Shown: positions 1-64,000 of the stretch, piece by piece
How positions within the stretch are numbered: position 1 is the first letter of the stretch
Layout: each line of letters starts with the position of its first letter
Assembly (NCBI GenBank): GCA_963678315.1
Contig: OY782781.1
Location: forward strand, 2,784,001 to 2,848,000
Source of the DNA: Candidatus Cloacimonadales bacterium
GTDB lineage: Bacteria; Cloacimonadota; Cloacimonadia; Cloacimonadales; JAFGVF01
Direction: 5' to 3'
DNA length: 64,000 nucleotides
Program-made: the position numbers and the translations under genes
The notes under the pieces: generated by a model
Database searches by the model: none
What the model was told of the DNA's origin: nothing
What the model saw: the letters and a program-made list of their open reading frames with translations, nothing else

Positions 1-183
1 TACTAGATTTTTAGCTCTATTCAATTGAAATAAGAAATTAATTCTTGTAATTTAATTCTTAATTCACTTAATTTTAACTAAATATTCTTTAAAATGAAAT
101 TTAGCCAATTTAAATAAAACACTCTTATTTACATATAGACCATAGTTTTACACTACTTCTATCGTCTTTTTTTATAGCCTAAC

Positions 184-212
184 TTGACAACTATAACTTT
201 TTGAACTATCTT
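184..212 (+). promoter_or_regulatory. sigma-70-type promoter of the PEPCK-like gene
   Basis: TTGACA (184-189), 17-nt spacer, TATCTT (207-212), about 100 nt upstream of the ATG at 312. Confidence 0.6.
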
Positions 213-311
213 GCCTTATGTGATTATCAACATCTATTTCGAGATGTCTGGTAATCCTTTTTGCGTTTATAATAGATATAATTTAATAGACTTAAAGGAG
301 ATTGGGATATT

Positions 312-2048
312 ATGGCAAGTAAATCAAGTGCTAGCTATTATGGAGATTTAAAGAAAATGTCAAAAATTAGAGCTTTGGCAGAAACAGCAGTAAACAATTC
401 TAATGTTAGGAAAGTTACTATCGCTGAAGCTTATGAAATGGCAAGAAAACAAGCAGGTGTATCAGAAACAGATTTCGAGATTTATCCAGAATTTGCAAAA
501 AAAGCTGGATTACCATCAGGTGCTAAAGTTCTCAATGACTGTCACGGAACAATATTAGGACGTACTGCAAAAGCTAGAAAATTCTATCATAGAGAAGAAG
601 AAAAGAATCAAATTAGAATTGAAGGCGATATCAGGGAAGCAATGTACGAACTACAACACTATGATTTAATCATGGGAGAAGCTGTTATCGGTCTTGATAA
701 AGACTTGATGATTAAAGCTACTTATGTGACTACCGAAACTGATGCGATGAATATGTTTAATTGGTTAACTAACTTCATCCCTTATGAATTAGTTGCAGAT
801 GAATATGCTAAGAGTAAAGAACTAGATATTCAAGATATCATCATTATTGCTTATAATGATTGGTGTCCACCAAAACAGGATAACTTCTACCATACTGTTA
901 ATTCTACTCAGCTTGCTCTAGTAGATGAAAAAGAGAATGTTATCTTTAACTTCGGTATGAGATATTTCGGTGAAAGAAAGAAAGGAACACTCACTTTAGC
1001 ATGGACTTCTGGTATGAGATTAGGTATGGCAGCGTGTCATGGTGGAATTAAAGAAATTGACTTCACTAACTGCACTGATGAACAATACCAAGATCTAGGC
1101 AAGCGTTCTATAGCTTTCTACGGACTTTCAGGAACTGGTAAATCTTCTCATACTAATAGTATTGATAACTGTGGAACATTACCAGAAGGCTTTAAGAAAG
1201 TTGTTCTTCATGATGATGCTTTCCAAATTGATGTAGAAGAAAAAGTATGCCGTGTGTGGGAACCTAGTCTCTTTGATAAAACAGACTCTAGAACTCCTAG
1301 TCACCAAGACTGGAAATATTGCTTATCTCTAATGAATCATGCAATCATTAATATTGATGGTAAAAGAGTCCCTGTCGGTTTGGATTTAAGAAATGCTAAT
1401 GGTAGATGTCTCTTTGATAGAGATCTTTTAGGAAACTGGGTTAATAGATGTTCTTTCCCTAAAGCTCTTGCTTGGCTTATGAAAGATACAATACTTCCTC
1501 CAGTAATCAGATTTACCAATAAGCATTTAGCAGTTTCAATGGGTACTGCTTTGATGACCAAAAGAAATAGAGCTGAGAACGTCAAGGAAGAAGAACTTAA
1601 CAAATTAGTATTTGAACCTTTCGCTAACCCTTTCAGAGTTTATGAATTGTGGAAAGACGTTGAAGCATTCATCAAAGTAATAGAAAATGGTGCTAATGTG
1701 TATTGTTTCAACTCTATTGGTTATTGGAAATCTTCAGATACAGACTTAGAAGCTATTCCTTTAGCAACTTCATTAACACTTCAAACAGGCATCCTTATGG
1801 ATCAATTAGAATGGGAAGATTGGGACTTATTTGACGGAGCTCAAATTCCTACCAAAGAATCAGTAGATAAAATTCTTCCAGGTTACTATGACCGTTATGA
1901 TCCAAATAAACGTGAAAATATTCATAAATATAAAATGATGGTTCTAGATAGATTTAGACAACGTATGGACTTTATTAAAGGCTCAGATGTAAGCACAAAA
2001 CCTGAATTACTAGATGATTTAATTAAATCATTAAAAGTACATTTATAG
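312..2048 (+). CDS. phosphoenolpyruvate carboxykinase (ATP)-like protein, divergent family
   Basis: 578 aa; YFGERKKG motif, P-loop GLSGTGKSS, metal-binding LHDD, NPF motif; AAGGAG Shine-Dalgarno. Confidence 0.75.
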   Translation: MASKSSASYYGDLKKMSKIRALAETAVNNSNVRKVTIAEAYEMARKQAGVSETDFEIYPEFAKKAGLPSGAKVLNDCHGTILGRTAKARKFYHREEEKNQIRIEGDIREAMYELQHYDLIMGEAVIGLDKDLMIKATYVTTETDAMNMFNWLTNFIPYELVADEYAKSKELDIQDIIIIAYNDWCPPKQDNFYHTVNSTQLALVDEKENVIFNFGMRYFGERKKGTLTLAWTSGMRLGMAACHGGIKEIDFTNCTDEQYQDLGKRSIAFYGLSGTGKSSHTNSIDNCGTLPEGFKKVVLHDDAFQIDVEEKVCRVWEPSLFDKTDSRTPSHQDWKYCLSLMNHAIINIDGKRVPVGLDLRNANGRCLFDRDLLGNWVNRCSFPKALAWLMKDTILPPVIRFTNKHLAVSMGTALMTKRNRAENVKEEELNKLVFEPFANPFRVYELWKDVEAFIKVIENGANVYCFNSIGYWKSSDTDLEAIPLATSLTLQTGILMDQLEWEDWDLFDGAQIPTKESVDKILPGYYDRYDPNKRENIHKYKMMVLDRFRQRMDFIKGSDVSTKPELLDDLIKSLKVHL

Positions 2049-2070
2049 AATTATTATTAAATAACATATT

Positions 2071-2104
2071 AAGGGAAACTAATTTTGGTTTCCCTTTTTC
2101 TTTT
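2071..2104 (+). terminator. intrinsic terminator after the PEPCK-like gene
   Basis: AAGGGAAAC...GTTTCCCTT hairpin followed by a T-tract. Confidence 0.75.
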
Positions 2105-2176
2105 CCAGCATACATATTCTGTAGATACATGCAAATGTATGAATGAAAATTTTTATAAAATCAAAGACATTAATAA

Positions 2177-2258
2177 TTGTCCTTTGGGACGAACACCAGG
2201 TTCTTTCTACCCTGAAAGGGTTATTCTTTCCAAAGCCCAGTACTTCAGTGCTGGGTAA
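2177..2258. repeat. REP-like palindrome cluster
   Basis: GTCCTTTGGGAC, ACCCTGAAAGGGT and CCCAGTAC-TTCA-GTGCTGGG hairpins, related to the GCCCTTTCAGGGC elements at ~42850 and ~56250. Confidence 0.5.
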
Positions 2259-2305
2259 TAATAAAGCCACAGCCCCTATCATACATAAAAAAAAGCAAGG
2301 GTCAA

Positions 2306-2423
<118 letters not shown>

Positions 2424-2483
2424 TTGACCCTTGCCAAAAATGATTTATATTAGTGTTTTTTACTTCATTTATTAATATGTAAG

Positions 2484-2508
2484 TTCGTAAGCAAGATGCT
2501 TACAATCC
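2484..2508. repeat. REP-like palindrome in the 23S-5S spacer
   Basis: TTC-GTAAGCA-AGA-TGCTTAC-AATCC; same family as the copies at 27709, 56067, 58678 and 58845. Confidence 0.65.
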
Positions 2509-2668
2509 TTATTCATAATAAAATAAAGCTATAGAGTGTATAAAATTTAATAAGTAAGACGATCGAGTTATTAGTATCACTCGGCTGAACATATTGCTAT
2601 GCGTACACCTGTGACCTATATACATTGTAGTCTCCAATGACTCTAAGGGGAGATCTAATCTTGAGGTT

Positions 2669-2701
<33 letters not shown>

Positions 2702-2819
2702 GTTCCGAACTTAGCTACTCGGCAATGCAGCTGGCGCCACAACCGATACACCAGAGGTTCGTCCACACCGGTCCTCTCGTACTAAATGAAGATCCTCTCA
2801 AATCTCCTACGCCCACGAA

Positions 2820-2866
<47 letters not shown>

Positions 2867-2869
2867 ACT

Positions 2870-2920
<51 letters not shown>

Positions 2921-2976
2921 AGTTGAGCCGACATCGAGGTGCCAAACACCGCCGTCGATATGAACTCTTGGGCGGT

Positions 2977-3009
<33 letters not shown>

Positions 3010-3348
3010 TTTGAGCAACGGCCCTTCCATTCAGAACCGCCGGATCACTAAGACCTAGTTTCCTACCTGCTCGACCCGTCAGTCTCGCAGTCAAGCTCCC
3101 TTATACCTTTATGCTCTGCAGATGATTACCAACCATCTTGAGGGAACCTTGGTAAGCCTCCGTTACTTTTTAGGAGGCGACCGCCCCAGTCAAACCGCCC
3201 ACCTGGCAATGTCCGATATGTTTTCATATCGTTAGTAAATCAATTTAATAAGGGTGGTATTTCAACAACGGCTCATCACAATCTAGCGACCATGAGTCAT
3301 AGCCTCCCACCTATCCTACACATACTAAACCAATGTACAATGCCAAGA

Positions 3349-3379
<31 letters not shown>

Positions 3380-3446
3380 GTTCGCGGGTAAGCGGTATCT
3401 TCACCGCTATTACAATTTCACCGAGTTCCTGGTTGAGACAGTGCCC

Positions 3447-3534
<88 letters not shown>

Positions 3535-4242
3535 TGGGGCTTCATTTCAAAGCTTCGCAATTAAGCTAACCTCTCCATTTAACCTTCCAGCACCGGGCAG
3601 GTGTCAGTCTGTATACTTCGAATTACTTCTTCGCACAGACCTGTGTTTTTGATAAACAGTCGCTTGGGCCTCTTCACTGCGGCCACTTCATGCTTTGTAT
3701 TGTACATACTAACACTAACGTGGCACCCCTTCTCCCGAAGTTACGGGGTCATTTTGCCTAGTTCCTTAACCAGAATTCTCTCGAACACCTGAGGATACTC
3801 TCCTCGTCCACCTGTGTCGGTTTAGGGTACGGTCTGTTATAATTCAACGTTTAGAAGCTATTTCTCGGCAGTCCTATAAACACACTTTATTAGCTATGCT
3901 ATCGTCCTGTACCTCGGATTGACTCTACGGATTTGCCTATAAAGTCTCCTACATACATTCAACTACTAATCCAACAGTAGTCTGTGCAGCATTACTGCGT
4001 CACTCCATCACTCATTATAACAGGCCCAGGAATATTAACCTGGTTCCCATCAGCTGCGCCGTTCGGCATCGCCTTAGGGGCCGGCTTACCCTCAGAAGAT
4101 TATCTTTACTGAGGAAACCTTGGACTTGCGGTGTGTGAGTTTCTCACTCACATTATCGTTACTCATGCCAACATCGTCTCTTCCGAACGCTCCAACTAAC
4201 CTCACAGTTAATCTTCGTCGCTGTTCAGAATGCTCTTCTACC

Positions 4243-4558
4243 CCCAGCACTTATTTGTATTTTTTTTAGATTGTTTCAATACTATTACTTATACGTTCTT
4301 TCAAAAATCTCTTACTGTTTCCATGTTGTTTGAGTTTTTGCTCACGTTGTCTTGCATCTTTTTCTGAGTAGTATGCTTCATAATATACTAAATCCCATAT
4401 GTCGTTATTAGTATATCCTTTATGTTTACTATTATGTTGTTTAACTCGCTGTTGTAAATTTGATGTATATCCTATATACAATTTCTCTTTACTTCTACTT
4501 ATTAACACATAAACATAGTACATACGAACTCCTAAAAAAAATATAAATAAGTGCTGGG
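4243..4558 (-). mobile_element. protein-coding intervening sequence (IVS) in 23S helix 45
   Basis: AT-rich insert between CCGAAGCCGTGG and GGTAGAAGAGCATTCTG (minus strand), the flanks of helix 45; 27-bp terminal inverted repeat at 4243-4269 and 4532-4558 with one mismatch. Confidence 0.9.
4266..4523 (-). CDS. GIY-YIG nuclease family protein encoded by the IVS (85 aa)
   Basis: MYYVYVL...LYIGYTSNLQQRVKQHN...ARQREQKLK keeps the GIY-YIG motifs with Arg, His and Glu; AGGAG lies 5 nt before the ATG at 4523; same strand as the rRNA. Confidence 0.9.
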   Translation of the reverse strand: MYYVYVLISRSKEKLYIGYTSNLQQRVKQHNSKHKGYTNNDIWDLVYYEAYYSEKDARQREQKLKQHGNSKRFLKERISNSIETI

Positions 4559-4607
4559 CCACGGCTTCGGTTCTATGCTTTAGTCCCGATCATCTTCGGT
4601 GCATTAC

Positions 4608-4641
<34 letters not shown>

Positions 4642-5810
4642 TGGTGGCTGCTTCTAAGCCAACATCCTGGCTGTCTATGCAATTAAACATCCTTTCTCAC
4701 TTAGCATAAAATTGGGGACCTTAGCCGGTGGTCTGGGTTCTTTCCCTTTCGTCCGTGAAGCTTATCCCCCACGGGCTGTCTCCCAGGTATCATTTATAGG
4801 CATTCGGAGTTTGATTGGGTTCAGTAAACTGGTGAGTCCCCTAGCCCATTCAGTGCTCTACCTCCTATAAACTTTTGCCTGAGGCCATACCTAAATATGT
4901 TTCGAAGAGAACCAGCTATCTCCGGGTTTGTTTGGCCTTTCACCCCTACCCACAACTCATCCACTAATTTTTTAACATTAGTTGGTGCGGTCCTTCAGCA
5001 AGTGTTACCTTGCCTTCAACCTGGTCATGGGTAGATCACCCGGTTTCGGGTCTAATCCAATCAACTTAACGCGCTATTAACACTCGCTTTCGCTTCGGCT
5101 ACATTTCTGTAAAACTTAACCTCGCTGAATAGATTAACTCGTTGGCTCATTATGCAAAAGGCACGCCATCGCTATTAAGCTCTGACTGCTTGTAAACACA
5201 CGGTTTCAGGTTCTATTTCACTCCCCTTCTGGGGTCCTTTTCACCTTTCCCTCACGGTACTGTTTCACTATCGGTCACCAAACGTATTTAGCCTTACGAG
5301 ATGGTCCTCGCAGATTCAATCGGAATTTCTCGTGTTCCGACCTACTCGGGATGCTACTAAGATGGTAATCAATTTTAACTACAGGACTTTCACCTTCTCT
5401 GGTTGAACTTCCCAGATCAATTCGTCTATCAATTACTTCTCTACATTGTAGTCCCACAACCCCAGTTATTCAACTGGTTTAGGCTCTTCCCCGTTCGCTC
5501 GCCGCTACTTAGGAAATCGTTTTTACTTTCTCTTCCTGAGGGTACTTAGATGTTTCAGTTCCCCTCGTTCGCCTCCGGTAAACCGGATGACACAACATTA
5601 CTTGTGCCGGGTTGCCCCATTCGGATACCTCCGGGTCGAAGCTTGCTTACAGCTCACCGAAGATTTTCGCAGTTAACCACGTCCTTCATCGCCATTTGGT
5701 GCCAAGGCATCCACCATGTGCTCTTTTGCTCTTACAAAAAAAATCTTACACACTCTATATTACACTCTATTTACTGTTTAAACATCTTAGTTTCCTTTGA
5801 TAAAAAAATA

Positions 5811-5886
5811 TGGTGGAGAATAACGGGCTCGAACCGTTGACCCCCTGCTTGCAAAGCAGGTGCTCTCCCAACTGAGCTAATCCCCC
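5811..5886 (-). tRNA. tRNA-Ala(TGC)
   Basis: GGGGGATTAGCTCAG...TTTGCAA...GTTCGAG...CCA cloverleaf in the 16S-23S spacer. Confidence 0.97.
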
Positions 5887-5891
5887 ACAAC

Positions 5892-5968
<77 letters not shown>

Positions 5969-6057
5969 ATATTTTAATCAGAAACTATATAGATTAAAAA
6001 AGTCCCTATAATCATGAAAGAATGAAAGTGAACTCGTCGAGAAACATTTCTCCTTTA

Positions 6058-7593
<1,536 letters not shown>

Positions 7594-7667
7594 TAATAAA
7601 AATCGTTTTTTCTGTCTCTCGCAAGTTCACATTCATTCTCTCACTCTATAAAAACTTTTAATTTAAC

Positions 7668-7678
7668 TTTCAAAGATC
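7668..7678 (-). promoter_or_regulatory. rrn leader boxA-like antitermination site
   Basis: GATCTTTGAAA on the minus strand between the promoter and the 16S gene. Confidence 0.55.
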
Positions 7679-7731
7679 ATTACCTCTGCTTTGTCGCTTC
7701 GTTTCCTTAGCTCCCGTGCATCGGTTGTGTT

Positions 7732-7759
7732 AAACTATAAGAGCCTGCTTTCTTGTCAA
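7732..7759 (-). promoter_or_regulatory. rRNA operon promoter
   Basis: TTGACA, 16-nt spacer, TAGTTT on the minus strand, with AT-rich sequence upstream. Confidence 0.6.
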
Positions 7760-8026
7760 TACTTATTTTAATCTTTTTATGTTTTTTATTTTATCAATAC
7801 AGACATTCCTCTTTATCATACTTTTGTTAAATAAGCAGTTAAAGTCTCTAATATTTTTATGTATTATTTTGATTATTAATAAAAATTGCTTTAAAATCGA
7901 GATTATATTAATAAATTCAACCTGTAAGTTTCAGAAAAACTTCTATTGTGAGGATGAATATATTTGGTTAGAGTAAGTATGCATTTTAGTTGTTTTCTTT
8001 TCTACTACTATTATATAATATCAATT

Positions 8027-8481
8027 TGCGTAAGCATGAAGTTCCTTCAACCTAGCGGTGGATGCTTACACTCCACAAATCCTCATATCATTCTCCCACG
8101 ATTGAAATCATAGGCTCTGAAGAAAGCTGTCCCTTTGGGACAATCACCTTAAGACCTTCTGCCGAACGTCTCTACTCTGGGCTTGTAGCCATCCTTGGCT
8201 ACGAAAAACACTTTACTTTGTGTAAGCATGAACTTTGTTCAAGCTATCGGTGGATGCTTACACTCCCTTTTCTGAGACGTTCTTCCGAACGCCTCTACAA
8301 ATTCACTTATCACTGCGTTCTAATGAAGCCAGCGCAGAGGCTGGCGATCCCAGTAACTCCTAACTTCTAACACCTCTTTGCCAGCTATCCGGCAGCAGCC
8401 GGACTAAAGGCAAAGCCTTCCCAGTAACTCATAACTCCTTCCTTACGGGTCTCCTTGAAAAATTGGCTTTTTTTCAAAGGA
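8027..8481. repeat. mosaic REP/BIME-like element, family 1 copy A
   Basis: Two GTAAGCAT...ATGCTTAC units (8030, 8222), GTAGCCA...TGGCTAC, GCCAGC/GCTGGC and TCCGGC/GCCGGA hairpins; 8221-8481 is a close inverted match to 27122-27410. Confidence 0.85.
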
Positions 8482-8621
8482 GCAAGTAAGGATGGCCTAT
8501 ATCCTAATAATATCTATACATTATTATATACTACTAAAACATATTTTGAATTTTCTTATTGACAGCATTTTGCAAAAAGCTTGAATTTGCACAACTAACG
8601 ATATCAAAAAAAAGGAGATTC

Positions 8622-10244
8622 ATGATGGGATTTATACCAAGACCAAAAAATGAACCAATTTTATCTTACGCTCCAGGCAACCCAGAAACAGTTGCATTAA
8701 AAGCAGAATTAGAAAGAATGTCTAATGAGACAATCGAGATTCCTCTTATAATCGGTGGAAAAGAAATCAAAACAGGAAATATGGCGCAAGCAGTTGAGCC
8801 ACATAATCATAAAAACGTATTAGCAAACTATCACCAAGCAGGTGAAAAAGAAGTTAATATGGCAATCGAAGCGGCTTTAGAAGCTAGAAAACAATGGGCA
8901 GCTACACCTTATAAAGTTAGAGCTGGAATTTTCTTAAAAGCTGCTGAGCTTATCTCAGGAAAATACAGAGCAAGAGTTAATGCTGCAACAATGTTAAACC
9001 AATCAAAGAATGCTTTCCAAGCAGAAATTGATTCATGTTGTGAACTTACAGACTTCTTACGTTTCAATGCTAAGTTTATGGAAGACATTTATGAAGCACA
9101 AGAACTTACATCTCCAGTTGGAACATGGAACCAATTAGAATACCGTGGTTTAGAAGGTTTTGTATTTGCTGTTTCTCCATTTAATTTCACAGCTATCGGA
9201 GGTAATTTACCTACATCTCCAGCAATGATGGGTTGTGTTGCTTTATGGAAACCTGCATCAACTTCTGTTTTCTCAAACTATATTATAATGAAGATTTTAG
9301 AAGAAGCTGGTTTACCAGCTGGTGTTATTAACTTTATTCCTGGAAGAGGCTCACAAGTTGGTGATCCAGTAATGGCATCAGAACACTTAGCAGGTATTCA
9401 CTTTACTGGTTCTACTGGTGTATTCCAAGGTATTTGGAAAACTGTTGGTGATAACATTGCAAAATATAGATCATACCCTAGAATCGTTGGTGAAACTGGT
9501 GGTAAAGACTTTATCGTTGCACACAAATCTGCAGATGTTAAAGCTTTAGCTACAGCTACAGTACGTGGTGCTTTCGAATTCCAAGGACAAAAATGTTCAG
9601 CTCTTTCAAGAATATATATTCCTGAATCAATGTATGATGAATGGTTAGAATTATGTAAAAAAGATATGAATTCAATGAAAATGGGTGATGTAAAAGATTT
9701 CTCTAACTTCATTAATGCTGTTATCGATGAAAAGAGCTATGATAAAATCACAACAGAGTACATTGAGCATGCTAAAGCAAGCGCTGATGCTGAAGTTGTT
9801 GCTGGTGGTGAATATGATAAATCAGAAGGTTACTTCATCCGTCCTACAATTATAAGAGCTAAAACAGCAGATTATAAATCAATGGTAGAAGAGATATTCG
9901 GACCAGTACTTACTGTATTCACTTATGCAGACGACAAGTATGAAGAAATTCTTGAAGTATGTGATAAAACATCTATGTATGCTCTTACTGGTGCTCTTTG
10001 GGCACAAGATAGATATGCAATTGAAGTTGGAACAAAAGCATTAGTTCATGCTGCGGGTAACTTCTATATTAATGACAAACCAACAGGTGCTGTTGTTGGT
10101 CAACAACCATTTGGTGGTGGTCGTGCTTCAGGTACAAATGACAAAGCTGGTTCTTACTTAAATCTTATTAGATGGGCTTCAGTTAGAACAATTAAAGAAA
10201 CATTTAACCCACCTACAGATTATAGATATCCTTTCTTAGGATAA
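8622..10244 (+). CDS. pruA: L-glutamate gamma-semialdehyde (P5C) dehydrogenase
   Basis: ALDH motifs SPFNF, FTGST, GETGGK, GQKCSA, EEIFGP, GQQPFGG; start moved to the ATG after AGGAG (8622 or 8625). Confidence 0.92.
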   Translation: MMGFIPRPKNEPILSYAPGNPETVALKAELERMSNETIEIPLIIGGKEIKTGNMAQAVEPHNHKNVLANYHQAGEKEVNMAIEAALEARKQWAATPYKVRAGIFLKAAELISGKYRARVNAATMLNQSKNAFQAEIDSCCELTDFLRFNAKFMEDIYEAQELTSPVGTWNQLEYRGLEGFVFAVSPFNFTAIGGNLPTSPAMMGCVALWKPASTSVFSNYIIMKILEEAGLPAGVINFIPGRGSQVGDPVMASEHLAGIHFTGSTGVFQGIWKTVGDNIAKYRSYPRIVGETGGKDFIVAHKSADVKALATATVRGAFEFQGQKCSALSRIYIPESMYDEWLELCKKDMNSMKMGDVKDFSNFINAVIDEKSYDKITTEYIEHAKASADAEVVAGGEYDKSEGYFIRPTIIRAKTADYKSMVEEIFGPVLTVFTYADDKYEEILEVCDKTSMYALTGALWAQDRYAIEVGTKALVHAAGNFYINDKPTGAVVGQQPFGGGRASGTNDKAGSYLNLIRWASVRTIKETFNPPTDYRYPFLG

Positions 10245-10265
10245 TTAATCTAATATAAATTTGTT

Positions 10266-10292
10266 AAGGGACTACGTATTGTAGTCCCTTTT
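10266..10292 (+). terminator. intrinsic terminator after pruA
   Basis: AAGGGACTAC-GTATT-GTAGTCCCTT followed by TT. Confidence 0.75.
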
Positions 10293-10318
10293 CTAGATTA
10301 TTGAGGTAATAAAAAACT

Positions 10319-10813
10319 ATGCAAATAAGGTCAAATAGATTAGTAATAAGAGATTTAAAGGATAGCGACTTGAAATCATTTATTGAATTACATACATCAA
10401 AAAAAGTAATGCAAATGATTCCGATGAAAACACTTTCTCAAGAAGAATCCATATTTGAGTTTAAGAGAATAATTAAAAACAAGAAAGATTCTAAAGTCAG
10501 GGTTTATGCTATAGAAGAGATTTCCATAGAAACAATGATTGGTACATTTGCCATCATTGATTTAGATGATAACTCATGTGAAATAGGATATCGAATAATC
10601 CCAAAGTATTGGGGCAAGGAATATGCCTCTGAGGCTGTTAAGGTTGTTCTTAATCATTTGAAAAAGAACTTTCATTATATAAAGGTTAAAGCAATTATTG
10701 ACATAAAAAATACCAGGTCTCAGAAAGTCATAGAAAAATTCCTAAAACTAGATAGAAAACAATTTAGTGAGAATAATAAAGCATGGGAGTTTATATATAG
10801 TCTTGAACTATAA
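10319..10813 (+). CDS. GNAT N-acetyltransferase, RimJ/RimL type
   Basis: RLVIRDL start, EIGYRI...YWGKEYASEA, NTRSQKVIEK. Confidence 0.8.
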   Translation: MQIRSNRLVIRDLKDSDLKSFIELHTSKKVMQMIPMKTLSQEESIFEFKRIIKNKKDSKVRVYAIEEISIETMIGTFAIIDLDDNSCEIGYRIIPKYWGKEYASEAVKVVLNHLKKNFHYIKVKAIIDIKNTRSQKVIEKFLKLDRKQFSENNKAWEFIYSLEL

Positions 10814-10956
10814 TTGCACTATCAAAATCTAAATTCAACAAAAAAGACATTAGAATAGTTTTTATCTTTACCTACCAATTAATTACAAATTAATAATACT
10901 TGTTTATATGGAACATATAATGCAATTAATAAGATTAAATCAAAATAGGGGGAAAT

Positions 10957-13617
10957 ATGAAAAGATTTTTGATTTGTGTTTTATTTGTTTCATTAGTAGG
11001 ACTTATATTTAGTGTTAATGTTATCGATAACGACAATTTCGTAATGACAGAAGATGTGGAGATTTCCAGCAGTGGGGAAGTTACTTATTCTTATATCCAG
11101 GTGCATGATGGTCTGCAAACTTTAAATGTTAAACGTCGAGATGCAAGTGGGCAAGTAATATCGGCAACTACTTATGAATTTAATCCTCGTAAACTATATT
11201 TTATCAAAGAAAGTTTAGTTACTAGCAATGGTGGTTTTCAAATATTATTTACTGTTGAAAAAGAATATGATGATATGAAATTTCTTAAGTTTTCTGCATC
11301 TTTATATCTAGAAAGTGATATTGATTTTGATTACCGAGTAGCCGGTGTATATAAAGATACAGATAATCTTATTGGGCTTAAAGAAACTGAGGAAAACCTG
11401 TCACATGAGCTTATAATCTTTGATAATGAAACAACTATACTACCTTTCACATGTACTGAAGGTATCTACTTTTTCACCAACAATCATGGAATTAAGAGTT
11501 TCAACGATTATAAATATATCAATGGTCAGCACTCATTAATAAAATTCAATAATGAGGGTGTAGAAGTCATGACTTTGGATTATGAAGAGTATCTAAATAT
11601 TCTTGATTTCGAAGTTGAAGAAGATGGATACGATATTGTTGTTTCTAACCAAATGGGGAATGAATGGAGATTTCATGAGCTTAATAATTCCTTTGAAATT
11701 GAAAGCACAACTATAATCGATAATGATTATTATAGTAATAACTACTATAATCCGTACCCTGGAGCTTTTTTAGAAAATGGTATGTTGACTATTAGTAGCT
11801 ATAATTCTGTTCGTTATCTTAGCATTGCAACTGACACGTGGCAAGAAATTCAAACAGAAAATATATACACAAACACTTTCGAATCTTTAGGCAACAACAA
11901 TTTCATTTACACAAGTATGAATTCTGATATGGATCTTACTATCAGAATGGTTACTCCTTACGAAGATTATTTACTATTTGCTGTAGTTAATGATGACGGC
12001 TATATTTCTTATGACTATAAAATTACACTAAAAGGAGAATATGCAAGTGTTGCATTTATGTCAACTTCTTATAGTACATTTTCTTCTGACCTGGGAGCTG
12101 TAAGAATTGATTTATCTAATTATCCAACGCTTTCAGCTATACAGTATCAATTAGAAACATTTGAGCAAAAGCATATAGATGCTGGTAATCACCAGTTTGT
12201 TCAATATTATGATGATCATGAAATAATTTACTCATACACTGATAATAACACAATTAGAATTCAAAAAACTCAAATCATTAATGATGAAGTTACTGATATC
12301 GAATATGATATTTTAGATTCTCAAGAAACTGAATCCTATTATCACTTTAAAATGGGGATTATCGATGACTATGTAGTTTACTATTACTTAAAAGAATCTA
12401 CTAGTTTCCCTGAAGCCAAATTGATGTATAATTACTATGAAGATGGAATAAAACATTTTGATGAAGATCAGTTTATTGCTTCTAATGTGTCTGATTTAGA
12501 TAGCTACTTTAGTAACATTTGTATCAATAACAACCATATCAACTTTACATTTGTTGATGGCTATACATATTATGGAGATCCATATTTCTTTAATATTGAA
12601 ACAAGCATACTACACCAAGCAGAATTGCCTATAGTTCCAGGATATAGTGAGCAAATGTACCTTCTATATCAAGACAATTTTAATTTAGATTATACAAGAT
12701 TAAGATATGATAGTAACTCTGGGAACCAGGTAAAAATATTTGTTTTAAGTGATGAATTTGAATATGTCCTCTTGTTAGAGGAAGAATTAAGTTCAGATAT
12801 GATAGTTGTCATAAGAGAAGATTACCTAATTTATCAGACACCTACCAGTTTAGTAAAAAGATATGCTAATGGAGATATAACTGAAATTGAAATTCCAGAA
12901 GGACATATAGCTATAAGTTATGATTATAATGAAGATTACATTTTATACACTAATGATAATTTGATTCGTATTTATTCAATTGAAGATATGACATTGGTTC
13001 ACGAGTATTTATGTTCAGAATCTGTTGGAGAAAGAATTCAAGATGCTTATATTGGCTCAGATTCAGTTATTCAATACATTATCCAACAATATCCTACAAA
13101 TTCAGATACATATAGTTTGTCTTATAGAGCTTTCTACAATAATGAAGTTCATGAATCAATCTATTCTCATGATGGATATATTTATCCAATAAGAAATGAA
13201 ACAACACTGGGAAATCCCGACATTATCTTCAACAAATTGTTATTTGGAGAAGAATATGGCATTTCTAATCAGATTTACAGAGATACAAATTATCTATTTA
13301 CTGAAAATACAGAAGAAGAACTGCCTAGTGCTAATACTTGCGTAAAATTATTAGGAAATTATCCTAATCCATTTAATCCTGAGACAAGAATCTCTTTTAA
13401 TGTTTCTGAGCAGAATACACCTGTAGATATTTCTATATACAACATTAAGGGACAAAAAGTTAAAGATATCGTAAAAGATGTTTATTCTAGTGGAAATCAT
13501 TCTGTTGTATGGAATGGTAGCAATGAAAACAACAAGCAAGTATCGTCAGGAATATATTTCTACAAAATTAAAAGTGGAAGATATTCCAAGACAAAGAAAA
13601 TGGTTTTAATGAAATAG
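10957..13617 (+). CDS. secreted protein with C-terminal FlgD-Ig/T9SS type A-like sorting domain
   Basis: Signal peptide; acidic beta-rich body; C-terminal NYPNPFNPETRISF...IYNIKGQKV...SSGIYFYKI...KKMVLMK. Confidence 0.8.
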   Translation: MKRFLICVLFVSLVGLIFSVNVIDNDNFVMTEDVEISSSGEVTYSYIQVHDGLQTLNVKRRDASGQVISATTYEFNPRKLYFIKESLVTSNGGFQILFTVEKEYDDMKFLKFSASLYLESDIDFDYRVAGVYKDTDNLIGLKETEENLSHELIIFDNETTILPFTCTEGIYFFTNNHGIKSFNDYKYINGQHSLIKFNNEGVEVMTLDYEEYLNILDFEVEEDGYDIVVSNQMGNEWRFHELNNSFEIESTTIIDNDYYSNNYYNPYPGAFLENGMLTISSYNSVRYLSIATDTWQEIQTENIYTNTFESLGNNNFIYTSMNSDMDLTIRMVTPYEDYLLFAVVNDDGYISYDYKITLKGEYASVAFMSTSYSTFSSDLGAVRIDLSNYPTLSAIQYQLETFEQKHIDAGNHQFVQYYDDHEIIYSYTDNNTIRIQKTQIINDEVTDIEYDILDSQETESYYHFKMGIIDDYVVYYYLKESTSFPEAKLMYNYYEDGIKHFDEDQFIASNVSDLDSYFSNICINNNHINFTFVDGYTYYGDPYFFNIETSILHQAELPIVPGYSEQMYLLYQDNFNLDYTRLRYDSNSGNQVKIFVLSDEFEYVLLLEEELSSDMIVVIREDYLIYQTPTSLVKRYANGDITEIEIPEGHIAISYDYNEDYILYTNDNLIRIYSIEDMTLVHEYLCSESVGERIQDAYIGSDSVIQYIIQQYPTNSDTYSLSYRAFYNNEVHESIYSHDGYIYPIRNETTLGNPDIIFNKLLFGEEYGISNQIYRDTNYLFTENTEEELPSANTCVKLLGNYPNPFNPETRISFNVSEQNTPVDISIYNIKGQKVKDIVKDVYSSGNHSVVWNGSNENNKQVSSGIYFYKIKSGRYSKTKKMVLMK

Positions 13618-13642
13618 ATTGCTTGCACTAAGTATAAATTGA

Positions 13643-13669
13643 TTAAGGGAGCAAATACAGCTCCCTTAA
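13643..13669. terminator. hairpin after the secreted-protein gene
   Basis: TTAAGGGAGC-7nt-GCTCCCTTAA; weak U-tract. Confidence 0.5.
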
Positions 13670-13910
13670 GACTTTTGACAAAAGGCTTATGTAGAAAATT
13701 ATTACTGCTAAACATGAATATTTAGTATTTTGATATTCGACATATCTTAGTTTAACTAACCTATTGTCGATTTATTTTTGTAAAAATAAAGCAAAAACAC
13801 AGAGTCTTGATTTTGTCAAGACTCTGTCCCTTTCTTCATTATAAAAAATAGATAGACATAATAAAGCAACAATTATAATTATATCTTGAATAAGAAGATA
13901 AAGGAAAATT

Positions 13911-14639
13911 ATGAGTAAAGCATGTTTATATATAGTTGCAACCCCAATAGGTAATTGGGACGATATCACCCTTAGAGCACTAAAAGTTCTTAAAGAAGTA
14001 GATTTTGTAATCTGCGAAGAAAGAAAAGTTGGTAGTAGATTACTACGCTATTATGAAATAAAACAAGAAGTAATGCTATTGAATGAACATTCAACATCAG
14101 GTGACATGGAAGAAATATTCAATAAACTATTTCTAGAAGGAAAAACTGCAGCCTTAATATCTGATGCTGGAACTCCACTATTTGCAGACCCAGGTAACAG
14201 ACTTGTCTACAAATGTAATGACAATGGGATTCAAGTTAAACCTGTTCCTGGAGCTTCATCTTTGATGGCTATGTTAATGATTTCAGGACTTAAACTAAAT
14301 AGCTTCCAATATTGTGGATTCCTACCAGCCAATAGAGAAGAAAGGGGTAATGCTTTAAGAAGATATCAAAAACTAACAAATTTAGATCTTGTATTTCTTG
14401 AAGCACCTTACAGACTAAAACAGATTTTGCGTGATATGGAAGTAGTTCTAGGTGCTAATAGAAAGATTATGCTTGGATATAAATTAACTCAAGAGGAAGA
14501 GAAATTCTTTGAAGGAACTATTTCAGAAATGAGAATAATGACTTCAGAACTTCCCAAAGGTGAGTTTGTAGTAGTTCTACCATCTAATAAGGATTCTTTC
14601 TACAAGAGACCTAACGGTACATTTTTCAAGAAAAAATAA
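13911..14639 (+). CDS. rsmI: 16S rRNA (cytidine1402-2'-O)-methyltransferase
   Basis: LYIVATPIGN, ISDAGTP..DPG, PVPGAS motifs. Confidence 0.92.
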   Translation: MSKACLYIVATPIGNWDDITLRALKVLKEVDFVICEERKVGSRLLRYYEIKQEVMLLNEHSTSGDMEEIFNKLFLEGKTAALISDAGTPLFADPGNRLVYKCNDNGIQVKPVPGASSLMAMLMISGLKLNSFQYCGFLPANREERGNALRRYQKLTNLDLVFLEAPYRLKQILRDMEVVLGANRKIMLGYKLTQEEEKFFEGTISEMRIMTSELPKGEFVVVLPSNKDSFYKRPNGTFFKKK

Positions 14640-14641
14640 CT

Positions 14642-15394
14642 ATGACTGTTCCTTATAAGATACTGTGCAGAGGTATATTCAAAGAAAATGACATTCTTAT
14701 GAGAGATACACTAATTAGAAAGAGTTATTCTCATGAAGTAAACTTGTTGATTGAGCAATCTTGGAAAGACGTGAGCTCCAACTCTGAGGTATTTATTTTT
14801 AACGGTAAAGTTAGCTGTTTGGATTCTTGGGAGTTAGTAAAGGACACTTTAACTGTTAACTATTGTGAGAGTGATTACAAGTCCTATTATGGAACGAACA
14901 TCAAAAATATTAACAAGATATCTGATAAAAATAGCCTAGCTAATACTCTAGCTGTGTGTAGTGTTGTTGAGACTGTAGATAAAAAGATAATTGTAGGTAA
15001 GCGAGGGAAACATCTTGCAGAAGGAAGAGCTCTTTGGCATGTACCTGGGGGAACCTTAGAATACTATCCTGAAAGAATAAATCACCCTTTTGAAGTGATG
15101 AAACGAGAACTTGTTGAAGAGTTAAATTTACATGAAATACATGATATGATTTGTTTAGGTTTTGGAGAAAATCTAAGCCTAAACAAGCCAGAATTTCTTC
15201 TTTATACAAAAACTAAACTTACCTCAAAAGAGATAGAAAGAGAAATAAGTAAGGCTTCTGACTATGATGAACACTCTGAAATAAGATTTATAGATATTAA
15301 AGAGATAAATGGTTTCATACAGAAACACATTTTCACAGAAATTGGACAAGCTGTTCTTTCACTATATCTAGAACATATTGAGATAAAAGACTAA
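14642..15394 (+). CDS. NUDIX hydrolase-like protein
   Basis: PGG...MKRELVEEL Nudix-like box. Confidence 0.6.
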   Translation: MTVPYKILCRGIFKENDILMRDTLIRKSYSHEVNLLIEQSWKDVSSNSEVFIFNGKVSCLDSWELVKDTLTVNYCESDYKSYYGTNIKNINKISDKNSLANTLAVCSVVETVDKKIIVGKRGKHLAEGRALWHVPGGTLEYYPERINHPFEVMKRELVEELNLHEIHDMICLGFGENLSLNKPEFLLYTKTKLTSKEIEREISKASDYDEHSEIRFIDIKEINGFIQKHIFTEIGQAVLSLYLEHIEIKD

Positions 15395-17514
15395 TGATTA
15401 AAAATATAGAAGCTAATTTAAATTATTCATATAAGCAAATTGAGACGGTCATTAAACTAACAGAAGAGGGATATACTGTCCCTTTCATAGCACGTTACAG
15501 AAAAGAGTTAACCAATAATTTATCTGAACTAGACATTCAAGCAATCTTGCAAGAACATTCAAGACTAACAAATCTAGAAGAGAGAAAACAAGAAATACTG
15601 AGTATTCTCACTGAACGCAATATTCTAAACAAAAATATTGAACAGAACATAAAGGATTGTGATAAGTTAGTACAGTTAGAAGAACTTTATAAACCATATA
15701 AGAAGAAGCAGAAAACCAAAGCAACTATTGCAAGAGAGCAAGGTTTAGAAGAAGTTGCTGATGGAATGCTTCACTTTAGAGAAAGAAGAAAAGCTGACTT
15801 CAGTAAGTTTGTGGGTAAAAAGTTTTCATCTCAAGAGGAAGTTCTGGAAAATGCAAGTCATATACTTATTGAAGACTTTACGAACAACTTATACTTAAGA
15901 AATGCTCTAAAAGAATATTTTTCTAATAAAGGTTTCATTAATACTACATTGAATAAAGCTGAGCTAGACCCTGATAAAGTTTTCAAGAATTATTATGATT
16001 TTCACAAACCCCTTAAATATTTAGAACCATTTCAGATATTGGCAATTAATCGTGGCATTAAGCAAAAGATTCTAAAAAGCACTGTTGATATTGATATTGA
16101 TTTAGTATATAAATCTGAACGTATATTAAGAATTAGAGACAATTTAGCTTATTATCCTGAATTAGTTACTTCAGTAAGAAAAGCTTATAATAGTAACTTA
16201 AAACCTTCACTTATTAGAGAAATTTGGAATGAACTAACAGACAAAGCAGAAAAACGTGCAACAAAGGTTTTCACAAATAATCTTAGAGCTATTCTGTTAA
16301 AAAAGCCTCTCAAAACTAAGGCTGTAATTGGACTTGATCCAGGCTTTAGAACAGGCTGTAAAGTCGCTGTTGTTGATAAAGATGGTAACTACTTAGCTCA
16401 TGATGTAATTTATCCTGTTCCACCTCATAACAAGATTAATGAAGCACAAGGTAAGTTAGTTAAATTTATAGATAGATATAATGTTGATGTAATAGCTATC
16501 GGTGATGGAACTGCATCCTATGAAACTACAACTTTTGTTTCAGAGACTATATCAAAATACAAGCTGAATTGTAGATTCACTGTGATATCTGAATCAGGAG
16601 CATCTGTATATTCAGCTTCTAAAAAGGCAGTAGAAGAATTTCCTAATCTGGATTTAACTATTAGAAGTGCTATCAGTATTGCTAGAAGAGTTCAATCATT
16701 TCTTGATGAAGTAATTAAGATTCCACCTGAATCAATAGGGGTTGGCATGTATCAACATGATATTACTCCAAAACTTTTAAAAGAATCATTAGCTTTCGAA
16801 GTTAACTCAGTTGTTCATCATGTGGGAGTAGATATAAACAAGGCATCAAGTTATTTATTAGAACACATCTCAGGTATCTCTGCTTCAGTTGCAAAGAACA
16901 TAGTTGAGTATCGCCATTCTAAGAAACGCTTTTCTAACAGAAAAGAACTGATGGATGTTAAAGGCTTTGGAAAAAAAGCTTTTGAACTTGCTTCGGGTTT
17001 CTGTAGAGTTGCTGATTCTACAAACCCTTTAGATAATACTATCATTCATCCTGATAAATACCCTGTGACGAGTAAACTATTAAGAGAACTTGGTTATTCT
17101 AAGCAATTAGCTCATACCAGTTTGCAAGATATAAAGAGTTTTCTAAAGCAATTTGACATTAATAAGATTAGTTTAAAAGATATTTCAAAAAATGATATTG
17201 ACTTTATCTTATCAGCTATTTTAAATAGAGACATAGACCCTAGAGAATCACTTGCTGATGTTAGCTTGTTATCAAGTGTTCCTACAATCGAAGATTTTGT
17301 TCCAAACTCAGTTTGGGATGGAGAAGTTAAAAACGTAACTGATTTCGGTATTTTTGTTAATTTAGGAATAAAAGTTGATGGACTAATTCACGTTTCAAGG
17401 TTTCCATCAAAAAAGATCATGTTTTCTGAGTATTCACCTGGAGAAAAGGTTACTGTCATAGTAGAAGATGTTGATATAGAAAGAAAGAGAATTCAATTAA
17501 AGCTTAAAGATTAG
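15394..17514 (+). CDS. tex: Tex/YhgF S1-domain transcription accessory protein
   Basis: TVPFIARYRKE, GLDPGFRTGCK, SGASVYSAS, IGVGMYQHD and a C-terminal S1 domain. Confidence 0.9.
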   Translation: MIKNIEANLNYSYKQIETVIKLTEEGYTVPFIARYRKELTNNLSELDIQAILQEHSRLTNLEERKQEILSILTERNILNKNIEQNIKDCDKLVQLEELYKPYKKKQKTKATIAREQGLEEVADGMLHFRERRKADFSKFVGKKFSSQEEVLENASHILIEDFTNNLYLRNALKEYFSNKGFINTTLNKAELDPDKVFKNYYDFHKPLKYLEPFQILAINRGIKQKILKSTVDIDIDLVYKSERILRIRDNLAYYPELVTSVRKAYNSNLKPSLIREIWNELTDKAEKRATKVFTNNLRAILLKKPLKTKAVIGLDPGFRTGCKVAVVDKDGNYLAHDVIYPVPPHNKINEAQGKLVKFIDRYNVDVIAIGDGTASYETTTFVSETISKYKLNCRFTVISESGASVYSASKKAVEEFPNLDLTIRSAISIARRVQSFLDEVIKIPPESIGVGMYQHDITPKLLKESLAFEVNSVVHHVGVDINKASSYLLEHISGISASVAKNIVEYRHSKKRFSNRKELMDVKGFGKKAFELASGFCRVADSTNPLDNTIIHPDKYPVTSKLLRELGYSKQLAHTSLQDIKSFLKQFDINKISLKDISKNDIDFILSAILNRDIDPRESLADVSLLSSVPTIEDFVPNSVWDGEVKNVTDFGIFVNLGIKVDGLIHVSRFPSKKIMFSEYSPGEKVTVIVEDVDIERKRIQLKLKD

Positions 17515-17525
17515 TTGGAGGAAGT

Positions 17526-18242
17526 ATGGATTTTAAGAAACATTATGATATAGACGCTAGAGTGTTTGACTACTTTGGTCAAGAACAGCTGTCAGAGAAT
17601 GAACGAAGAAGGAACTACATAGTGTTCAAGAACTTTCCAGTTAAACAGGGAGAAAAGATCCTTGAAATAGGCTCTGGGAGAGGCTGGTTCTCATTGGAGA
17701 TGGCTAAACTAGGACATGATATTACAGCTGTAGATTTATCACAAGATAACCTAGATAAGATTAGTAGTCAGTCTGCAAGAGTTAGAACAGTGTACGGTTC
17801 AGCTGATGATTTACCTTTTACTGAAGAGAGATTTGATTGGATAGTAATGAATGAAGTTTTAGAGCATTTAGAAAAGCCTAAAGAAGTGCTAGAACATATC
17901 AGAAGTTTTCTAAAACCTTTAGGTAAAGTATTTATATCGGTTCCTTATGATGAAAAGATTGTTCAAGAATTATGTATTCATTGTCATCTGTTAACTCCTA
18001 GGAACGCTCATTTACATTCTTTCTCAGAAGAATCACTAACTAAATTAGCCAAAGATAGTGAATATATTGTCCTTAGAACATTCAAGTATTTAAGCAAGAT
18101 CTTTACTAGAACAGGATTAATCAAGGTCGTTAAGTTTCTACCTGATTCTTTATTTTACTTGAAAGACCAAATATCTTGTGAGCTATTTAGGAAACCTGAA
18201 TACATAACTATAATTATACAAGCTAAAAAGAAGGAGATTTAA
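17526..18242 (+). CDS. class I SAM-dependent methyltransferase
   Basis: ILEIGSGRG, FDWIVMNEVLEHL, and a CIHC...AHLH segment. Confidence 0.8.
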   Translation: MDFKKHYDIDARVFDYFGQEQLSENERRRNYIVFKNFPVKQGEKILEIGSGRGWFSLEMAKLGHDITAVDLSQDNLDKISSQSARVRTVYGSADDLPFTEERFDWIVMNEVLEHLEKPKEVLEHIRSFLKPLGKVFISVPYDEKIVQELCIHCHLLTPRNAHLHSFSEESLTKLAKDSEYIVLRTFKYLSKIFTRTGLIKVVKFLPDSLFYLKDQISCELFRKPEYITIIIQAKKKEI

Positions 18243-18245
18243 TAA

Positions 18246-18656
18246 ATGCAAGGAAATGTAATATTTTATGATGTGAGTAGTAGTTCTGGATTTATCTCTG
18301 GTGACGATGGAGTAAGATACTCTTTTGTAAGACAACAATGGCTTGGACAAGCTGAGCCATACCAACATGCAAGGGTTGATTTTAAAGCTGATGGAGATAG
18401 AGCTGAAGACATCATCTTAATGAATAATTATACTGTCAGAAGTGATACTTCAAGAGACTGGTTAACAACTCTTTTGTTATGTATTTTCTTAGGTCAATTA
18501 GGTATTCATCGCTTCTACACTAATCACATTGCAATTGGGATTCTACAATTCTTAACCTTGGGTGGTTGTGGTATATGGTGGTTAATTGACATTATACTGA
18601 TTGTAACAGATTCATACAGAGATTATGAAGGCAACCCACTTGTTAGGAAATTATAG
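18246..18656 (+). CDS. TM2-domain membrane protein with a cold-shock-like N-terminal domain
   Basis: N-terminal MQGNVIFYD...GFISGDDGVRYSF; C-terminal LCIFLGQLGIHRFY...TLGGCGIWWLID. Confidence 0.75.
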   Translation: MQGNVIFYDVSSSSGFISGDDGVRYSFVRQQWLGQAEPYQHARVDFKADGDRAEDIILMNNYTVRSDTSRDWLTTLLLCIFLGQLGIHRFYTNHIAIGILQFLTLGGCGIWWLIDIILIVTDSYRDYEGNPLVRKL

Positions 18657-18948
18657 TAAAGCTAAGCACATTATTGTGATATGTATTCTGCTAGCTATAC
18701 CAATTATATTTATAAGCCTTACAGCTAAAACAGTAGAAAATGGTCCTATAATATGTATATACAAGAATTTAACAGGTAGAGATTGTCCTGGTTGTGGATT
18801 GACTAGGGCAATTACTTCTGTTTTTCACTTACAATTTAAACAAGCCTACCAGTATAATTGGAAGATAGTTCTTGTTTTTCCTTTATTAGCTTATTTATGG
18901 ATTAAGTACTTTCTTCGTTCAATAATGATTTTAATTAGTAAGAAGTAG
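18625..18948 (+). CDS. DUF2752 family membrane protein
   Basis: CIYKNLTGRDCPGCGLTRA...AYQYN motif; start uncertain. Confidence 0.75.
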   Translation: MKATHLLGNYSKAKHIIVICILLAIPIIFISLTAKTVENGPIICIYKNLTGRDCPGCGLTRAITSVFHLQFKQAYQYNWKIVLVFPLLAYLWIKYFLRSIMILISKK

Positions 18949-18949
18949 T

Positions 18950-20893
18950 TTACCATAATCCTTTTTTAACATTAAATTTAGAAGTGTTCTCAATATTTTT
19001 ATTCTGTTTGAACTTATTAAAGATATCTATCAAATCATAGCTAGCTACATTTGGAGTACTAATATCAATTAAGAACTTTCTGTAATTAGTTAGCTTGTTT
19101 CTAAAACTAAATATACAGACTGCTTTTACTGGATATGTTTTAGTTAATCGTCCCACTCTCTTAATTATATACTGATTAGTCCTATCTTTTATGCTTCTTT
19201 CTTTAACTGGCATTCTAGAAGTAAACAGGGCTGGAGTGTAGAACATTGCTATAATTCCATCTTGTTGCTTGTAGTTATTAAAGTTTGGATAATCATTTTC
19301 ATAGGGATAGATGTAATCATTAACGCCAAACTGCTTGAGTTGTTTTATAGAAAAATCATTCATCGTATATACTTTTTCATTGGCAAGAATATTATCTGAT
19401 TTTTCAAATAATTCAAGCTGAGAGACATGAGATATAGCAAAGTTTACTAAGCCAAGTGCTTTAAGCTTATCAATTTTATCTTTAACTCCAAGCAGTTCTT
19501 TTTCCCCTATAAAATCTGCTAGTTCAATAAATAGTTTCTGTTTAAGTCTTTTTAATGTATTATCATTTAGATTTACATTATCAATCGATATTATGTAATG
19601 AACTTTCTCTTTAAATCTAGGAATTTCATTTATCTGTTGGACAGACTTTACTCGTATGTATAGAACATCACTTTTAGCACAACTAGATTTCACTGAAAGA
19701 AGTGATTTTACATCCTTGTTGGAAATATTCTTCATGTTTACTGAAGTAAACTTAATCTGTTTCTTTGCAATATCTCCACTACTAACTTTATAAACTTGTA
19801 TTCCTTGAGATCTCTTTAAGTTTCCATTAAACTTAATCTTTGCTATCTTAGATGCATTGTTTATATCTTCGTGTTGAACATCTTCAACACTATAAGTCTG
19901 AGAATCTTCTTCTCCTTGATAAATCTTTATTTTATCACCAACACTGACTTGGTTCTCTTGAATGAGAATTAGTTGATTTCCAATAACCTCACCATCTCCA
20001 AGAAATATCCCTGCAAAGGGCTTTTCAGATATTGCTTTAGATACATCTTTTCCAGCAAAATAACTTGTTTTAGTTCTTCCATAGTCATCTTTTAATCTGC
20101 TCATAGAATTTGAAATACTGCTTGTGTCATCAATTACTTGACGATAAGCTGAGACAACCTTTTGAACATACTCTGCTCTTTTCATGCGTCCTTCTATTTT
20201 TATAGAAGCAACACCAGCAGATATTAATTCAGGAATATATTCAATAAGTTGGAAATCTTTAAGACTAAAAAGGTGTTCTTTTTTTCTTTTAGTTAGGTTA
20301 AATACTCTGCGACATGGTTGTTTGCACTTACCTCTATTGGCACTCATCCCTCCTAGAAAACTAGAGAATAAACAGTTCCCTGACAAAGAGTAGCATAAAG
20401 CACCATGAACAAACACTTCAGTCTCCCCTACTTTTGATGCTTCTTTAATCTCATCCAAAGTAAGTTCTCTTGCTAGTATTGTTCTCTCTATCCCTTGTTT
20501 ATTAGCAAAATTAACACCCATTGAGTTATGGAATCCCGCTTGTGTAGATGCATGAAGAGCTGCGAACCCAAGTTTTTTAGCTAGTAAGAATAGTCCCCAA
20601 TCTTGAAATATTATAGCATCAATATTTGTATACTTTAATTTATATAGCAGCTTGATTAAGTCTGATAATTCATCATTCTTGATTAAGGTATTTAATGTAA
20701 GATATACTTTTACTTCATGCTTATGGCAATAGTCACTGATGCTCTGCAATTCTTCAATCTTAAAATTCTTAGCTCTATCTCTAGCATTGAAAGATTCAAC
20801 ACCTAGATAGACAGCATTGCAGCCTGATTCTACAGCCTCAAGCAGTGAGTATTTATCACCAGCAGGAGCCAATAACTCAATTTTCTGTTTCAT
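18950..20893 (-). CDS. U32 family protein (RlhA-like RNA hydroxylation protein)
   Basis: ELLAPAG, HASTQ, EVFVHGALCYSLSGNC, NRGKCKQPCR, KIEGRMK; long C-terminal region. Confidence 0.8.
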   Translation of the reverse strand: MKQKIELLAPAGDKYSLLEAVESGCNAVYLGVESFNARDRAKNFKIEELQSISDYCHKHEVKVYLTLNTLIKNDELSDLIKLLYKLKYTNIDAIIFQDWGLFLLAKKLGFAALHASTQAGFHNSMGVNFANKQGIERTILARELTLDEIKEASKVGETEVFVHGALCYSLSGNCLFSSFLGGMSANRGKCKQPCRRVFNLTKRKKEHLFSLKDFQLIEYIPELISAGVASIKIEGRMKRAEYVQKVVSAYRQVIDDTSSISNSMSRLKDDYGRTKTSYFAGKDVSKAISEKPFAGIFLGDGEVIGNQLILIQENQVSVGDKIKIYQGEEDSQTYSVEDVQHEDINNASKIAKIKFNGNLKRSQGIQVYKVSSGDIAKKQIKFTSVNMKNISNKDVKSLLSVKSSCAKSDVLYIRVKSVQQINEIPRFKEKVHYIISIDNVNLNDNTLKRLKQKLFIELADFIGEKELLGVKDKIDKLKALGLVNFAISHVSQLELFEKSDNILANEKVYTMNDFSIKQLKQFGVNDYIYPYENDYPNFNNYKQQDGIIAMFYTPALFTSRMPVKERSIKDRTNQYIIKRVGRLTKTYPVKAVCIFSFRNKLTNYRKFLIDISTPNVASYDLIDIFNKFKQNKNIENTSKFNVKKGLW

Positions 20894-20898
20894 AAAAT

Positions 20899-21993
20899 CT
20901 ACTTACTAATCCTTCTGTATAGTTCTTTTACTTGCTCAGCAGAAACACTTAAAGGATTTAATGCCATATTTCTGGTCGCCATGACTTTTTCAGTCATATA
21001 CTCAATCAATTCTTCATCAAGTTTTTCATTCAATACTAAATCAAACTTCTTTAACCAGGAATAAAAATCTGTTTTGGTCATGTTTAAGTAGTCAAATAAT
21101 TCATCTAGTTGACTTTTTGCGTGTGGGTAGTAAAGTTCCATTATATCCTCCATAACTATACCATTCGCCATACCGTGAGGGGTTCCGAATTCAGTAGTAA
21201 GAGGATAACCAATAGAATGTTGCAAAGTAGTACCAGTATGAGCAATAACAATACCGCCATACAATGAACCAAGCATTAGACCAGCCCTTGCCTCGTAATT
21301 ATCTGCTTGAGTCAATGCTACTTCAAGATTATCAATGATAAGTTTAACACCTTTATGAAGCATTGGAGTTACAAGCATGTTTCTATTTTTAGAATATAAA
21401 CCTTCGAGAAGATGACTTAGTGCATCTATAGCTGTATTTAAAGTAACATTTCGTGGAACTGAATAGCTGAATTCAGGATTAACTATGGATAGTTTTGGAA
21501 AAACTAAAGCAGAACCAAAACCAGCTTTCTTTTTGTTTATGGTGTCAGTTAACACGCTATATTGAGTTGCTTCGGTACCTGTCCCAGAAGTTAAAGGAAC
21601 TGCTACAAGAGGTAGAGCTGCTTTGAACTTGCTAGCATCATAAATCTCTTCTGTCTTAATTTCAGAAGCTACAATCATAGCAATAGCCTTCCCAGCATCA
21701 ATTGGAGAACCTCCACCAATACCTATGATAAAATCACAAGCAGTTTTCTTACATAATTCAACACCTTTATCAACAGAAATCAAGGAAGGATTCTCTTGTA
21801 TTTCAGCATATATTTCATACTGAATGCTTAGCTTATCTAATGAATTTTTAATAGAAGTTAACGCTCCGCTTTTCTTAGCTGAAGATCTACCAGTAACTAT
21901 CAGAGCTTTTTCACCTATGCTCTTCAAATCATTTTCGGCATCACAAACTGCATTTTTCCCAAAAAATACTTTAGTTGGTAAGTAATAATTCAT
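20899..21993 (-). CDS. iron-containing alcohol dehydrogenase
   Basis: GGGSPIDAGK, TSGTGTEAT, DALSHLLE, HSIGY...HGMAN. Confidence 0.88.
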   Translation of the reverse strand: MNYYLPTKVFFGKNAVCDAENDLKSIGEKALIVTGRSSAKKSGALTSIKNSLDKLSIQYEIYAEIQENPSLISVDKGVELCKKTACDFIIGIGGGSPIDAGKAIAMIVASEIKTEEIYDASKFKAALPLVAVPLTSGTGTEATQYSVLTDTINKKKAGFGSALVFPKLSIVNPEFSYSVPRNVTLNTAIDALSHLLEGLYSKNRNMLVTPMLHKGVKLIIDNLEVALTQADNYEARAGLMLGSLYGGIVIAHTGTTLQHSIGYPLTTEFGTPHGMANGIVMEDIMELYYPHAKSQLDELFDYLNMTKTDFYSWLKKFDLVLNEKLDEELIEYMTEKVMATRNMALNPLSVSAEQVKELYRRISK

Positions 21994-22009
21994 ATATACC
22001 TCATTTATT

Positions 22010-22432
22010 TTATTTATTAATTTTCCTATTTATTTGAACAATATAGCCATCTAAGCTTTCGAATCCAAAGTTTTCATACATCCTTTTAGCTCTAATATTA
22101 CTTTCATAGACTTCGAGCTTTGCTTGTAGTCCAATTGATTTACTGAAGTCTAAAGAGTTTTGTAGAAGCAATGACCCAATCCCATGACCTTGGTAAGCTT
22201 TTAATACTGCCATATGGTGAATATAAGTTCTCCTATAATCATGTGTTACCCAGACTGTTCCAACAACTTTGCCATCTTTGATTGCAGTAATCATTTTAGC
22301 ACCATGGTCCAGGGTTTTCTTCACTGAATGATAGTCATCACCACGAGCTGGATTAGCAATCCCTCGCTCCAACCAGATCTGTCTAATTTCTTCAAAAAGT
22401 TCTTCATTAAAATCAAAAGAAATCTTAATCAC
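22010..22432 (-). CDS. GNAT N-acetyltransferase
   Basis: HHMAVLKAYQGHGIG, NIRAKRMYENFGF. Confidence 0.82.
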   Translation of the reverse strand: MIKISFDFNEELFEEIRQIWLERGIANPARGDDYHSVKKTLDHGAKMITAIKDGKVVGTVWVTHDYRRTYIHHMAVLKAYQGHGIGSLLLQNSLDFSKSIGLQAKLEVYESNIRAKRMYENFGFESLDGYIVQINRKINK

Positions 22433-22658
22433 ATTTCCTCCAAACTCATCAATTTATAGCTAAAAAATCAATATGATAAATCTATAAAAATTACTACTAT
22501 TAATTTGGCAAGTAGATAGTTTAAATTTTAAAGCTTGACGATATTAATATAATTATGATTTTTGATGAAATAAGAAAAAATATTTAATATTCTTAATATT
22601 ATATAAGTTTTGAGAAATTTAAAATTAATATATTAAGTGTAATTGTGGAGGATTTTAC

Positions 22659-23825
22659 ATGAAGAAATACCTAGCTGTATTGATAGTTATTGCTTGTTTT
22701 TTAGCTGGCTGTTCTGTTTTCAGTTCTGGAAAAGATGAGTTAAGCCCTAGCGCAAGAAGATCATTAAGAAACGGAAACATCTATTATCCTGGTAATTTGG
22801 ACAAAGCTAGAAAGTTCTTATCCGAAGTTCTAGATGAGTATCCTGAAAATATTGAAGCTAACAAGAAAATGGCTGACATTTACTTTTCTGATGCTGAAAA
22901 CAATGAATCAATTGCTTATGAAAAATACTTGGAAGCATGGGACAAATACCAAATTGTTTACAACAAGTTGAGAGCAATTGAAAGAAAAGATCGTACTCGT
23001 AATCAAAGACGTTGGTATAAGGATACTAAGAAAAAGATTAAATCAATCTACTTAAGAATTCAAGCCCAAGCTAAAGAAGAATACTCAAAGTATTTAGAAG
23101 ATGGTTCTGGTAACGTAGAATTAGCAATTGAAAAATTCAATAAAACTATTGATTTAGATCCTACTCAAAATTCATCTTATGTTTTCTTATTAAAGATTTA
23201 TAGTTCAAAGATTGATGATCTCTATAAAGAAGAAGTTTTAGATGAAGCTAAATTAGCTGAATATGATAACATGATTTTAGGTTTCTTCGGTAAATTAGCT
23301 GAAAATGAACCAGACAATGTTAGTTACTTATCTAAATATGCTAAACAATTGTTTAACATGGAAAGATATAATGAATCATTAGAAGAATTCACAAACCTCA
23401 TCGAAGTAGATACTTATAACTTTGAGAATTACTATTATGCAGCTCAATGTAATGATAAATTAGGTAACTTAGATGAATCTATATCAATTATGACTTTAGC
23501 TAATACAAATATTCCTGAAAATGTTGATGTTCTTAAAACTTTAGCATTATATTCAAAACAAGCTGAGATGAAAGAAGATTATATCAATTACACTAAACAA
23601 TTAATTGATCTTGAAGCTTCTTCACCAATCTTAAGTTCATTCTGTGCTTTCTTGTATAAAGAAAAAATGTGGGAAGAGCTTCTAACATATTCTGAAAGAT
23701 GGTATGTTGTTGACAAAAAGAATGCTAACTCAGCTCGTTTCGCAGCTTACGCAGCTCAACAACTTAAACAAAATGATAAATATAAATTCTACGGAAAAAT
23801 ATTTAAAAAGTTATCTGGCAAATAA
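22659..23825 (+). CDS. TPR-repeat lipoprotein
   Basis: Lipobox LAGC, helical TPR-like repeats, GGAGG Shine-Dalgarno. Confidence 0.7.
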   Translation: MKKYLAVLIVIACFLAGCSVFSSGKDELSPSARRSLRNGNIYYPGNLDKARKFLSEVLDEYPENIEANKKMADIYFSDAENNESIAYEKYLEAWDKYQIVYNKLRAIERKDRTRNQRRWYKDTKKKIKSIYLRIQAQAKEEYSKYLEDGSGNVELAIEKFNKTIDLDPTQNSSYVFLLKIYSSKIDDLYKEEVLDEAKLAEYDNMILGFFGKLAENEPDNVSYLSKYAKQLFNMERYNESLEEFTNLIEVDTYNFENYYYAAQCNDKLGNLDESISIMTLANTNIPENVDVLKTLALYSKQAEMKEDYINYTKQLIDLEASSPILSSFCAFLYKEKMWEELLTYSERWYVVDKKNANSARFAAYAAQQLKQNDKYKFYGKIFKKLSGK

Positions 23826-23844
23826 TAGATATACATTATAAATT

Positions 23845-23879
23845 AAAAGAGCTTTGATTTAATCAAAGCTCTTTTTTTT
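23845..23879 (+). terminator. intrinsic terminator after the TPR lipoprotein gene
   Basis: AAAAGAGCTTTGAT...ATCAAAGCTCTTTTTTTT. Confidence 0.85.
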
Positions 23880-23966
23880 GCTTTATTTTTACAAAAGCAC
23901 AAGACTTTTATATTTACAACTGATATTTTTCAACATTAAGCTTTTTTATAAAAAGTCTGTCTTTAT

Positions 23967-24147
23967 CCCATTTGATGCAGTAGGCTTCTCGTGAAGAGTG
24001 CAGATTCCGTCTAAGCCGGACACGGTATTTCAGCAAAATAAGTTACAGAATCGAAGTTTGAATAATATATATTCTAGCTGAGGTTATGGAATTTATTCTT
24101 GCAAAATAATATAGTACTATTCTAGAAGTTCTACTGTATTAGATGGG
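23967..24147 (+). ncRNA. candidate rod-shaped ncRNA of 6S RNA size
   Basis: 23-bp closing stem 23967-23989 with 24124-24147 (four G-U pairs on the + strand, one bulge), plus nested inner stems; 181 nt; no ORF. Confidence 0.5.
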
Positions 24148-24165
24148 TTTATATCGCTTAATTAA

Positions 24166-24642
24166 CTATAAAGACAAAATTTCTTTATCTCCTTCTTTGC
24201 TAGCCCAAGAATACTTCACTTCTCCAACAAAGATAGTATGATCCCCGGAAAGCACTTGAGTTACAATATTACACTCGAAGTTTGCTACTGCTTTCTCAAA
24301 GATTGGTAATTTTCTGTATTTACCTGGGAAATGTTTCAATTTAGATAGTTCAATTTTATTAACATCTCTACCAGACTGTAAGCCAAAGAACATTGTTTCT
24401 TCGTGCATTTCGCTTGAAGGGATAACCAAGTTAAAGTATCTATTATTCTGAAGCGCTTCATAGGAATATCTTTGATTTCCAACAGATATAGCAAACATTG
24501 GAGGCTTTATTGATGTTTTCATAAACCATTCTAAAGTAATTACATTGGGTTTACCATCAGCTTGTTCTACAACTGCAAGTGCTACTCTTCTATTTTTATT
24601 AGATTTTGCATGAGCAAAGTTAAATTCTACTTGTTCCATCAT
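24166..24642 (-). CDS. flavin reductase family protein
   Basis: SIKPPMFAISV, FNLVIP, ANFEC...GDHTIFVGEV. Confidence 0.82.
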   Translation of the reverse strand: MMEQVEFNFAHAKSNKNRRVALAVVEQADGKPNVITLEWFMKTSIKPPMFAISVGNQRYSYEALQNNRYFNLVIPSSEMHEETMFFGLQSGRDVNKIELSKLKHFPGKYRKLPIFEKAVANFECNIVTQVLSGDHTIFVGEVKYSWASKEGDKEILSL

Positions 24643-24722
24643 AACTCCTTAATTATTCTCTTGATAAATATTATAATGAGAATTCTTATATTAGCAATAT
24701 TTACTCTTTAGATGAGAATTAG

Positions 24723-25904
24723 CTAATCAATAGTTAATAGTTTAGGTGTGAATGCACGTATTAGTATGAGTCCTAAAGGAGCAGTAAAAAGAATGGATAA
24801 TACTGCAATTGCTAATATCACATCGCCTTGAGCTATACCATTTTTAAGTGCTACGCTTCCTAATGCTGCTTGAACAGTAGCTTTTGGTAAATATGCAATT
24901 ACACAGAATAGTTTTTCTTTCTTGTTAAGTTTAGAGAAAGCAGTTGCAATTAGCACACCTAAAGATCGTGCTAGCAGACCTAAACATATAACAGCTAATC
25001 CCTTTAGTCCAGAACCTAGAGCTACATCAACATCAACAGCTAATCCGATTAGAATAAATAAGATTATCTCAGCAAAGACCCATATTTGAGATAAGCTAGA
25101 GGCTAAATCATTTGCTACTCTGTTATTCTTTTCAAGAATTACAAAGCCTACAGTCATAATACCCAACAAGGCTGCTGAATGTAATATATTTCCAACTTGT
25201 ACAAGCAGCATAGATATAGTTAGTAAGACCAGAGTTTTTTCTGTTGTATGAATATGCTTATCTCGCTTCTTAAAGTAATATACTAAAATATAACCGACAA
25301 TTATTCCTGGAATAATGCCCAACAATATTGAAATTGGAATATTTAAAAGAGCTTTACCAATGTGAGAATCTCCACCAGTAGCTAACCCAAGAAAAACCGA
25401 GAATATAGTAATTGCAAAAACATCATCAACAGAAGCACCAGCTAGAATTATAGTCGGAACATCTTTTTTCTTACCATATCCTTTTGATTTAAAGTCTAGC
25501 ATTGAAGGAACTATCACCGCAGGTGAAACTGCTGAGATCATGAAAGCAGTCAAACCAGACACTGCAAATGGAAAGTCGAACCAATAGTAGAATAACGTTG
25601 TCAGGAGTAGTCCTTCAAGAATACAAGGGATAAAGGACATAAGCAAAGCCGTGATACCTACCTTTTTTAAAGTCACCTTACTGATTCCTAATCCTGCTCT
25701 AAGTAGAATAACTATTAAAGCAAATGATTTTAGAAATGGCTCAGCTTCAAATATCAAGTTTGGAATTGATTCCTGATAAAAAAAACTAAATCCTATACCA
25801 TATATCAACATCCCTAATACTGATGGAAGTTTTAATTTAGTGAATAATTTACCTACAAACCATCCTCCAAGAACCATTAAAACCACAAATACATTCAAGT
25901 CCAT
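24723..25904 (-). CDS. cation:proton antiporter (CPA superfamily, NHA2-like)
   Basis: Many TM helices; ILLRAGL, AVSPAVIVP, GASVDDV, PKATVQAA; start at the ATG after AAGGAG. Confidence 0.88.
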   Translation of the reverse strand: MDLNVFVVLMVLGGWFVGKLFTKLKLPSVLGMLIYGIGFSFFYQESIPNLIFEAEPFLKSFALIVILLRAGLGISKVTLKKVGITALLMSFIPCILEGLLLTTLFYYWFDFPFAVSGLTAFMISAVSPAVIVPSMLDFKSKGYGKKKDVPTIILAGASVDDVFAITIFSVFLGLATGGDSHIGKALLNIPISILLGIIPGIIVGYILVYYFKKRDKHIHTTEKTLVLLTISMLLVQVGNILHSAALLGIMTVGFVILEKNNRVANDLASSLSQIWVFAEIILFILIGLAVDVDVALGSGLKGLAVICLGLLARSLGVLIATAFSKLNKKEKLFCVIAYLPKATVQAALGSVALKNGIAQGDVILAIAVLSILFTAPLGLILIRAFTPKLLTID

Positions 25905-25923
25905 TTCTTCTCCTTTATTATGC

Positions 25924-25973
25924 AAAAAAATGACTCCTGCATAACACTAATTAAAATATTATGTAGGAGTCAT
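25924..25973 (-). terminator. riboswitch expression-platform terminator
   Basis: ATGACTCCTACATAA...TTATGCAGGAGTCAT-TTTTTT; the 5' arm overlaps the 3' end of the aptamer. Confidence 0.85.
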
Positions 25974-26026
25974 TAGTCTTTCGACGGTTTTATATAATCT
26001 AATTATATAGGCGAACTCCATCACCT
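25963..26026 (-). ncRNA. fluoride riboswitch (crcB motif)
   Basis: GGTGATGGAGTTCGCC...AAACCGTCGAAAGACTAATGACTCCTAC matches the crcB aptamer pattern, including the GGAGT/ACTCC pseudoknot pairing. Confidence 0.9.
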
Positions 26027-26199
26027 TGAAATCAATCAATCTATGATCTTTGAATTAGTCAAGTTTTTTAGCTCAAGAAAAAACTATTGACTTAGTTCTC
26101 AAGATTAAAAGAGTATAATTATGGAAAGGCAGGCTAGCAGTCTAGCTCAGCATTCACCGAATGCTGTCCCTCCATAAAAATAATACTTAATGAGGATTT

Positions 26200-27090
26200 A
26201 TGCTTAATCTTGATGTTTATAAATGCGGATTTGTTGCTATTATCGGAAAACCAAATGTAGGAAAGTCTACATTGATGAATCATTTGATTGGGGAAAAAAT
26301 CTCAATCATTTCATCTAAACCCCAAACAACTAGACAAAGCCTTAAAGGCATCTATTCTGATGATACAAAGCAGATTATTTTTGTTGATACACCAGGATTT
26401 CTAAAGCCTAGATATGAGCTTCACAATAGAATGCTTGACCTTATTATGAGCTCTCTTAAAAACTCAGATCTGATTGTCTTTATAACAGACGCTAACCACT
26501 TCCCTACTGATTACGATAAGGAACTGCTAAAAGAACTTGAAAGCGTTAGATTGCCTAAAGTAGCCTTGCTTAATAAAATTGATTTAATTGATCAAGCTAC
26601 AATAGCGGAAAAGACTGATCTCTTATCTAAACACTTCGATAAAGTTATTCCTATTTCAGCTCTTAAAAGTACAAATACAGATACATTACTTGATACTTTT
26701 GCAGAAATGCTACCTTTCAGTCCCCCATTATATGACCCAGATCACTTATCAGATTTACCAATGCGTTTCTTTGCTCAAGAGATTATTCGAGAAAAGATTT
26801 TCTTGAATTTCTCTGATGAAATCCCATATTCAACAGCCATTCTTATTGATAGATATGATGAAACAGACGAAAGTGTAAAGATTGATGCATCTTTATGGAT
26901 TGAAAGAGCTTCGCAAAAACCTATTGTAATAGGAAAAGGAGGCTCTATGATTAAGAAGATTCGCCTTGATGCACAAAGAGAACTAAAGAACTTTGTTGGA
27001 AAAGCAGTCAAAATTGAAATATTTGTTAAAATTAAAAAGAAATGGAGAAAGAATAATAGTCATTTAAATGAACTAGGATTCAAGAAGTAA
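26200..27090 (+). CDS. era: GTPase Era
   Basis: GFVAIIGKPNVGKST, KPQTTR, DTPG, NKID, KH domain with VIGKGG. Confidence 0.96.
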   Translation: MLNLDVYKCGFVAIIGKPNVGKSTLMNHLIGEKISIISSKPQTTRQSLKGIYSDDTKQIIFVDTPGFLKPRYELHNRMLDLIMSSLKNSDLIVFITDANHFPTDYDKELLKELESVRLPKVALLNKIDLIDQATIAEKTDLLSKHFDKVIPISALKSTNTDTLLDTFAEMLPFSPPLYDPDHLSDLPMRFFAQEIIREKIFLNFSDEIPYSTAILIDRYDETDESVKIDASLWIERASQKPIVIGKGGSMIKKIRLDAQRELKNFVGKAVKIEIFVKIKKKWRKNNSHLNELGFKK

Positions 27091-27121
27091 TCTTTATTAC
27101 AACTTTAGGGCTCCCTTACTA

Positions 27122-27465
27122 GCCCCTTTGAAAAATCGGCTTTTTTTCAAGCAGACCAGTAAGGAAGGAGTGAGAAGTTATTGGGAACGCTTTGCCTTTA
27201 GTCCGGCTGCTGCCGGATAGCTGGCAAAGAGAAGTTAGGAGTGAGGAGTTAGGAGTTAGGATCAGACTGGGAACTGGGATCGCCAGCCTCTGCGCTGGCT
27301 TCACTTAGAACGTAGTGATAAGTGAATTTGTAGAGACGTTTCGAAAACATCTCAAAAAAGGGAGTGTAAGCATCCACCGATAGGTTGAAGGAACTTCATG
27401 CTTACGCAAAGTAGATTATTTTTTCGTAGCCAGGGCCGTGTCAGGCTTTGACTGAGTCTTGCACC
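27122..27465. repeat. mosaic REP/BIME-like element, family 1 copy B (inverted)
   Basis: Reverse complement of 8221-8481 with an expanded AGTTAGG/AGTGAGG heptamer run; GTAGAGACGTT unit; GTAGCCA unit at ~27425. Confidence 0.85.
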
Positions 27466-27708
27466 CCATGTACAATGACATAAAAGAATCAAATCCCGAA
27501 GGGACGGTATAATTTCAAATGAAAAGAGAAAAGTGAAAAATGAAAACTGATAACACAGAAAAGGCAGATTATATAGATACGATGTTTACGAGTTAAAATG
27601 TTTAATTGTTGAGAAGTCGAAATGTTTAATTTCTTAGGATCTGGATTTGTGTATATTGGTGTTATTTGTGGCTATTTCTCTTATTTATTATTTAGTCTCG
27701 AAGGTAGT

Positions 27709-27733
27709 TTCGCAAGCAAAATGCTTGCAACCC
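27709..27733. repeat. REP-like palindrome
   Basis: TTC-GCAAGCA-AAA-TGCTTGC-AACCC. Confidence 0.65.
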
Positions 27734-27882
27734 AAGAGTAGCGACGTTTAGTAGAATTCACCCTCATTCTGTCTACTTTCAGATAGCCCAAAACACACAA
27801 TAATTGGCATATTTTCCTATTTATATTGACAGGAATGTCTAAAATAAATTCATGCACTTGAAATATGATTTTAGGAGAAAAA

Positions 27883-28851
27883 ATGTTAAGACACTTTAAT
27901 TCTGAGAATTTTAAACAGATTTTAGGAATTATTTTGGGAAGTATCTTTTATGGAATAGGATACTCATGGTTTTTAGTACCTTACCAAATGTCACCCGGTG
28001 GCGTTGGAGGTATCGCACAGATTTTGAATCACTTCTTTGATTTACCTGTTGGTGTAATAAGTATTTCAATGAATATACCATTGTTCATTGTTTCTTTCTT
28101 ATTAATAGGAAAAACATTTGGTTCAAGGTCTATATACGGTATGATTATTAGTGCGTTAATGATTGATGCTGTAAGTTTCCCATTCCTACACAAAATTGGA
28201 TTGATTTCAAGCTTAGATGCTTATACTCATGTATTTAAAGGTAAACAAATTCTAGCAATGTTAGGACCAGACGATATTTATTTATCAGCTATTGCAGGTT
28301 CTGTGCTTTTAGGATTTGGTTTAGGAATAATCTTTAGGTTCCGTGGTTCTACGGGTGGTACTGATATTCCAGTTGCTTTAGTTAAGCAAAAAACAGGAAT
28401 TTCAGTTGGTACTGCTTACTGGGTTATCGAAACACTGATTATTCTTAGTGTATGCCTTGTATTCCAAGATATAAAGCTACTAATTTGGGCTTATATCAAC
28501 TTGTTCATATCTACCAAAATTACAGATATTGCTAGTGAAGGTCTTCCTTATATTAAAGGTGTATATATTATTTCAACTGAAGCGATTGAAATTAAAAATG
28601 AGATTTATAAGCAATTAAACCGTGGTGTTACTATGTTCAAAGCACAATCAGGTTGGAGTAACCGTGATTTAAATGTTTTATTGTGTGTGTGTAACAGACG
28701 CCAAGTTGGTCCTTTAACAGACCTTGTAAAATCTATCGATCCGAACTCATTTGTTATCTTAAATGATGTTTATGATGTGATGGGATATGGATTCAAGAGC
28801 AGACAGCTGAACTTACAGGATAAGAAGCCTGAACAAAAGGCTAAAGCATAG
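27883..28851 (+). CDS. YitT family membrane protein
   Basis: PGGVGGIA, NIPLF, GSTGGTD, IDPNSFV...VMGYGF; start after AGGAG. Confidence 0.85.
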   Translation: MLRHFNSENFKQILGIILGSIFYGIGYSWFLVPYQMSPGGVGGIAQILNHFFDLPVGVISISMNIPLFIVSFLLIGKTFGSRSIYGMIISALMIDAVSFPFLHKIGLISSLDAYTHVFKGKQILAMLGPDDIYLSAIAGSVLLGFGLGIIFRFRGSTGGTDIPVALVKQKTGISVGTAYWVIETLIILSVCLVFQDIKLLIWAYINLFISTKITDIASEGLPYIKGVYIISTEAIEIKNEIYKQLNRGVTMFKAQSGWSNRDLNVLLCVCNRRQVGPLTDLVKSIDPNSFVILNDVYDVMGYGFKSRQLNLQDKKPEQKAKA

Positions 28852-28859
28852 ATTGATTT

Positions 28860-28888
28860 AAGAGCTTTGATTATTCGAAGCTCTTTTT
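28860..28888 (+). terminator. intrinsic terminator
   Basis: AAGAGCTTTGA...TCGAAGCTCTTTTT. Confidence 0.75.
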
Positions 28889-29067
28889 CTTTTTTACACC
28901 AATTATAACATGTAAGCAGTTCTTTACTAAGGATTTTCAATTAACGATAAATTTCATTTAAACACTTGACAGATATGCAAAAAAAAATATATTTTACTTA
29001 ATATGATTAATAATGATTAAGGAAATTTTATAAATAAATAATATACATAGTTTTAGACTTAATGGCT

Positions 29068-29100
29068 AACCACTGTGCAGAATTGCTTACAGTGGTTTTT
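29068..29100 (+). promoter_or_regulatory. terminator-like hairpin in the rimP-nusA-infB leader
   Basis: AACCACTGT...ACAGTGGTT followed by TTT, ~22 nt before the rimP start. Confidence 0.5.
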
Positions 29101-29122
29101 AATTTATATAAAAGGTGATAAG

Positions 29123-29599
29123 ATGAACAAAGAACGAATATCGATTTTAGATGACATAGCCAAGAGAGCTTCAAAAGAAGTTGGAGTTTCTTTGTATGAT
29201 GTTGAAGAGAAAAAAACAAATCATGGGCTTGTCGCAATAATATATATTACAAAGTTGGGTGGAGTAACTGTAGACGAGTGTACATCAGTAAGTAGAATTA
29301 TTGGAGCAGAACTTGAGTTACTAGATATTTACAAAGGTAAATATACTATTGAAGTCTCTTCACCAGGTTTAGAAAGAGAATTAAAATATAAAAAACACTA
29401 TGCAAGTGCAATAAATAATAGAGTTAAAATCAAATATCAGGAAGATGAACAGAGATTAGTTGTAGAAGGGATTTTAAAGGAAGTAAGTCCTCAAGCTATC
29501 AAAATTGAGACTAACGATAATGAAATTGTAATACCTTTCACTTCAATAAAAAAAGCAAGAACATTGTTTGATTTTTCAGATACCAAGGAGAAGAAATAA
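29123..29599 (+). CDS. rimP: ribosome maturation factor RimP
   Basis: GVTVDECTSVSR, YTIEVSSPGLEREL; first gene before nusA; start moved to the ATG after AAGGTG. Confidence 0.93.
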   Translation: MNKERISILDDIAKRASKEVGVSLYDVEEKKTNHGLVAIIYITKLGGVTVDECTSVSRIIGAELELLDIYKGKYTIEVSSPGLERELKYKKHYASAINNRVKIKYQEDEQRLVVEGILKEVSPQAIKIETNDNEIVIPFTSIKKARTLFDFSDTKEKK

Positions 29600-30834
29600 T
29601 GAGTTCAAATTTACTTGCAGTCTTAAATCAATTAGCTAACTTTAAACAGTTAGACAAAGAGATGCTTACAGAGATTATCAGAGAAAGTTTATATAATTCT
29701 ATATCAAAAAAACTAGCTCCTGAAAATGAATTAGAAATCAAGCTTGATTTCAAATCGAATGAAATATACGCTCATTTCAAAAAAGTAGTTGTTCTAGCTG
29801 ACACGCAATTAGGGGATATTAGTCTAGCTGAAGCAAAAAAGCAATATGGCAGAGATATTGAGTTAGGTGATAAAGTTGATGTAACAATGCAACTCCATGA
29901 ATTTGGACCAAAAGTTATCAAGAATGCTAAGAAAGCTATTCAAGAAAGAATTAAACGAGAAGATAATAACAAAACTTCTTTGCACTTTGAAAATCAAAAA
30001 CATACTATTGTTACAGGTAAAGTAAAGACTATAGGCTTTAGCGGTATCAAAGTAGATATTGGCTATACTACAGCCCTGCTTCCACCAGAAGAGCAAATTG
30101 AAGAAGAATATTATAAAGTTGGTGACATAGTGAAAGCTTATGTTACTAATATTAGAAGAAAAGAAAACTCTGTTACTATTCTCTTATCAAGAACTAACCC
30201 TGAATTCGTAAAGAAACTTTTTGAAAACGAAATACCTGAAGTAATCAGAGGTGAAATCGTTATTAAAAAGATTGTCAGAGAACCAGGCATAAGAACAAAA
30301 GTAGAAGTATGTTCTGAAAATGAGCACATAGATGCAGCAGGAAGCTGTTTGGGTGTTAAAGGTGTTAGAATCGACTCAATTAGAAAAGAGCTACATGGTG
30401 AGCAAATCGATATCGTTGTTTCTAATGAAGATATTGACGAATATATTGCTAATGCAATAGGTAAAGACCTAGTAGAACGTGTAATCGTTTCTGATAGAGG
30501 TAAATTTGCTAGAGTTATTGTTAAAGAAAAGAATAAGAATCTTGCTATAGGTAAAAAAGGTAAAAATGTTAGACTAGCAGCAAAGCTAACTAACTTTAAA
30601 ATAGATATATACACTAAAGAAGAGTTTGACTTCAAATTAGCAGAAGAAAGAAGAATTACTAACCATGTAAGCGAACTAGATGGAGTTACTCCAAACATCG
30701 CACAAATTTTGAAGAACCATGGTTATACATCTGTTCAAGATATATTCTTAGCTACAACAGAAGAACTCTGTAACTTAGAAGGAATAGGAAGCAAAACTGC
30801 TGAAAAGTTAAAAGAATCAGCGGAGGCTTTCTAG
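29599..30834 (+). CDS. nusA: transcription elongation factor NusA
   Basis: S1 and KH domains, LSRTNPEF, REPGIRTK, AIGKKGKNVRLAAKLT, C-terminal HhH. Confidence 0.96.
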   Translation: MSSNLLAVLNQLANFKQLDKEMLTEIIRESLYNSISKKLAPENELEIKLDFKSNEIYAHFKKVVVLADTQLGDISLAEAKKQYGRDIELGDKVDVTMQLHEFGPKVIKNAKKAIQERIKREDNNKTSLHFENQKHTIVTGKVKTIGFSGIKVDIGYTTALLPPEEQIEEEYYKVGDIVKAYVTNIRRKENSVTILLSRTNPEFVKKLFENEIPEVIRGEIVIKKIVREPGIRTKVEVCSENEHIDAAGSCLGVKGVRIDSIRKELHGEQIDIVVSNEDIDEYIANAIGKDLVERVIVSDRGKFARVIVKEKNKNLAIGKKGKNVRLAAKLTNFKIDIYTKEEFDFKLAEERRITNHVSELDGVTPNIAQILKNHGYTSVQDIFLATTEELCNLEGIGSKTAEKLKESAEAF

Positions 30835-30839
30835 TAATT

Positions 30840-31070
30840 GTGTCCTTGAAGCATATACCTACAAGAAGCTGTGTAGTTTGCAGAAAAAAAAACAGTAAAT
30901 CAAACTTATTGAGATTTCAAGTTTTAGCAGATGAAATTGTTTATGACAATAAGCAAATACTAAATGGCAGAGGATATTATGTTTGTAAAGATCTACAATG
31001 TATAGAAAGATTATCTATATGGAAAACAAAGAGATTAAAGAGGTTACGCAAGACACAGAAGAAAAGTTAA
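30840..31070 (+). CDS. ylxR: YlxR/DUF448 family protein
   Basis: HIPTRSCVVCR...GRGYYVC; conserved position after nusA. Confidence 0.85.
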   Translation: MSLKHIPTRSCVVCRKKNSKSNLLRFQVLADEIVYDNKQILNGRGYYVCKDLQCIERLSIWKTKRLKRLRKTQKKS

Positions 31071-31351
31071 TAAGACTTCTTCAGCTTGCCCAAAGAGCAG
31101 GTAAGTTGAAGTATGGAATAGGTATGCTCAAAACTCTGAATAGAAAAATAAAGATAATAGTAATAAGTAAAGATGTTTCTGAGAGTAATCTGAGAAAGAT
31201 TAATAATTTTGAAGGTATAAATCCTACTATTGTTAAAGTAGGTACAAAAGTAACACTTGGCCAAGCTTTAGGCCGAGAAGCAGTGAGCGTGATTTCACTT
31301 ACTGATGTTAATTTTGGTGATGGAATAATGAAATTAGTGACTCAAAATTAG
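30998..31351 (+). CDS. L7Ae family RNA-binding protein (YlxQ-like)
   Basis: LLQLAQRAGKL..G, LGQALGR; between ylxR and infB; true start may be 31019. Confidence 0.8.
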   Translation: MYRKIIYMENKEIKEVTQDTEEKLIRLLQLAQRAGKLKYGIGMLKTLNRKIKIIVISKDVSESNLRKINNFEGINPTIVKVGTKVTLGQALGREAVSVISLTDVNFGDGIMKLVTQN

Positions 31352-31359
31352 GAGGAATA

Positions 31360-34095
31360 TTGTCTAAGATTAGAGTACATGTACTTGCTAAAGAGTTGAA
31401 AATTTCTGCTGCAGCCCTTAAAAAAACTTTAGCTGACCTAGGTGTAGTAGTGAAGAGCCATATGAGCTTTCTTGAAGATGACGTAGCGGATAAAATTAGA
31501 CAGATGTTTAATGCACAGTTAAGTGCAAATAGACATCCTGAAGTTATAGAGAATAAAAAGTCTAGTAGCGAAGCAGATCGCAAGGTAGTTGTTAAGAACG
31601 ACGACACACCGAAGAAAAGCAGAGATAATTCTAGAAGTGATTATAAACATGAACGTTTAAATACATCGAATAATAGAAGAACAAATAGCAGTTCTGAGAA
31701 AAAATATACTGAACGTAAAAATCATGACAGGAAACCACAGCACAATGATGCTAAAGCTCCTGAAAAGAAAACAGCTTTACCAATAAACTCTGCTGATAAG
31801 ATTAAAGCTCTTCTAAAGAAAAAAAGTCAAGCTGCTACTACAGATAGTTATTATCATGCGGATAATGTTGCAGAAAGAGAACAAAATAAGAAAAATAGAC
31901 AAAGTCAGACTAGAAACAGACCTCAAGGTGATAGAAGAGATAACAACAATAGACGTGGTAGTTTCAACAATAATAGGAAAGATGGAAAACCAGCTTTCCA
32001 AAAAAGACCTCAAGATGGTGCTCCAAGACCAGATAGATCAAAAACATCTCCTAGATTTAACCCAGCGAATAATACAGCTAAAGTGCAACCAGTAGATGCT
32101 CTAGCTAAAACTGATATTTCTAAGAAGTTTGGGAAAAACAAAAAGTCATCTAAAGACTTTGGAGAATCTTCAAAACATATCAAGAATAAATTAAAATCTT
32201 CAAAGAAGAAGAGTAAATACGTAGATTATTCAAAAGAATTGGATGAAGCGACTATTTCAAAGAATATCAAAAAGACTTTGAGAAAGACTAAAAAGAACAA
32301 AAAATATCATAAAGAAGCTCAATCTTCAAGCCAACAGGTTGTTGACGGTGTAATTAAAATTAGTGAATTTACTTCTGTAAGTGAATTAGCTAGAATTATT
32401 GGTGTTCCTGCTACTGATATTATTGGTAAGTTCTTTGCAGCTGGTCAAATGGTTACTATTAACCAAAGATTAGATAAAGATTCATTAGAGTTAATGTGTG
32501 CTGAGTATGATTTAGAATATCAATTTGAAGATGAAGTAGGAACAGATGTTCTTAAAAAAGACACTGATGAATATGATGATGTAGAATTTGTTGAAAGATC
32601 ACCAATTGTTACCATCATGGGGCATGTTGATCATGGTAAAACTTCAATTCTTGATTATATCAGAAATGAAAATGTTGTTGCTGGTGAATCTGGTGGAATC
32701 ACACAACATATTGGTGCCTATCAAATTACTTACAACGATAGAAGAATAACATTCTTAGATACTCCAGGTCATGAAGCTTTCTCTGCTATGAGATCTAGAG
32801 GTGCTAATGTTACAGATATTGCTGTAATTGTTGTAGCTGCAAATGACGGTGTAATGCCTCAAACTATTGAAGCTATTGACCATGCTAAAGCAGCGGGTGT
32901 GACAATTGTCGTTGCAATAAATAAATGCGATTTACCTGAAGCAAATGTAGATAAGACTATTGCAGAACTTCTTGAAAAAGGTGTTTATTTAGAAGGTTAC
33001 GGTGGTGAAATACTTTGGGGACAATGTTCAGCAAAAACTGGAGAAGGTGTTAATGAACTTCTTGATTTAATGCTCCTTTCAGCCGAAATGGATGAATATT
33101 CAGCAAGATATGAAGTTCCTGGTGAAGGTATTGTTATTGAATCACAAAAAGACGCTAGAATGGGTTCTATCATCACAGTTCTTTTACGTGAAGGACGCTT
33201 AAAGAAAGGCGATAACATTGTTTGTGGTGCAACTTATGGTAAAGTTAGAAAACTTGAAAATGAGCGTGGTACTGAAATCAATGAATTGGGACCTTCCGAT
33301 GTTGCTAGACTTTTTGGTCTGAATGATGTTCCAAAAGCTGGTGATGTACTTAATGTAGTAGAATCTGATAAAATTGCAAAAAGCATTTCTTCTGAACGTC
33401 AGTTAATTAGAAGAGAAAGAGAAAACTTCCAAAACAAAGCAAGTTTGAATAATATATTTGATAGAATTAAAGAAAATCAACTAACAGATTTAAACTTAAT
33501 TGTTAAAGCTGATACTGACGGATCTGTTGAAGCATTATGTGACTCATTTGAGAAACTTTCTAACGATGAAGTTAAGGTACAGATCATTAGAAAGTCCGTT
33601 GGTGGTATCAATGAAGCTGACATTAGTTTAGCATCTGCCTCTGACGCTGTTATTATTGGTTTCCATGTTAGATCATCTGCAAAAGCACAGAAATTAGCTG
33701 ATTTAGAAGGTGTTGAAGTTAAGCTATACCACATTATTTATGATGCGATTTTAGATGTTAAATCTGCTATTGAAGGTATGCTATCTCCTACATTAGTAGA
33801 AAAAGCTATAGGTTCAGCTAGAGTTAAAGAAGTATTTAAAATTAAGAAAGTTGGTAATATTGCCGGTTGTGCAGTTGAATCAGGTTACATTCTTAATGAT
33901 GCTAAAGCAAGAATTTATCGTAATGATGTAATGCTTTATGAAGGCAACCTTTCTTCATTAAAACACTTTGCAAATGATGCTAAAGAAGTAAAAGCAGGTA
34001 CAGAATGTGGTATCGGTTTTGAAAACTATAATGATTTAAAAGAAGGTGATGTTATCGAATCATACATCATTGTAGAAGAGAAGAAGACCTTGTAA
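31360..34095 (+). CDS. infB: translation initiation factor IF-2
   Basis: TIMGHVDHGKTS, GGITQHIGAY, DTPGHEAF, NKCD; TTG start with AGGAGG. Confidence 0.98.
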   Translation: MSKIRVHVLAKELKISAAALKKTLADLGVVVKSHMSFLEDDVADKIRQMFNAQLSANRHPEVIENKKSSSEADRKVVVKNDDTPKKSRDNSRSDYKHERLNTSNNRRTNSSSEKKYTERKNHDRKPQHNDAKAPEKKTALPINSADKIKALLKKKSQAATTDSYYHADNVAEREQNKKNRQSQTRNRPQGDRRDNNNRRGSFNNNRKDGKPAFQKRPQDGAPRPDRSKTSPRFNPANNTAKVQPVDALAKTDISKKFGKNKKSSKDFGESSKHIKNKLKSSKKKSKYVDYSKELDEATISKNIKKTLRKTKKNKKYHKEAQSSSQQVVDGVIKISEFTSVSELARIIGVPATDIIGKFFAAGQMVTINQRLDKDSLELMCAEYDLEYQFEDEVGTDVLKKDTDEYDDVEFVERSPIVTIMGHVDHGKTSILDYIRNENVVAGESGGITQHIGAYQITYNDRRITFLDTPGHEAFSAMRSRGANVTDIAVIVVAANDGVMPQTIEAIDHAKAAGVTIVVAINKCDLPEANVDKTIAELLEKGVYLEGYGGEILWGQCSAKTGEGVNELLDLMLLSAEMDEYSARYEVPGEGIVIESQKDARMGSIITVLLREGRLKKGDNIVCGATYGKVRKLENERGTEINELGPSDVARLFGLNDVPKAGDVLNVVESDKIAKSISSERQLIRRERENFQNKASLNNIFDRIKENQLTDLNLIVKADTDGSVEALCDSFEKLSNDEVKVQIIRKSVGGINEADISLASASDAVIIGFHVRSSAKAQKLADLEGVEVKLYHIIYDAILDVKSAIEGMLSPTLVEKAIGSARVKEVFKIKKVGNIAGCAVESGYILNDAKARIYRNDVMLYEGNLSSLKHFANDAKEVKAGTECGIGFENYNDLKEGDVIESYIIVEEKKTL

Positions 34096-34096
34096 T

Positions 34097-34450
34097 ATGG
34101 CATCTATCAAAATATTAAGACTACAAAAAGAATTGATTAAACTATTCAATTCTAAAGTTATATATAAATTAAGAGACGAGCGTCTGAGTGGTATTTACTT
34201 CTCAGACGTGGTTGTCACTTCTGATTTAAGATTAGCTAAAATCTACTTTAATAACCCATATTCTGATTTGAATAAAAATGAGATGGTCAATATCTTAACT
34301 AAAGCTTCAGGGCAATTCAAAAAGATTATTGCAGAAGCTAAACTTATGAGAATCATTCCAGACCTTCATTTTTACTATGATAATACACAAGAAAATGTTG
34401 AGAAAATTAACAGTCTTCTTGATGCAATTAAGGAAGATGAAGATGAATAG
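34097..34450 (+). CDS. rbfA: ribosome-binding factor A
   Basis: LRDERL, VTSDLRLAKIY, MRIIPDLHFYYD; follows infB. Confidence 0.9.
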   Translation: MASIKILRLQKELIKLFNSKVIYKLRDERLSGIYFSDVVVTSDLRLAKIYFNNPYSDLNKNEMVNILTKASGQFKKIIAEAKLMRIIPDLHFYYDNTQENVEKINSLLDAIKEDEDE

Positions 34451-35450
34451 ACTGAATACTATTGAAGACTTATATAATAAATTTCAAGCTTTAGCAGCTC
34501 TGAATAAAGTATCTAATGAATCAATAGGAATTATAACTCATGTTAATCCCGATGGAGACGGTTTAGCAGTTGCATTAGGAATTAAAAAGCTAATGACGTT
34601 CTTTGGTGTTAATATGGATATAATTCTTTCAGATGAAGGGTTAGATAAGTTAAATTATCTTGATGTTAATGACAATGTTATCAAGTGGTCAGAAAATATG
34701 CATTATGACAACTTGTTAGTTATTGATTGCCATAGCTTAGATAGGTTAGGTAATTGTGAAAAACTGATAGATTCAGCTCAGAATATTTTAATCATTGATC
34801 ATCACGTTGCAAATGATGTTATTGAAAGAGCTAGTTATTATATTGATGAATCAGTTGCTTGTGTTGGAGATATAGTTTATCATCTACTTGAAGATGATCT
34901 TAAAAAAGCTGATCCAGAAACCCAAAAATACTTTGCAGAAGCAATATATACTTCTATTCTAAATGATACAAACAACTTTCTTAACCAAAATGTCGATGAA
35001 GCTGTTTTTAGAATATCAGCTGAGTTATTGAAATATGGCTTGCAAACTTCAACTATAGCAAAAAAATTCTTATATGACAGAGAATATGCAGAGATGCTGA
35101 TGATTGGAGAAAGTTTATCAACATTGGATAAACACTTTGACAGTAAAGTTCTTATTTTCCATACAACAAGAGAAATGCTAGATAAAAATAATTTAGATGA
35201 TAGCGCTACCTCAAAGATGACTCAATGGGTTAAAGGAATCAAAGGTGTCGATCTCATAGTCTACTATTGGGAAAAAACAGAGAATTCTTACAAATTCAGT
35301 CTAAGATCAGACAATCTAAATGTTCAACGTCTAGCAATGAATTTTGGCGGCGGAGGTCATGTTCGTGCTGCTGGATTCCCTGCAAATGGAGATATCAAAG
35401 AAATCTTAGCTGAATTATTTAGATTAATAGAAAAAGAGATATATGGATAA
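34443..35450 (+). CDS. nrnA: DHH/DHHA1 phosphoesterase (NrnA-like)
   Basis: THVNPDGD, IDHH, DT, SLRS, GGGGHVRAAG; start at the ATG overlapping the end of rbfA. Confidence 0.85.
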   Translation: MNRLNTIEDLYNKFQALAALNKVSNESIGIITHVNPDGDGLAVALGIKKLMTFFGVNMDIILSDEGLDKLNYLDVNDNVIKWSENMHYDNLLVIDCHSLDRLGNCEKLIDSAQNILIIDHHVANDVIERASYYIDESVACVGDIVYHLLEDDLKKADPETQKYFAEAIYTSILNDTNNFLNQNVDEAVFRISAELLKYGLQTSTIAKKFLYDREYAEMLMIGESLSTLDKHFDSKVLIFHTTREMLDKNNLDDSATSKMTQWVKGIKGVDLIVYYWEKTENSYKFSLRSDNLNVQRLAMNFGGGGHVRAAGFPANGDIKEILAELFRLIEKEIYG

Positions 35451-36303
35451 AATTGGTGTTATTTTAGTTAGGAAACCTGTTGGTATTACATCTTTTGATA
35501 TTATTAGGAAGCTAAGAAGAGTTACAAAGATAAGACAAATAGGTCATACCGGAACACTTGATCCCTTTGCTGAAGGACTAATGCAGATTTTAGTTGGGAA
35601 AGCTACCAAGATTGCTCAATATCTAACTGTTAGTGATAAAGTTTATCAAGTTGAAATGAAATTTGGAATTAAAACAGATACTGGTGATATAACTGGCCAA
35701 CAAATTGAAAGTCAAGAATTAGCTAATTTTGATATTGATGTTGAAGATTTAAAGAAGAGAGCAGAAGCGATTACTTGTCAAGTGCCACCAAAATATTCAG
35801 CAATCAAAGTAAATGGAACAAGAGCCTATAAATTAGCCAGAAATAATCAAGAATTTGAATTAGAAGCTAGACCGGTAAAGATTTCAGAATTCGAGCTTTT
35901 AAACATTGACTTTCCTTATATGACATACAAATGTAGAGTAAGTAAAGGTACTTATATTAGAACTTTATCTGAGCAAATTGCTGAGTTTTACAATACAATT
36001 AGCACCACTACTAAGTTAATAAGGAAATCTGTAGACCAACATGATATTTCTAAAGCGGTTTTATTAGATGATTTGAATGAAGATAACTGGCAAGATTACC
36101 TCCTACCTATTGATTACATCATGAATAACTCAGTTTATGATCTCACTTCTGATGAGTATAAATACTTCTATCATGGTCGTCAAATTGCAACAGACAACTT
36201 TACCTCTTCTTCAAATATTATCCTTGTAAAGTATGAGAATAATGTTGTAGGGTTAGCAAGTCACACAAACAATGTTCTCTCCCCTAAAAAGGTATTCAAA
36301 TGA
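35443..36303 (+). CDS. truB: tRNA pseudouridine(55) synthase
   Basis: KPVGITS, IGHTGTLDPFAEG, QVPPKYSAIK, SKGTYIRTL. Confidence 0.96.
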   Translation: MDKIGVILVRKPVGITSFDIIRKLRRVTKIRQIGHTGTLDPFAEGLMQILVGKATKIAQYLTVSDKVYQVEMKFGIKTDTGDITGQQIESQELANFDIDVEDLKKRAEAITCQVPPKYSAIKVNGTRAYKLARNNQEFELEARPVKISEFELLNIDFPYMTYKCRVSKGTYIRTLSEQIAEFYNTISTTTKLIRKSVDQHDISKAVLLDDLNEDNWQDYLLPIDYIMNNSVYDLTSDEYKYFYHGRQIATDNFTSSSNIILVKYENNVVGLASHTNNVLSPKKVFK

Positions 36304-37199
36304 CTAAAAACTATGTATTGACCATGGGAAACTTTGATGGTGTTCATATTGGTCACTGCAAGCTCTTACTTAAATTACGTGAAGTAGCTATTGAATTAAA
36401 TTGTGAGCCTATAATTATTACTTATGAGAATCATTCAAAAGATATTTTACAAGATGGAAAAGCTCCCTATATTCTCACAACAGCCAGGCAAAAAGAAGAG
36501 ATTCTTAAGGATAGAGGCTTTCATAATATTAAATTTATTATGTTTACTAAAGAACTAGCAAATATGAGTCCTTTAGAATTTCTACAAAAAGAAATCTATG
36601 ATAAATATAAACCTAAGGCTATAGTACTTGGATACGACTCTCATTTTGGGAAGAATAGAGAGGGTAACTATGAATTTGTCAAGCAACATGAGAAGCAATT
36701 TAATTACAAAACTTATCAGGTTTCACCATTAATTGTTGACGGAGAGATTGTGAGTTCATCTCTTGTAAGAAAGTTAATCATTAATGGTAAGTTATCATCT
36801 GCAAATTATTATTTAAAAAGAACCTTTGCTTTTTGGGGTTCAATAACTAAAGGGAAAAAGATTGGAAGAACACTGGGTTACCCAACAATTAATATTAAAC
36901 CAATCAGTAAATTCCAGCTTACCCCACCTTCTGGTATATATTATACAAAAACCAAAATTATGGGTATAAAGTATGATTCTGTAACAAACATTGGAACAAA
37001 TCCTACTGTCTCTGATAATAATGAGTTAAAGATAGAGACCTTCATTCTAAAGTTTGAACAAAATATTTATGGACAAGTTATAGAGACTCTATTCATTAAG
37101 AAATTAAGAGAAGAAAAAAAATTCACTAATTTAGAAAGCTTAAAAGAAGCAATTAAACAAGATGTTCAAAATGTTGAGAGGATTATTAGTAATGAGTAA
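36300..37199 (+). CDS. ribF: bifunctional riboflavin kinase/FAD synthetase
   Basis: GNFDGVHIGH, VSSSLVR, GRTLGYPTIN, NIGTNPT. Confidence 0.95.
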   Translation: MTKNYVLTMGNFDGVHIGHCKLLLKLREVAIELNCEPIIITYENHSKDILQDGKAPYILTTARQKEEILKDRGFHNIKFIMFTKELANMSPLEFLQKEIYDKYKPKAIVLGYDSHFGKNREGNYEFVKQHEKQFNYKTYQVSPLIVDGEIVSSSLVRKLIINGKLSSANYYLKRTFAFWGSITKGKKIGRTLGYPTINIKPISKFQLTPPSGIYYTKTKIMGIKYDSVTNIGTNPTVSDNNELKIETFILKFEQNIYGQVIETLFIKKLREEKKFTNLESLKEAIKQDVQNVERIISNE

Positions 37200-39081
37200 T
37201 TTTAGAAAATTCTATTTAGTTCTACTTGTGGTTATGTCTTTTATAACGATTAATCTTGAGAGTATTGAGAGAAGTTCAATCAACTATAATACCACAGAAG
37301 TAAGAGATTATAGCTTACATTATTTTGAAGATGATAGTCCTACTTCAAATTGGTATGGTGCAGAGAGTTGGGCTGTTAAGTTTATTGCATCTGACTTTAA
37401 TCTAGCAGCGTCTGAGATGACCATAGAGAAAGTAAAAATATATTTCCCTACGCCATCTACTGATGGGGTTAATATCCGAGCTTACACCTATGATGAAAAC
37501 TCTATTAGTGATCCTCAAGAAGGAACTGAAGTTCTAGATCTTAATGTTCAAGATTTTGAGATTAATGAAGCAGATTGGTATGAATTTACTCTTACTCAAC
37601 CATATACTGGAGAAGGATTATGGATTGTTATTGATAAAGAAACTAACTATCAAGATGAATTCATGGCTACAAGATCTGGAAATGGTCAAAATAGCTATTA
37701 CAAGGTAGTGGATGGTAGCGATGCTTATTTTAGAAGTTTTGCAGATGTTCAAATAGAACAAGAGTTATTAGTTAAAGTTTTTGCTACTCTTGAACTAGAA
37801 GAAAGCACAATAGAACTTAAAGATGTTTCTGTTAATCACCTTGAAGATAATGATTGGAGTATAAACTACCAAATTTACAATTACTCAGATGAAGTGATAG
37901 ATAACGACACCTTGCTTGTTACGATTTCTCACCCTGACTCTGAAATATTTCCTGATTCTTTATATAAGTTCAACCCTGTTCTTCAGCCTGAATCATTAAA
38001 TGAAAATGCTGGAAATGAATTTATTATAAATCTACCAATAGAAAATTCTCAATTCAAGATTAATATCCAGTTAAAGAAAGCTTCAGATAATACTATTTAT
38101 GGTTCAAAGCTGTTACTGGTCGATAATTTTAATAGCTATGATCAACAGGTTCATATATTTAACATGATGTCTTCAGTTTATCCTTTTACTGATTTAATAC
38201 TTGAAACTCAAAGAAGTATTGCAGAAAGCAATTGGAATATAATCAATTTTGGTGTAGATATTAATGACCCACTTTTCTATTCAAATGCAGCCTTCAACTA
38301 CTATAATGACTACGGTGTTAGTTCATTCCCAATGACAATAATCAACGGTGATACTTACTATACGGGTTATAATATAGAATCAATCGAAAGTAACCTAGTT
38401 GAAAATTCTTACAATATAAAGCAACTATTTACTACCATAACAGATAGTTTATACAGTGAAGATGGAATAATTTCCTTCCAGCACTATTTTAATTATGGCA
38501 ATAAGTATGTTTTCGATAGTTTTACTAATAACCTAGCTTTGAAAGTATACCTATTGCAAGAATCTAAACACTATTCTGATGAGGGTGATTATTTTATTGT
38601 TCAAGAATTAGATGATGTCAGCTATGATTTTGAAAGATTACTTACTAACGAAGAAGCTTATGTTAGTGTAAACTACGACCCTAACAATGTTGATACTCTC
38701 CAAACTGATTCAAATGGTCCTATGAAAAGTATTATATATATTTATAACGAGGAGACATTCCAGACAGTTTCTGTTACAGAGTACAGCTTTGAGAACAACA
38801 TATTTGTTAGCAATGACAACTCAGAAGTTATTCCTTCTGAAATAATTAAATTTTACCCCAACCCATGTAAATCAGGAAAATACCTTAATCTAAATTCAAA
38901 TAGAAATGATATTGAGAAAGTTAATATTTACAACATTAGAGGACAGAAAATTGAAACTGTAAATGTTGATGCAAATGGGATAAAAATTCCTCAAAAGATG
39001 GCAAGTGGAGTTTACTTACTACGTCCCATTGGCAAAAATGGATTTAGCTATAAAACACAAAAAAGTGTAATTATTAAATAA
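37192..39081 (+). CDS. secreted protein with C-terminal T9SS type A-like sorting domain
   Basis: Hydrophobic N-terminus; C-terminal FYPNP...IYNIRGQKI...ASGVYLL...KSVIIK; start moved to 37192. Confidence 0.72.
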   Translation: MSNFRKFYLVLLVVMSFITINLESIERSSINYNTTEVRDYSLHYFEDDSPTSNWYGAESWAVKFIASDFNLAASEMTIEKVKIYFPTPSTDGVNIRAYTYDENSISDPQEGTEVLDLNVQDFEINEADWYEFTLTQPYTGEGLWIVIDKETNYQDEFMATRSGNGQNSYYKVVDGSDAYFRSFADVQIEQELLVKVFATLELEESTIELKDVSVNHLEDNDWSINYQIYNYSDEVIDNDTLLVTISHPDSEIFPDSLYKFNPVLQPESLNENAGNEFIINLPIENSQFKINIQLKKASDNTIYGSKLLLVDNFNSYDQQVHIFNMMSSVYPFTDLILETQRSIAESNWNIINFGVDINDPLFYSNAAFNYYNDYGVSSFPMTIINGDTYYTGYNIESIESNLVENSYNIKQLFTTITDSLYSEDGIISFQHYFNYGNKYVFDSFTNNLALKVYLLQESKHYSDEGDYFIVQELDDVSYDFERLLTNEEAYVSVNYDPNNVDTLQTDSNGPMKSIIYIYNEETFQTVSVTEYSFENNIFVSNDNSEVIPSEIIKFYPNPCKSGKYLNLNSNRNDIEKVNIYNIRGQKIETVNVDANGIKIPQKMASGVYLLRPIGKNGFSYKTQKSVIIK

Positions 39082-39090
39082 AGAGGAATC

Positions 39091-40032
39091 ATGAATAGAA
39101 TACAAATTAATGAATTATCAAATCATATTAATTCTGAAATAGAAAGTTACTATTTAGTAACGGAGAAAGAGCTTAGGCAAGGTGCAAAAGACTTTTTTCT
39201 AAGATTGAAATTAGCAGATAATAGTGGTTTTGTAGTTGCTAATATCTGGAGAAATGCTAATGAAAAGGCAGAGATGTTTAATGTTGGAGATGTGTTAAAG
39301 ATTAGAGGTTTAGTTATTAAATACAATAAAAGTATTCAAATAACTATAAATAATATTTTTAATCTTTCCGAAGATGAATATGAAATCTCAGAACTAATCC
39401 CTAGTACTAAGAAAGATATAAATGAATTAGCCGATATCTTTTTCAACTTTATTGATAGTATCAAAGATGAACACCTTAATAGATTAATGAAAATCATTTT
39501 TGAAGAAAAACAATTCTTTAATAGATTCTTAAAATCCCCAGCAGCTAAAAGCTGGCACCATAATTATGCTGGTGGTTTGTTAGAACATTCAATATCAGTG
39601 GCGAAGATATGTGATTTTTCTAGTAATTTGTACGGTTTAGATAGAGATTTAATGATTGCTGGAGCTCTTTTGCATGACGTTGGTAAAGTTGAGGAATACG
39701 ACTCTAATGTAGGTATAGACTTTTCTGATGCAGGAAGACTAATTGGACACTTTGTTATAGCAGACAGAATGATAACTGAAGCAGCCGCTAAAATCGATTT
39801 ATTCCCAGCAAAGAAATTACTAAAACTCAGACACATGATTCTAGCCCATCACGGTGAGTTTGAAAAAGGATCTGTTAGATTACCTCAAACTCTTGAAGCA
39901 ATGGTACTTCATTTAGCTGATAATTTAGATGCTCAAACTGTGGGCGTTAAACAAATTATTGATGCAAGTTCAGATAAGTCTGAATGGTCTGAATTCGATA
40001 AATTGAACCAAAAGTTCTATTATAAAGGTTAA
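39091..40032 (+). CDS. yhaM: YhaM-like OB-fold/HD 3'-5' exoribonuclease
   Basis: N-terminal OB fold; PAAKSWHH...GGLLEH, LLHDVGK, HHG, LADNLDA. Confidence 0.85.
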   Translation: MNRIQINELSNHINSEIESYYLVTEKELRQGAKDFFLRLKLADNSGFVVANIWRNANEKAEMFNVGDVLKIRGLVIKYNKSIQITINNIFNLSEDEYEISELIPSTKKDINELADIFFNFIDSIKDEHLNRLMKIIFEEKQFFNRFLKSPAAKSWHHNYAGGLLEHSISVAKICDFSSNLYGLDRDLMIAGALLHDVGKVEEYDSNVGIDFSDAGRLIGHFVIADRMITEAAAKIDLFPAKKLLKLRHMILAHHGEFEKGSVRLPQTLEAMVLHLADNLDAQTVGVKQIIDASSDKSEWSEFDKLNQKFYYKG

Positions 40033-40034
40033 TC

Positions 40035-40820
40035 ATGCTCAGAACTTCTGTCCTTTTAAGTGGAAGTAAAGGGAACGCTACATTAGTCTTTACTGATAAC
40101 ACATACCTGCTTATTGATGCTGGTTTGTCAGCCAAAAGAATTTTTGCAGCTTTAGACACAATTAGAATTGAGCCCAATAAACTTGATGCAATTTTAATAA
40201 CGCATGAGCATAGTGATCATGTGAAAGGTGCAGGAGTTGTTAGTAGAAAACTCAATATTCCAATTTACTTAACTGAAAGTACTTATAAGTATTGCTCAAA
40301 TAAATTAGGAAATCTTAAAATAGCCCCAATTCATTTCAATGTTGGAGATGATTTATTTATTGGAGACATTAATATTAATGCCTTTAGTTCTTCGCATGAT
40401 GCTATTGATTCTTGTAACTTTGTCTTCCAAAAAAAAGATTGTGTTGATAAGAAACTAGTTTTTGCAACAGATTTAGGAATAGCAACTAAGCTTCTATTAA
40501 AAAAGCTAGAGAATGCAACAACAATTATTCTTGAAAGTAATCATGATGAGAAAATACTCCTTGAAGGTCCTTATCCTTGGGAATTGAAACAAAGGGTTAA
40601 GAGTAACAATGGACACTTATCTAATAAGCAAGCGGTAGCAGTTATTAGCCAAGTTGTACATTCCAATTTGAACAACTTAATACTGGCTCATTTATCTGAA
40701 ACAAACAATACTCCAGAACTTGCAGAAAAAGAAATGAGAGAATATATTCAAGCTATAAATCATACCTTGAATTTATATATAGCAGAACAAAACAATCCAA
40801 CTCCAGTAGTTGTAGTATAA
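40035..40820 (+). CDS. MBL-fold hydrolase (YycJ/WalJ-like)
   Basis: SGSKGN, THEHSDH, SHDA, TDLG, LESNHD, GHLSN, HLSETNN. Confidence 0.88.
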   Translation: MLRTSVLLSGSKGNATLVFTDNTYLLIDAGLSAKRIFAALDTIRIEPNKLDAILITHEHSDHVKGAGVVSRKLNIPIYLTESTYKYCSNKLGNLKIAPIHFNVGDDLFIGDININAFSSSHDAIDSCNFVFQKKDCVDKKLVFATDLGIATKLLLKKLENATTIILESNHDEKILLEGPYPWELKQRVKSNNGHLSNKQAVAVISQVVHSNLNNLILAHLSETNNTPELAEKEMREYIQAINHTLNLYIAEQNNPTPVVVV

Positions 40821-40828
40821 GAGGATTT

Positions 40829-42118
40829 ATGAAATTTTATATAGAAACATATGGATGCCAAATGAATATTTCTGACAGTGAATTAGTTGCAACTATACTT
40901 TCAACTGCTGGTCATATTCAAGCTGATAATATCGAAGACGCAGATGTGATAATTTTTAATACATGCTCAGTAAGACAACATGCTGAAGATAGAGTTATGG
41001 GACGTATAGCTAATGAGAAATCAAGAAAAAGAACAAAAACTAATCTCAAGATAGGGGTTATTGGTTGTATGGCTCAAAGACTTCAAGATGAATTGATTGA
41101 CCTTCAAAAAGAAATCGATTTCGTAGTAGGAGTAGACCAATATAGCGAGTTACCTTTTATAATAGAATCCGATGAACACCTTGCAGTTGATTTCAATAAA
41201 GAAGAGATATACAATGAGATTTACCCTACTAGAAGAGGTAAATTTAATGCATTTGTTACAATTATGAGAGGCTGTAATAATTTCTGTTCTTATTGCATAG
41301 TTCCTTATACAAGAGGAAGAGAGCGTTCTAGACCTTTAAGTGATGTTCTTGAAGAAGTTAGAATTGCTGGTGATAATGGTTATAAAGATATTACACTATT
41401 AGGCCAAAATGTGAATTCTTATGATTATGATGGTGTTAAGTTCCCTGATTTGTTAAGAGAGTTAAATAAGATCGATAACATCAAACGTCTTAGATTTGTT
41501 ACTTCTCACCCAAAAGATTTATCTGATGATTTAGTTATCGCTATGAGTGAGTGTGATAAGGTATGTAAGAATATTCATTTTGCTATGCAGAGCGGAAATA
41601 CTGAAGTTCTAAAACGAATGAATAGAGGCTATACTGCTGAGCACTTCTATGGTAGAATCCTTAAATTAAGGGAATATATGCCAGACATTTCAATTACTAC
41701 TGATGTTATCGCAGGTTTCCCTGGAGAAAGCGAAGAGCAGTTCATGGATACTTATAATTTAATGAAGAAGATTGAATTTGATTATGCTTTCATGTATAAA
41801 TATTCACCAAGAAGAGGAACAAAAGCTGCTGAGTTTACTGATCAAGTTGATGAAGCAGTAAGATTATCAAGACTTCAACGCTTAATTGATATGCAAAGGG
41901 AAGTTACCCTTCATAAATATCAGGCTATGATTGGTAAAATTGTTGAAGTATATGTAGAGAATGTTTCAAAAAAATCTGATGATGAGTTATCAGGAAAGAC
42001 AGACCAATATAAAATATGTGTATTCCCTGGAGATAAAGAATTAATAGGACAATTTGTTAAAGTAAAAATTACAGATGCAACTGCAGGAACCTTGATAGGA
42101 GTGCAATATAATGAGTAA
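40829..42118 (+). CDS. miaB: tRNA-i6A37 methylthiotransferase
   Basis: TYGCQMN, NTCSVR, GCMAQ, CNNFCSYC radical-SAM motif, C-terminal TRAM domain. Confidence 0.95.
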   Translation: MKFYIETYGCQMNISDSELVATILSTAGHIQADNIEDADVIIFNTCSVRQHAEDRVMGRIANEKSRKRTKTNLKIGVIGCMAQRLQDELIDLQKEIDFVVGVDQYSELPFIIESDEHLAVDFNKEEIYNEIYPTRRGKFNAFVTIMRGCNNFCSYCIVPYTRGRERSRPLSDVLEEVRIAGDNGYKDITLLGQNVNSYDYDGVKFPDLLRELNKIDNIKRLRFVTSHPKDLSDDLVIAMSECDKVCKNIHFAMQSGNTEVLKRMNRGYTAEHFYGRILKLREYMPDISITTDVIAGFPGESEEQFMDTYNLMKKIEFDYAFMYKYSPRRGTKAAEFTDQVDEAVRLSRLQRLIDMQREVTLHKYQAMIGKIVEVYVENVSKKSDDELSGKTDQYKICVFPGDKELIGQFVKVKITDATAGTLIGVQYNE

Positions 42119-42719
42119 GATAGAATTAACAGATGAGATTATTCAAGACGGTTCATCAAAGAATAAGAAGAAAAGTAGACATCATAAAAAAGTTTTCCGC
42201 AAGTGGTTTATTACATTTTTTTTGCTTTCACTTTTCTTTGGATTTGTAATAATAAAACTCATTGTTGAAACTGTTGATATTCCTTTTAGTAGAAAACAAA
42301 AAGAAGTAGAAAAGACTGTAGTTGATTCTATAGATGTATCTTTACAGAAAATTAATTTTGTAAAGCGTTCTTTCCTACATATATTAGAGAATTCTTTTTG
42401 GGATCATGAGAATTTTACAGATATAAACTATAGTAACAAGAACATCGAATTAGCTGTTAATAATCTTTTTGGCTACCAAGATAAAAACCAAAAATGGGAG
42501 TATATTGATAACTCAGAAGGAGAATTTGTAACTGTAGAAGGTTCTAAGATTCTAAATAATGTTAAGTTCATTACATTAATCAAATTTAGTATTTCTGAAG
42601 ATATGGTCTATTTCCATGATATACAGTTAAAAGAATATAGATATAGAACTAGAGGAAAGTTCATTCCCGCAACTAATAAGCAAAGAGTACATTTAATTCA
42701 AACAATGTACAGAAACTAA
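42111..42719 (+). CDS. hypothetical single-pass membrane protein
   Basis: 202-aa ORF overlapping the miaB end; basic patch followed by one TM helix. Confidence 0.6.
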   Translation: MSKIELTDEIIQDGSSKNKKKSRHHKKVFRKWFITFFLLSLFFGFVIIKLIVETVDIPFSRKQKEVEKTVVDSIDVSLQKINFVKRSFLHILENSFWDHENFTDINYSNKNIELAVNNLFGYQDKNQKWEYIDNSEGEFVTVEGSKILNNVKFITLIKFSISEDMVYFHDIQLKEYRYRTRGKFIPATNKQRVHLIQTMYRN

Positions 42720-42765
42720 ATTCAGTAAAATTGGATTAATTAAAGCAAATTAGCTTATGTCTAGC

Positions 42766-43053
42766 CCTAAATATTTTGACTGTTTTTCGTGTTATTCGTG
42801 CTTTTCATGGTATACTTTCCTGTTTGCAGATAAAGCCTAGCCTTTATGTCGCCCTTTCAGGGCTTTTTTTATTTTTTAACTATTACATGGAGGGCAAGCC
42901 TCCATGCTTAGTATATGCCACCCCTTCGGGGTTTTTATGGATAGCATCTCCTCAATTCTTCCACTCCTCACTCCTAACTCCTAACTTCTAACTGCCTTCT
43001 TGCCCTTGCCCTTGCCCCACCTGCATAAAAAGCTGATTTAATGCAGGAGGCTA
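42766..43053. repeat. mosaic REP/BIME-like element, family 2 copy A
   Basis: Direct repeat of 56173-56465: TTCGTG 9-mers, GCCCTTTCAGGGC, CATGG..CCATG, ACCCC..GGGGT, heptamers, CCTGCAT..ATGCAGG. Confidence 0.85.
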
Positions 43054-43122
43054 TTAAGAAATAAGTATAGAGCAAAATACTTTACTTAGAAGCTACTCCA
43101 TGTTTTTATATTTTAGTATATG

Positions 43123-45015
43123 TTAATAAGAAAAAATAATACCACTATTAGGCAGTATCCATTTAGATAGCCCTGCATCTACTTCAATAGTATTGTTTTC
43201 CTTTTTTACTGATGGATATTTAGTCTCTCCAGAAATTATATTTACAACTTCAATATCTTTAAGAGAATTAGGATACTTAAAGGCTACTTTAACTCCTAAG
43301 GTAGGTTCAGATATATAAATTGCTAATTGATGTTTAGATTTTGGATAATAAGTTTCAGTCTCAATAACAAAAGAGCATTCACTATTCACAAAGTTCTTTA
43401 ACTTGTCATGACTAGCACTATATTCTAGAACATCAGATTCCTTAGTTAACTCAATATCAGTAGAGATATCATTAATTTTAAGATTGGTAACTACAAAACT
43501 TTTATTGCTTATTGGAAATTGCTCAGCTAACAACCATCTATATTCTACTTGTGGATTTTGGAAATACTTATTTAAAGTATCATTGTTATTGGCACAAGCA
43601 ACGATGATTTTATCAGTTTTTAGAATCTTATTATAGGAAATCTTAGTCTTAACTTTATAGAATTGCTTAAATTCATGTGAATCTATGAATTGTATTTCAT
43701 GATTAAAGTTCTTTCTATAAACTGTATTTCTATCAGAGGCTCTTATATATCTATCAATTATTTCATTATAAAGAGTCGTAGATAAAGAATTACTTTCAAT
43801 TCTTTCTTTTATAGATTCTTTAATAATATTTGAAAGTTTGCTTTTAGAAAAGTCTGGAGAAAAGAAACCTCGACGCATTATTGGTTCTTCACTAAGTTGC
43901 TTATTATTATAGAAAAAGAGTCTAACAGCTCTTCTTCCGATTAAGGTAGCTAGCTCATAAGGAGAACCTTTGTAGAGTTGAGCTAAATCTTCAATATGAA
44001 TACTTTCAGACCCAAATAAGGTAACATTGTCTCCAAGCTTGATAAGCTTGTTATTTTGCTTAATAATGGTCATATCCATGGTTACTTTTCCTATAACAGG
44101 TAAAATCTCATTATTACATTCAACAAAGCCTTTATTTCCTAAATGGTAAGGGTATCCGTCAGCATACCCAACTGGTAGTATTGCATAAGTAATATCTTCA
44201 TCAGCAGTATAAGTCATGTTGTAGCTGATATGTTCACCAGCATTAGCTGATTTAATCTGTCCTATTGTAGTTAAAAACTTCATAACAGGCTTTAAGTTAA
44301 TCTTATTTCTAATTTTGGCAATGGGGTATATACCAAAGGTAAGAATACCTAATCTAACTAAGTTTACTTGGTCAAAAGAAAAATTTACGAGCCCACAGCT
44401 GTTCGATGAATGAATGTAGCGAGGGGAAAAGTCTTCTAAATGATCTTTTAGATTATTAACACAGGCAATAAACTTATTATATTGTAGATGAGTAAATTTA
44501 TTATTATCTTCACTTTCAGCAAAATGGGTGAAGATACCTTCTAGCTTTAAGTTAGATAGAGAAAGTATCTTCTTGATAAAATTCTTTGCTTCAGAGGGTT
44601 TAATCCCAGAACGGTTCATGCCAGTATCAATATTAATGTGAATCTCTATAGTTTTATTCTTTTTAATAGCTTCTTGATTAAGAAGTTCTGCAAACTCAAT
44701 ATCATTAATGCTAGGAGTTAAATTATACTCTATTATTGAATTAATCTCAGATTTTAAAGAAGGTGATAGTATTAGAATATCAAGTGTTATACCTTGATAT
44801 CTTAGGTTAGCACCTTCGTCAGCATTTGCCACCCCCAATAGAGAAGCACCATTTTTAATTGCTACTTGAGCTATATGGAAAGCTCCATGACCATAGGCAT
44901 CAGCTTTTACAATTTGCAAAAAAGCTTGTTGGGGTTTGAGAAAACCTTTTAAAGCTTTAAGGTTTTCTTCAAAATGAGATAAGTTTATTTCAATCCAAGA
45001 TCTAGCAAGTGGCAT
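43123..45015 (-). CDS. alr: alanine racemase with a ~250-aa C-terminal extension
   Basis: VKADAYGHG (PLP lysine), DTGMNRSG, ISYNMTY, GYADGY, GKVTMD; 630 aa in total. Confidence 0.88.
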   Translation of the reverse strand: MPLARSWIEINLSHFEENLKALKGFLKPQQAFLQIVKADAYGHGAFHIAQVAIKNGASLLGVANADEGANLRYQGITLDILILSPSLKSEINSIIEYNLTPSINDIEFAELLNQEAIKKNKTIEIHINIDTGMNRSGIKPSEAKNFIKKILSLSNLKLEGIFTHFAESEDNNKFTHLQYNKFIACVNNLKDHLEDFSPRYIHSSNSCGLVNFSFDQVNLVRLGILTFGIYPIAKIRNKINLKPVMKFLTTIGQIKSANAGEHISYNMTYTADEDITYAILPVGYADGYPYHLGNKGFVECNNEILPVIGKVTMDMTIIKQNNKLIKLGDNVTLFGSESIHIEDLAQLYKGSPYELATLIGRRAVRLFFYNNKQLSEEPIMRRGFFSPDFSKSKLSNIIKESIKERIESNSLSTTLYNEIIDRYIRASDRNTVYRKNFNHEIQFIDSHEFKQFYKVKTKISYNKILKTDKIIVACANNNDTLNKYFQNPQVEYRWLLAEQFPISNKSFVVTNLKINDISTDIELTKESDVLEYSASHDKLKNFVNSECSFVIETETYYPKSKHQLAIYISEPTLGVKVAFKYPNSLKDIEVVNIISGETKYPSVKKENNTIEVDAGLSKWILPNSGIIFSY

Positions 45016-45023
45016 GTAGAATC

Positions 45024-46376
45024 CTAAAAGTATGAAGCGGCTATTTCAGCTAATTTAGATCTTTCACCTTTCATAAGTGTGACATGACCAACAAGTTCCT
45101 CATTCTTTAGTTTCTCAACAGCTATCGATAAACCGTTACTCTCAGAATCCAAATAAGGAATATCTATTTGATAAGGATCACCTGTTAAAATAATTTTTGT
45201 ATTCTCACCTGCACGAGTGATGATTGTTTTCATTTCATGGGGAGTTAAATTCTGTGCTTCGTCAATAATCATAAACTGATTAGGTAAACTTCTACCTCTA
45301 ATATATGTCAAAGGTTCCAATTCGACAAAATTAAAGTCCAGATAATCATCAATGCTTGGATTATGCTTACCGAAAATTTTACCATTATCTTTTGGATTAT
45401 AGTTAGAATGACCTTGGATTAATATTTCCATATTATCATAGATTGGTTGCATCCAGGGAGTGAACTTATCATTCTTAGAACCAGGTAGGAAACCTAAATC
45501 TTTACCAAGAGGTGAAATTGGTCTTGAAACAACTAATCTTTTATAAGAATCATCCTCAACAACCTGATTTAATCCTGCTGCAATTGCTAATAGAGTTTTA
45601 CCTGTGCCAGCAATACCTGACAATGATACCATTCTTACAGACTTATCTAGCAACAATTCAAATGCTATTCTTTGCTCATCATTTCTTGCAGTGATACCAA
45701 AGATTTCTTGTCCTGTGTAATGAACTAAGGGGTAAAATACATTTGCTTCTTTGGAATAACGTCCAAGTGCAGTTCTAGTAGGATTTTCGTTATTATTTAC
45801 AAGTTTTATGAAATGATTTGGTTTAACATCATCTAATGGGTTTTCGAAAATTTCCTTTTCTAGATAATTATCAATCTCTTCATCACTAACAACTAAAGTA
45901 GTGAAACCTGTGTAAAGCTCATCAAATTTCATTACATCATGTTCAAAGTTTTCACTCTTAATCCCTAAGCAATCTGCCTTAATTCTGACATTTGCATCTT
46001 TAGATATCAAAATAACTGTCTTCTCGGGGTTTTCTTCCTTGAAGTGTATTGCAGTACCAATTATCTTATTATCGTTTGTATCCTGTAACGTATGTCCCTC
46101 ATATTCAAGCTTATTTGATCTAATAGTAACAATTATTTTGCCACCTTTTGGAGTTTCTACACCTTCTTGTAAGGAACCCTTTTGTCTTAGAGCATCAAGA
46201 TGACGACCTATTTGTCTAGCATTTCTTGATTTTTCATCTACACCTTTTTTAAATCTATCCACTTCCTCAATTACAGTTATAGGGATTACAACTATGTTAT
46301 CTTCGAATAAATACATAGCTTCTGGATTATGAATTAATACATTAGTATCGAGAACGAATATTTTTTCCATTTTCAC
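45024..46376 (-). CDS. PIN-PhoH family protein (PhoH2/YlaK-like)
   Basis: VLDTNVL PIN domain; GIAGTGKT, LGFLPG, YIRGRS, IIDEAQN, TGDPYQID. Confidence 0.9.
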   Translation of the reverse strand: MKMEKIFVLDTNVLIHNPEAMYLFEDNIVVIPITVIEEVDRFKKGVDEKSRNARQIGRHLDALRQKGSLQEGVETPKGGKIIVTIRSNKLEYEGHTLQDTNDNKIIGTAIHFKEENPEKTVILISKDANVRIKADCLGIKSENFEHDVMKFDELYTGFTTLVVSDEEIDNYLEKEIFENPLDDVKPNHFIKLVNNNENPTRTALGRYSKEANVFYPLVHYTGQEIFGITARNDEQRIAFELLLDKSVRMVSLSGIAGTGKTLLAIAAGLNQVVEDDSYKRLVVSRPISPLGKDLGFLPGSKNDKFTPWMQPIYDNMEILIQGHSNYNPKDNGKIFGKHNPSIDDYLDFNFVELEPLTYIRGRSLPNQFMIIDEAQNLTPHEMKTIITRAGENTKIILTGDPYQIDIPYLDSESNGLSIAVEKLKNEELVGHVTLMKGERSKLAEIAASYF

Positions 46377-46377
46377 C

Positions 46378-47727
46378 TCAAAAATATAGCTTGAAAAGTT
46401 CTGATATATCTTTTATCATTTTTACTTTATTTTTAAATTTTGAGTCAATATTTGAATTTTTAGAAAGAACAACTTCTTTAAATCCTAGTTTTAGAGACTC
46501 ATTTATTCTACTGTTAATATTAGAAGCTGTCCTTACTTCACCATTCAATCCAACTTCTCCGATGAATACTGAATTCTTTGAAAGAGCAATATCACTAAAA
46601 CCTGAGAATATAGATGCTACAACTGCTAAGTCAATGGCAGAATCTTTAATCTTTAATCCTCCGATTATATTAATAAAGACATCGTTATTCCCCAGAGGAA
46701 TTCCAGTGTTTTTCTCTATCACAGCCAATATCATAGCTAACTTTTTTTGTTCATAGCCAACTGCAACTCTTTGAGCATTACCATAATTTGTATCATTCAA
46801 GAGTGCTTGGATCTCTATGAAAAAGTTTCGAGAACCTTCACTTATGCAACTAATAACATCACCTGAGCGCATTTCATTAGTTGATATAAATGTCATAGAC
46901 GGATTTGGAGCTTCATTTAAGCCATTGCTTGTCATTTCAAAAATACCAATTTCATTAGTTGAACCAAATCTATTCTTACTGGTCCTTAGTATTTTGTGAA
47001 AGCCACTTTTATCACTTTCAAAATACAGAACTGTATCAACCATGTGTTCTATTGTTTTAGGACCTGCTACTACACCATCTTTGGTAACGTGGCCAATTAT
47101 AATTGTGGGTATATTATTATTCTTTGCTAATTTTGTAAGATAATTACTGCATTCACGTAATTGAGTTACGGAGCCTTGATATGAATCTATTACTGAAGAA
47201 TAGACAGACTGTATTGAATCAACAATTAGCAAGTCTGGTGCATGTTCTTTCACTGTTGGCTCGATTTGCTCAATCTGGTTACAGCACATCAATAAAATAT
47301 TCTCAGAATTAGTATTTAGTCTATCTGACCTAATTTTGATTTGCTGTGAACTCTCTTCTCCTGACACATAGAGAATCTTCTTATCCTTTAGACTTAGCAT
47401 CTTGGCTAATTGAAGCATCAAAGTTGATTTACCTGTCCCTGGTTCTCCTCCTAAAAGTATAACCATTCCAGGAACAATTCCCCCACCTAATACACAGTCA
47501 AACTCATTAATTCCAGTTTTTATTCTAGCTTCACTATCTACAACAATTTCGGATATTGGGCTAATAGCTAACTTAGTCAGAGAGATGTTTTGCGATATAC
47601 TCTTACTATTTTTCTTACCAATAATACGACTAACTTCTTTAAAGGAGTTCCACTCATTACATGCTGGGCATTTACCTATCCATTTATTAGATTCAAATCC
47701 ACAGTTTGCACATACATAACTACTCAT
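46378..47727 (-). CDS. radA: DNA repair protein RadA/Sms
   Basis: C4 zinc finger, GEPGTGKST, KNRFG, Lon-like C-terminus with GEVGLNGE. Confidence 0.96.
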   Translation of the reverse strand: MSSYVCANCGFESNKWIGKCPACNEWNSFKEVSRIIGKKNSKSISQNISLTKLAISPISEIVVDSEARIKTGINEFDCVLGGGIVPGMVILLGGEPGTGKSTLMLQLAKMLSLKDKKILYVSGEESSQQIKIRSDRLNTNSENILLMCCNQIEQIEPTVKEHAPDLLIVDSIQSVYSSVIDSYQGSVTQLRECSNYLTKLAKNNNIPTIIIGHVTKDGVVAGPKTIEHMVDTVLYFESDKSGFHKILRTSKNRFGSTNEIGIFEMTSNGLNEAPNPSMTFISTNEMRSGDVISCISEGSRNFFIEIQALLNDTNYGNAQRVAVGYEQKKLAMILAVIEKNTGIPLGNNDVFINIIGGLKIKDSAIDLAVVASIFSGFSDIALSKNSVFIGEVGLNGEVRTASNINSRINESLKLGFKEVVLSKNSNIDSKFKNKVKMIKDISELFKLYF

Positions 47728-48811
47728 TTTTCTTCATTTTCCTTAACTCCCTTGAAGAGCTTAGCATAATTCCGAGGTGTTCTGTTGTTGGAGATGATTC
47801 AAGTGCAATTTTTACACTCATTGTTAGCGGAACTGCTAGCAACATACCAGCTATACCAAAAATCCATCCCCAGAATATCAAGGAAACAAATACTACTAAA
47901 GTTGATAAACCTAGTCCATCGCCCATAATTCTAGGTTCTAATAGATTTCCAATCAATAGGTTAGTACCCAAATAACTCAAAGCAACTAAACTTGCATCTG
48001 CATAGCCTAATTGAATTAAAGCTAAAACAATAGCAGGTATTGATGCGATTATTGAACCAATTGTTGGTATAAAATTCAATAAGAATGCAATTATACCCCA
48101 TAAGAAAGGATAATCAAGACCTATCAAATACATAAACATGGTAATCACAATTCCAGTTGCTAATGACACTAAGAACTTTAATCCTAGATAGTGCCTCATA
48201 CTTTCAGTAAATCTATGAACAAACTTTCTTGTATCAGGCTTTATTTTATTTAACAAGCTAACTTTATACTTAAATGAAGAAAATTCTAAGAGTATAAACA
48301 GCATTGCTAGAACAACTAAGAATATATCTGTTAATAGACTTCTCACACTTCCAATAAAGCCTGAAACAAAACCCATTATAGTTGAAGGAGATATACTTGA
48401 ACTTATCTCATCCATAACATTTAAATCATGTATGTTATTAGAAATAAGACTATTACTGCTTACCACTTGAGTAAGCTTAATCATCGATGAGTTATAGAAG
48501 GAAGTTAAGTTATTTTGATAATTATCAATGTTAAGAACAAAGTTATTCAAAGATGTTATAAAAATCATAGTTATCCCAAACAAGATACTCACCGCAATAA
48601 TTATTACTATCATTATAGCTAAAATCCTAGGAATCTTTTTTGAAATCAACCATTCCAATGGATATGCAACAATGCTAGATAGAAATATTGCCAAAATGAA
48701 TGGAACAATTATTTCTTGAGCTTGTTGTAAGCCATAAATTAATATAATTACAGACGAAATTGCTAGGAAGCCTCTAATTTCAGTTAGATTTTGGAGAAAA
48801 GAATTTCTCAA
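47720..48811 (-). CDS. AI-2E family transporter
   Basis: Multi-TM; NFIPTIGS, EPRIMG, WGWIFGIAGMLLAVP. Confidence 0.88.
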   Translation of the reverse strand: MRNSFLQNLTEIRGFLAISSVIILIYGLQQAQEIIVPFILAIFLSSIVAYPLEWLISKKIPRILAIMIVIIIAVSILFGITMIFITSLNNFVLNIDNYQNNLTSFYNSSMIKLTQVVSSNSLISNNIHDLNVMDEISSSISPSTIMGFVSGFIGSVRSLLTDIFLVVLAMLFILLEFSSFKYKVSLLNKIKPDTRKFVHRFTESMRHYLGLKFLVSLATGIVITMFMYLIGLDYPFLWGIIAFLLNFIPTIGSIIASIPAIVLALIQLGYADASLVALSYLGTNLLIGNLLEPRIMGDGLGLSTLVVFVSLIFWGWIFGIAGMLLAVPLTMSVKIALESSPTTEHLGIMLSSSRELRKMKKNE

Positions 48812-48885
48812 TACAATACCTCTCTTAAAATAATTATATATTATTAATCATAAAATAGCATTATAACTAAATTAATCAAGTTATA

Positions 48886-51132
48886 TTATTTAATTTTGGG
48901 GAAAGATAGCTCTATTGTAGTTCCTTTTCCTACTTCTGATTCAATATTTATAGAACCTTTGTGATAATTAACTACCTTACTAGCATAGTTTAAGCCTAGT
49001 CCTGTACCCGTCTCTTTTGTTGTAAAGAATGGTTTTAATACTTTTTCCTTTATATTAGCAGGAATACCAGGTCCATTATCTGTTACTTTAATCAAAATAT
49101 GATTATTGGAAGTATCCTCTGTTGATAATTCAATTTCCTTAGAATGGCTGTTTTCGTCAAAAGCTTGTACAGAATTGAGAATTAAATTTACTATAACTCC
49201 AGATAGTTCTTTTTTATCAGCAAGTATTGTATCGTTTTGAGTTTTGAAGATTAAATTTATACTAACATTGTTTTTTTCTATTACGCCTCTACTAAGGTCC
49301 CTTGCATTCTTAACAATTTCATTTACGTATAAAGGTTTTAGTTCTAAGTCTTTGTTCTTAGTATAGTCTAATAGGGCATTAATCTTATCAATTGCCAACC
49401 ACGAATTTCTGTCACATATGTTGATATATCTTTCTACATCTTCTTTTGTCTCGGCCTTACTTATCAATTTCAGAGCAGTTATCGCATTTGAAATTGGGTT
49501 TTTAATCTCATGAGCTATAGAAGAAGCCATTTCGCCTGCTGATGATAATTTTTCACTTATGATAAGTTGCTTTAGATGCTTTTCTGATGTTGCTTTTTCT
49601 CTTTCAAGTTTACTACTTTTTTCTTGCAGTTCTTTCTTTAGTTTTAAAGAAGCTAAGAGACGATTTATCAAAACTATTGTTGATAAGGCAAGAATTATTG
49701 AGATAATTAGAATAACTAGATTTAGTTTATTTGATGTTGCTTCTTTCTCAGCTAATTCAACCTCAAGAACATTATTTTTAGTTTCTAAGACATTATTTTT
49801 TAATTCTGCATTCAATTGAGCAGTTTTATCAGCTATTTCTTTAGCAAATTCCTTATCATTTGAATGGTGCCAATCAATTAGCATCTGTCTAGCCTTAAAT
49901 GCTTCTCCCGTATCTATTAGATAGCGAGAACGTTCCATCACATAATTAAAATCTAACCATGCTTGACCTAGTTGATTAAAATATGGTTTAAACTTTTCAA
50001 AATATTCATTTGATTCTTTATATTTCTTCAAGCTCATCATATGTCTTGCCAGTGTAAGATAATAATTAGCTACATATCTATCAGTTTGGAAAACATCTAG
50101 ATTTTGATTAATCTCTGCCAGATAATAATTTATTTTAGGATGATTACCATCATAAACTATATCATAAGCATTGACTATTTTGAGTAAGTTATTATAGTAG
50201 ATTTGCTTGTTATTAGTAACATAATACCTATTAGCATCCAAATATCTCTCTTCAATTACATTAATAGAATCTTTCACACACGGAGTATTATCTGCTAATA
50301 CCACTTTAAATACACCTAGATTTGAAGTAATATGCATTTTGTATTTAATGTTATCGTTTTTCTCAGCTATGTATGATATTGCAATCGCATTATAAATAGC
50401 CTGATTAGCTGCCTCTAAATTCCCGTGGTTAAAGTATACAATTTGCATTGAGTTATAAATCGCACAAGCAATAACATAAGCAGCAAGATCATTTTTACCA
50501 TAAGTTTTGCTATTCAACCTTTCTAGGTATTCATTAGCTTCCTTGAGGAAAGCCTCACTACCAGCGTAGTATCTAGTAACATAAACTTCATAGTTTTCGA
50601 TGAATATTTTATATTCAGGGTATTTAACTATATCGAGTAATTTATAGATTAAAGGTAGTTTTTCTTTTATTTCTTTAAATTGATTGAACCTTCTTTTATT
50701 TCCGAGATAGTCATAAAGCACTTTTGCTAGAGAAATTTTCTCTTTTTCAGTCAAGTCGAAGGGATACTTCTCATAAAAATCAATACATTCATATACTAAC
50801 GAATCAGACTTGGCAAAATAAGCTATTGTTTCTACATCATCTTTTCCAATTATCCAAGTGCTGGTGTTTAGAGATGATCTTAAGTGAAACTCAGCATCAA
50901 CAAGAGAATCGCATTTTACAAAATTATCATAAGCAATCCTAGAATATTTATTTGCATTTAAATAATCTGATTTAGTTTCATATTCTTTGAATATAATGCT
51001 ATAAATAGATGCCTTAGTATATATATCAGTCTCAGACTCGACCGAGTTTAGTAATGAATCAATATAGGTTATAGAGCATACTGCATTGACGACAATCAAC
51101 AAAAATATTATTAAAGTTAGTTTTAGTCTCAT
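48886..51132 (-). CDS. sensor histidine kinase with a large helical extracytoplasmic domain
   Basis: Signal/TM, helical region, TM, IAHEIKNP H-box, NLILNS, DNGPG, GTGLGL; likely start ATG at 51132. Confidence 0.88.
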   Translation of the reverse strand: MRLKLTLIIFLLIVVNAVCSITYIDSLLNSVESETDIYTKASIYSIIFKEYETKSDYLNANKYSRIAYDNFVKCDSLVDAEFHLRSSLNTSTWIIGKDDVETIAYFAKSDSLVYECIDFYEKYPFDLTEKEKISLAKVLYDYLGNKRRFNQFKEIKEKLPLIYKLLDIVKYPEYKIFIENYEVYVTRYYAGSEAFLKEANEYLERLNSKTYGKNDLAAYVIACAIYNSMQIVYFNHGNLEAANQAIYNAIAISYIAEKNDNIKYKMHITSNLGVFKVVLADNTPCVKDSINVIEERYLDANRYYVTNNKQIYYNNLLKIVNAYDIVYDGNHPKINYYLAEINQNLDVFQTDRYVANYYLTLARHMMSLKKYKESNEYFEKFKPYFNQLGQAWLDFNYVMERSRYLIDTGEAFKARQMLIDWHHSNDKEFAKEIADKTAQLNAELKNNVLETKNNVLEVELAEKEATSNKLNLVILIISIILALSTIVLINRLLASLKLKKELQEKSSKLEREKATSEKHLKQLIISEKLSSAGEMASSIAHEIKNPISNAITALKLISKAETKEDVERYINICDRNSWLAIDKINALLDYTKNKDLELKPLYVNEIVKNARDLSRGVIEKNNVSINLIFKTQNDTILADKKELSGVIVNLILNSVQAFDENSHSKEIELSTEDTSNNHILIKVTDNGPGIPANIKEKVLKPFFTTKETGTGLGLNYASKVVNYHKGSINIESEVGKGTTIELSFPKIK

Positions 51133-51149
51133 AATTCTCCCAATTCTCA

Positions 51150-51260
51150 AAATAAAATAAAGAGGTTGAATTCAACCTCTTTAACATTGTCTAAAAAGAC
51201 AACAAAACAACCAACCAAAACTAATTTACAAAACTTGATGAAACATCATCATTACATGCA
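51150..51260 (-). ncRNA. candidate small RNA or leader with a GU-rich tract
   Basis: Promoter TAGACA-17-TACTTT (51294-51266), two small hairpins, GU-rich tract, terminal palindrome 51158-51183 followed by a U-rich tail. Confidence 0.4.
51158..51183 (-). terminator. terminator hairpin (perfect 26-bp palindrome)
   Basis: TAAAGAGGTTGAATTCAACCTCTTTA, followed on the minus strand by TTTTATTTT. Confidence 0.7.
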
Positions 51261-51401
51261 GTGTTAAAGTAATGCTTTATTGCATTTTTGTCTACACTTT
51301 TTTTTAAGTTGTAATTTATGCAACTTAGTTTTGTTTTGTCAATCCCTTTATATTAGCACTTTACAAGTTTTTTTCTACTTATAACTAATTTTTATTAACT
51401 C

Positions 51402-52745
51402 TTATATTTTGATTTTCAAGTCCTTAAGTTTTCTTGAAAGATTGCTCTGTTGCAAATTTAAAGCATCAGATGTGCGGGATATGTTGTTGCCGTGTTTTTC
51501 TAACTGTATTTTAAGGTATTTCTTTTCAAATTGCTGCTTTTTGGCACTGAATTTAGTAGTTTCTTGCCAAAAATCAATCTTCTCTTTTTGTTCAATGTTC
51601 ATTTTCGTCAACATTTCACTTGTAACTTGATTCTCTTCAAGGACTATGTATAGTCTCTCTACAAAGTTTCTAAGTTCCCTGACATTCCCCTTAAATTGGC
51701 AATTACTAATTATTGCAATAGCATCTTTATCAAAGCTCTTTTGACTCACTTTCATTTCCTCAGAGAATATATGAGAGAAGTATTCAATCAAGAGAGGAAT
51801 ATCACTCTTCCTATCTCGTAAAGAAGGAACTTGCAGAGGAATCACATTCAATCTATAAAACAAATCTTCTCTAAATAATCCTTGTTCAACCAATTCTTGT
51901 AGGTTTTTATGGGTTGCAGCAATAATTCTTGCATCTATTTTAATAGATTTATTGGACCCAACTCTTTCGAATTCACCTTCCTGAATTACTCGCAAAATTT
52001 TAGCTTGAGCAGTCAGGCTCATATCCCCTATCTCATCTAAAAACAGGGTTCCATTGTTTGCTTCTTCTATCTTTCCTGATTTAGAAGACACAGCCCCAGT
52101 GAAAGCTCCTTTTTCATAACCAAAGAGTTCACTTTCAACTAATTCATTGGGAATAGCTGCTGAATTAAATCTTACAAATCTGTTTCTTTTTCTAGATGAT
52201 CTATGGTGAATTGCCCAAGCTACCAGTTCTTTTCCTGAGCCACTCTCACCTTGAATAAGCACCTTAGATGAGGTCCTAGCAACTTTATCAATCATGTTGT
52301 TGAGTAGTTTCATTTCTTGTGAATCGCCAATCATCTTATACTTATCAGCTAGTTCTTTTTCTAGATTACTTACTTTATGTTGTATATTGTAATATTCTTG
52401 TGCTTTAAATAATGCAACTCTCACCATTGGTAGCGACAAAGGCTTCTCAAGAAAGTCATAAGCTCCATGTTTCATAGCTTTTACTGCAATTGCAATGTTA
52501 CTATGACCTGAAATCATAATCACTATAGCATCATTGTTAATTTTTTTTATTTTTTGAAGTGCTTCTAATCCATCAACAATAGGCATTTTAACATCAAGGA
52601 ATGTTACATCTGGCTTGAAGTGTGAAAATACTTCTATACCCTGTTGACCGTTATAAGCTACTTCGACAATATGATTATCTTCTTCAAAAATTTCTTTTAA
52701 TAATTTTACTATATTTACTTCATCATCAATGATTAGTATTTTCAT
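51402..52745 (-). CDS. sigma-54-dependent response regulator (NtrX/NtrC family)
   Basis: Receiver domain (DD, D, K), GESGSGKE, GAFTGA, LFLDEIG, GNVREL, C-terminal HTH. Confidence 0.93.
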   Translation of the reverse strand: MKILIIDDEVNIVKLLKEIFEEDNHIVEVAYNGQQGIEVFSHFKPDVTFLDVKMPIVDGLEALQKIKKINNDAIVIMISGHSNIAIAVKAMKHGAYDFLEKPLSLPMVRVALFKAQEYYNIQHKVSNLEKELADKYKMIGDSQEMKLLNNMIDKVARTSSKVLIQGESGSGKELVAWAIHHRSSRKRNRFVRFNSAAIPNELVESELFGYEKGAFTGAVSSKSGKIEEANNGTLFLDEIGDMSLTAQAKILRVIQEGEFERVGSNKSIKIDARIIAATHKNLQELVEQGLFREDLFYRLNVIPLQVPSLRDRKSDIPLLIEYFSHIFSEEMKVSQKSFDKDAIAIISNCQFKGNVRELRNFVERLYIVLEENQVTSEMLTKMNIEQKEKIDFWQETTKFSAKKQQFEKKYLKIQLEKHGNNISRTSDALNLQQSNLSRKLKDLKIKI

Positions 52746-52762
52746 TTTTACCTCAATAGAAT

Positions 52763-53914
52763 TTAATTTGCTTGTTCTAAAGAGAATCTGAATTTTGTTC
52801 CAATTCCAATTTTACTATTTACATAGATAGTAGAACCATTTGCTTCAATAAACTTCTTAACGAGGGCTAAACCTAGCCCATTCCCATTTGTTTTCTTAGT
52901 AAAATATGGATTAAATATTCTTGAGATATCCTCTCTTTCAATCCCGCAACCATAATCTTCCACACAAACAATGATAAGTCCATGTTCCTCATACAATCTT
53001 ATATCAATAGGTGTTTCCCTATCAGTGGCATCAATTGCATTTTGCAGAATGTTAGTGATTATCTGATAGAAATGTTGAGGATCAAAGTTAGCGTATAAAG
53101 ACTTATCAAGATTTAGATTAATAATATATTCATCATTGTAAGAGTCAACAATGCTTGCAAGAGTTTCAGCAGGATTAAATTTCTCTTTTTCGGGAACTAC
53201 TAATTTAGTAAATGTAGAGAAATTTTTAGCTATAGTTAAGAGGTTTTGCACCTCATTTTGAATAATTTCTTGTGCTTGTGGGTAATAATCATAGAAACTT
53301 TGTTTATCTCTAGAATACTTTTCTTCTAGTCTTTGAAGAGCAAGCTGAATTGGAGTTAATGGGTTTTTAATTTCATGTGCTAAGGCTCGAGAAAGGTCTT
53401 TCCAAATTGCCTGTTTCTCTGACTCAATCAATTTATCTCTTGTATTAGAGAGCTCCTTAGACATCAAATTAAAAGACTTTTTTAATTCTCTTAGTTCTTT
53501 GATTCCTTTAATCGGAAGGTTTATATCATAGTAGCCTTTCTGTATCAGTTCAGTTGCTTTTTGAAGTTGAATGAGGGGGTTACTAAACTTGAGTACCAAC
53601 AATATAAACAATACTACAGCTACTAATGCAATTAAAAATATAAATAACCATGAGTAACTTTGAACTTCTATGTAAGTAGTTGTTGTTAGTGCTTTAGCTT
53701 GATTTATCTGATTTAAAATATCTCTAGCAACCAATGAATCTTCTGCTGTTCTAAAAGTAACATCTCTTAAAGAAGAACCATCAATATTCTCGAAGGCATT
53801 GGTGATAACTTTTTGTTGGTTTAAAAATATCTGATTTACAATATATAAGCTACCAGTAAATAGTACTAAAAAAATCAAAATGAAGTAAAATCTCAAGCCA
53901 AAGTTTAGTTTCAT
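52763..53914 (-). CDS. HAMP-domain sensor histidine kinase (NtrY-like)
   Basis: Two TM helices, HAMP, AWKDLSRALAHEIKNPLTPIQL-type H-box, GNGLGL. Confidence 0.9.
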   Translation of the reverse strand: MKLNFGLRFYFILIFLVLFTGSLYIVNQIFLNQQKVITNAFENIDGSSLRDVTFRTAEDSLVARDILNQINQAKALTTTTYIEVQSYSWLFIFLIALVAVVLFILLVLKFSNPLIQLQKATELIQKGYYDINLPIKGIKELRELKKSFNLMSKELSNTRDKLIESEKQAIWKDLSRALAHEIKNPLTPIQLALQRLEEKYSRDKQSFYDYYPQAQEIIQNEVQNLLTIAKNFSTFTKLVVPEKEKFNPAETLASIVDSYNDEYIINLNLDKSLYANFDPQHFYQIITNILQNAIDATDRETPIDIRLYEEHGLIIVCVEDYGCGIEREDISRIFNPYFTKKTNGNGLGLALVKKFIEANGSTIYVNSKIGIGTKFRFSLEQAN

Positions 53915-53922
53915 TGATCCTC

Positions 53923-54471
53923 TTATTGAGCGTAATTAATATTCACACGTTCTTTTATTTGGGGTTGTTTATTCTTCCATAAGAGCATGAGATTGAATTC
54001 TTTATCCATTTGTTCAAAATATACTTCATCTAAATAGGAACGTATGGTGATAACATAATTATCAACACTCCTCATTCTGTTAAATTCCCACTCAATCTTG
54101 GATAATTCATCAATAAGGATGTCATAGCTTTGACATATATAGGTCTTGTTGATCTCACTTTTCTTCAATAGAAATGTATCTTCAAGAGAATTATATATCA
54201 CATCATGAGTGAAATACTCTTCTTCTATCTTAGATCCAGCTACCTCAACTGTAACAATGAAATTTACTGATATCTCCTTACCTATTTTAAACAATTTATC
54301 AAAATCATTTTCAAATGCAGACTCCAATCTAGATTCAACTACAATAGTATTACTATCATAACTAAAATAGATATGAGAGAAAGAAGCATCATTCCCTTCA
54401 TAGGAAGAGAACAATAACAAGGTAAATGTCATCAAGCCTTTTACAATACTATTTCCAAACGATTCAAACAC
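53923..54471 (-). CDS. exported protein, DUF4390-like
   Basis: Hydrophobic N-terminus; lies directly upstream of the NtrY/NtrX-like pair; likely GTG start after AAGGAG. Confidence 0.55.
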   Translation of the reverse strand: MFESFGNSIVKGLMTFTLLLFSSYEGNDASFSHIYFSYDSNTIVVESRLESAFENDFDKLFKIGKEISVNFIVTVEVAGSKIEEEYFTHDVIYNSLEDTFLLKKSEINKTYICQSYDILIDELSKIEWEFNRMRSVDNYVITIRSYLDEVYFEQMDKEFNLMLLWKNKQPQIKERVNINYAQ

Positions 54472-54544
54472 ATCATACTCCTTAATGCTTATTATCAGCT
54501 GATGCAAAATTTAGGCAAGATTTTTTTATTCCAATTATGTGAAA

Positions 54545-54618
54545 GCCCAACTTTTCTTCCTCACTTGTAGTTGATCTCTCTGAGATTTTAACCACACTAT
54601 CAAGAAGAAAAGTCGGGC
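54545..54618 (-). other. long imperfect RNA hairpin
   Basis: GCCCGACUUUUCUUC...GAAGAAAAGUUGGGC with inner UGUGGUU/AACUACA and AUCUC/GAGAU stems; G-U pairs favour the minus strand. Confidence 0.55.
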
Positions 54619-54653
54619 AGGAAGGATATATTAATACTACTTGCTATGTTAAT

Positions 54654-55826
54654 TTAGAATTCAATCCATGGACCAACTGAGAACATTAAACCGTCACATT
54701 TAGTTTCTGGAGAATTGATTATTCCATAGTCAGAACCTTTCCATGAAGATTCTGGACTATAACCCATTACATAAGATACTTCACCTCTAATTCCAACCCA
54801 TGATAGAATTGGTATGTATAAATCAGCTCTTGGTTGGAAAATCACATAATCTCTACTCATACTCATTGAATTATTTGCTGAGCTATTGAAATCATCATTG
54901 AAGTTATCCCAATCATAATCGCCATTAGTTTGTGAGAATTTTAAAGTTTGTGACCCACCACCGAGTAAAAAACCGATACCAGGCTGAAAATACTTAGTAA
55001 AATAGATTCTTTTATCCAAAGTAATACCTGCAAAACCGTTTTCGTAATCCATTTTCCTAAGTACGTTTTCGTTGGTATCAGTAAGGAGATAATTGACTTT
55101 ATCATCTGTTTCATACCAATTCCACTCACCTCCAAGATAAAATCCACTACCAACATGGATACGAAATCCAAAACCGTTAGTGAACATCCCCTCATCTAGA
55201 TCTTGAAAGCCCATTTGATCTAGCATTCCATTTACATGATCAATATCATCTAGTTGATAGTATCTAGGAATCCAGTTTATAGCAATACTGTTCCATTCAA
55301 CTTTATCTTTCTCTTCATCAAAACTTACTTCAATATTCTTGTTAGGTCTTTGACCAAATGTGAATTGAATACTTTTGTGTTCTTTATTAGAGAAAATCTT
55401 CATTTCAACTGTTTCCCCAGCTTTAAATCTCTTGAGATAATCCGTGAAGTCATAGTCATCTATGATTTTCTTACCATTTATCTCATAAATAATATCATCT
55501 TTATACAACTTTTGATTAAAAGCAGGACCATCTTCCACTACACCTGTCAAAATCACACCATAATTTAAATCGTAACCTAACCTACGAACATCCTCTAATT
55601 CTAAATCATCAGGAAAAACTCCTAAATATGCTTTTGCAGAGTCTTCACCATCTTTAATCTTAATTGTTACAACGCCTTCACTAGCCTTAGATTCCATCTT
55701 CTTTTCTAGTTCTTCACCAAATTTCTCCATGTCTTCACCAAATTTCTCCATCTTCTCTTCAAAAGATTGAGCAAGCATTGGTAAACTCACTAAAACAAGG
55801 ACTGTAATTATTAAAAACTTTTTCAT
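54654..55826 (-). CDS. PDZ-domain protein with a probable C-terminal outer-membrane beta-barrel
   Basis: Signal peptide, EKFGE(D/E) repeats, AYLGV...GPA...DIIYEING PDZ domain, amphipathic strands ending in Phe. Confidence 0.7.
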   Translation of the reverse strand: MKKFLIITVLVLVSLPMLAQSFEEKMEKFGEDMEKFGEELEKKMESKASEGVVTIKIKDGEDSAKAYLGVFPDDLELEDVRRLGYDLNYGVILTGVVEDGPAFNQKLYKDDIIYEINGKKIIDDYDFTDYLKRFKAGETVEMKIFSNKEHKSIQFTFGQRPNKNIEVSFDEEKDKVEWNSIAINWIPRYYQLDDIDHVNGMLDQMGFQDLDEGMFTNGFGFRIHVGSGFYLGGEWNWYETDDKVNYLLTDTNENVLRKMDYENGFAGITLDKRIYFTKYFQPGIGFLLGGGSQTLKFSQTNGDYDWDNFNDDFNSSANNSMSMSRDYVIFQPRADLYIPILSWVGIRGEVSYVMGYSPESSWKGSDYGIINSPETKCDGLMFSVGPWIEF

Positions 55827-55873
55827 AATTTCCTCCAATTATTAATTTTTCTAAACAACCTATCCATTATAAA

Positions 55874-55889
55874 TGCAAGCCTTGTTCCA
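55874..55889 (-). promoter_or_regulatory. sigma-54 (-24/-12) promoter
   Basis: TGGAACAAGGCTTGCA on the minus strand: GG-N10-GC spacing, ~48 nt upstream of the ATG. Confidence 0.7.
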
Positions 55890-55965
55890 CTCTATCCTTT
55901 TCTTTATATCCCACTGTATTACATATTCTTATGTGTTTTTAATAATATTTGCATGCGTCTAATCG

Positions 55966-56011
55966 TATCATTTTAATATCAAAATGATATAGCTTAAATA
56001 TATTTTTGATA
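55966..56011. promoter_or_regulatory. putative enhancer-binding-protein sites
   Basis: TATCATTTTAATA (55966), TATCAAAATGATA (55977), TATATTTTTGATA (55999); offsets of 11 and 22 bp. Confidence 0.5.
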
Positions 56012-56066
56012 TAGCAATATTGCTACCTTTAGGTTATTGTGGTCATCATTCATCAAGAATGATATT

Positions 56067-56163
56067 TTCGCAAGCAGGGACTGTGACAGGCGAAGACTGT
56101 TGCTTGCAATCCAAATATATTTCGTAGCCAGGGATCGTGTCAGGCTAAGACTGATGGCTACAA
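56067..56163. repeat. two REP-like palindromes with a loop insert
   Basis: GCAAGCA-[GGGACTGTGACAGGCGAAGACTGT]-TGCTTGC and GTAGCCA-[GGGATCGTGTCAGGCTAAGACTGA]-TGGCTAC. Confidence 0.7.
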
Positions 56164-56172
56164 TTGTCGAGT

Positions 56173-56465
56173 CCTAAATAATTTGACTATTTTTCGTGTT
56201 ATTCGTGCTTTTCGTGGTAAACTTCTCTTTCTACAATTAACTCTTATGTCGCCCTTTCAGGGCTTGATTTTTATTTCTAAATTACATGGGGTACAAGACC
56301 CCATGCTAATATATGTCACCCCTTTGGGGTTTTTATGGATAGCAACTCCTCAATTCTCCAATCTCCATCCATTCTGCATTCTCAATTATAATTATCCAAT
56401 AGCTCCTAACTGCCTCATTGCCCTTGCCCCTCCTGCATAAAAAGGCAATTTAATGCAGGAGGCTA
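56173..56465. repeat. mosaic REP/BIME-like element, family 2 copy B
   Basis: Direct repeat of 42766-43053. Confidence 0.85.
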
Positions 56466-56505
56466 GTTAGTATCTTGTATTTTAGTAGTAATATTTACAA
56501 GTTCT

Positions 56506-56568
56506 GGACTAGTCTAAATGTAAATGACTAAGTTTTTTTTGATTATCTTTAAGATATAGTGTATAAAT
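56506..56568 (+). promoter_or_regulatory. 63-bp duplicated promoter block, copy 1
   Basis: 62/63 identical to 57655-57717; contains TTGATT-17-TATAAA. Confidence 0.75.
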
Positions 56569-56658
56569 AGAATTGTTTGTTAGACCACCATCAGATTATT
56601 TAATTAGGTTGACACCTTTTAATTAATCGAGTATCTAGCATATATAGAACGTTGGGGG

Positions 56659-57567
56659 ATGGATATGAAATTTGCATTGTTGAGTCTTTTTATTGTCAGT
56701 GTAATGATTTTAGTTTCAGGTTGTGGATTATTTTATGAAGAGCTAGGTACTTCTAACACAAGAGCTCACTCTTTAGGAATAAAACAGAGTGTTGTCACCA
56801 AACCACATGGTAGCTTAACATTACAAGTAGAATTCAGTGACATGTCTTACATAGATCAAATCACTGAAGAGTGGCACTATCATGAAGGATGGGAAGAAGA
56901 AGCACCTTATGTCTCAAATGTACTATCACAACCCCAAAAAGTAACTAAGCATAAGAGAGCAATATCTTTAGAAGTTGCCATAACAGATAAGCTAACAATG
57001 ATTAGTGGATTATCATCGGGTGAATTAATGGGTATAGATGTAGAAGGTGATTCTCTTTGGACAAGACTATCAATGAAAGAAGCTGAGTATACAACTTTTG
57101 ATGGAATTTCAGTTGGTGCAAAATACAGATTAATTGATGCAAGAGATGACCTTAGTCTCTCAATATATGGTAATTATGAGCGTTTAAGTTTTAACACACC
57201 ATCTTTATTTGATTCTGATAGTCAAGAAGTTACTGCAGGAATAATAACAGGTTATCAATCATCCAATAGAAATTTTGTTTCCCCCAGCTTAGCTCTGTTT
57301 TACACTGGTACTTTCAATGATGCGAAATCAACTCTAGGGAATGTTCCTTTAAAACGAGAAATCTATTGTGTTGGTAGTGAAGCAAACATAATGTTTCAAG
57401 GTAAGAGAGCTTTTCTAATAGCAGGTATTGGCATTCAACAGCGTCTAGGTGAAATGCGAGAATTTGGTGACTATGATTTTTATTCTTATTTTAGATACGG
57501 TTATGATATACTTTCAGGCTTAGAAAGGGAGTTTAAGAATATTGAAGCAGATAATAAAAAACAATAG
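56659..57567 (+). CDS. lipoprotein, probable beta-barrel-like fold, paralogue 1
   Basis: Lipobox VSGC; amphipathic beta strands; clearly paralogous to 57758-58675. Confidence 0.7.
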   Translation: MDMKFALLSLFIVSVMILVSGCGLFYEELGTSNTRAHSLGIKQSVVTKPHGSLTLQVEFSDMSYIDQITEEWHYHEGWEEEAPYVSNVLSQPQKVTKHKRAISLEVAITDKLTMISGLSSGELMGIDVEGDSLWTRLSMKEAEYTTFDGISVGAKYRLIDARDDLSLSIYGNYERLSFNTPSLFDSDSQEVTAGIITGYQSSNRNFVSPSLALFYTGTFNDAKSTLGNVPLKREIYCVGSEANIMFQGKRAFLIAGIGIQQRLGEMREFGDYDFYSYFRYGYDILSGLEREFKNIEADNKKQ

Positions 57568-57654
57568 ATAATCACGTTTTAATACAGATTTAACTTAAAT
57601 AATTCTAACAAACGTTAAACTAATATTCTATTTCAGGAATAATGTTCGTTTTGG

Positions 57655-57717
57655 GGACTAGTCTAAATGTAAATGATTAAGTTTTTTTTGATTATCTTTA
57701 AGATATAGTGTATAAAT
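57655..57717 (+). promoter_or_regulatory. 63-bp duplicated promoter block, copy 2
   Basis: 62/63 identical to 56506-56568. Confidence 0.75.
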
Positions 57718-57757
57718 CAATCTATAAGAGTAATATTAAGCGAATTGGGAGAGTATA

Positions 57758-58675
57758 ATGAAATCATCATTTTTGTTTTTTTTATGTATCATTGGCATTC
57801 TGCTAACATCAGGGTGTGGAGTAATTGATTTTTCTGAAAAATATGGAGCTTCAAACACCAGGGCACATTCATTAGGAATTAAGCAAAGTGTTGTAACAAA
57901 ACCACACGGAACTTTGTCCTTACAAGTTGAATTTAGTGATATGTCATATATTGATCAAATTACTGATGAGTGGCATTATGTTGATTGGTGGGAATTCGAA
58001 AATGAGCCATACGTTACAAATGTTTTATCACAACCTAAAGAAGCAAGTAAAGATAAGAAAGGCTTATCCATGGAAGTAGCTTTAACAGACAGACTGACAA
58101 TTTCTAGTGGATTTTCTTTTGGTGATTTAGAAGGCTTGAGAGTTGAAGGTGATTCTATTTGGTCTAGGGCCTCAAATGAAGAGCTGACAGGGGTAGAGAT
58201 TACATCATTTAATGGAATTTCTATCGGGGGAAAGTATCGATTAATTGACACTAGAGATGACTTAAGCCTCTCAATATATGCTTCTTATGAAAAAATGAAC
58301 TTTGATACTCCCAGCAAATATTTTGAATCTGAAAGTCAAGAAATTACAGCTGGTTTAATAACTGGTTACCAGATTGATAAACCAACATTTATTGCACCAA
58401 GTCTAGCTCTTTTTTACACTGGCACATTCAATGAAGCCCGATCATCTTTTGGCAACATACCTCATGATAGAGAAATTTATTGTGTTGGTACAGAAGCCAA
58501 TCTGCTTTTCCAAGCTCCTCGTGTATTCTTATTGGCTGGCCTAGGAGCTCAACAACGCTTGGGAGAAATGAGAGATTTCGGAGACATGGATGTTTATTCC
58601 TTTGTGAAAGTTGGTATTGATATACTTTCTGGATTTAAAAGAGAATTTGCAGACAAAGAATCTAAGGAAAATTGA
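57758..58675 (+). CDS. lipoprotein, probable beta-barrel-like fold, paralogue 2
   Basis: Lipobox TSGC; shares SNTRAHSLGIKQSVVTKPHG and QQRLGEMR with paralogue 1. Confidence 0.7.
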   Translation: MKSSFLFFLCIIGILLTSGCGVIDFSEKYGASNTRAHSLGIKQSVVTKPHGTLSLQVEFSDMSYIDQITDEWHYVDWWEFENEPYVTNVLSQPKEASKDKKGLSMEVALTDRLTISSGFSFGDLEGLRVEGDSIWSRASNEELTGVEITSFNGISIGGKYRLIDTRDDLSLSIYASYEKMNFDTPSKYFESESQEITAGLITGYQIDKPTFIAPSLALFYTGTFNEARSSFGNIPHDREIYCVGTEANLLFQAPRVFLLAGLGAQQRLGEMRDFGDMDVYSFVKVGIDILSGFKREFADKESKEN

Positions 58676-58677
58676 TA

Positions 58678-58865
58678 TTCGTAAGCAAGCACTGTGACAT
58701 GCGAAGACTGTAGTTTACAACCCAAAAGCTTTACAAGCAAGATTATTGCTGTCCCAGATAAGTACTTTCTTAGGAGTGTAAGCATCCCTGCTTACACTAA
58801 AACTAGCTTTTTTTCCTTAGCTAGGAACATACAATCCTAATTGTTTGCAAGCAAAATGCTTGCGG
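58678..58865. repeat. cluster of REP-like palindromes
   Basis: GTAAGCA unit with loop insert at 58681, AGTGTAAGCA-TCCC-TGCTTACACT at 58775, GCAAGCA-AAA-TGCTTGC at 58847. Confidence 0.7.
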
Positions 58866-59022
58866 TAGTAATTCATGTTAGTATTCTACTAAACAGCAAT
58901 ATTTTCATTTATAGTTTGACACTAAAGTAGTGAAAAAGAAAGTGACCTTAATAATTAATGACAATTCAATTTAACTACAATCAATTGTCAGAAGATTGCA
59001 ATAAAAAAACAAAGGTTAGTGA

Positions 59023-60735
59023 ATGATTTACTTTAAAGATTTAGCTCTTAAAGAAGAGATTAAAAGAGCATTAGAAACAATAGAATTTGTTTCACCGACT
59101 CCGATACAGGAACAAACAATTCCTTATATATTGGAGAATAAGCAAGATTTGATTGCTTTAGCGCAAACAGGGACTGGCAAGACTGCTGGTTTTGGTTTAC
59201 CTGTAATAAATATGATTGACGAGAACTCAAAAGATGTTCAAGCTTTTATATTATGTCCGACAAGAGAGTTATGCTTACAGATAGCAAAGGACTTAGACAA
59301 ATTCTCCAAATTTATACGTGGAATCAATGTTGTAGCTGTATATGGCGGAGCCAGTGTTCCTAATCAACTTAGAGAGTTAAAACGTGGTGCTAACATAGTT
59401 GTTGGTACACCTGGAAGAGTTAATGACTTCATACAGAGAAAGAGTCTAGATGTCTCAAAAGTTAAGTGGTTAGTTTTAGATGAAGCTGATGAGATGTTAA
59501 ACATGGGATTCAAGGAAGAGTTAGATCAAATTCTAGCAAACACTCCTTCTGAAAAACAGACACTTCTTTTCTCTGCAACCATGCCTAGAGAAATTCAAAG
59601 AATCGCCAATGAATATATGAAAGAACCTCATGAAATTACAACAGGTTCTAAGAATATGGGTGCTGACACAGTTGCACATCATATATATACAGTTAGATCA
59701 AAAGATAGATATGCTGCTCTTAAAAGAATTGCAGATATGAACCCAAATATCTATAGTATAGTTTTCTGTAGAACAAGACGTGAAACTCAAGAGATTGCAG
59801 AGAAATTACAATTTGATGGTTATAATGCTGATTCTTTACATGGTGAACTATCACAGTCAATAAGAGAAACAGTGATGAACAAGTTCCGTAATCGTCATAT
59901 TCAGCTTCTGGTTGCTACTGATGTTGCAGCAAGAGGATTGGATATCAATGATTTAACTCATGTAATAAACTACGGGCTTCCTGATGAAGCAGATACTTAT
60001 GTTCATAGATCTGGTAGAACTGGTAGAGCTGGTAAGAGTGGTATTTGTATCAGTATTACCCACACAAAAGAGGGTAGAAAATTAAAGCAAATTGAAAGAA
60101 GATTACAAAAAAATCTTGAGCATAAAGAAGTACCATCAGGTAGAGAGATTTGTGAAAAGCAACTATTTAATCTTATTGATACTGTTCAAAAAGTTGAGGT
60201 TAATGATGAAGAGATTAATCCATTCATGGAAGTTATCTTCAAAAAGCTTTCATGGTTAGAACGTGAAGATTTGATTAAGCACTTTGTAGCAGTTGAATTT
60301 AACAAGTTCTTAGAATACTACAAAGGCGCAAATGATATAAACTATCATAGAGAATCTAGATCTCGTAGAGATGACGATAGAGACAGCCGTGGCAGAGATA
60401 GTAGAAGAGATGGTAGAAGAGATAGGAATAGGGATGACCGCCCAAGAGATAATAGAGAAGAAGGAAGAAGAGAACCAAGAAAGGTAAGAGCTCAACAAGG
60501 TTATACTAGATTCTTCATGAATGTTGGTACAGAACAATCACTATCAAAACCAAAGTTAATTGGTATTATTAATGATTTAAATCTTGCTCCTAGAATAGAT
60601 ATTGGAAAAATTGATTTAAAAGGAAACTTCTCTTTCTTTGAGATTGAAAGTAAATATGAAACTGCTATATTGAAGAAATTTAAACGTGGCGTTAGATTTA
60701 ATCAGAATAGAGTTAGAATTGAAATTGCAAAGTAG
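59023..60735 (+). CDS. DEAD-box RNA helicase (DeaD/CshA-like, with a DbpA-type RNA-binding domain)
   Basis: Q motif, AQTGTGKT, PTREL, DEAD, SAT, HRSGRTGRAG, R/D-rich linker. Confidence 0.93.
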   Translation: MIYFKDLALKEEIKRALETIEFVSPTPIQEQTIPYILENKQDLIALAQTGTGKTAGFGLPVINMIDENSKDVQAFILCPTRELCLQIAKDLDKFSKFIRGINVVAVYGGASVPNQLRELKRGANIVVGTPGRVNDFIQRKSLDVSKVKWLVLDEADEMLNMGFKEELDQILANTPSEKQTLLFSATMPREIQRIANEYMKEPHEITTGSKNMGADTVAHHIYTVRSKDRYAALKRIADMNPNIYSIVFCRTRRETQEIAEKLQFDGYNADSLHGELSQSIRETVMNKFRNRHIQLLVATDVAARGLDINDLTHVINYGLPDEADTYVHRSGRTGRAGKSGICISITHTKEGRKLKQIERRLQKNLEHKEVPSGREICEKQLFNLIDTVQKVEVNDEEINPFMEVIFKKLSWLEREDLIKHFVAVEFNKFLEYYKGANDINYHRESRSRRDDDRDSRGRDSRRDGRRDRNRDDRPRDNREEGRREPRKVRAQQGYTRFFMNVGTEQSLSKPKLIGIINDLNLAPRIDIGKIDLKGNFSFFEIESKYETAILKKFKRGVRFNQNRVRIEIAK

Positions 60736-60737
60736 GA

Positions 60738-62795
60738 TTAGTATTTAACTATCTTTGAGATATAAGAATTAGTTGAAGATTTTACTTTAAGAAAATATAT
60801 TCCAGATGGAATTGCTAAATTACTTTTGTTATCTAAGTTAATTTTAGCGATTCCATCTTTATTATTTAGAAAATAATCTTTGAGCTTCTGTCCTTTAATA
60901 TTATACAATGAAGCCTTCTCAATGTTACCTTTTTTTAGAGATAGCTTTATCTCATTATTAAAAGGATTAGGGTAGATAGAAAGATTATCAATTAATTCAA
61001 TTACTTCATTTGATTGATTAGGAACATCATCTGTGAAGTCACTAATAATCTTTACACCCTCACTTGTTGCAAGTAGTACTGTCGGAGTATCCAGTAAAAA
61101 GTTATGAGATAGGCTTAGCATAGAAAGATTTTCCAAGCCATTATTGAGATAAACAAGATTATTATTATAGTAAGCAGCCACCTTGTTAAAGTATTCAGGG
61201 ACTGCTGTTGGCTTCCAAATTATAAAGATAACTCCTTGAGCATCAGATTCTATGTCTGCCAAATTATCAGTAGGAAAATCATAGTTCCAGTTAATCCCAT
61301 TATCTTCACTTGAGTATAAGCCTTGGTCCTCTCCCTCATTCTTAATACCATAGAACTTTCCATCTTGGTAGTTGTATTCAAGTTTATTAAGCTTCTTATC
61401 TGATGCTTTTCTCCAACCTAACTTAGAATAGAAATAAAGATTTGATTGGATACCACTATACTCTTCACTAGCTGTAAAATAGCCATTACCATCATAGCGC
61501 CATGCTACAGCTTCACCTTGAGGTTCTATCACATAAGGGACTTGGATTCTTTGACCATTTAAAGTGTTCAATATAGAATCTTCACTTCTCTCCCACATAA
61601 ATACATTCTGATAGGTCTTGATTAAGATAAAATTACCATCTGGAGAAATATCTCCACCAGTGGCACCGTAACCATAAAGCACATCAGCAGGAATTTCAAA
61701 AGTTCCTTCATAAGTTGCGGTTACAAGCTGGTCATTATAGGTATAAGGAACTGAAAATAGCCTCTCGAAGTTATCATCATTAGACCCGTTGCGCTTTGTT
61801 ACAATGTAGAAAGTGCTAGTACGTTGGTCGAATATGAGAGTTTCTGAATCGTAAAATTCATTATTAGGATACTCAAAGTTAATAGTCCGACCTTCTTGAA
61901 TAAGCTCTGTAACAGGCTGTTGAGAAGGTGAAACACTTGCTTCTGGGACAACATAAATTTGCTTTATAGGATTGCTAAGTCCATTATCCCCCATGTCAGC
62001 TAGATAGATTTCAGGGCTATTGCTTTGTGGGTTCTTGCCAATAGCAATATCTTCCCAATCCCGATTGCTTATAGCAGGAATAGTGTAAACTCCTAAGTGC
62101 TGACCAAGTTCATTCATGGCATAAAGATGATTTCCACCTCCGGAATCATTCATGGTCCATAAAACGCCAGGATTAGACCTGCTTGCAACTAGACCAGAAA
62201 TCTCAGTTAGTTCATTATGTTCAACCTGACCGAAATTCTGTCTGCTAGCAAACAAAGCATCATCATCTTCACTATTCTTATGATAGATGCCATCAGTAGT
62301 TGCCACTAACTGGAAATCGTCACTGTCTTCAAAAGCAGTAGACTTCTTACGATTAAATTCATTCACTGTTTGAAAAGAAGAATTGTTGTAGACATTCAGC
62401 CCATATTCATAACCTACATAAAGATTGCCGTCCACGCTTGAGCTTTCTAAAAAGTTAGGATTGAAAAACCAATCAACTATCTCTAGACTCTCTGTCTCTA
62501 AATTAGCAATATAGACTCCGTCACTCCATGACCCCGCCCCCAATGTAGCATAAACTTCATTATTATAGACAGCTACATCATTACAAGGTAAATCACCTGA
62601 AGTGTAGAGTCCAACTTCATCAAAATAGTTATACTCAGCAAGACCCTGGTCAGTAGCCATAAATATATTATTGGAAGAATTATCCATAAGCATATCGTAG
62701 ACATGGTATTCAGTATCCCAATAGCTGGTCCATTCATACGAGTAACAAGATCCAAACAGCATAAACAGTATTATTAACATGACAACTCTTTTCAT
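60738..62795 (-). CDS. secreted beta-propeller-like protein with a T9SS type A-like sorting domain
   Basis: Signal peptide; EISGL...NDSG...DWEDI...QGEAV domain; SEDNGINW BNR-like motif; C-terminal IYPNPFN...YNIKGQ...SGIYFLK. Confidence 0.75.
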   Translation of the reverse strand: MKRVVMLIILFMLFGSCYSYEWTSYWDTEYHVYDMLMDNSSNNIFMATDQGLAEYNYFDEVGLYTSGDLPCNDVAVYNNEVYATLGAGSWSDGVYIANLETESLEIVDWFFNPNFLESSSVDGNLYVGYEYGLNVYNNSSFQTVNEFNRKKSTAFEDSDDFQLVATTDGIYHKNSEDDDALFASRQNFGQVEHNELTEISGLVASRSNPGVLWTMNDSGGGNHLYAMNELGQHLGVYTIPAISNRDWEDIAIGKNPQSNSPEIYLADMGDNGLSNPIKQIYVVPEASVSPSQQPVTELIQEGRTINFEYPNNEFYDSETLIFDQRTSTFYIVTKRNGSNDDNFERLFSVPYTYNDQLVTATYEGTFEIPADVLYGYGATGGDISPDGNFILIKTYQNVFMWERSEDSILNTLNGQRIQVPYVIEPQGEAVAWRYDGNGYFTASEEYSGIQSNLYFYSKLGWRKASDKKLNKLEYNYQDGKFYGIKNEGEDQGLYSSEDNGINWNYDFPTDNLADIESDAQGVIFIIWKPTAVPEYFNKVAAYYNNNLVYLNNGLENLSMLSLSHNFLLDTPTVLLATSEGVKIISDFTDDVPNQSNEVIELIDNLSIYPNPFNNEIKLSLKKGNIEKASLYNIKGQKLKDYFLNNKDGIAKINLDNKSNLAIPSGIYFLKVKSSTNSYISKIVKY

Positions 62796-62909
62796 TATAT
62801 ACTCCTACTAAGAATTTAATCATAATTTGACAGCTAGCAAATACATTGCCTTCTATTAGACAATATAATTATGTTTTATCTGACAGTCAATAAATCAATA
62901 TTAAAAATG

Positions 62910-62943
62910 AAAAGAGAGACCTAATAAATATCAGGACTCTCTT
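62910..62943 (-). terminator. intrinsic terminator
   Basis: AAGAGAGTCCTGAT...ATTAGGTCTCTCTTTT on the minus strand. Confidence 0.6.
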
Positions 62944-62965
62944 GTGTTATATAAAACAAGTTGAT

Positions 62966-64000
62966 TTATAGCTTATAATAACCCATATTAGAAACTACAT
63001 CAACATCTTCTTCTATATCTTCCTCTTTCTCTAGTGAAGTATTAATAACCTCACCTTTATTGATGTTAAGCTTCATTTGTACTAAACCGAATAGTTCTTC
63101 TTTCACTTCAATATCAGCGAAGTTATCAATTTTATTAATCTTTTCAACAAAGGTATCAGGATTGATATCATCAGCAAAGATTAGATCACCGTTGTTAACG
63201 ATATAATAAGCGTTAGGAGCATACTGAAGTTCCAATTGAGTAATAGTTCTATCTCCACTATTAACAAGTAACTTTCCTTCAAAACTAGTGATTTCAATAT
63301 CCTCATTCACTTTTGCTATTAAAGAATCAAGAATATGTTTTGGAACATAAATTCTTTTAGCAGCTAATATTGCTTCAATACCATTATCAATATCTGCAGG
63401 TTCAACTTCAGGATTAATGATGATGCAAGACCTACTGAAAAGTCTCTCAGCCTTATAACGCTTCAAGGTAACTGTATCAATTTCTTGCCATGCTTTAAGT
63501 ATCAAACAATTATCAGGTATTATGGTAATTCTACCTTTGATACCATCTTTTGCTTTAGTCTCAAACATAGCTTGATAAGATTCACGTAGTCTAGCAACTC
63601 CCATTAATTCAATCTTATTAATCTTTTTATTGAAGAGATCAACATCAATATCATTGATAATTGAAACTACTCCCATAACGTCTAGATTGCTATTGTCCTC
63701 CAATGAGTTTAGCCATTGATTAGTAATATCTTTCTTACCTTGAATTCTAACCTTATTCTTCTCTATTTCACGAACCATTCCTGCATTCTTAACAACTTTA
63801 GTTTTAAGGTAACCAATAAGTTCTTTTGGACATTCTATAATTCCAACATTGTAGAGTCCACCAATCTTATCTTTGATTAATTCTGGAGTAACGTCTTCTG
63901 TAACAGTAAGAATACCTACAACCATCTTTTTTAGTGGTTTATCAAGAACTTCCAAAGAGTTCTTAGTAATCTCTATATTACCAATTTCTATTTCATAATC
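62966..64000 (-). CDS. hypothetical protein with internal repeats (5' end beyond the window)
   Basis: Frame stays open from 63955 to the window edge; four loosely repeated units. Confidence 0.65.
   Translation of the reverse strand, partial: DYEIEIGNIEITKNSLEVLDKPLKKMVVGILTVTEDVTPELIKDKIGGLYNVGIIECPKELIGYLKTKVVKNAGMVREIEKNKVRIQGKKDITNQWLNSLEDNSNLDVMGVVSIINDIDVDLFNKKINKIELMGVARLRESYQAMFETKAKDGIKGRITIIPDNCLILKAWQEIDTVTLKRYKAERLFSRSCIIINPEVEPADIDNGIEAILAAKRIYVPKHILDSLIAKVNEDIEITSFEGKLLVNSGDRTITQLELQYAPNAYYIVNNGDLIFADDINPDTFVEKINKIDNFADIEVKEELFGLVQMKLNINKGEVINTSLEKEEDIEEDVDVVSNMGYYKL

Follow-up and report, generated by a model that had tools for sequence, protein, structure and literature searches.

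A hairpin-ended insert carrying a GIY-YIG nuclease gene in place of the helix 45 tip of a Cloacimonadota 23S rRNA gene, a probable copy of a mobile cassette

In the 64,000-nt stretch of Cloacimonadota DNA analyzed here (the window), the terminal hairpin of helix 45 in the 23S rRNA gene is replaced by a 316-nt insert that consists almost entirely of a GIY-YIG nuclease gene held between inverted repeats. With a probability of roughly 0.6, this segment is a copy of a mobile, hairpin-ended minigene cassette that lies in sense orientation and replaces exposed terminal hairpins of stable-RNA genes, and we infer that it is a selfish, RNase III-dependent intervening sequence (IVS).

Results

Anatomy of the insert in the 23S rRNA gene

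The 23S gene occupies positions 2550–5737 of the window on the minus strand (RF02541, 2779.7 bits, model positions 1–2925), in an operon with the order 16S, tRNA, tRNA, 23S, 5S. In a cmscan alignment, the additional sequence falls within a hairpin loop (hairpin at model positions ∼1208–1226), and in a BLAST comparison with E. coli rrlB the alignment breaks between E. coli positions 1164 and 1185, which is helix 45. The whole cassette (positions 4243–4558, minus strand) is 316 nt long and is exactly swapped for the native terminal hairpin of this helix, as seen by comparison with a relative that has a 16-nt native hairpin between identical flanks. Its GC content is 0.282, compared with 0.476 for the remaining 23S gene and 0.328 for the genome. 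An earlier note on this DNA, made from the sequence alone, had described a 316-nt AT-rich replacement of helix 45 closed by a 27-position stem with one A-C mismatch, and both descriptions hold.

The 27-nt ends of the cassette form this closing stem through 14 bp, the A-C mismatch, and 12 bp. The 5′ arm (4532–4558, minus strand) is placed by the fold, the family alignment, and pair counts, and the 3′ arm (4243–4269, minus strand) by the sequence, the fold, and the family alignment. When a 336-nt stretch containing the insert was folded, its energy was −76 kcal/mol (z = −5.97), and none of 100 shuffled sequences folded as well. The outer 8 nt of the 5′ arm (4551–4558, minus strand) contain the ..GCAC box that is conserved in the family described below, and the outer 8 nt of the 3′ arm (4243–4250, minus strand) contain its GUGC.. 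half, which was located in the family alignment.

The 85-aa nuclease ORF fills positions 4266–4523 on the minus strand, including a TAA stop codon (4266–4268, minus strand) that lies inside the 3′ arm. An AGGAG ribosome-binding site (4529–4533, minus strand) is found 5 nt upstream of the ATG, with its first two bases in the top of the stem. The 3′ end of the host 16S rRNA reads CACCUCCUUU, and Shine-Dalgarno (SD) use is common in the host genome, where an SD-like 4-mer is present at −18 to −5 in 860 of 1397 long ORFs, compared with 69 in a control window. All but 58 nt of the insert belong to the ORF, which bears out the earlier statement that there is no room for a ribozyme core. No group I or II intron family reached the gathering score in positions 1–12000 of the window (Rfam) or in 20 related loci, and the intron reading was rejected on these grounds.

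If the insert is excised without religation, the 5′ part of the 23S rRNA (4559–5737, minus strand) is predicted to be a 1179-nt fragment and the 3′ part (2550–4242, minus strand) a 1693-nt fragment. The host encodes RNase III (rnc; TIGR02191, 246.9 bits, above the cut-off).

The insert is present in the genome together with a shorter, ORF-less form

The host genome (2.99 Mb, one contig) contains four rrn operons, and the 316-nt cassette is present in two of the four rrl copies. The second cassette copy (G000:C1:1142646–1142961) lies 1,646 kb away and differs by one synonymous base. The remaining two rrl copies also have an insert, which is 110 nt long, lacks the ORF, and shares the 14-bp stem base; an empty helix 45 allele is thus absent from the host genome. 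The comparison of rrl copies that the earlier note had proposed shows that the presence of the cassette varies (2 of 4) and that the other two copies are not IVS-less.

Logan contigs for sequencing runs of two studies contain a 348-nt unitig corresponding to positions 4227–4574; its flanks reach only 16 nt beyond the insert on either side, short of the 31-nt standard for bridging. No RNA run was listed among the sequencing runs that contain the sequence. The contig search covered contigs of 3 runs from these 2 studies at a likeness of at least 90 and returned unitigs only, none with 31 nt on both sides. In one run (X1), the ORF-bearing form had a depth of 57.9, the short-form joint 61, and the flanks ∼122, values that a genome with two copies of each form would give, although depth is not a measure of copy number. 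In a different run (X2), there is a joint with a 17-nt native-type hairpin (depth 24.9, side 30) that may belong to another species.

The reading of the insert as an assembly artefact, or as a dead relic with a chance ORF, is refuted by these data. A genome in one contig holds two copies that are one synonymous base apart, the identical unitig occurs in runs of two studies, and the ORF has a highly significant Pfam match with all of its catalytic residues kept (see below); no point was found in favor of this reading. The insert is thus real, and not an assembly slip.

The encoded protein resembles Slx1 and UPF0213 proteins

The ORF matches the GIY-YIG family PF01541 with an E-value of 9.4e-17 (61.5 bits; cut-off, 22.6), and an alignment of 61 family members shows no variation at residues Y5, Y16, G18, R26, and E61; this search and the invariant catalytic residues confirm the earlier assignment of an 85-aa GIY-YIG ORF. 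The Pfam matches listed for the protein (PF01541, PF10544, and PF13455) cover the catalytic domain only, and no DNA-binding domain (NUMOD, zinc finger, or HTH) was found by Pfam in the 85 amino acids. Also absent from its Pfam matches is PF05635 (S23p/23S_rRNA_IVP), the family encoded by the helix 45 IVSs of Coxiella and Leptospira; as a positive control, the helix 45 ORF of another locus (L070) matches PF05635 at 77.3 bits. NCBIfam gave no match above any cut-off (TIGR01453, 16.6 bits versus 56.05). A conserved C-terminal Asn is not among the invariant or nearly invariant columns of the 61-member alignment.

The only PDB sequence match of the ORF is 1zg2. An AlphaFold2 model of the protein (pLDDT 92.6) was compared with known structures by Foldseek, which placed 1zg2 (UPF0213) first, followed by Slx1 (7cq2, 6seh, and 4xm5; TMq 0.58–0.64) and At-HIGLE (7wme; TMq 0.69), whereas I-TevI was found only with a TMq of 0.45 at an E-value of 1; the Foldseek E-values are weak (best, 4.7e-3) because the domain is small. 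Based on the domain matches, the catalytic residues, and this model, the product is predicted to be a minimal GIY-YIG protein of the Slx1/UPF0213 type, unlike I-TevI. It is also predicted to form a homodimer, with contact through the strand at residues 44–53, as the dimer model has an ipSAE of 0.70 compared with 0.01 for the best of 3 controls, and three runs gave a contact agreement of at least 100% of the smaller set with a partner pLDDT of at least 81. Among proteins of known structure, 20 of 30 one-chain pairs attain this mark, compared with 1 of 23 single chains; these counts hold only roughly here since a custom alignment was used.

Three free-standing paralogs are present in the host genome. 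The cassette ORF is closer to foreign cassettes (54–59% identity) than to these paralogs of its own genome (41–48% identity). In a protein tree of 82 columns, support for its sister is below the star threshold; its nearest row is L122 or L115 in one tree and L114 in another (SH-aLRT 74–81), and it does not cluster with other helix 45 cassettes.

Patchy distribution within the phylum

Of the 232 genomes from this phylum, only 7 have copies embedded in rRNA genes, at three different 23S sites. Within genus g58, we observed empty, half-filled, and filled-with-one-decaying helix 45 alleles whose flanks are 99.9–100% identical. In genome G206, both helix 45 sites are empty and one of the two rrl copies carries a cassette at the 270-site; in G203, one helix 45 site is empty and one is filled; in G204, both are filled, one by a copy with a frameshift and stops. 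The element thus behaves as selfish and patchy, its presence differing between the rrl copies of one genome, and the corresponding claim of the earlier note is supported by these observations.

Of 27 loci examined in the phylum, at least 10 directly follow tRNA-Asn, as do two of the host paralogs. Genomes of a sister genus that have no cassette ORF contain ORF-less inserts of 211–256 nt with like ends. The 110-nt insert and five inserts of the sister genus were translated in six frames and searched with the family HMM (81 rows, one of them in the wrong frame), and no ORF remnant was detected (best E-value, 1.6).

A family of hairpin-ended cassettes in several phyla

The insert belongs to a family of ∼300-nt hairpin-ended cassettes composed of inverted repeats, a ribosome-binding site, and a 75–90-aa GIY-YIG gene. 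Family elements are 263–320 nt long, and their terminal stems of 13–28 bp hug the ORF. The window cassette has each of the features that define the family: a length of ∼260–320 nt, an ORF of 75–90 aa, and the ..GCAC/GUGC.. box.

Relatives of the cassette ORF at 45–59% identity occur in several phyla. They occupy no fewer than six sites in 23S as well as 16S, and they are also seen next to RNase P RNA matches and away from RNA genes; some are apparently inside protein-coding genes, as read by eye, and others are in intergenic gaps. Among 40 genome loci with a relative, 23 are associated with stable RNAs: 7 are inside rRNA genes, 1 is in a tRNA-Ala/23S spacer, 2 adjoin an RNase P RNA match or overlap it, 1 sits 154 nt before tmRNA, and 12 are within 250 nt of a same-strand tRNA. 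Seventeen of 75 metagenome loci are inside rRNA genes. The orientation is sense in all 24 rRNA-embedded loci, and exact replacement of a native hairpin is also seen at other sites and in genus g58. In the 23S gene of a Desulfobacterales MAG, a GIY-YIG cassette at E. coli 540/553 is accompanied by a PF05635 IVS in helix 45.

In 27 aligned cassettes, the 12 outer stem pairs are 98% paired, a value that is partly built in, as the stem ends were picked by a best-stem search. Compensatory changes were found at 11 of these 12 pairs, with 71 double-change cells compared with 17.9 in shuffles (0 of 500 as high). The pairs most often kept in the 27 cassettes are C8-G (27), C4-G (25), C10-G (25), A9-U (23), and G7-C (22). 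In the aligned sequences, the base of the stem (..GCAC/GUGC..) is conserved, and the rest of the stem covaries.

Eight pairs of cassettes from different phyla share a site. Their cassettes are 63–70% identical and their rRNA flanks 71–95% identical; because the cassette identity is below the flank identity, there is no sign of recent transfer between phyla in these pairs.

Discussion

If the segment is a copy of a mobile cassette, host RNase III would cut the 27-position stem in the pre-rRNA and leave the ends unjoined, and the 23S rRNA would work as pieces of 1.18 and 1.69 kb, as with known helix 45 inserts. Since each of the four rrl copies has an insert, no unbroken 23S rRNA would be expected. 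The nuclease would be translated from the stem-loop RNA once this is released, or from the nascent transcript. The nuclease, probably as a homodimer, may then break DNA, leading to the copying of the cassette by recombination into other rrl copies, and such copying could also reach incoming or outgoing rDNA. Rather than a long target sequence, it would likely read DNA structure, the conserved box of its own stem base, or both. The ORF-less inserts with the same ends (110 nt in the host and 211–256 nt in the sister genus) could be non-autonomous or decayed partners.

The allele states in genus g58, where empty, half-filled, and filled-plus-decaying alleles share nearly identical flanks, look like spread and bear on the proposal of the earlier note that the nuclease drives homing. 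In its classical form, a sequence-specific endonuclease would cut IVS-less helix 45 DNA, repair from the filled copy would follow, and RNase III would merely render the insert harmless. In two lineages that are far apart in the phylum, the hairpin is replaced exactly and at an identical junction, which fits this scheme. So does the state of the ORF, which is whole in the presence of mixed alleles and disrupted where the insert is fixed (G204) or apparently old (G227 and G228). Sequence-specific cleavage of an empty allele is harder to reconcile with an 85-aa catalytic domain that has neither NUMOD nor another DNA-binding domain and whose fold is nearest to Slx1/UPF0213, with I-TevI far lower. 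Close relatives occupy many sites, in 23S, 16S, near RNase P RNA matches, in intergenic DNA, and apparently in protein genes, and the cassette ORF does not group with those of other helix 45 cassettes. Moreover, the occupied sites belong to the least conserved regions of rRNA, an argument that Tsurumaki et al. make for the Candidate Phyla Radiation (CPR) in the available text of their article (PMC11270868), and the host genome has no empty allele. Classical homing is thus weakly supported, and we consider it quite improbable, so that of the earlier proposal the spread-like alleles stand and the sequence-specific model is weakened. The mixed allele states would also be expected from ordinary gene conversion between rrl copies, and a passive passenger could spread in just this way, with occasional transfer of rDNA, while its nuclease gene uses the strong rRNA promoter and serves the host (e.g. 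in branched-DNA repair) or nothing at all. The stable free-standing family members downstream of tRNA-Asn, the ORF-less inserts that persist in the sister genus without a nuclease, and the lack of any sign of recent transfer are in line with such a passenger. We nonetheless regard it as unlikely, as the cassettes keep their ends and size around the ORF whatever the phylum or site, the same cassette is found in unrelated host genes, and decay after fixation fits a selfish gene and not a useful one.

The conserved box could be an RNA-processing signal instead of a DNA recognition site. The protein might even act on RNA itself, binding or cutting the conserved stem base in pre-rRNA as its own excision factor, instead of or beside RNase III, an idea consistent with conservation of the box across phyla with differing RNase III enzymes. 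This is very improbable in our view, as the matched GIY-YIG relatives (Slx1, At-HIGLE, UvrC, and I-TevI) are DNA nucleases, and like-ended ORF-less inserts occur alone in genomes without a cassette ORF, where excision cannot depend on the protein. A fusion does hint at an RNA role of prokaryotic Slx1-like domains in the part of the survey by Dunin-Horkawicz et al. that is available (PMC1564403). A bolder form of the mobile-cassette reading, which we put forward only tentatively, is an undescribed autonomous DNA element. Its dimeric Slx1-like nuclease would read branched or cruciform DNA plus the box at its own stem base and cut hairpin palindromes at their base in highly transcribed stable-RNA genes, the cassette would replace the native hairpin without target duplication, and many "classical" non-coding rRNA IVSs, including the 110-nt and sister-genus inserts seen here, would be its non-autonomous derivatives.

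Several aspects of the window cassette have counterparts in known IVSs. In Salmonella, IVSs in helices 25 and 45 are excised by RNase III (PMC2672173, available sections). RNase III-excised IVSs of this kind (PMC2672173 and PMC11270868, both in part) resemble the window cassette in replacing the tip of helix 45 with a stem-closed insert, in their patchy occurrence and variation among rrl copies, and in the presence of a host RNase III, and here too a 23S rRNA in two pieces is predicted. The classical inserts are ∼80–110 nt and non-coding, whereas the window cassette has a translatable nuclease gene and a stem base that is conserved across phyla. The ORF-bearing IVS of Coxiella burnetii (428 nt; PMC4990558, available portion) is closer, with the same site, a similar size, an ORF within a stem-loop, and RNase III excision that yields ∼1.2- and ∼1.7-kb fragments like those predicted here. 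The same portion of that report describes rapid degradation of the excised IVS RNA, with the ORF product seemingly not made in vivo. The Coxiella IVS differs in encoding the four-helix bundle S23p/23S_rRNA_IVP (PF05635) and not a GIY-YIG protein (PF01541).

Inserts in CPR rRNA genes are reportedly treated by Brown et al. in 2015, to whom Tsurumaki et al. refer for them. In the available text of Tsurumaki et al. 2024 (PMC11270868), GIY-YIG ORFs are described in non-intron rRNA inserts of CPR bacteria (Patescibacteria). These, like the window cassette, show no resemblance to group I or II introns and occupy several little-conserved sites, and their spread by homing is doubted. They differ in their hosts, the window genome being from Cloacimonadota. 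The terms "inverted repeat," "palindrom," and "hairpin" do not occur in the main text of that article as available; a cassette design with hairpin ends, a conserved stem base, and ORF-less partners are thus not described in that text. In the literature searched, mostly non-subscription journals, we found no GIY-YIG gene in a 23S IVS outside the CPR and no hairpin-ended GIY-YIG cassette.

Among GIY-YIG proteins, the best sequence and fold matches are the stand-alone UPF0213/Slx1-like proteins (1zg2 and 1ywl; PMC1564403, available part), which likewise consist of a minimal domain without a conserved C-terminal Asn. That part of the 2006 survey makes no mention of rRNA residence or hairpin ends, and no biochemical function of the bacterial UPF0213/YhbQ proteins was found in the literature searched, again mostly non-subscription journals. 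The Slx1 of eukaryotes includes a RING domain and depends on Slx4, whereas the window protein is a bare GIY-YIG domain. Homing endonucleases of the I-TevI type share the catalytic superfamily and the situation of a selfish gene inside an interrupted RNA gene, but they sit in an intron and have a linker and a DNA-binding domain, and the window protein is without all three.

How bacterial rRNA inserts are tolerated and how they move has been an open question since the 1990s. The window insert, with its intact nuclease, conserved ends, ORF-less partner alleles, and relatives in empty, half-filled, and decaying states, makes this question directly testable. Inserts of this kind make rRNA genes longer and split the 23S rRNA, and they may confuse rRNA surveys and RNA quality scores. 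If the nuclease drives their spread, these cassettes would be among the smallest self-propagating genetic elements known, and non-coding rRNA inserts would be linked to a protein-coding parent.

Insert in helix 45 of the 23S rRNA gene

The minus strand of the window encodes a full rrn operon, consisting of the 16S (6058-7593), 23S (2550-5737), and 5S (2306-2422) rRNA genes and two tRNAs. When the 23S rRNA was aligned to a covariance model, ∼300 extra bases fell within a hairpin loop (hairpin at model positions ∼1208-1226), and BLAST with E. coli rrlB placed the break point at E. coli 1164/1185, the helix-45 span named in an earlier note on this DNA. The insert (4243-4558, minus strand, 316 nt) has a GC content of 0.282 compared with 0.476 in the remainder of the gene. 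Its two 27-nt ends form the closing stem that the same note described (14 bp, one A-C mismatch, and 12 bp), and its fold has a z score of −5.97, with none of 100 shuffles equally good. The stem arms enclose AGGAG and, after a 5-nt spacer, an 85-codon frame that opens with ATG and has its stop codon inside the 3′ arm. The product of this frame matches PF01541 (E 9.4e-17), in agreement with its proposed identity as a GIY-YIG nuclease. Shine-Dalgarno sites are used by this organism: a Shine-Dalgarno-like word is present at −18 to −5 of 860 of its 1397 long ORFs (69 in the control window), and the 3′ end of its 16S rRNA is CACCUCCUUU.

The genome is a single contig of 2,988,751 bases with four rrl (23S rRNA gene) copies. 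The 316-nt insert is present in two of these, the window's copy and one at 1.14 Mb, which are separated by one synonymous change (codon 54). The remaining two carry a 110-nt insert without an ORF. This insert shares its outer 14 bp exactly with the long form, and its predicted fold is a near-perfect hairpin (z −7.4). Thus, the rrl copies differ in insert type, but this genome contains none of the insert-less alleles that the earlier note envisaged as nuclease targets. These four places are the only ones in the genome where the conserved end motif and its reverse complement occur less than 800 nt apart.

Elsewhere in this genome, two 82–83-aa GIY-YIG paralogs (loci L014 and L015; G000:C1:11243-11781 and 14193-14600) are found beside tRNA-Asn(GTT), outside the window. 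They are 47–48% identical to the cassette ORF, and in front of both stand a GGAGG and a terminator-like hairpin that the two have in common. tRNA-Asn-like pieces, one of them called "tRNA-???" by aragorn, adjoin these paralogs; in another nearby tRNA-Asn-like copy, a longer hairpin seems to substitute for part of the 3′ half.

Genomic contexts and sites of the cassette family

A search of proteins of 46–149 aa identified 1043 relatives at E ≤ 0.001, the best at 64% identity; the 120 best of these are 75–118 aa long. Among 40 loci from species genomes, six are in 23S rRNA genes, one is in a 16S rRNA gene, one is in a tRNA-Ala/23S spacer, two abut or overlap an RNase P RNA match, one stands 154 nt before tmRNA, and 12 are within 250 nt of a same-strand tRNA. 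Of 75 metagenome loci, 16 are in 23S and one is in 16S rRNA genes; this set includes one rRNA-embedded locus on the same contig as a species-genome locus and four weak loci without a tblastn match on re-running. Further copies occupy short intergenic gaps. Every rRNA-embedded copy is oriented in the rRNA sense.

At each rRNA site, the cassette substitutes for a terminal hairpin. In E. coli numbering, the 23S sites are 270-371, 529-560, 1164-1185, 1704-1770, 1854-1875, and 2789-2821, and the 16S sites are after position 66 and at one further place. We take these to be 23S helices 25, 45, 63, 68, and 98 and 16S helix 6. Helices 25 and 45 are named as insert sites in published accounts (PMC2672173, PMC11270868).

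Two GIY-YIG cassettes are present in one 23S gene of Methylomicrobium sp. wino1 (CP024202; locus L071), one of 299 nt at E. coli 539/554 (766-1064) and the other within a 492-nt composite insert (2379-2870) with an extra outer stem at ∼E. coli 1865. In a Desulfobacterales MAG (L070), the GIY-YIG cassette of the 23S gene is at 540/553, and helix 45 of this gene contains a 438-nt insert (3385-3822) that codes for an S23p-type PF05635 23S_rRNA_IVP protein (77.3 bits); the gene therefore combines two kinds of coding insert. In a Saccharimonadales locus (L077:2465-2767), a cassette with ends of this kind directly precedes the part of the RNase P RNA match that reads GGAAAGUCCGGG, where the P3 hairpin lies.

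Several other loci are recorded here as observations. A cassette with similar ends abuts or overlaps an RNase P RNA match at L080:2368-2665. By eye, cassettes seem to interrupt coding frames at L084:2474-2756, where the flanks form one frame resembling an ATPase-type domain, and at L139:1486-1801, where they resemble a YD-repeat protein. A tandem cassette pair (L134:2473-2776 and the bases after) is found at the end of an apparent aminoacyl-tRNA synthetase gene. The 23S gene of an actinomycetote (UBA9087) has a 760-nt insert (L072:4161-4920) at E. coli 1931/1932, which we take to be a classic group I intron site; all intron families scored below their gathering thresholds on this insert.

Turnover of the cassette among rrl copies

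A protein search found family matches at E ≤ 1e-10 in 57 of 232 genomes of the host's phylum, and 27 loci were examined. The six best are all in 23S rRNA genes: at helix 45 in genomes G203 and G204, at the 270-371 site in G206, G227, and G228, and at 539/554 in G135. In 10 of the 27, with weaker matches, the GIY-YIG gene is directly downstream of tRNA-Asn, like the two paralogs in the window's genome.

Genomes of genus g58 (G203, G204, and G206) have two rrl copies each and exhibit three helix-45 states. Both copies in G206 have a native 24-nt helix 45. G203 has one native copy and one filled with an intact ORF, and the flanks of the two copies agree at 100 and 99.9% of positions over 612 and 1179 nt. 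Both copies in G204 are filled, one intact and the other disrupted by stop codons and the loss of 4 nt. The filled alleles are an exact swap for the native hairpin, with no remnant and no duplication. At the 270 site, a cassette is present in one of the two rrl copies of G206 and is broken in G228 and G227. The g58 series is what a cycle of gain, fixation, and decay predicts; it shows recent turnover and does not itself identify the agent.

The rrl copies of G203 (L216 and L221) and of G204 (L217 and L222) also differ by ∼50 nt in length, with blocks shifted by 52 nt, and are 96–97% identical in the first 600–700 nt of the aligned loci. This difference, near the 23S start (∼E. coli 131-165), hints at another variable insert site.

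A search of 40 relatives from the host's family and order gave homologs with at most 47% identity to the cassette ORF, and the 23 loci retrieved from them all lie outside 23S genes. The state of helix 45 was read at 30 loci in 17 genomes, with no more than two rrl copies taken from each; most have a native hairpin of 12–28 nt. In the 11 loci of the sister genus, five have a 211–256-nt ORF-less insert and six have a 16-nt native hairpin, and both states co-occur in two genomes. The sister-genus inserts have ends like those of the 110-nt form (17 of 22 positions match at the 3′ ends by hand count on the alignment), and the family HMM detected no ORF remnant in either. The inserts of L041, L045, L046, L059, and L062 have in common a well conserved inner segment of ∼90 nt with its own hairpin. 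These states are most simply read as an old ORF-less helix-45 insert in the host family and a later arrival of the ORF cassette, in two copies, with the stem base in common; this common stem base might alternatively be a product of gene conversion.

Cassette ends and encoded protein

The elements are 263–320 nt long, with 13–28-bp terminal stems tight around the ORF. When 27 distinct cassettes that share the end type of the window's cassette were aligned, the outer 12 stem pairs were 98% paired, a figure that is partly built in because the ends were chosen by a best-stem search. Pairing falls to 31–44% when the partner is slid by 1–3 columns, and both-side changes occur in 11 of the 12 pairs (71 cells compared with 17.9 in shuffles; none of 500 shuffles gave as many). 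Sequence conservation is free of the best-stem bias, and the pairs C4-G (25 of 27), G7-C (22), C8-G (27), A9-U (23), and C10-G (25) are nearly constant. A second, CCCTGTTA-like end class coincides with a separate protein clade (6 label changes over the tree compared with 14.6 in shuffles; none of 500 shuffles gave as few) and was not seen in rRNA among the loci examined.

Residues Y5, Y16, G18, R26, and E61 are invariant in an alignment of 61 sequences, which has no conserved Asn. With an AlphaFold2 model of the cassette protein (pLDDT 92.6), Foldseek ranked UPF0213 (1zg2) first, followed by Slx1 and plant HIGLE (TMq 0.58–0.69), and I-TevI far below (TMq 0.45, E 1); the domain is so small that every E-value is weak. 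1zg2, the sole PDB sequence match, has been assigned to a prokaryotic Slx1-like cluster of minimal domains (Dunin-Horkawicz et al., PMC1564403). A homodimer model, with a predicted interface of strand 44-53 and the last helix, gave an ipSAE of 0.70 compared with 0.01 for the best control, and in three runs contact agreement was at least 100% (of the smaller set) and partner pLDDT at least 81. Known one-chain pairs attained this mark in 20 of 30 cases and single chains in 1 of 23 (counts that are approximate with a custom alignment). The modeling supports a protein that may bind itself as a homodimer.

Discussion

The anatomy of the cassette, its family, its exact replacement of hairpins, and its turnover are established. 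The earlier note had suggested homing by the nuclease. The turnover between rrl copies in g58 agrees with this idea, but classical sequence-specific homing fits poorly because cassettes occupy many sites, the protein is without a DNA-binding domain, and its fold is Slx1-like. The linkage of the nuclease to the cassette, together with decay after fixation, suggests that it may take part in cassette spread. Tsurumaki et al. (PMC11270868) likewise doubted homing as the explanation of the GIY-YIG inserts that they studied in rRNA genes of CPR bacteria. Theirs is the closest description that we found in the literature; the main text of that paper makes no mention of inverted repeats or hairpin ends. 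The conserved box is constant over phyla and host genes while the remaining stem drifts, which argues for its recognition by something element-borne; a common processing need could also maintain such a box.

The ribosome-binding site and conservation of the ORF suggest that it is translated, but the Coxiella helix-45 insert, as described in PMC4990558, is a precedent against assuming translation. By analogy, RNase III would cut the insert out of the pre-rRNA. An rnc gene is present in the window's genome, cleavage of the Coxiella insert by RNase III is reported to yield ∼1.2- and 1.7-kb pieces (PMC4990558), and Salmonella inserts are reported to be excised as well (PMC2672173). Since all four rrl copies contain inserts, every 23S rRNA molecule of this organism would be split if the inserts are excised.
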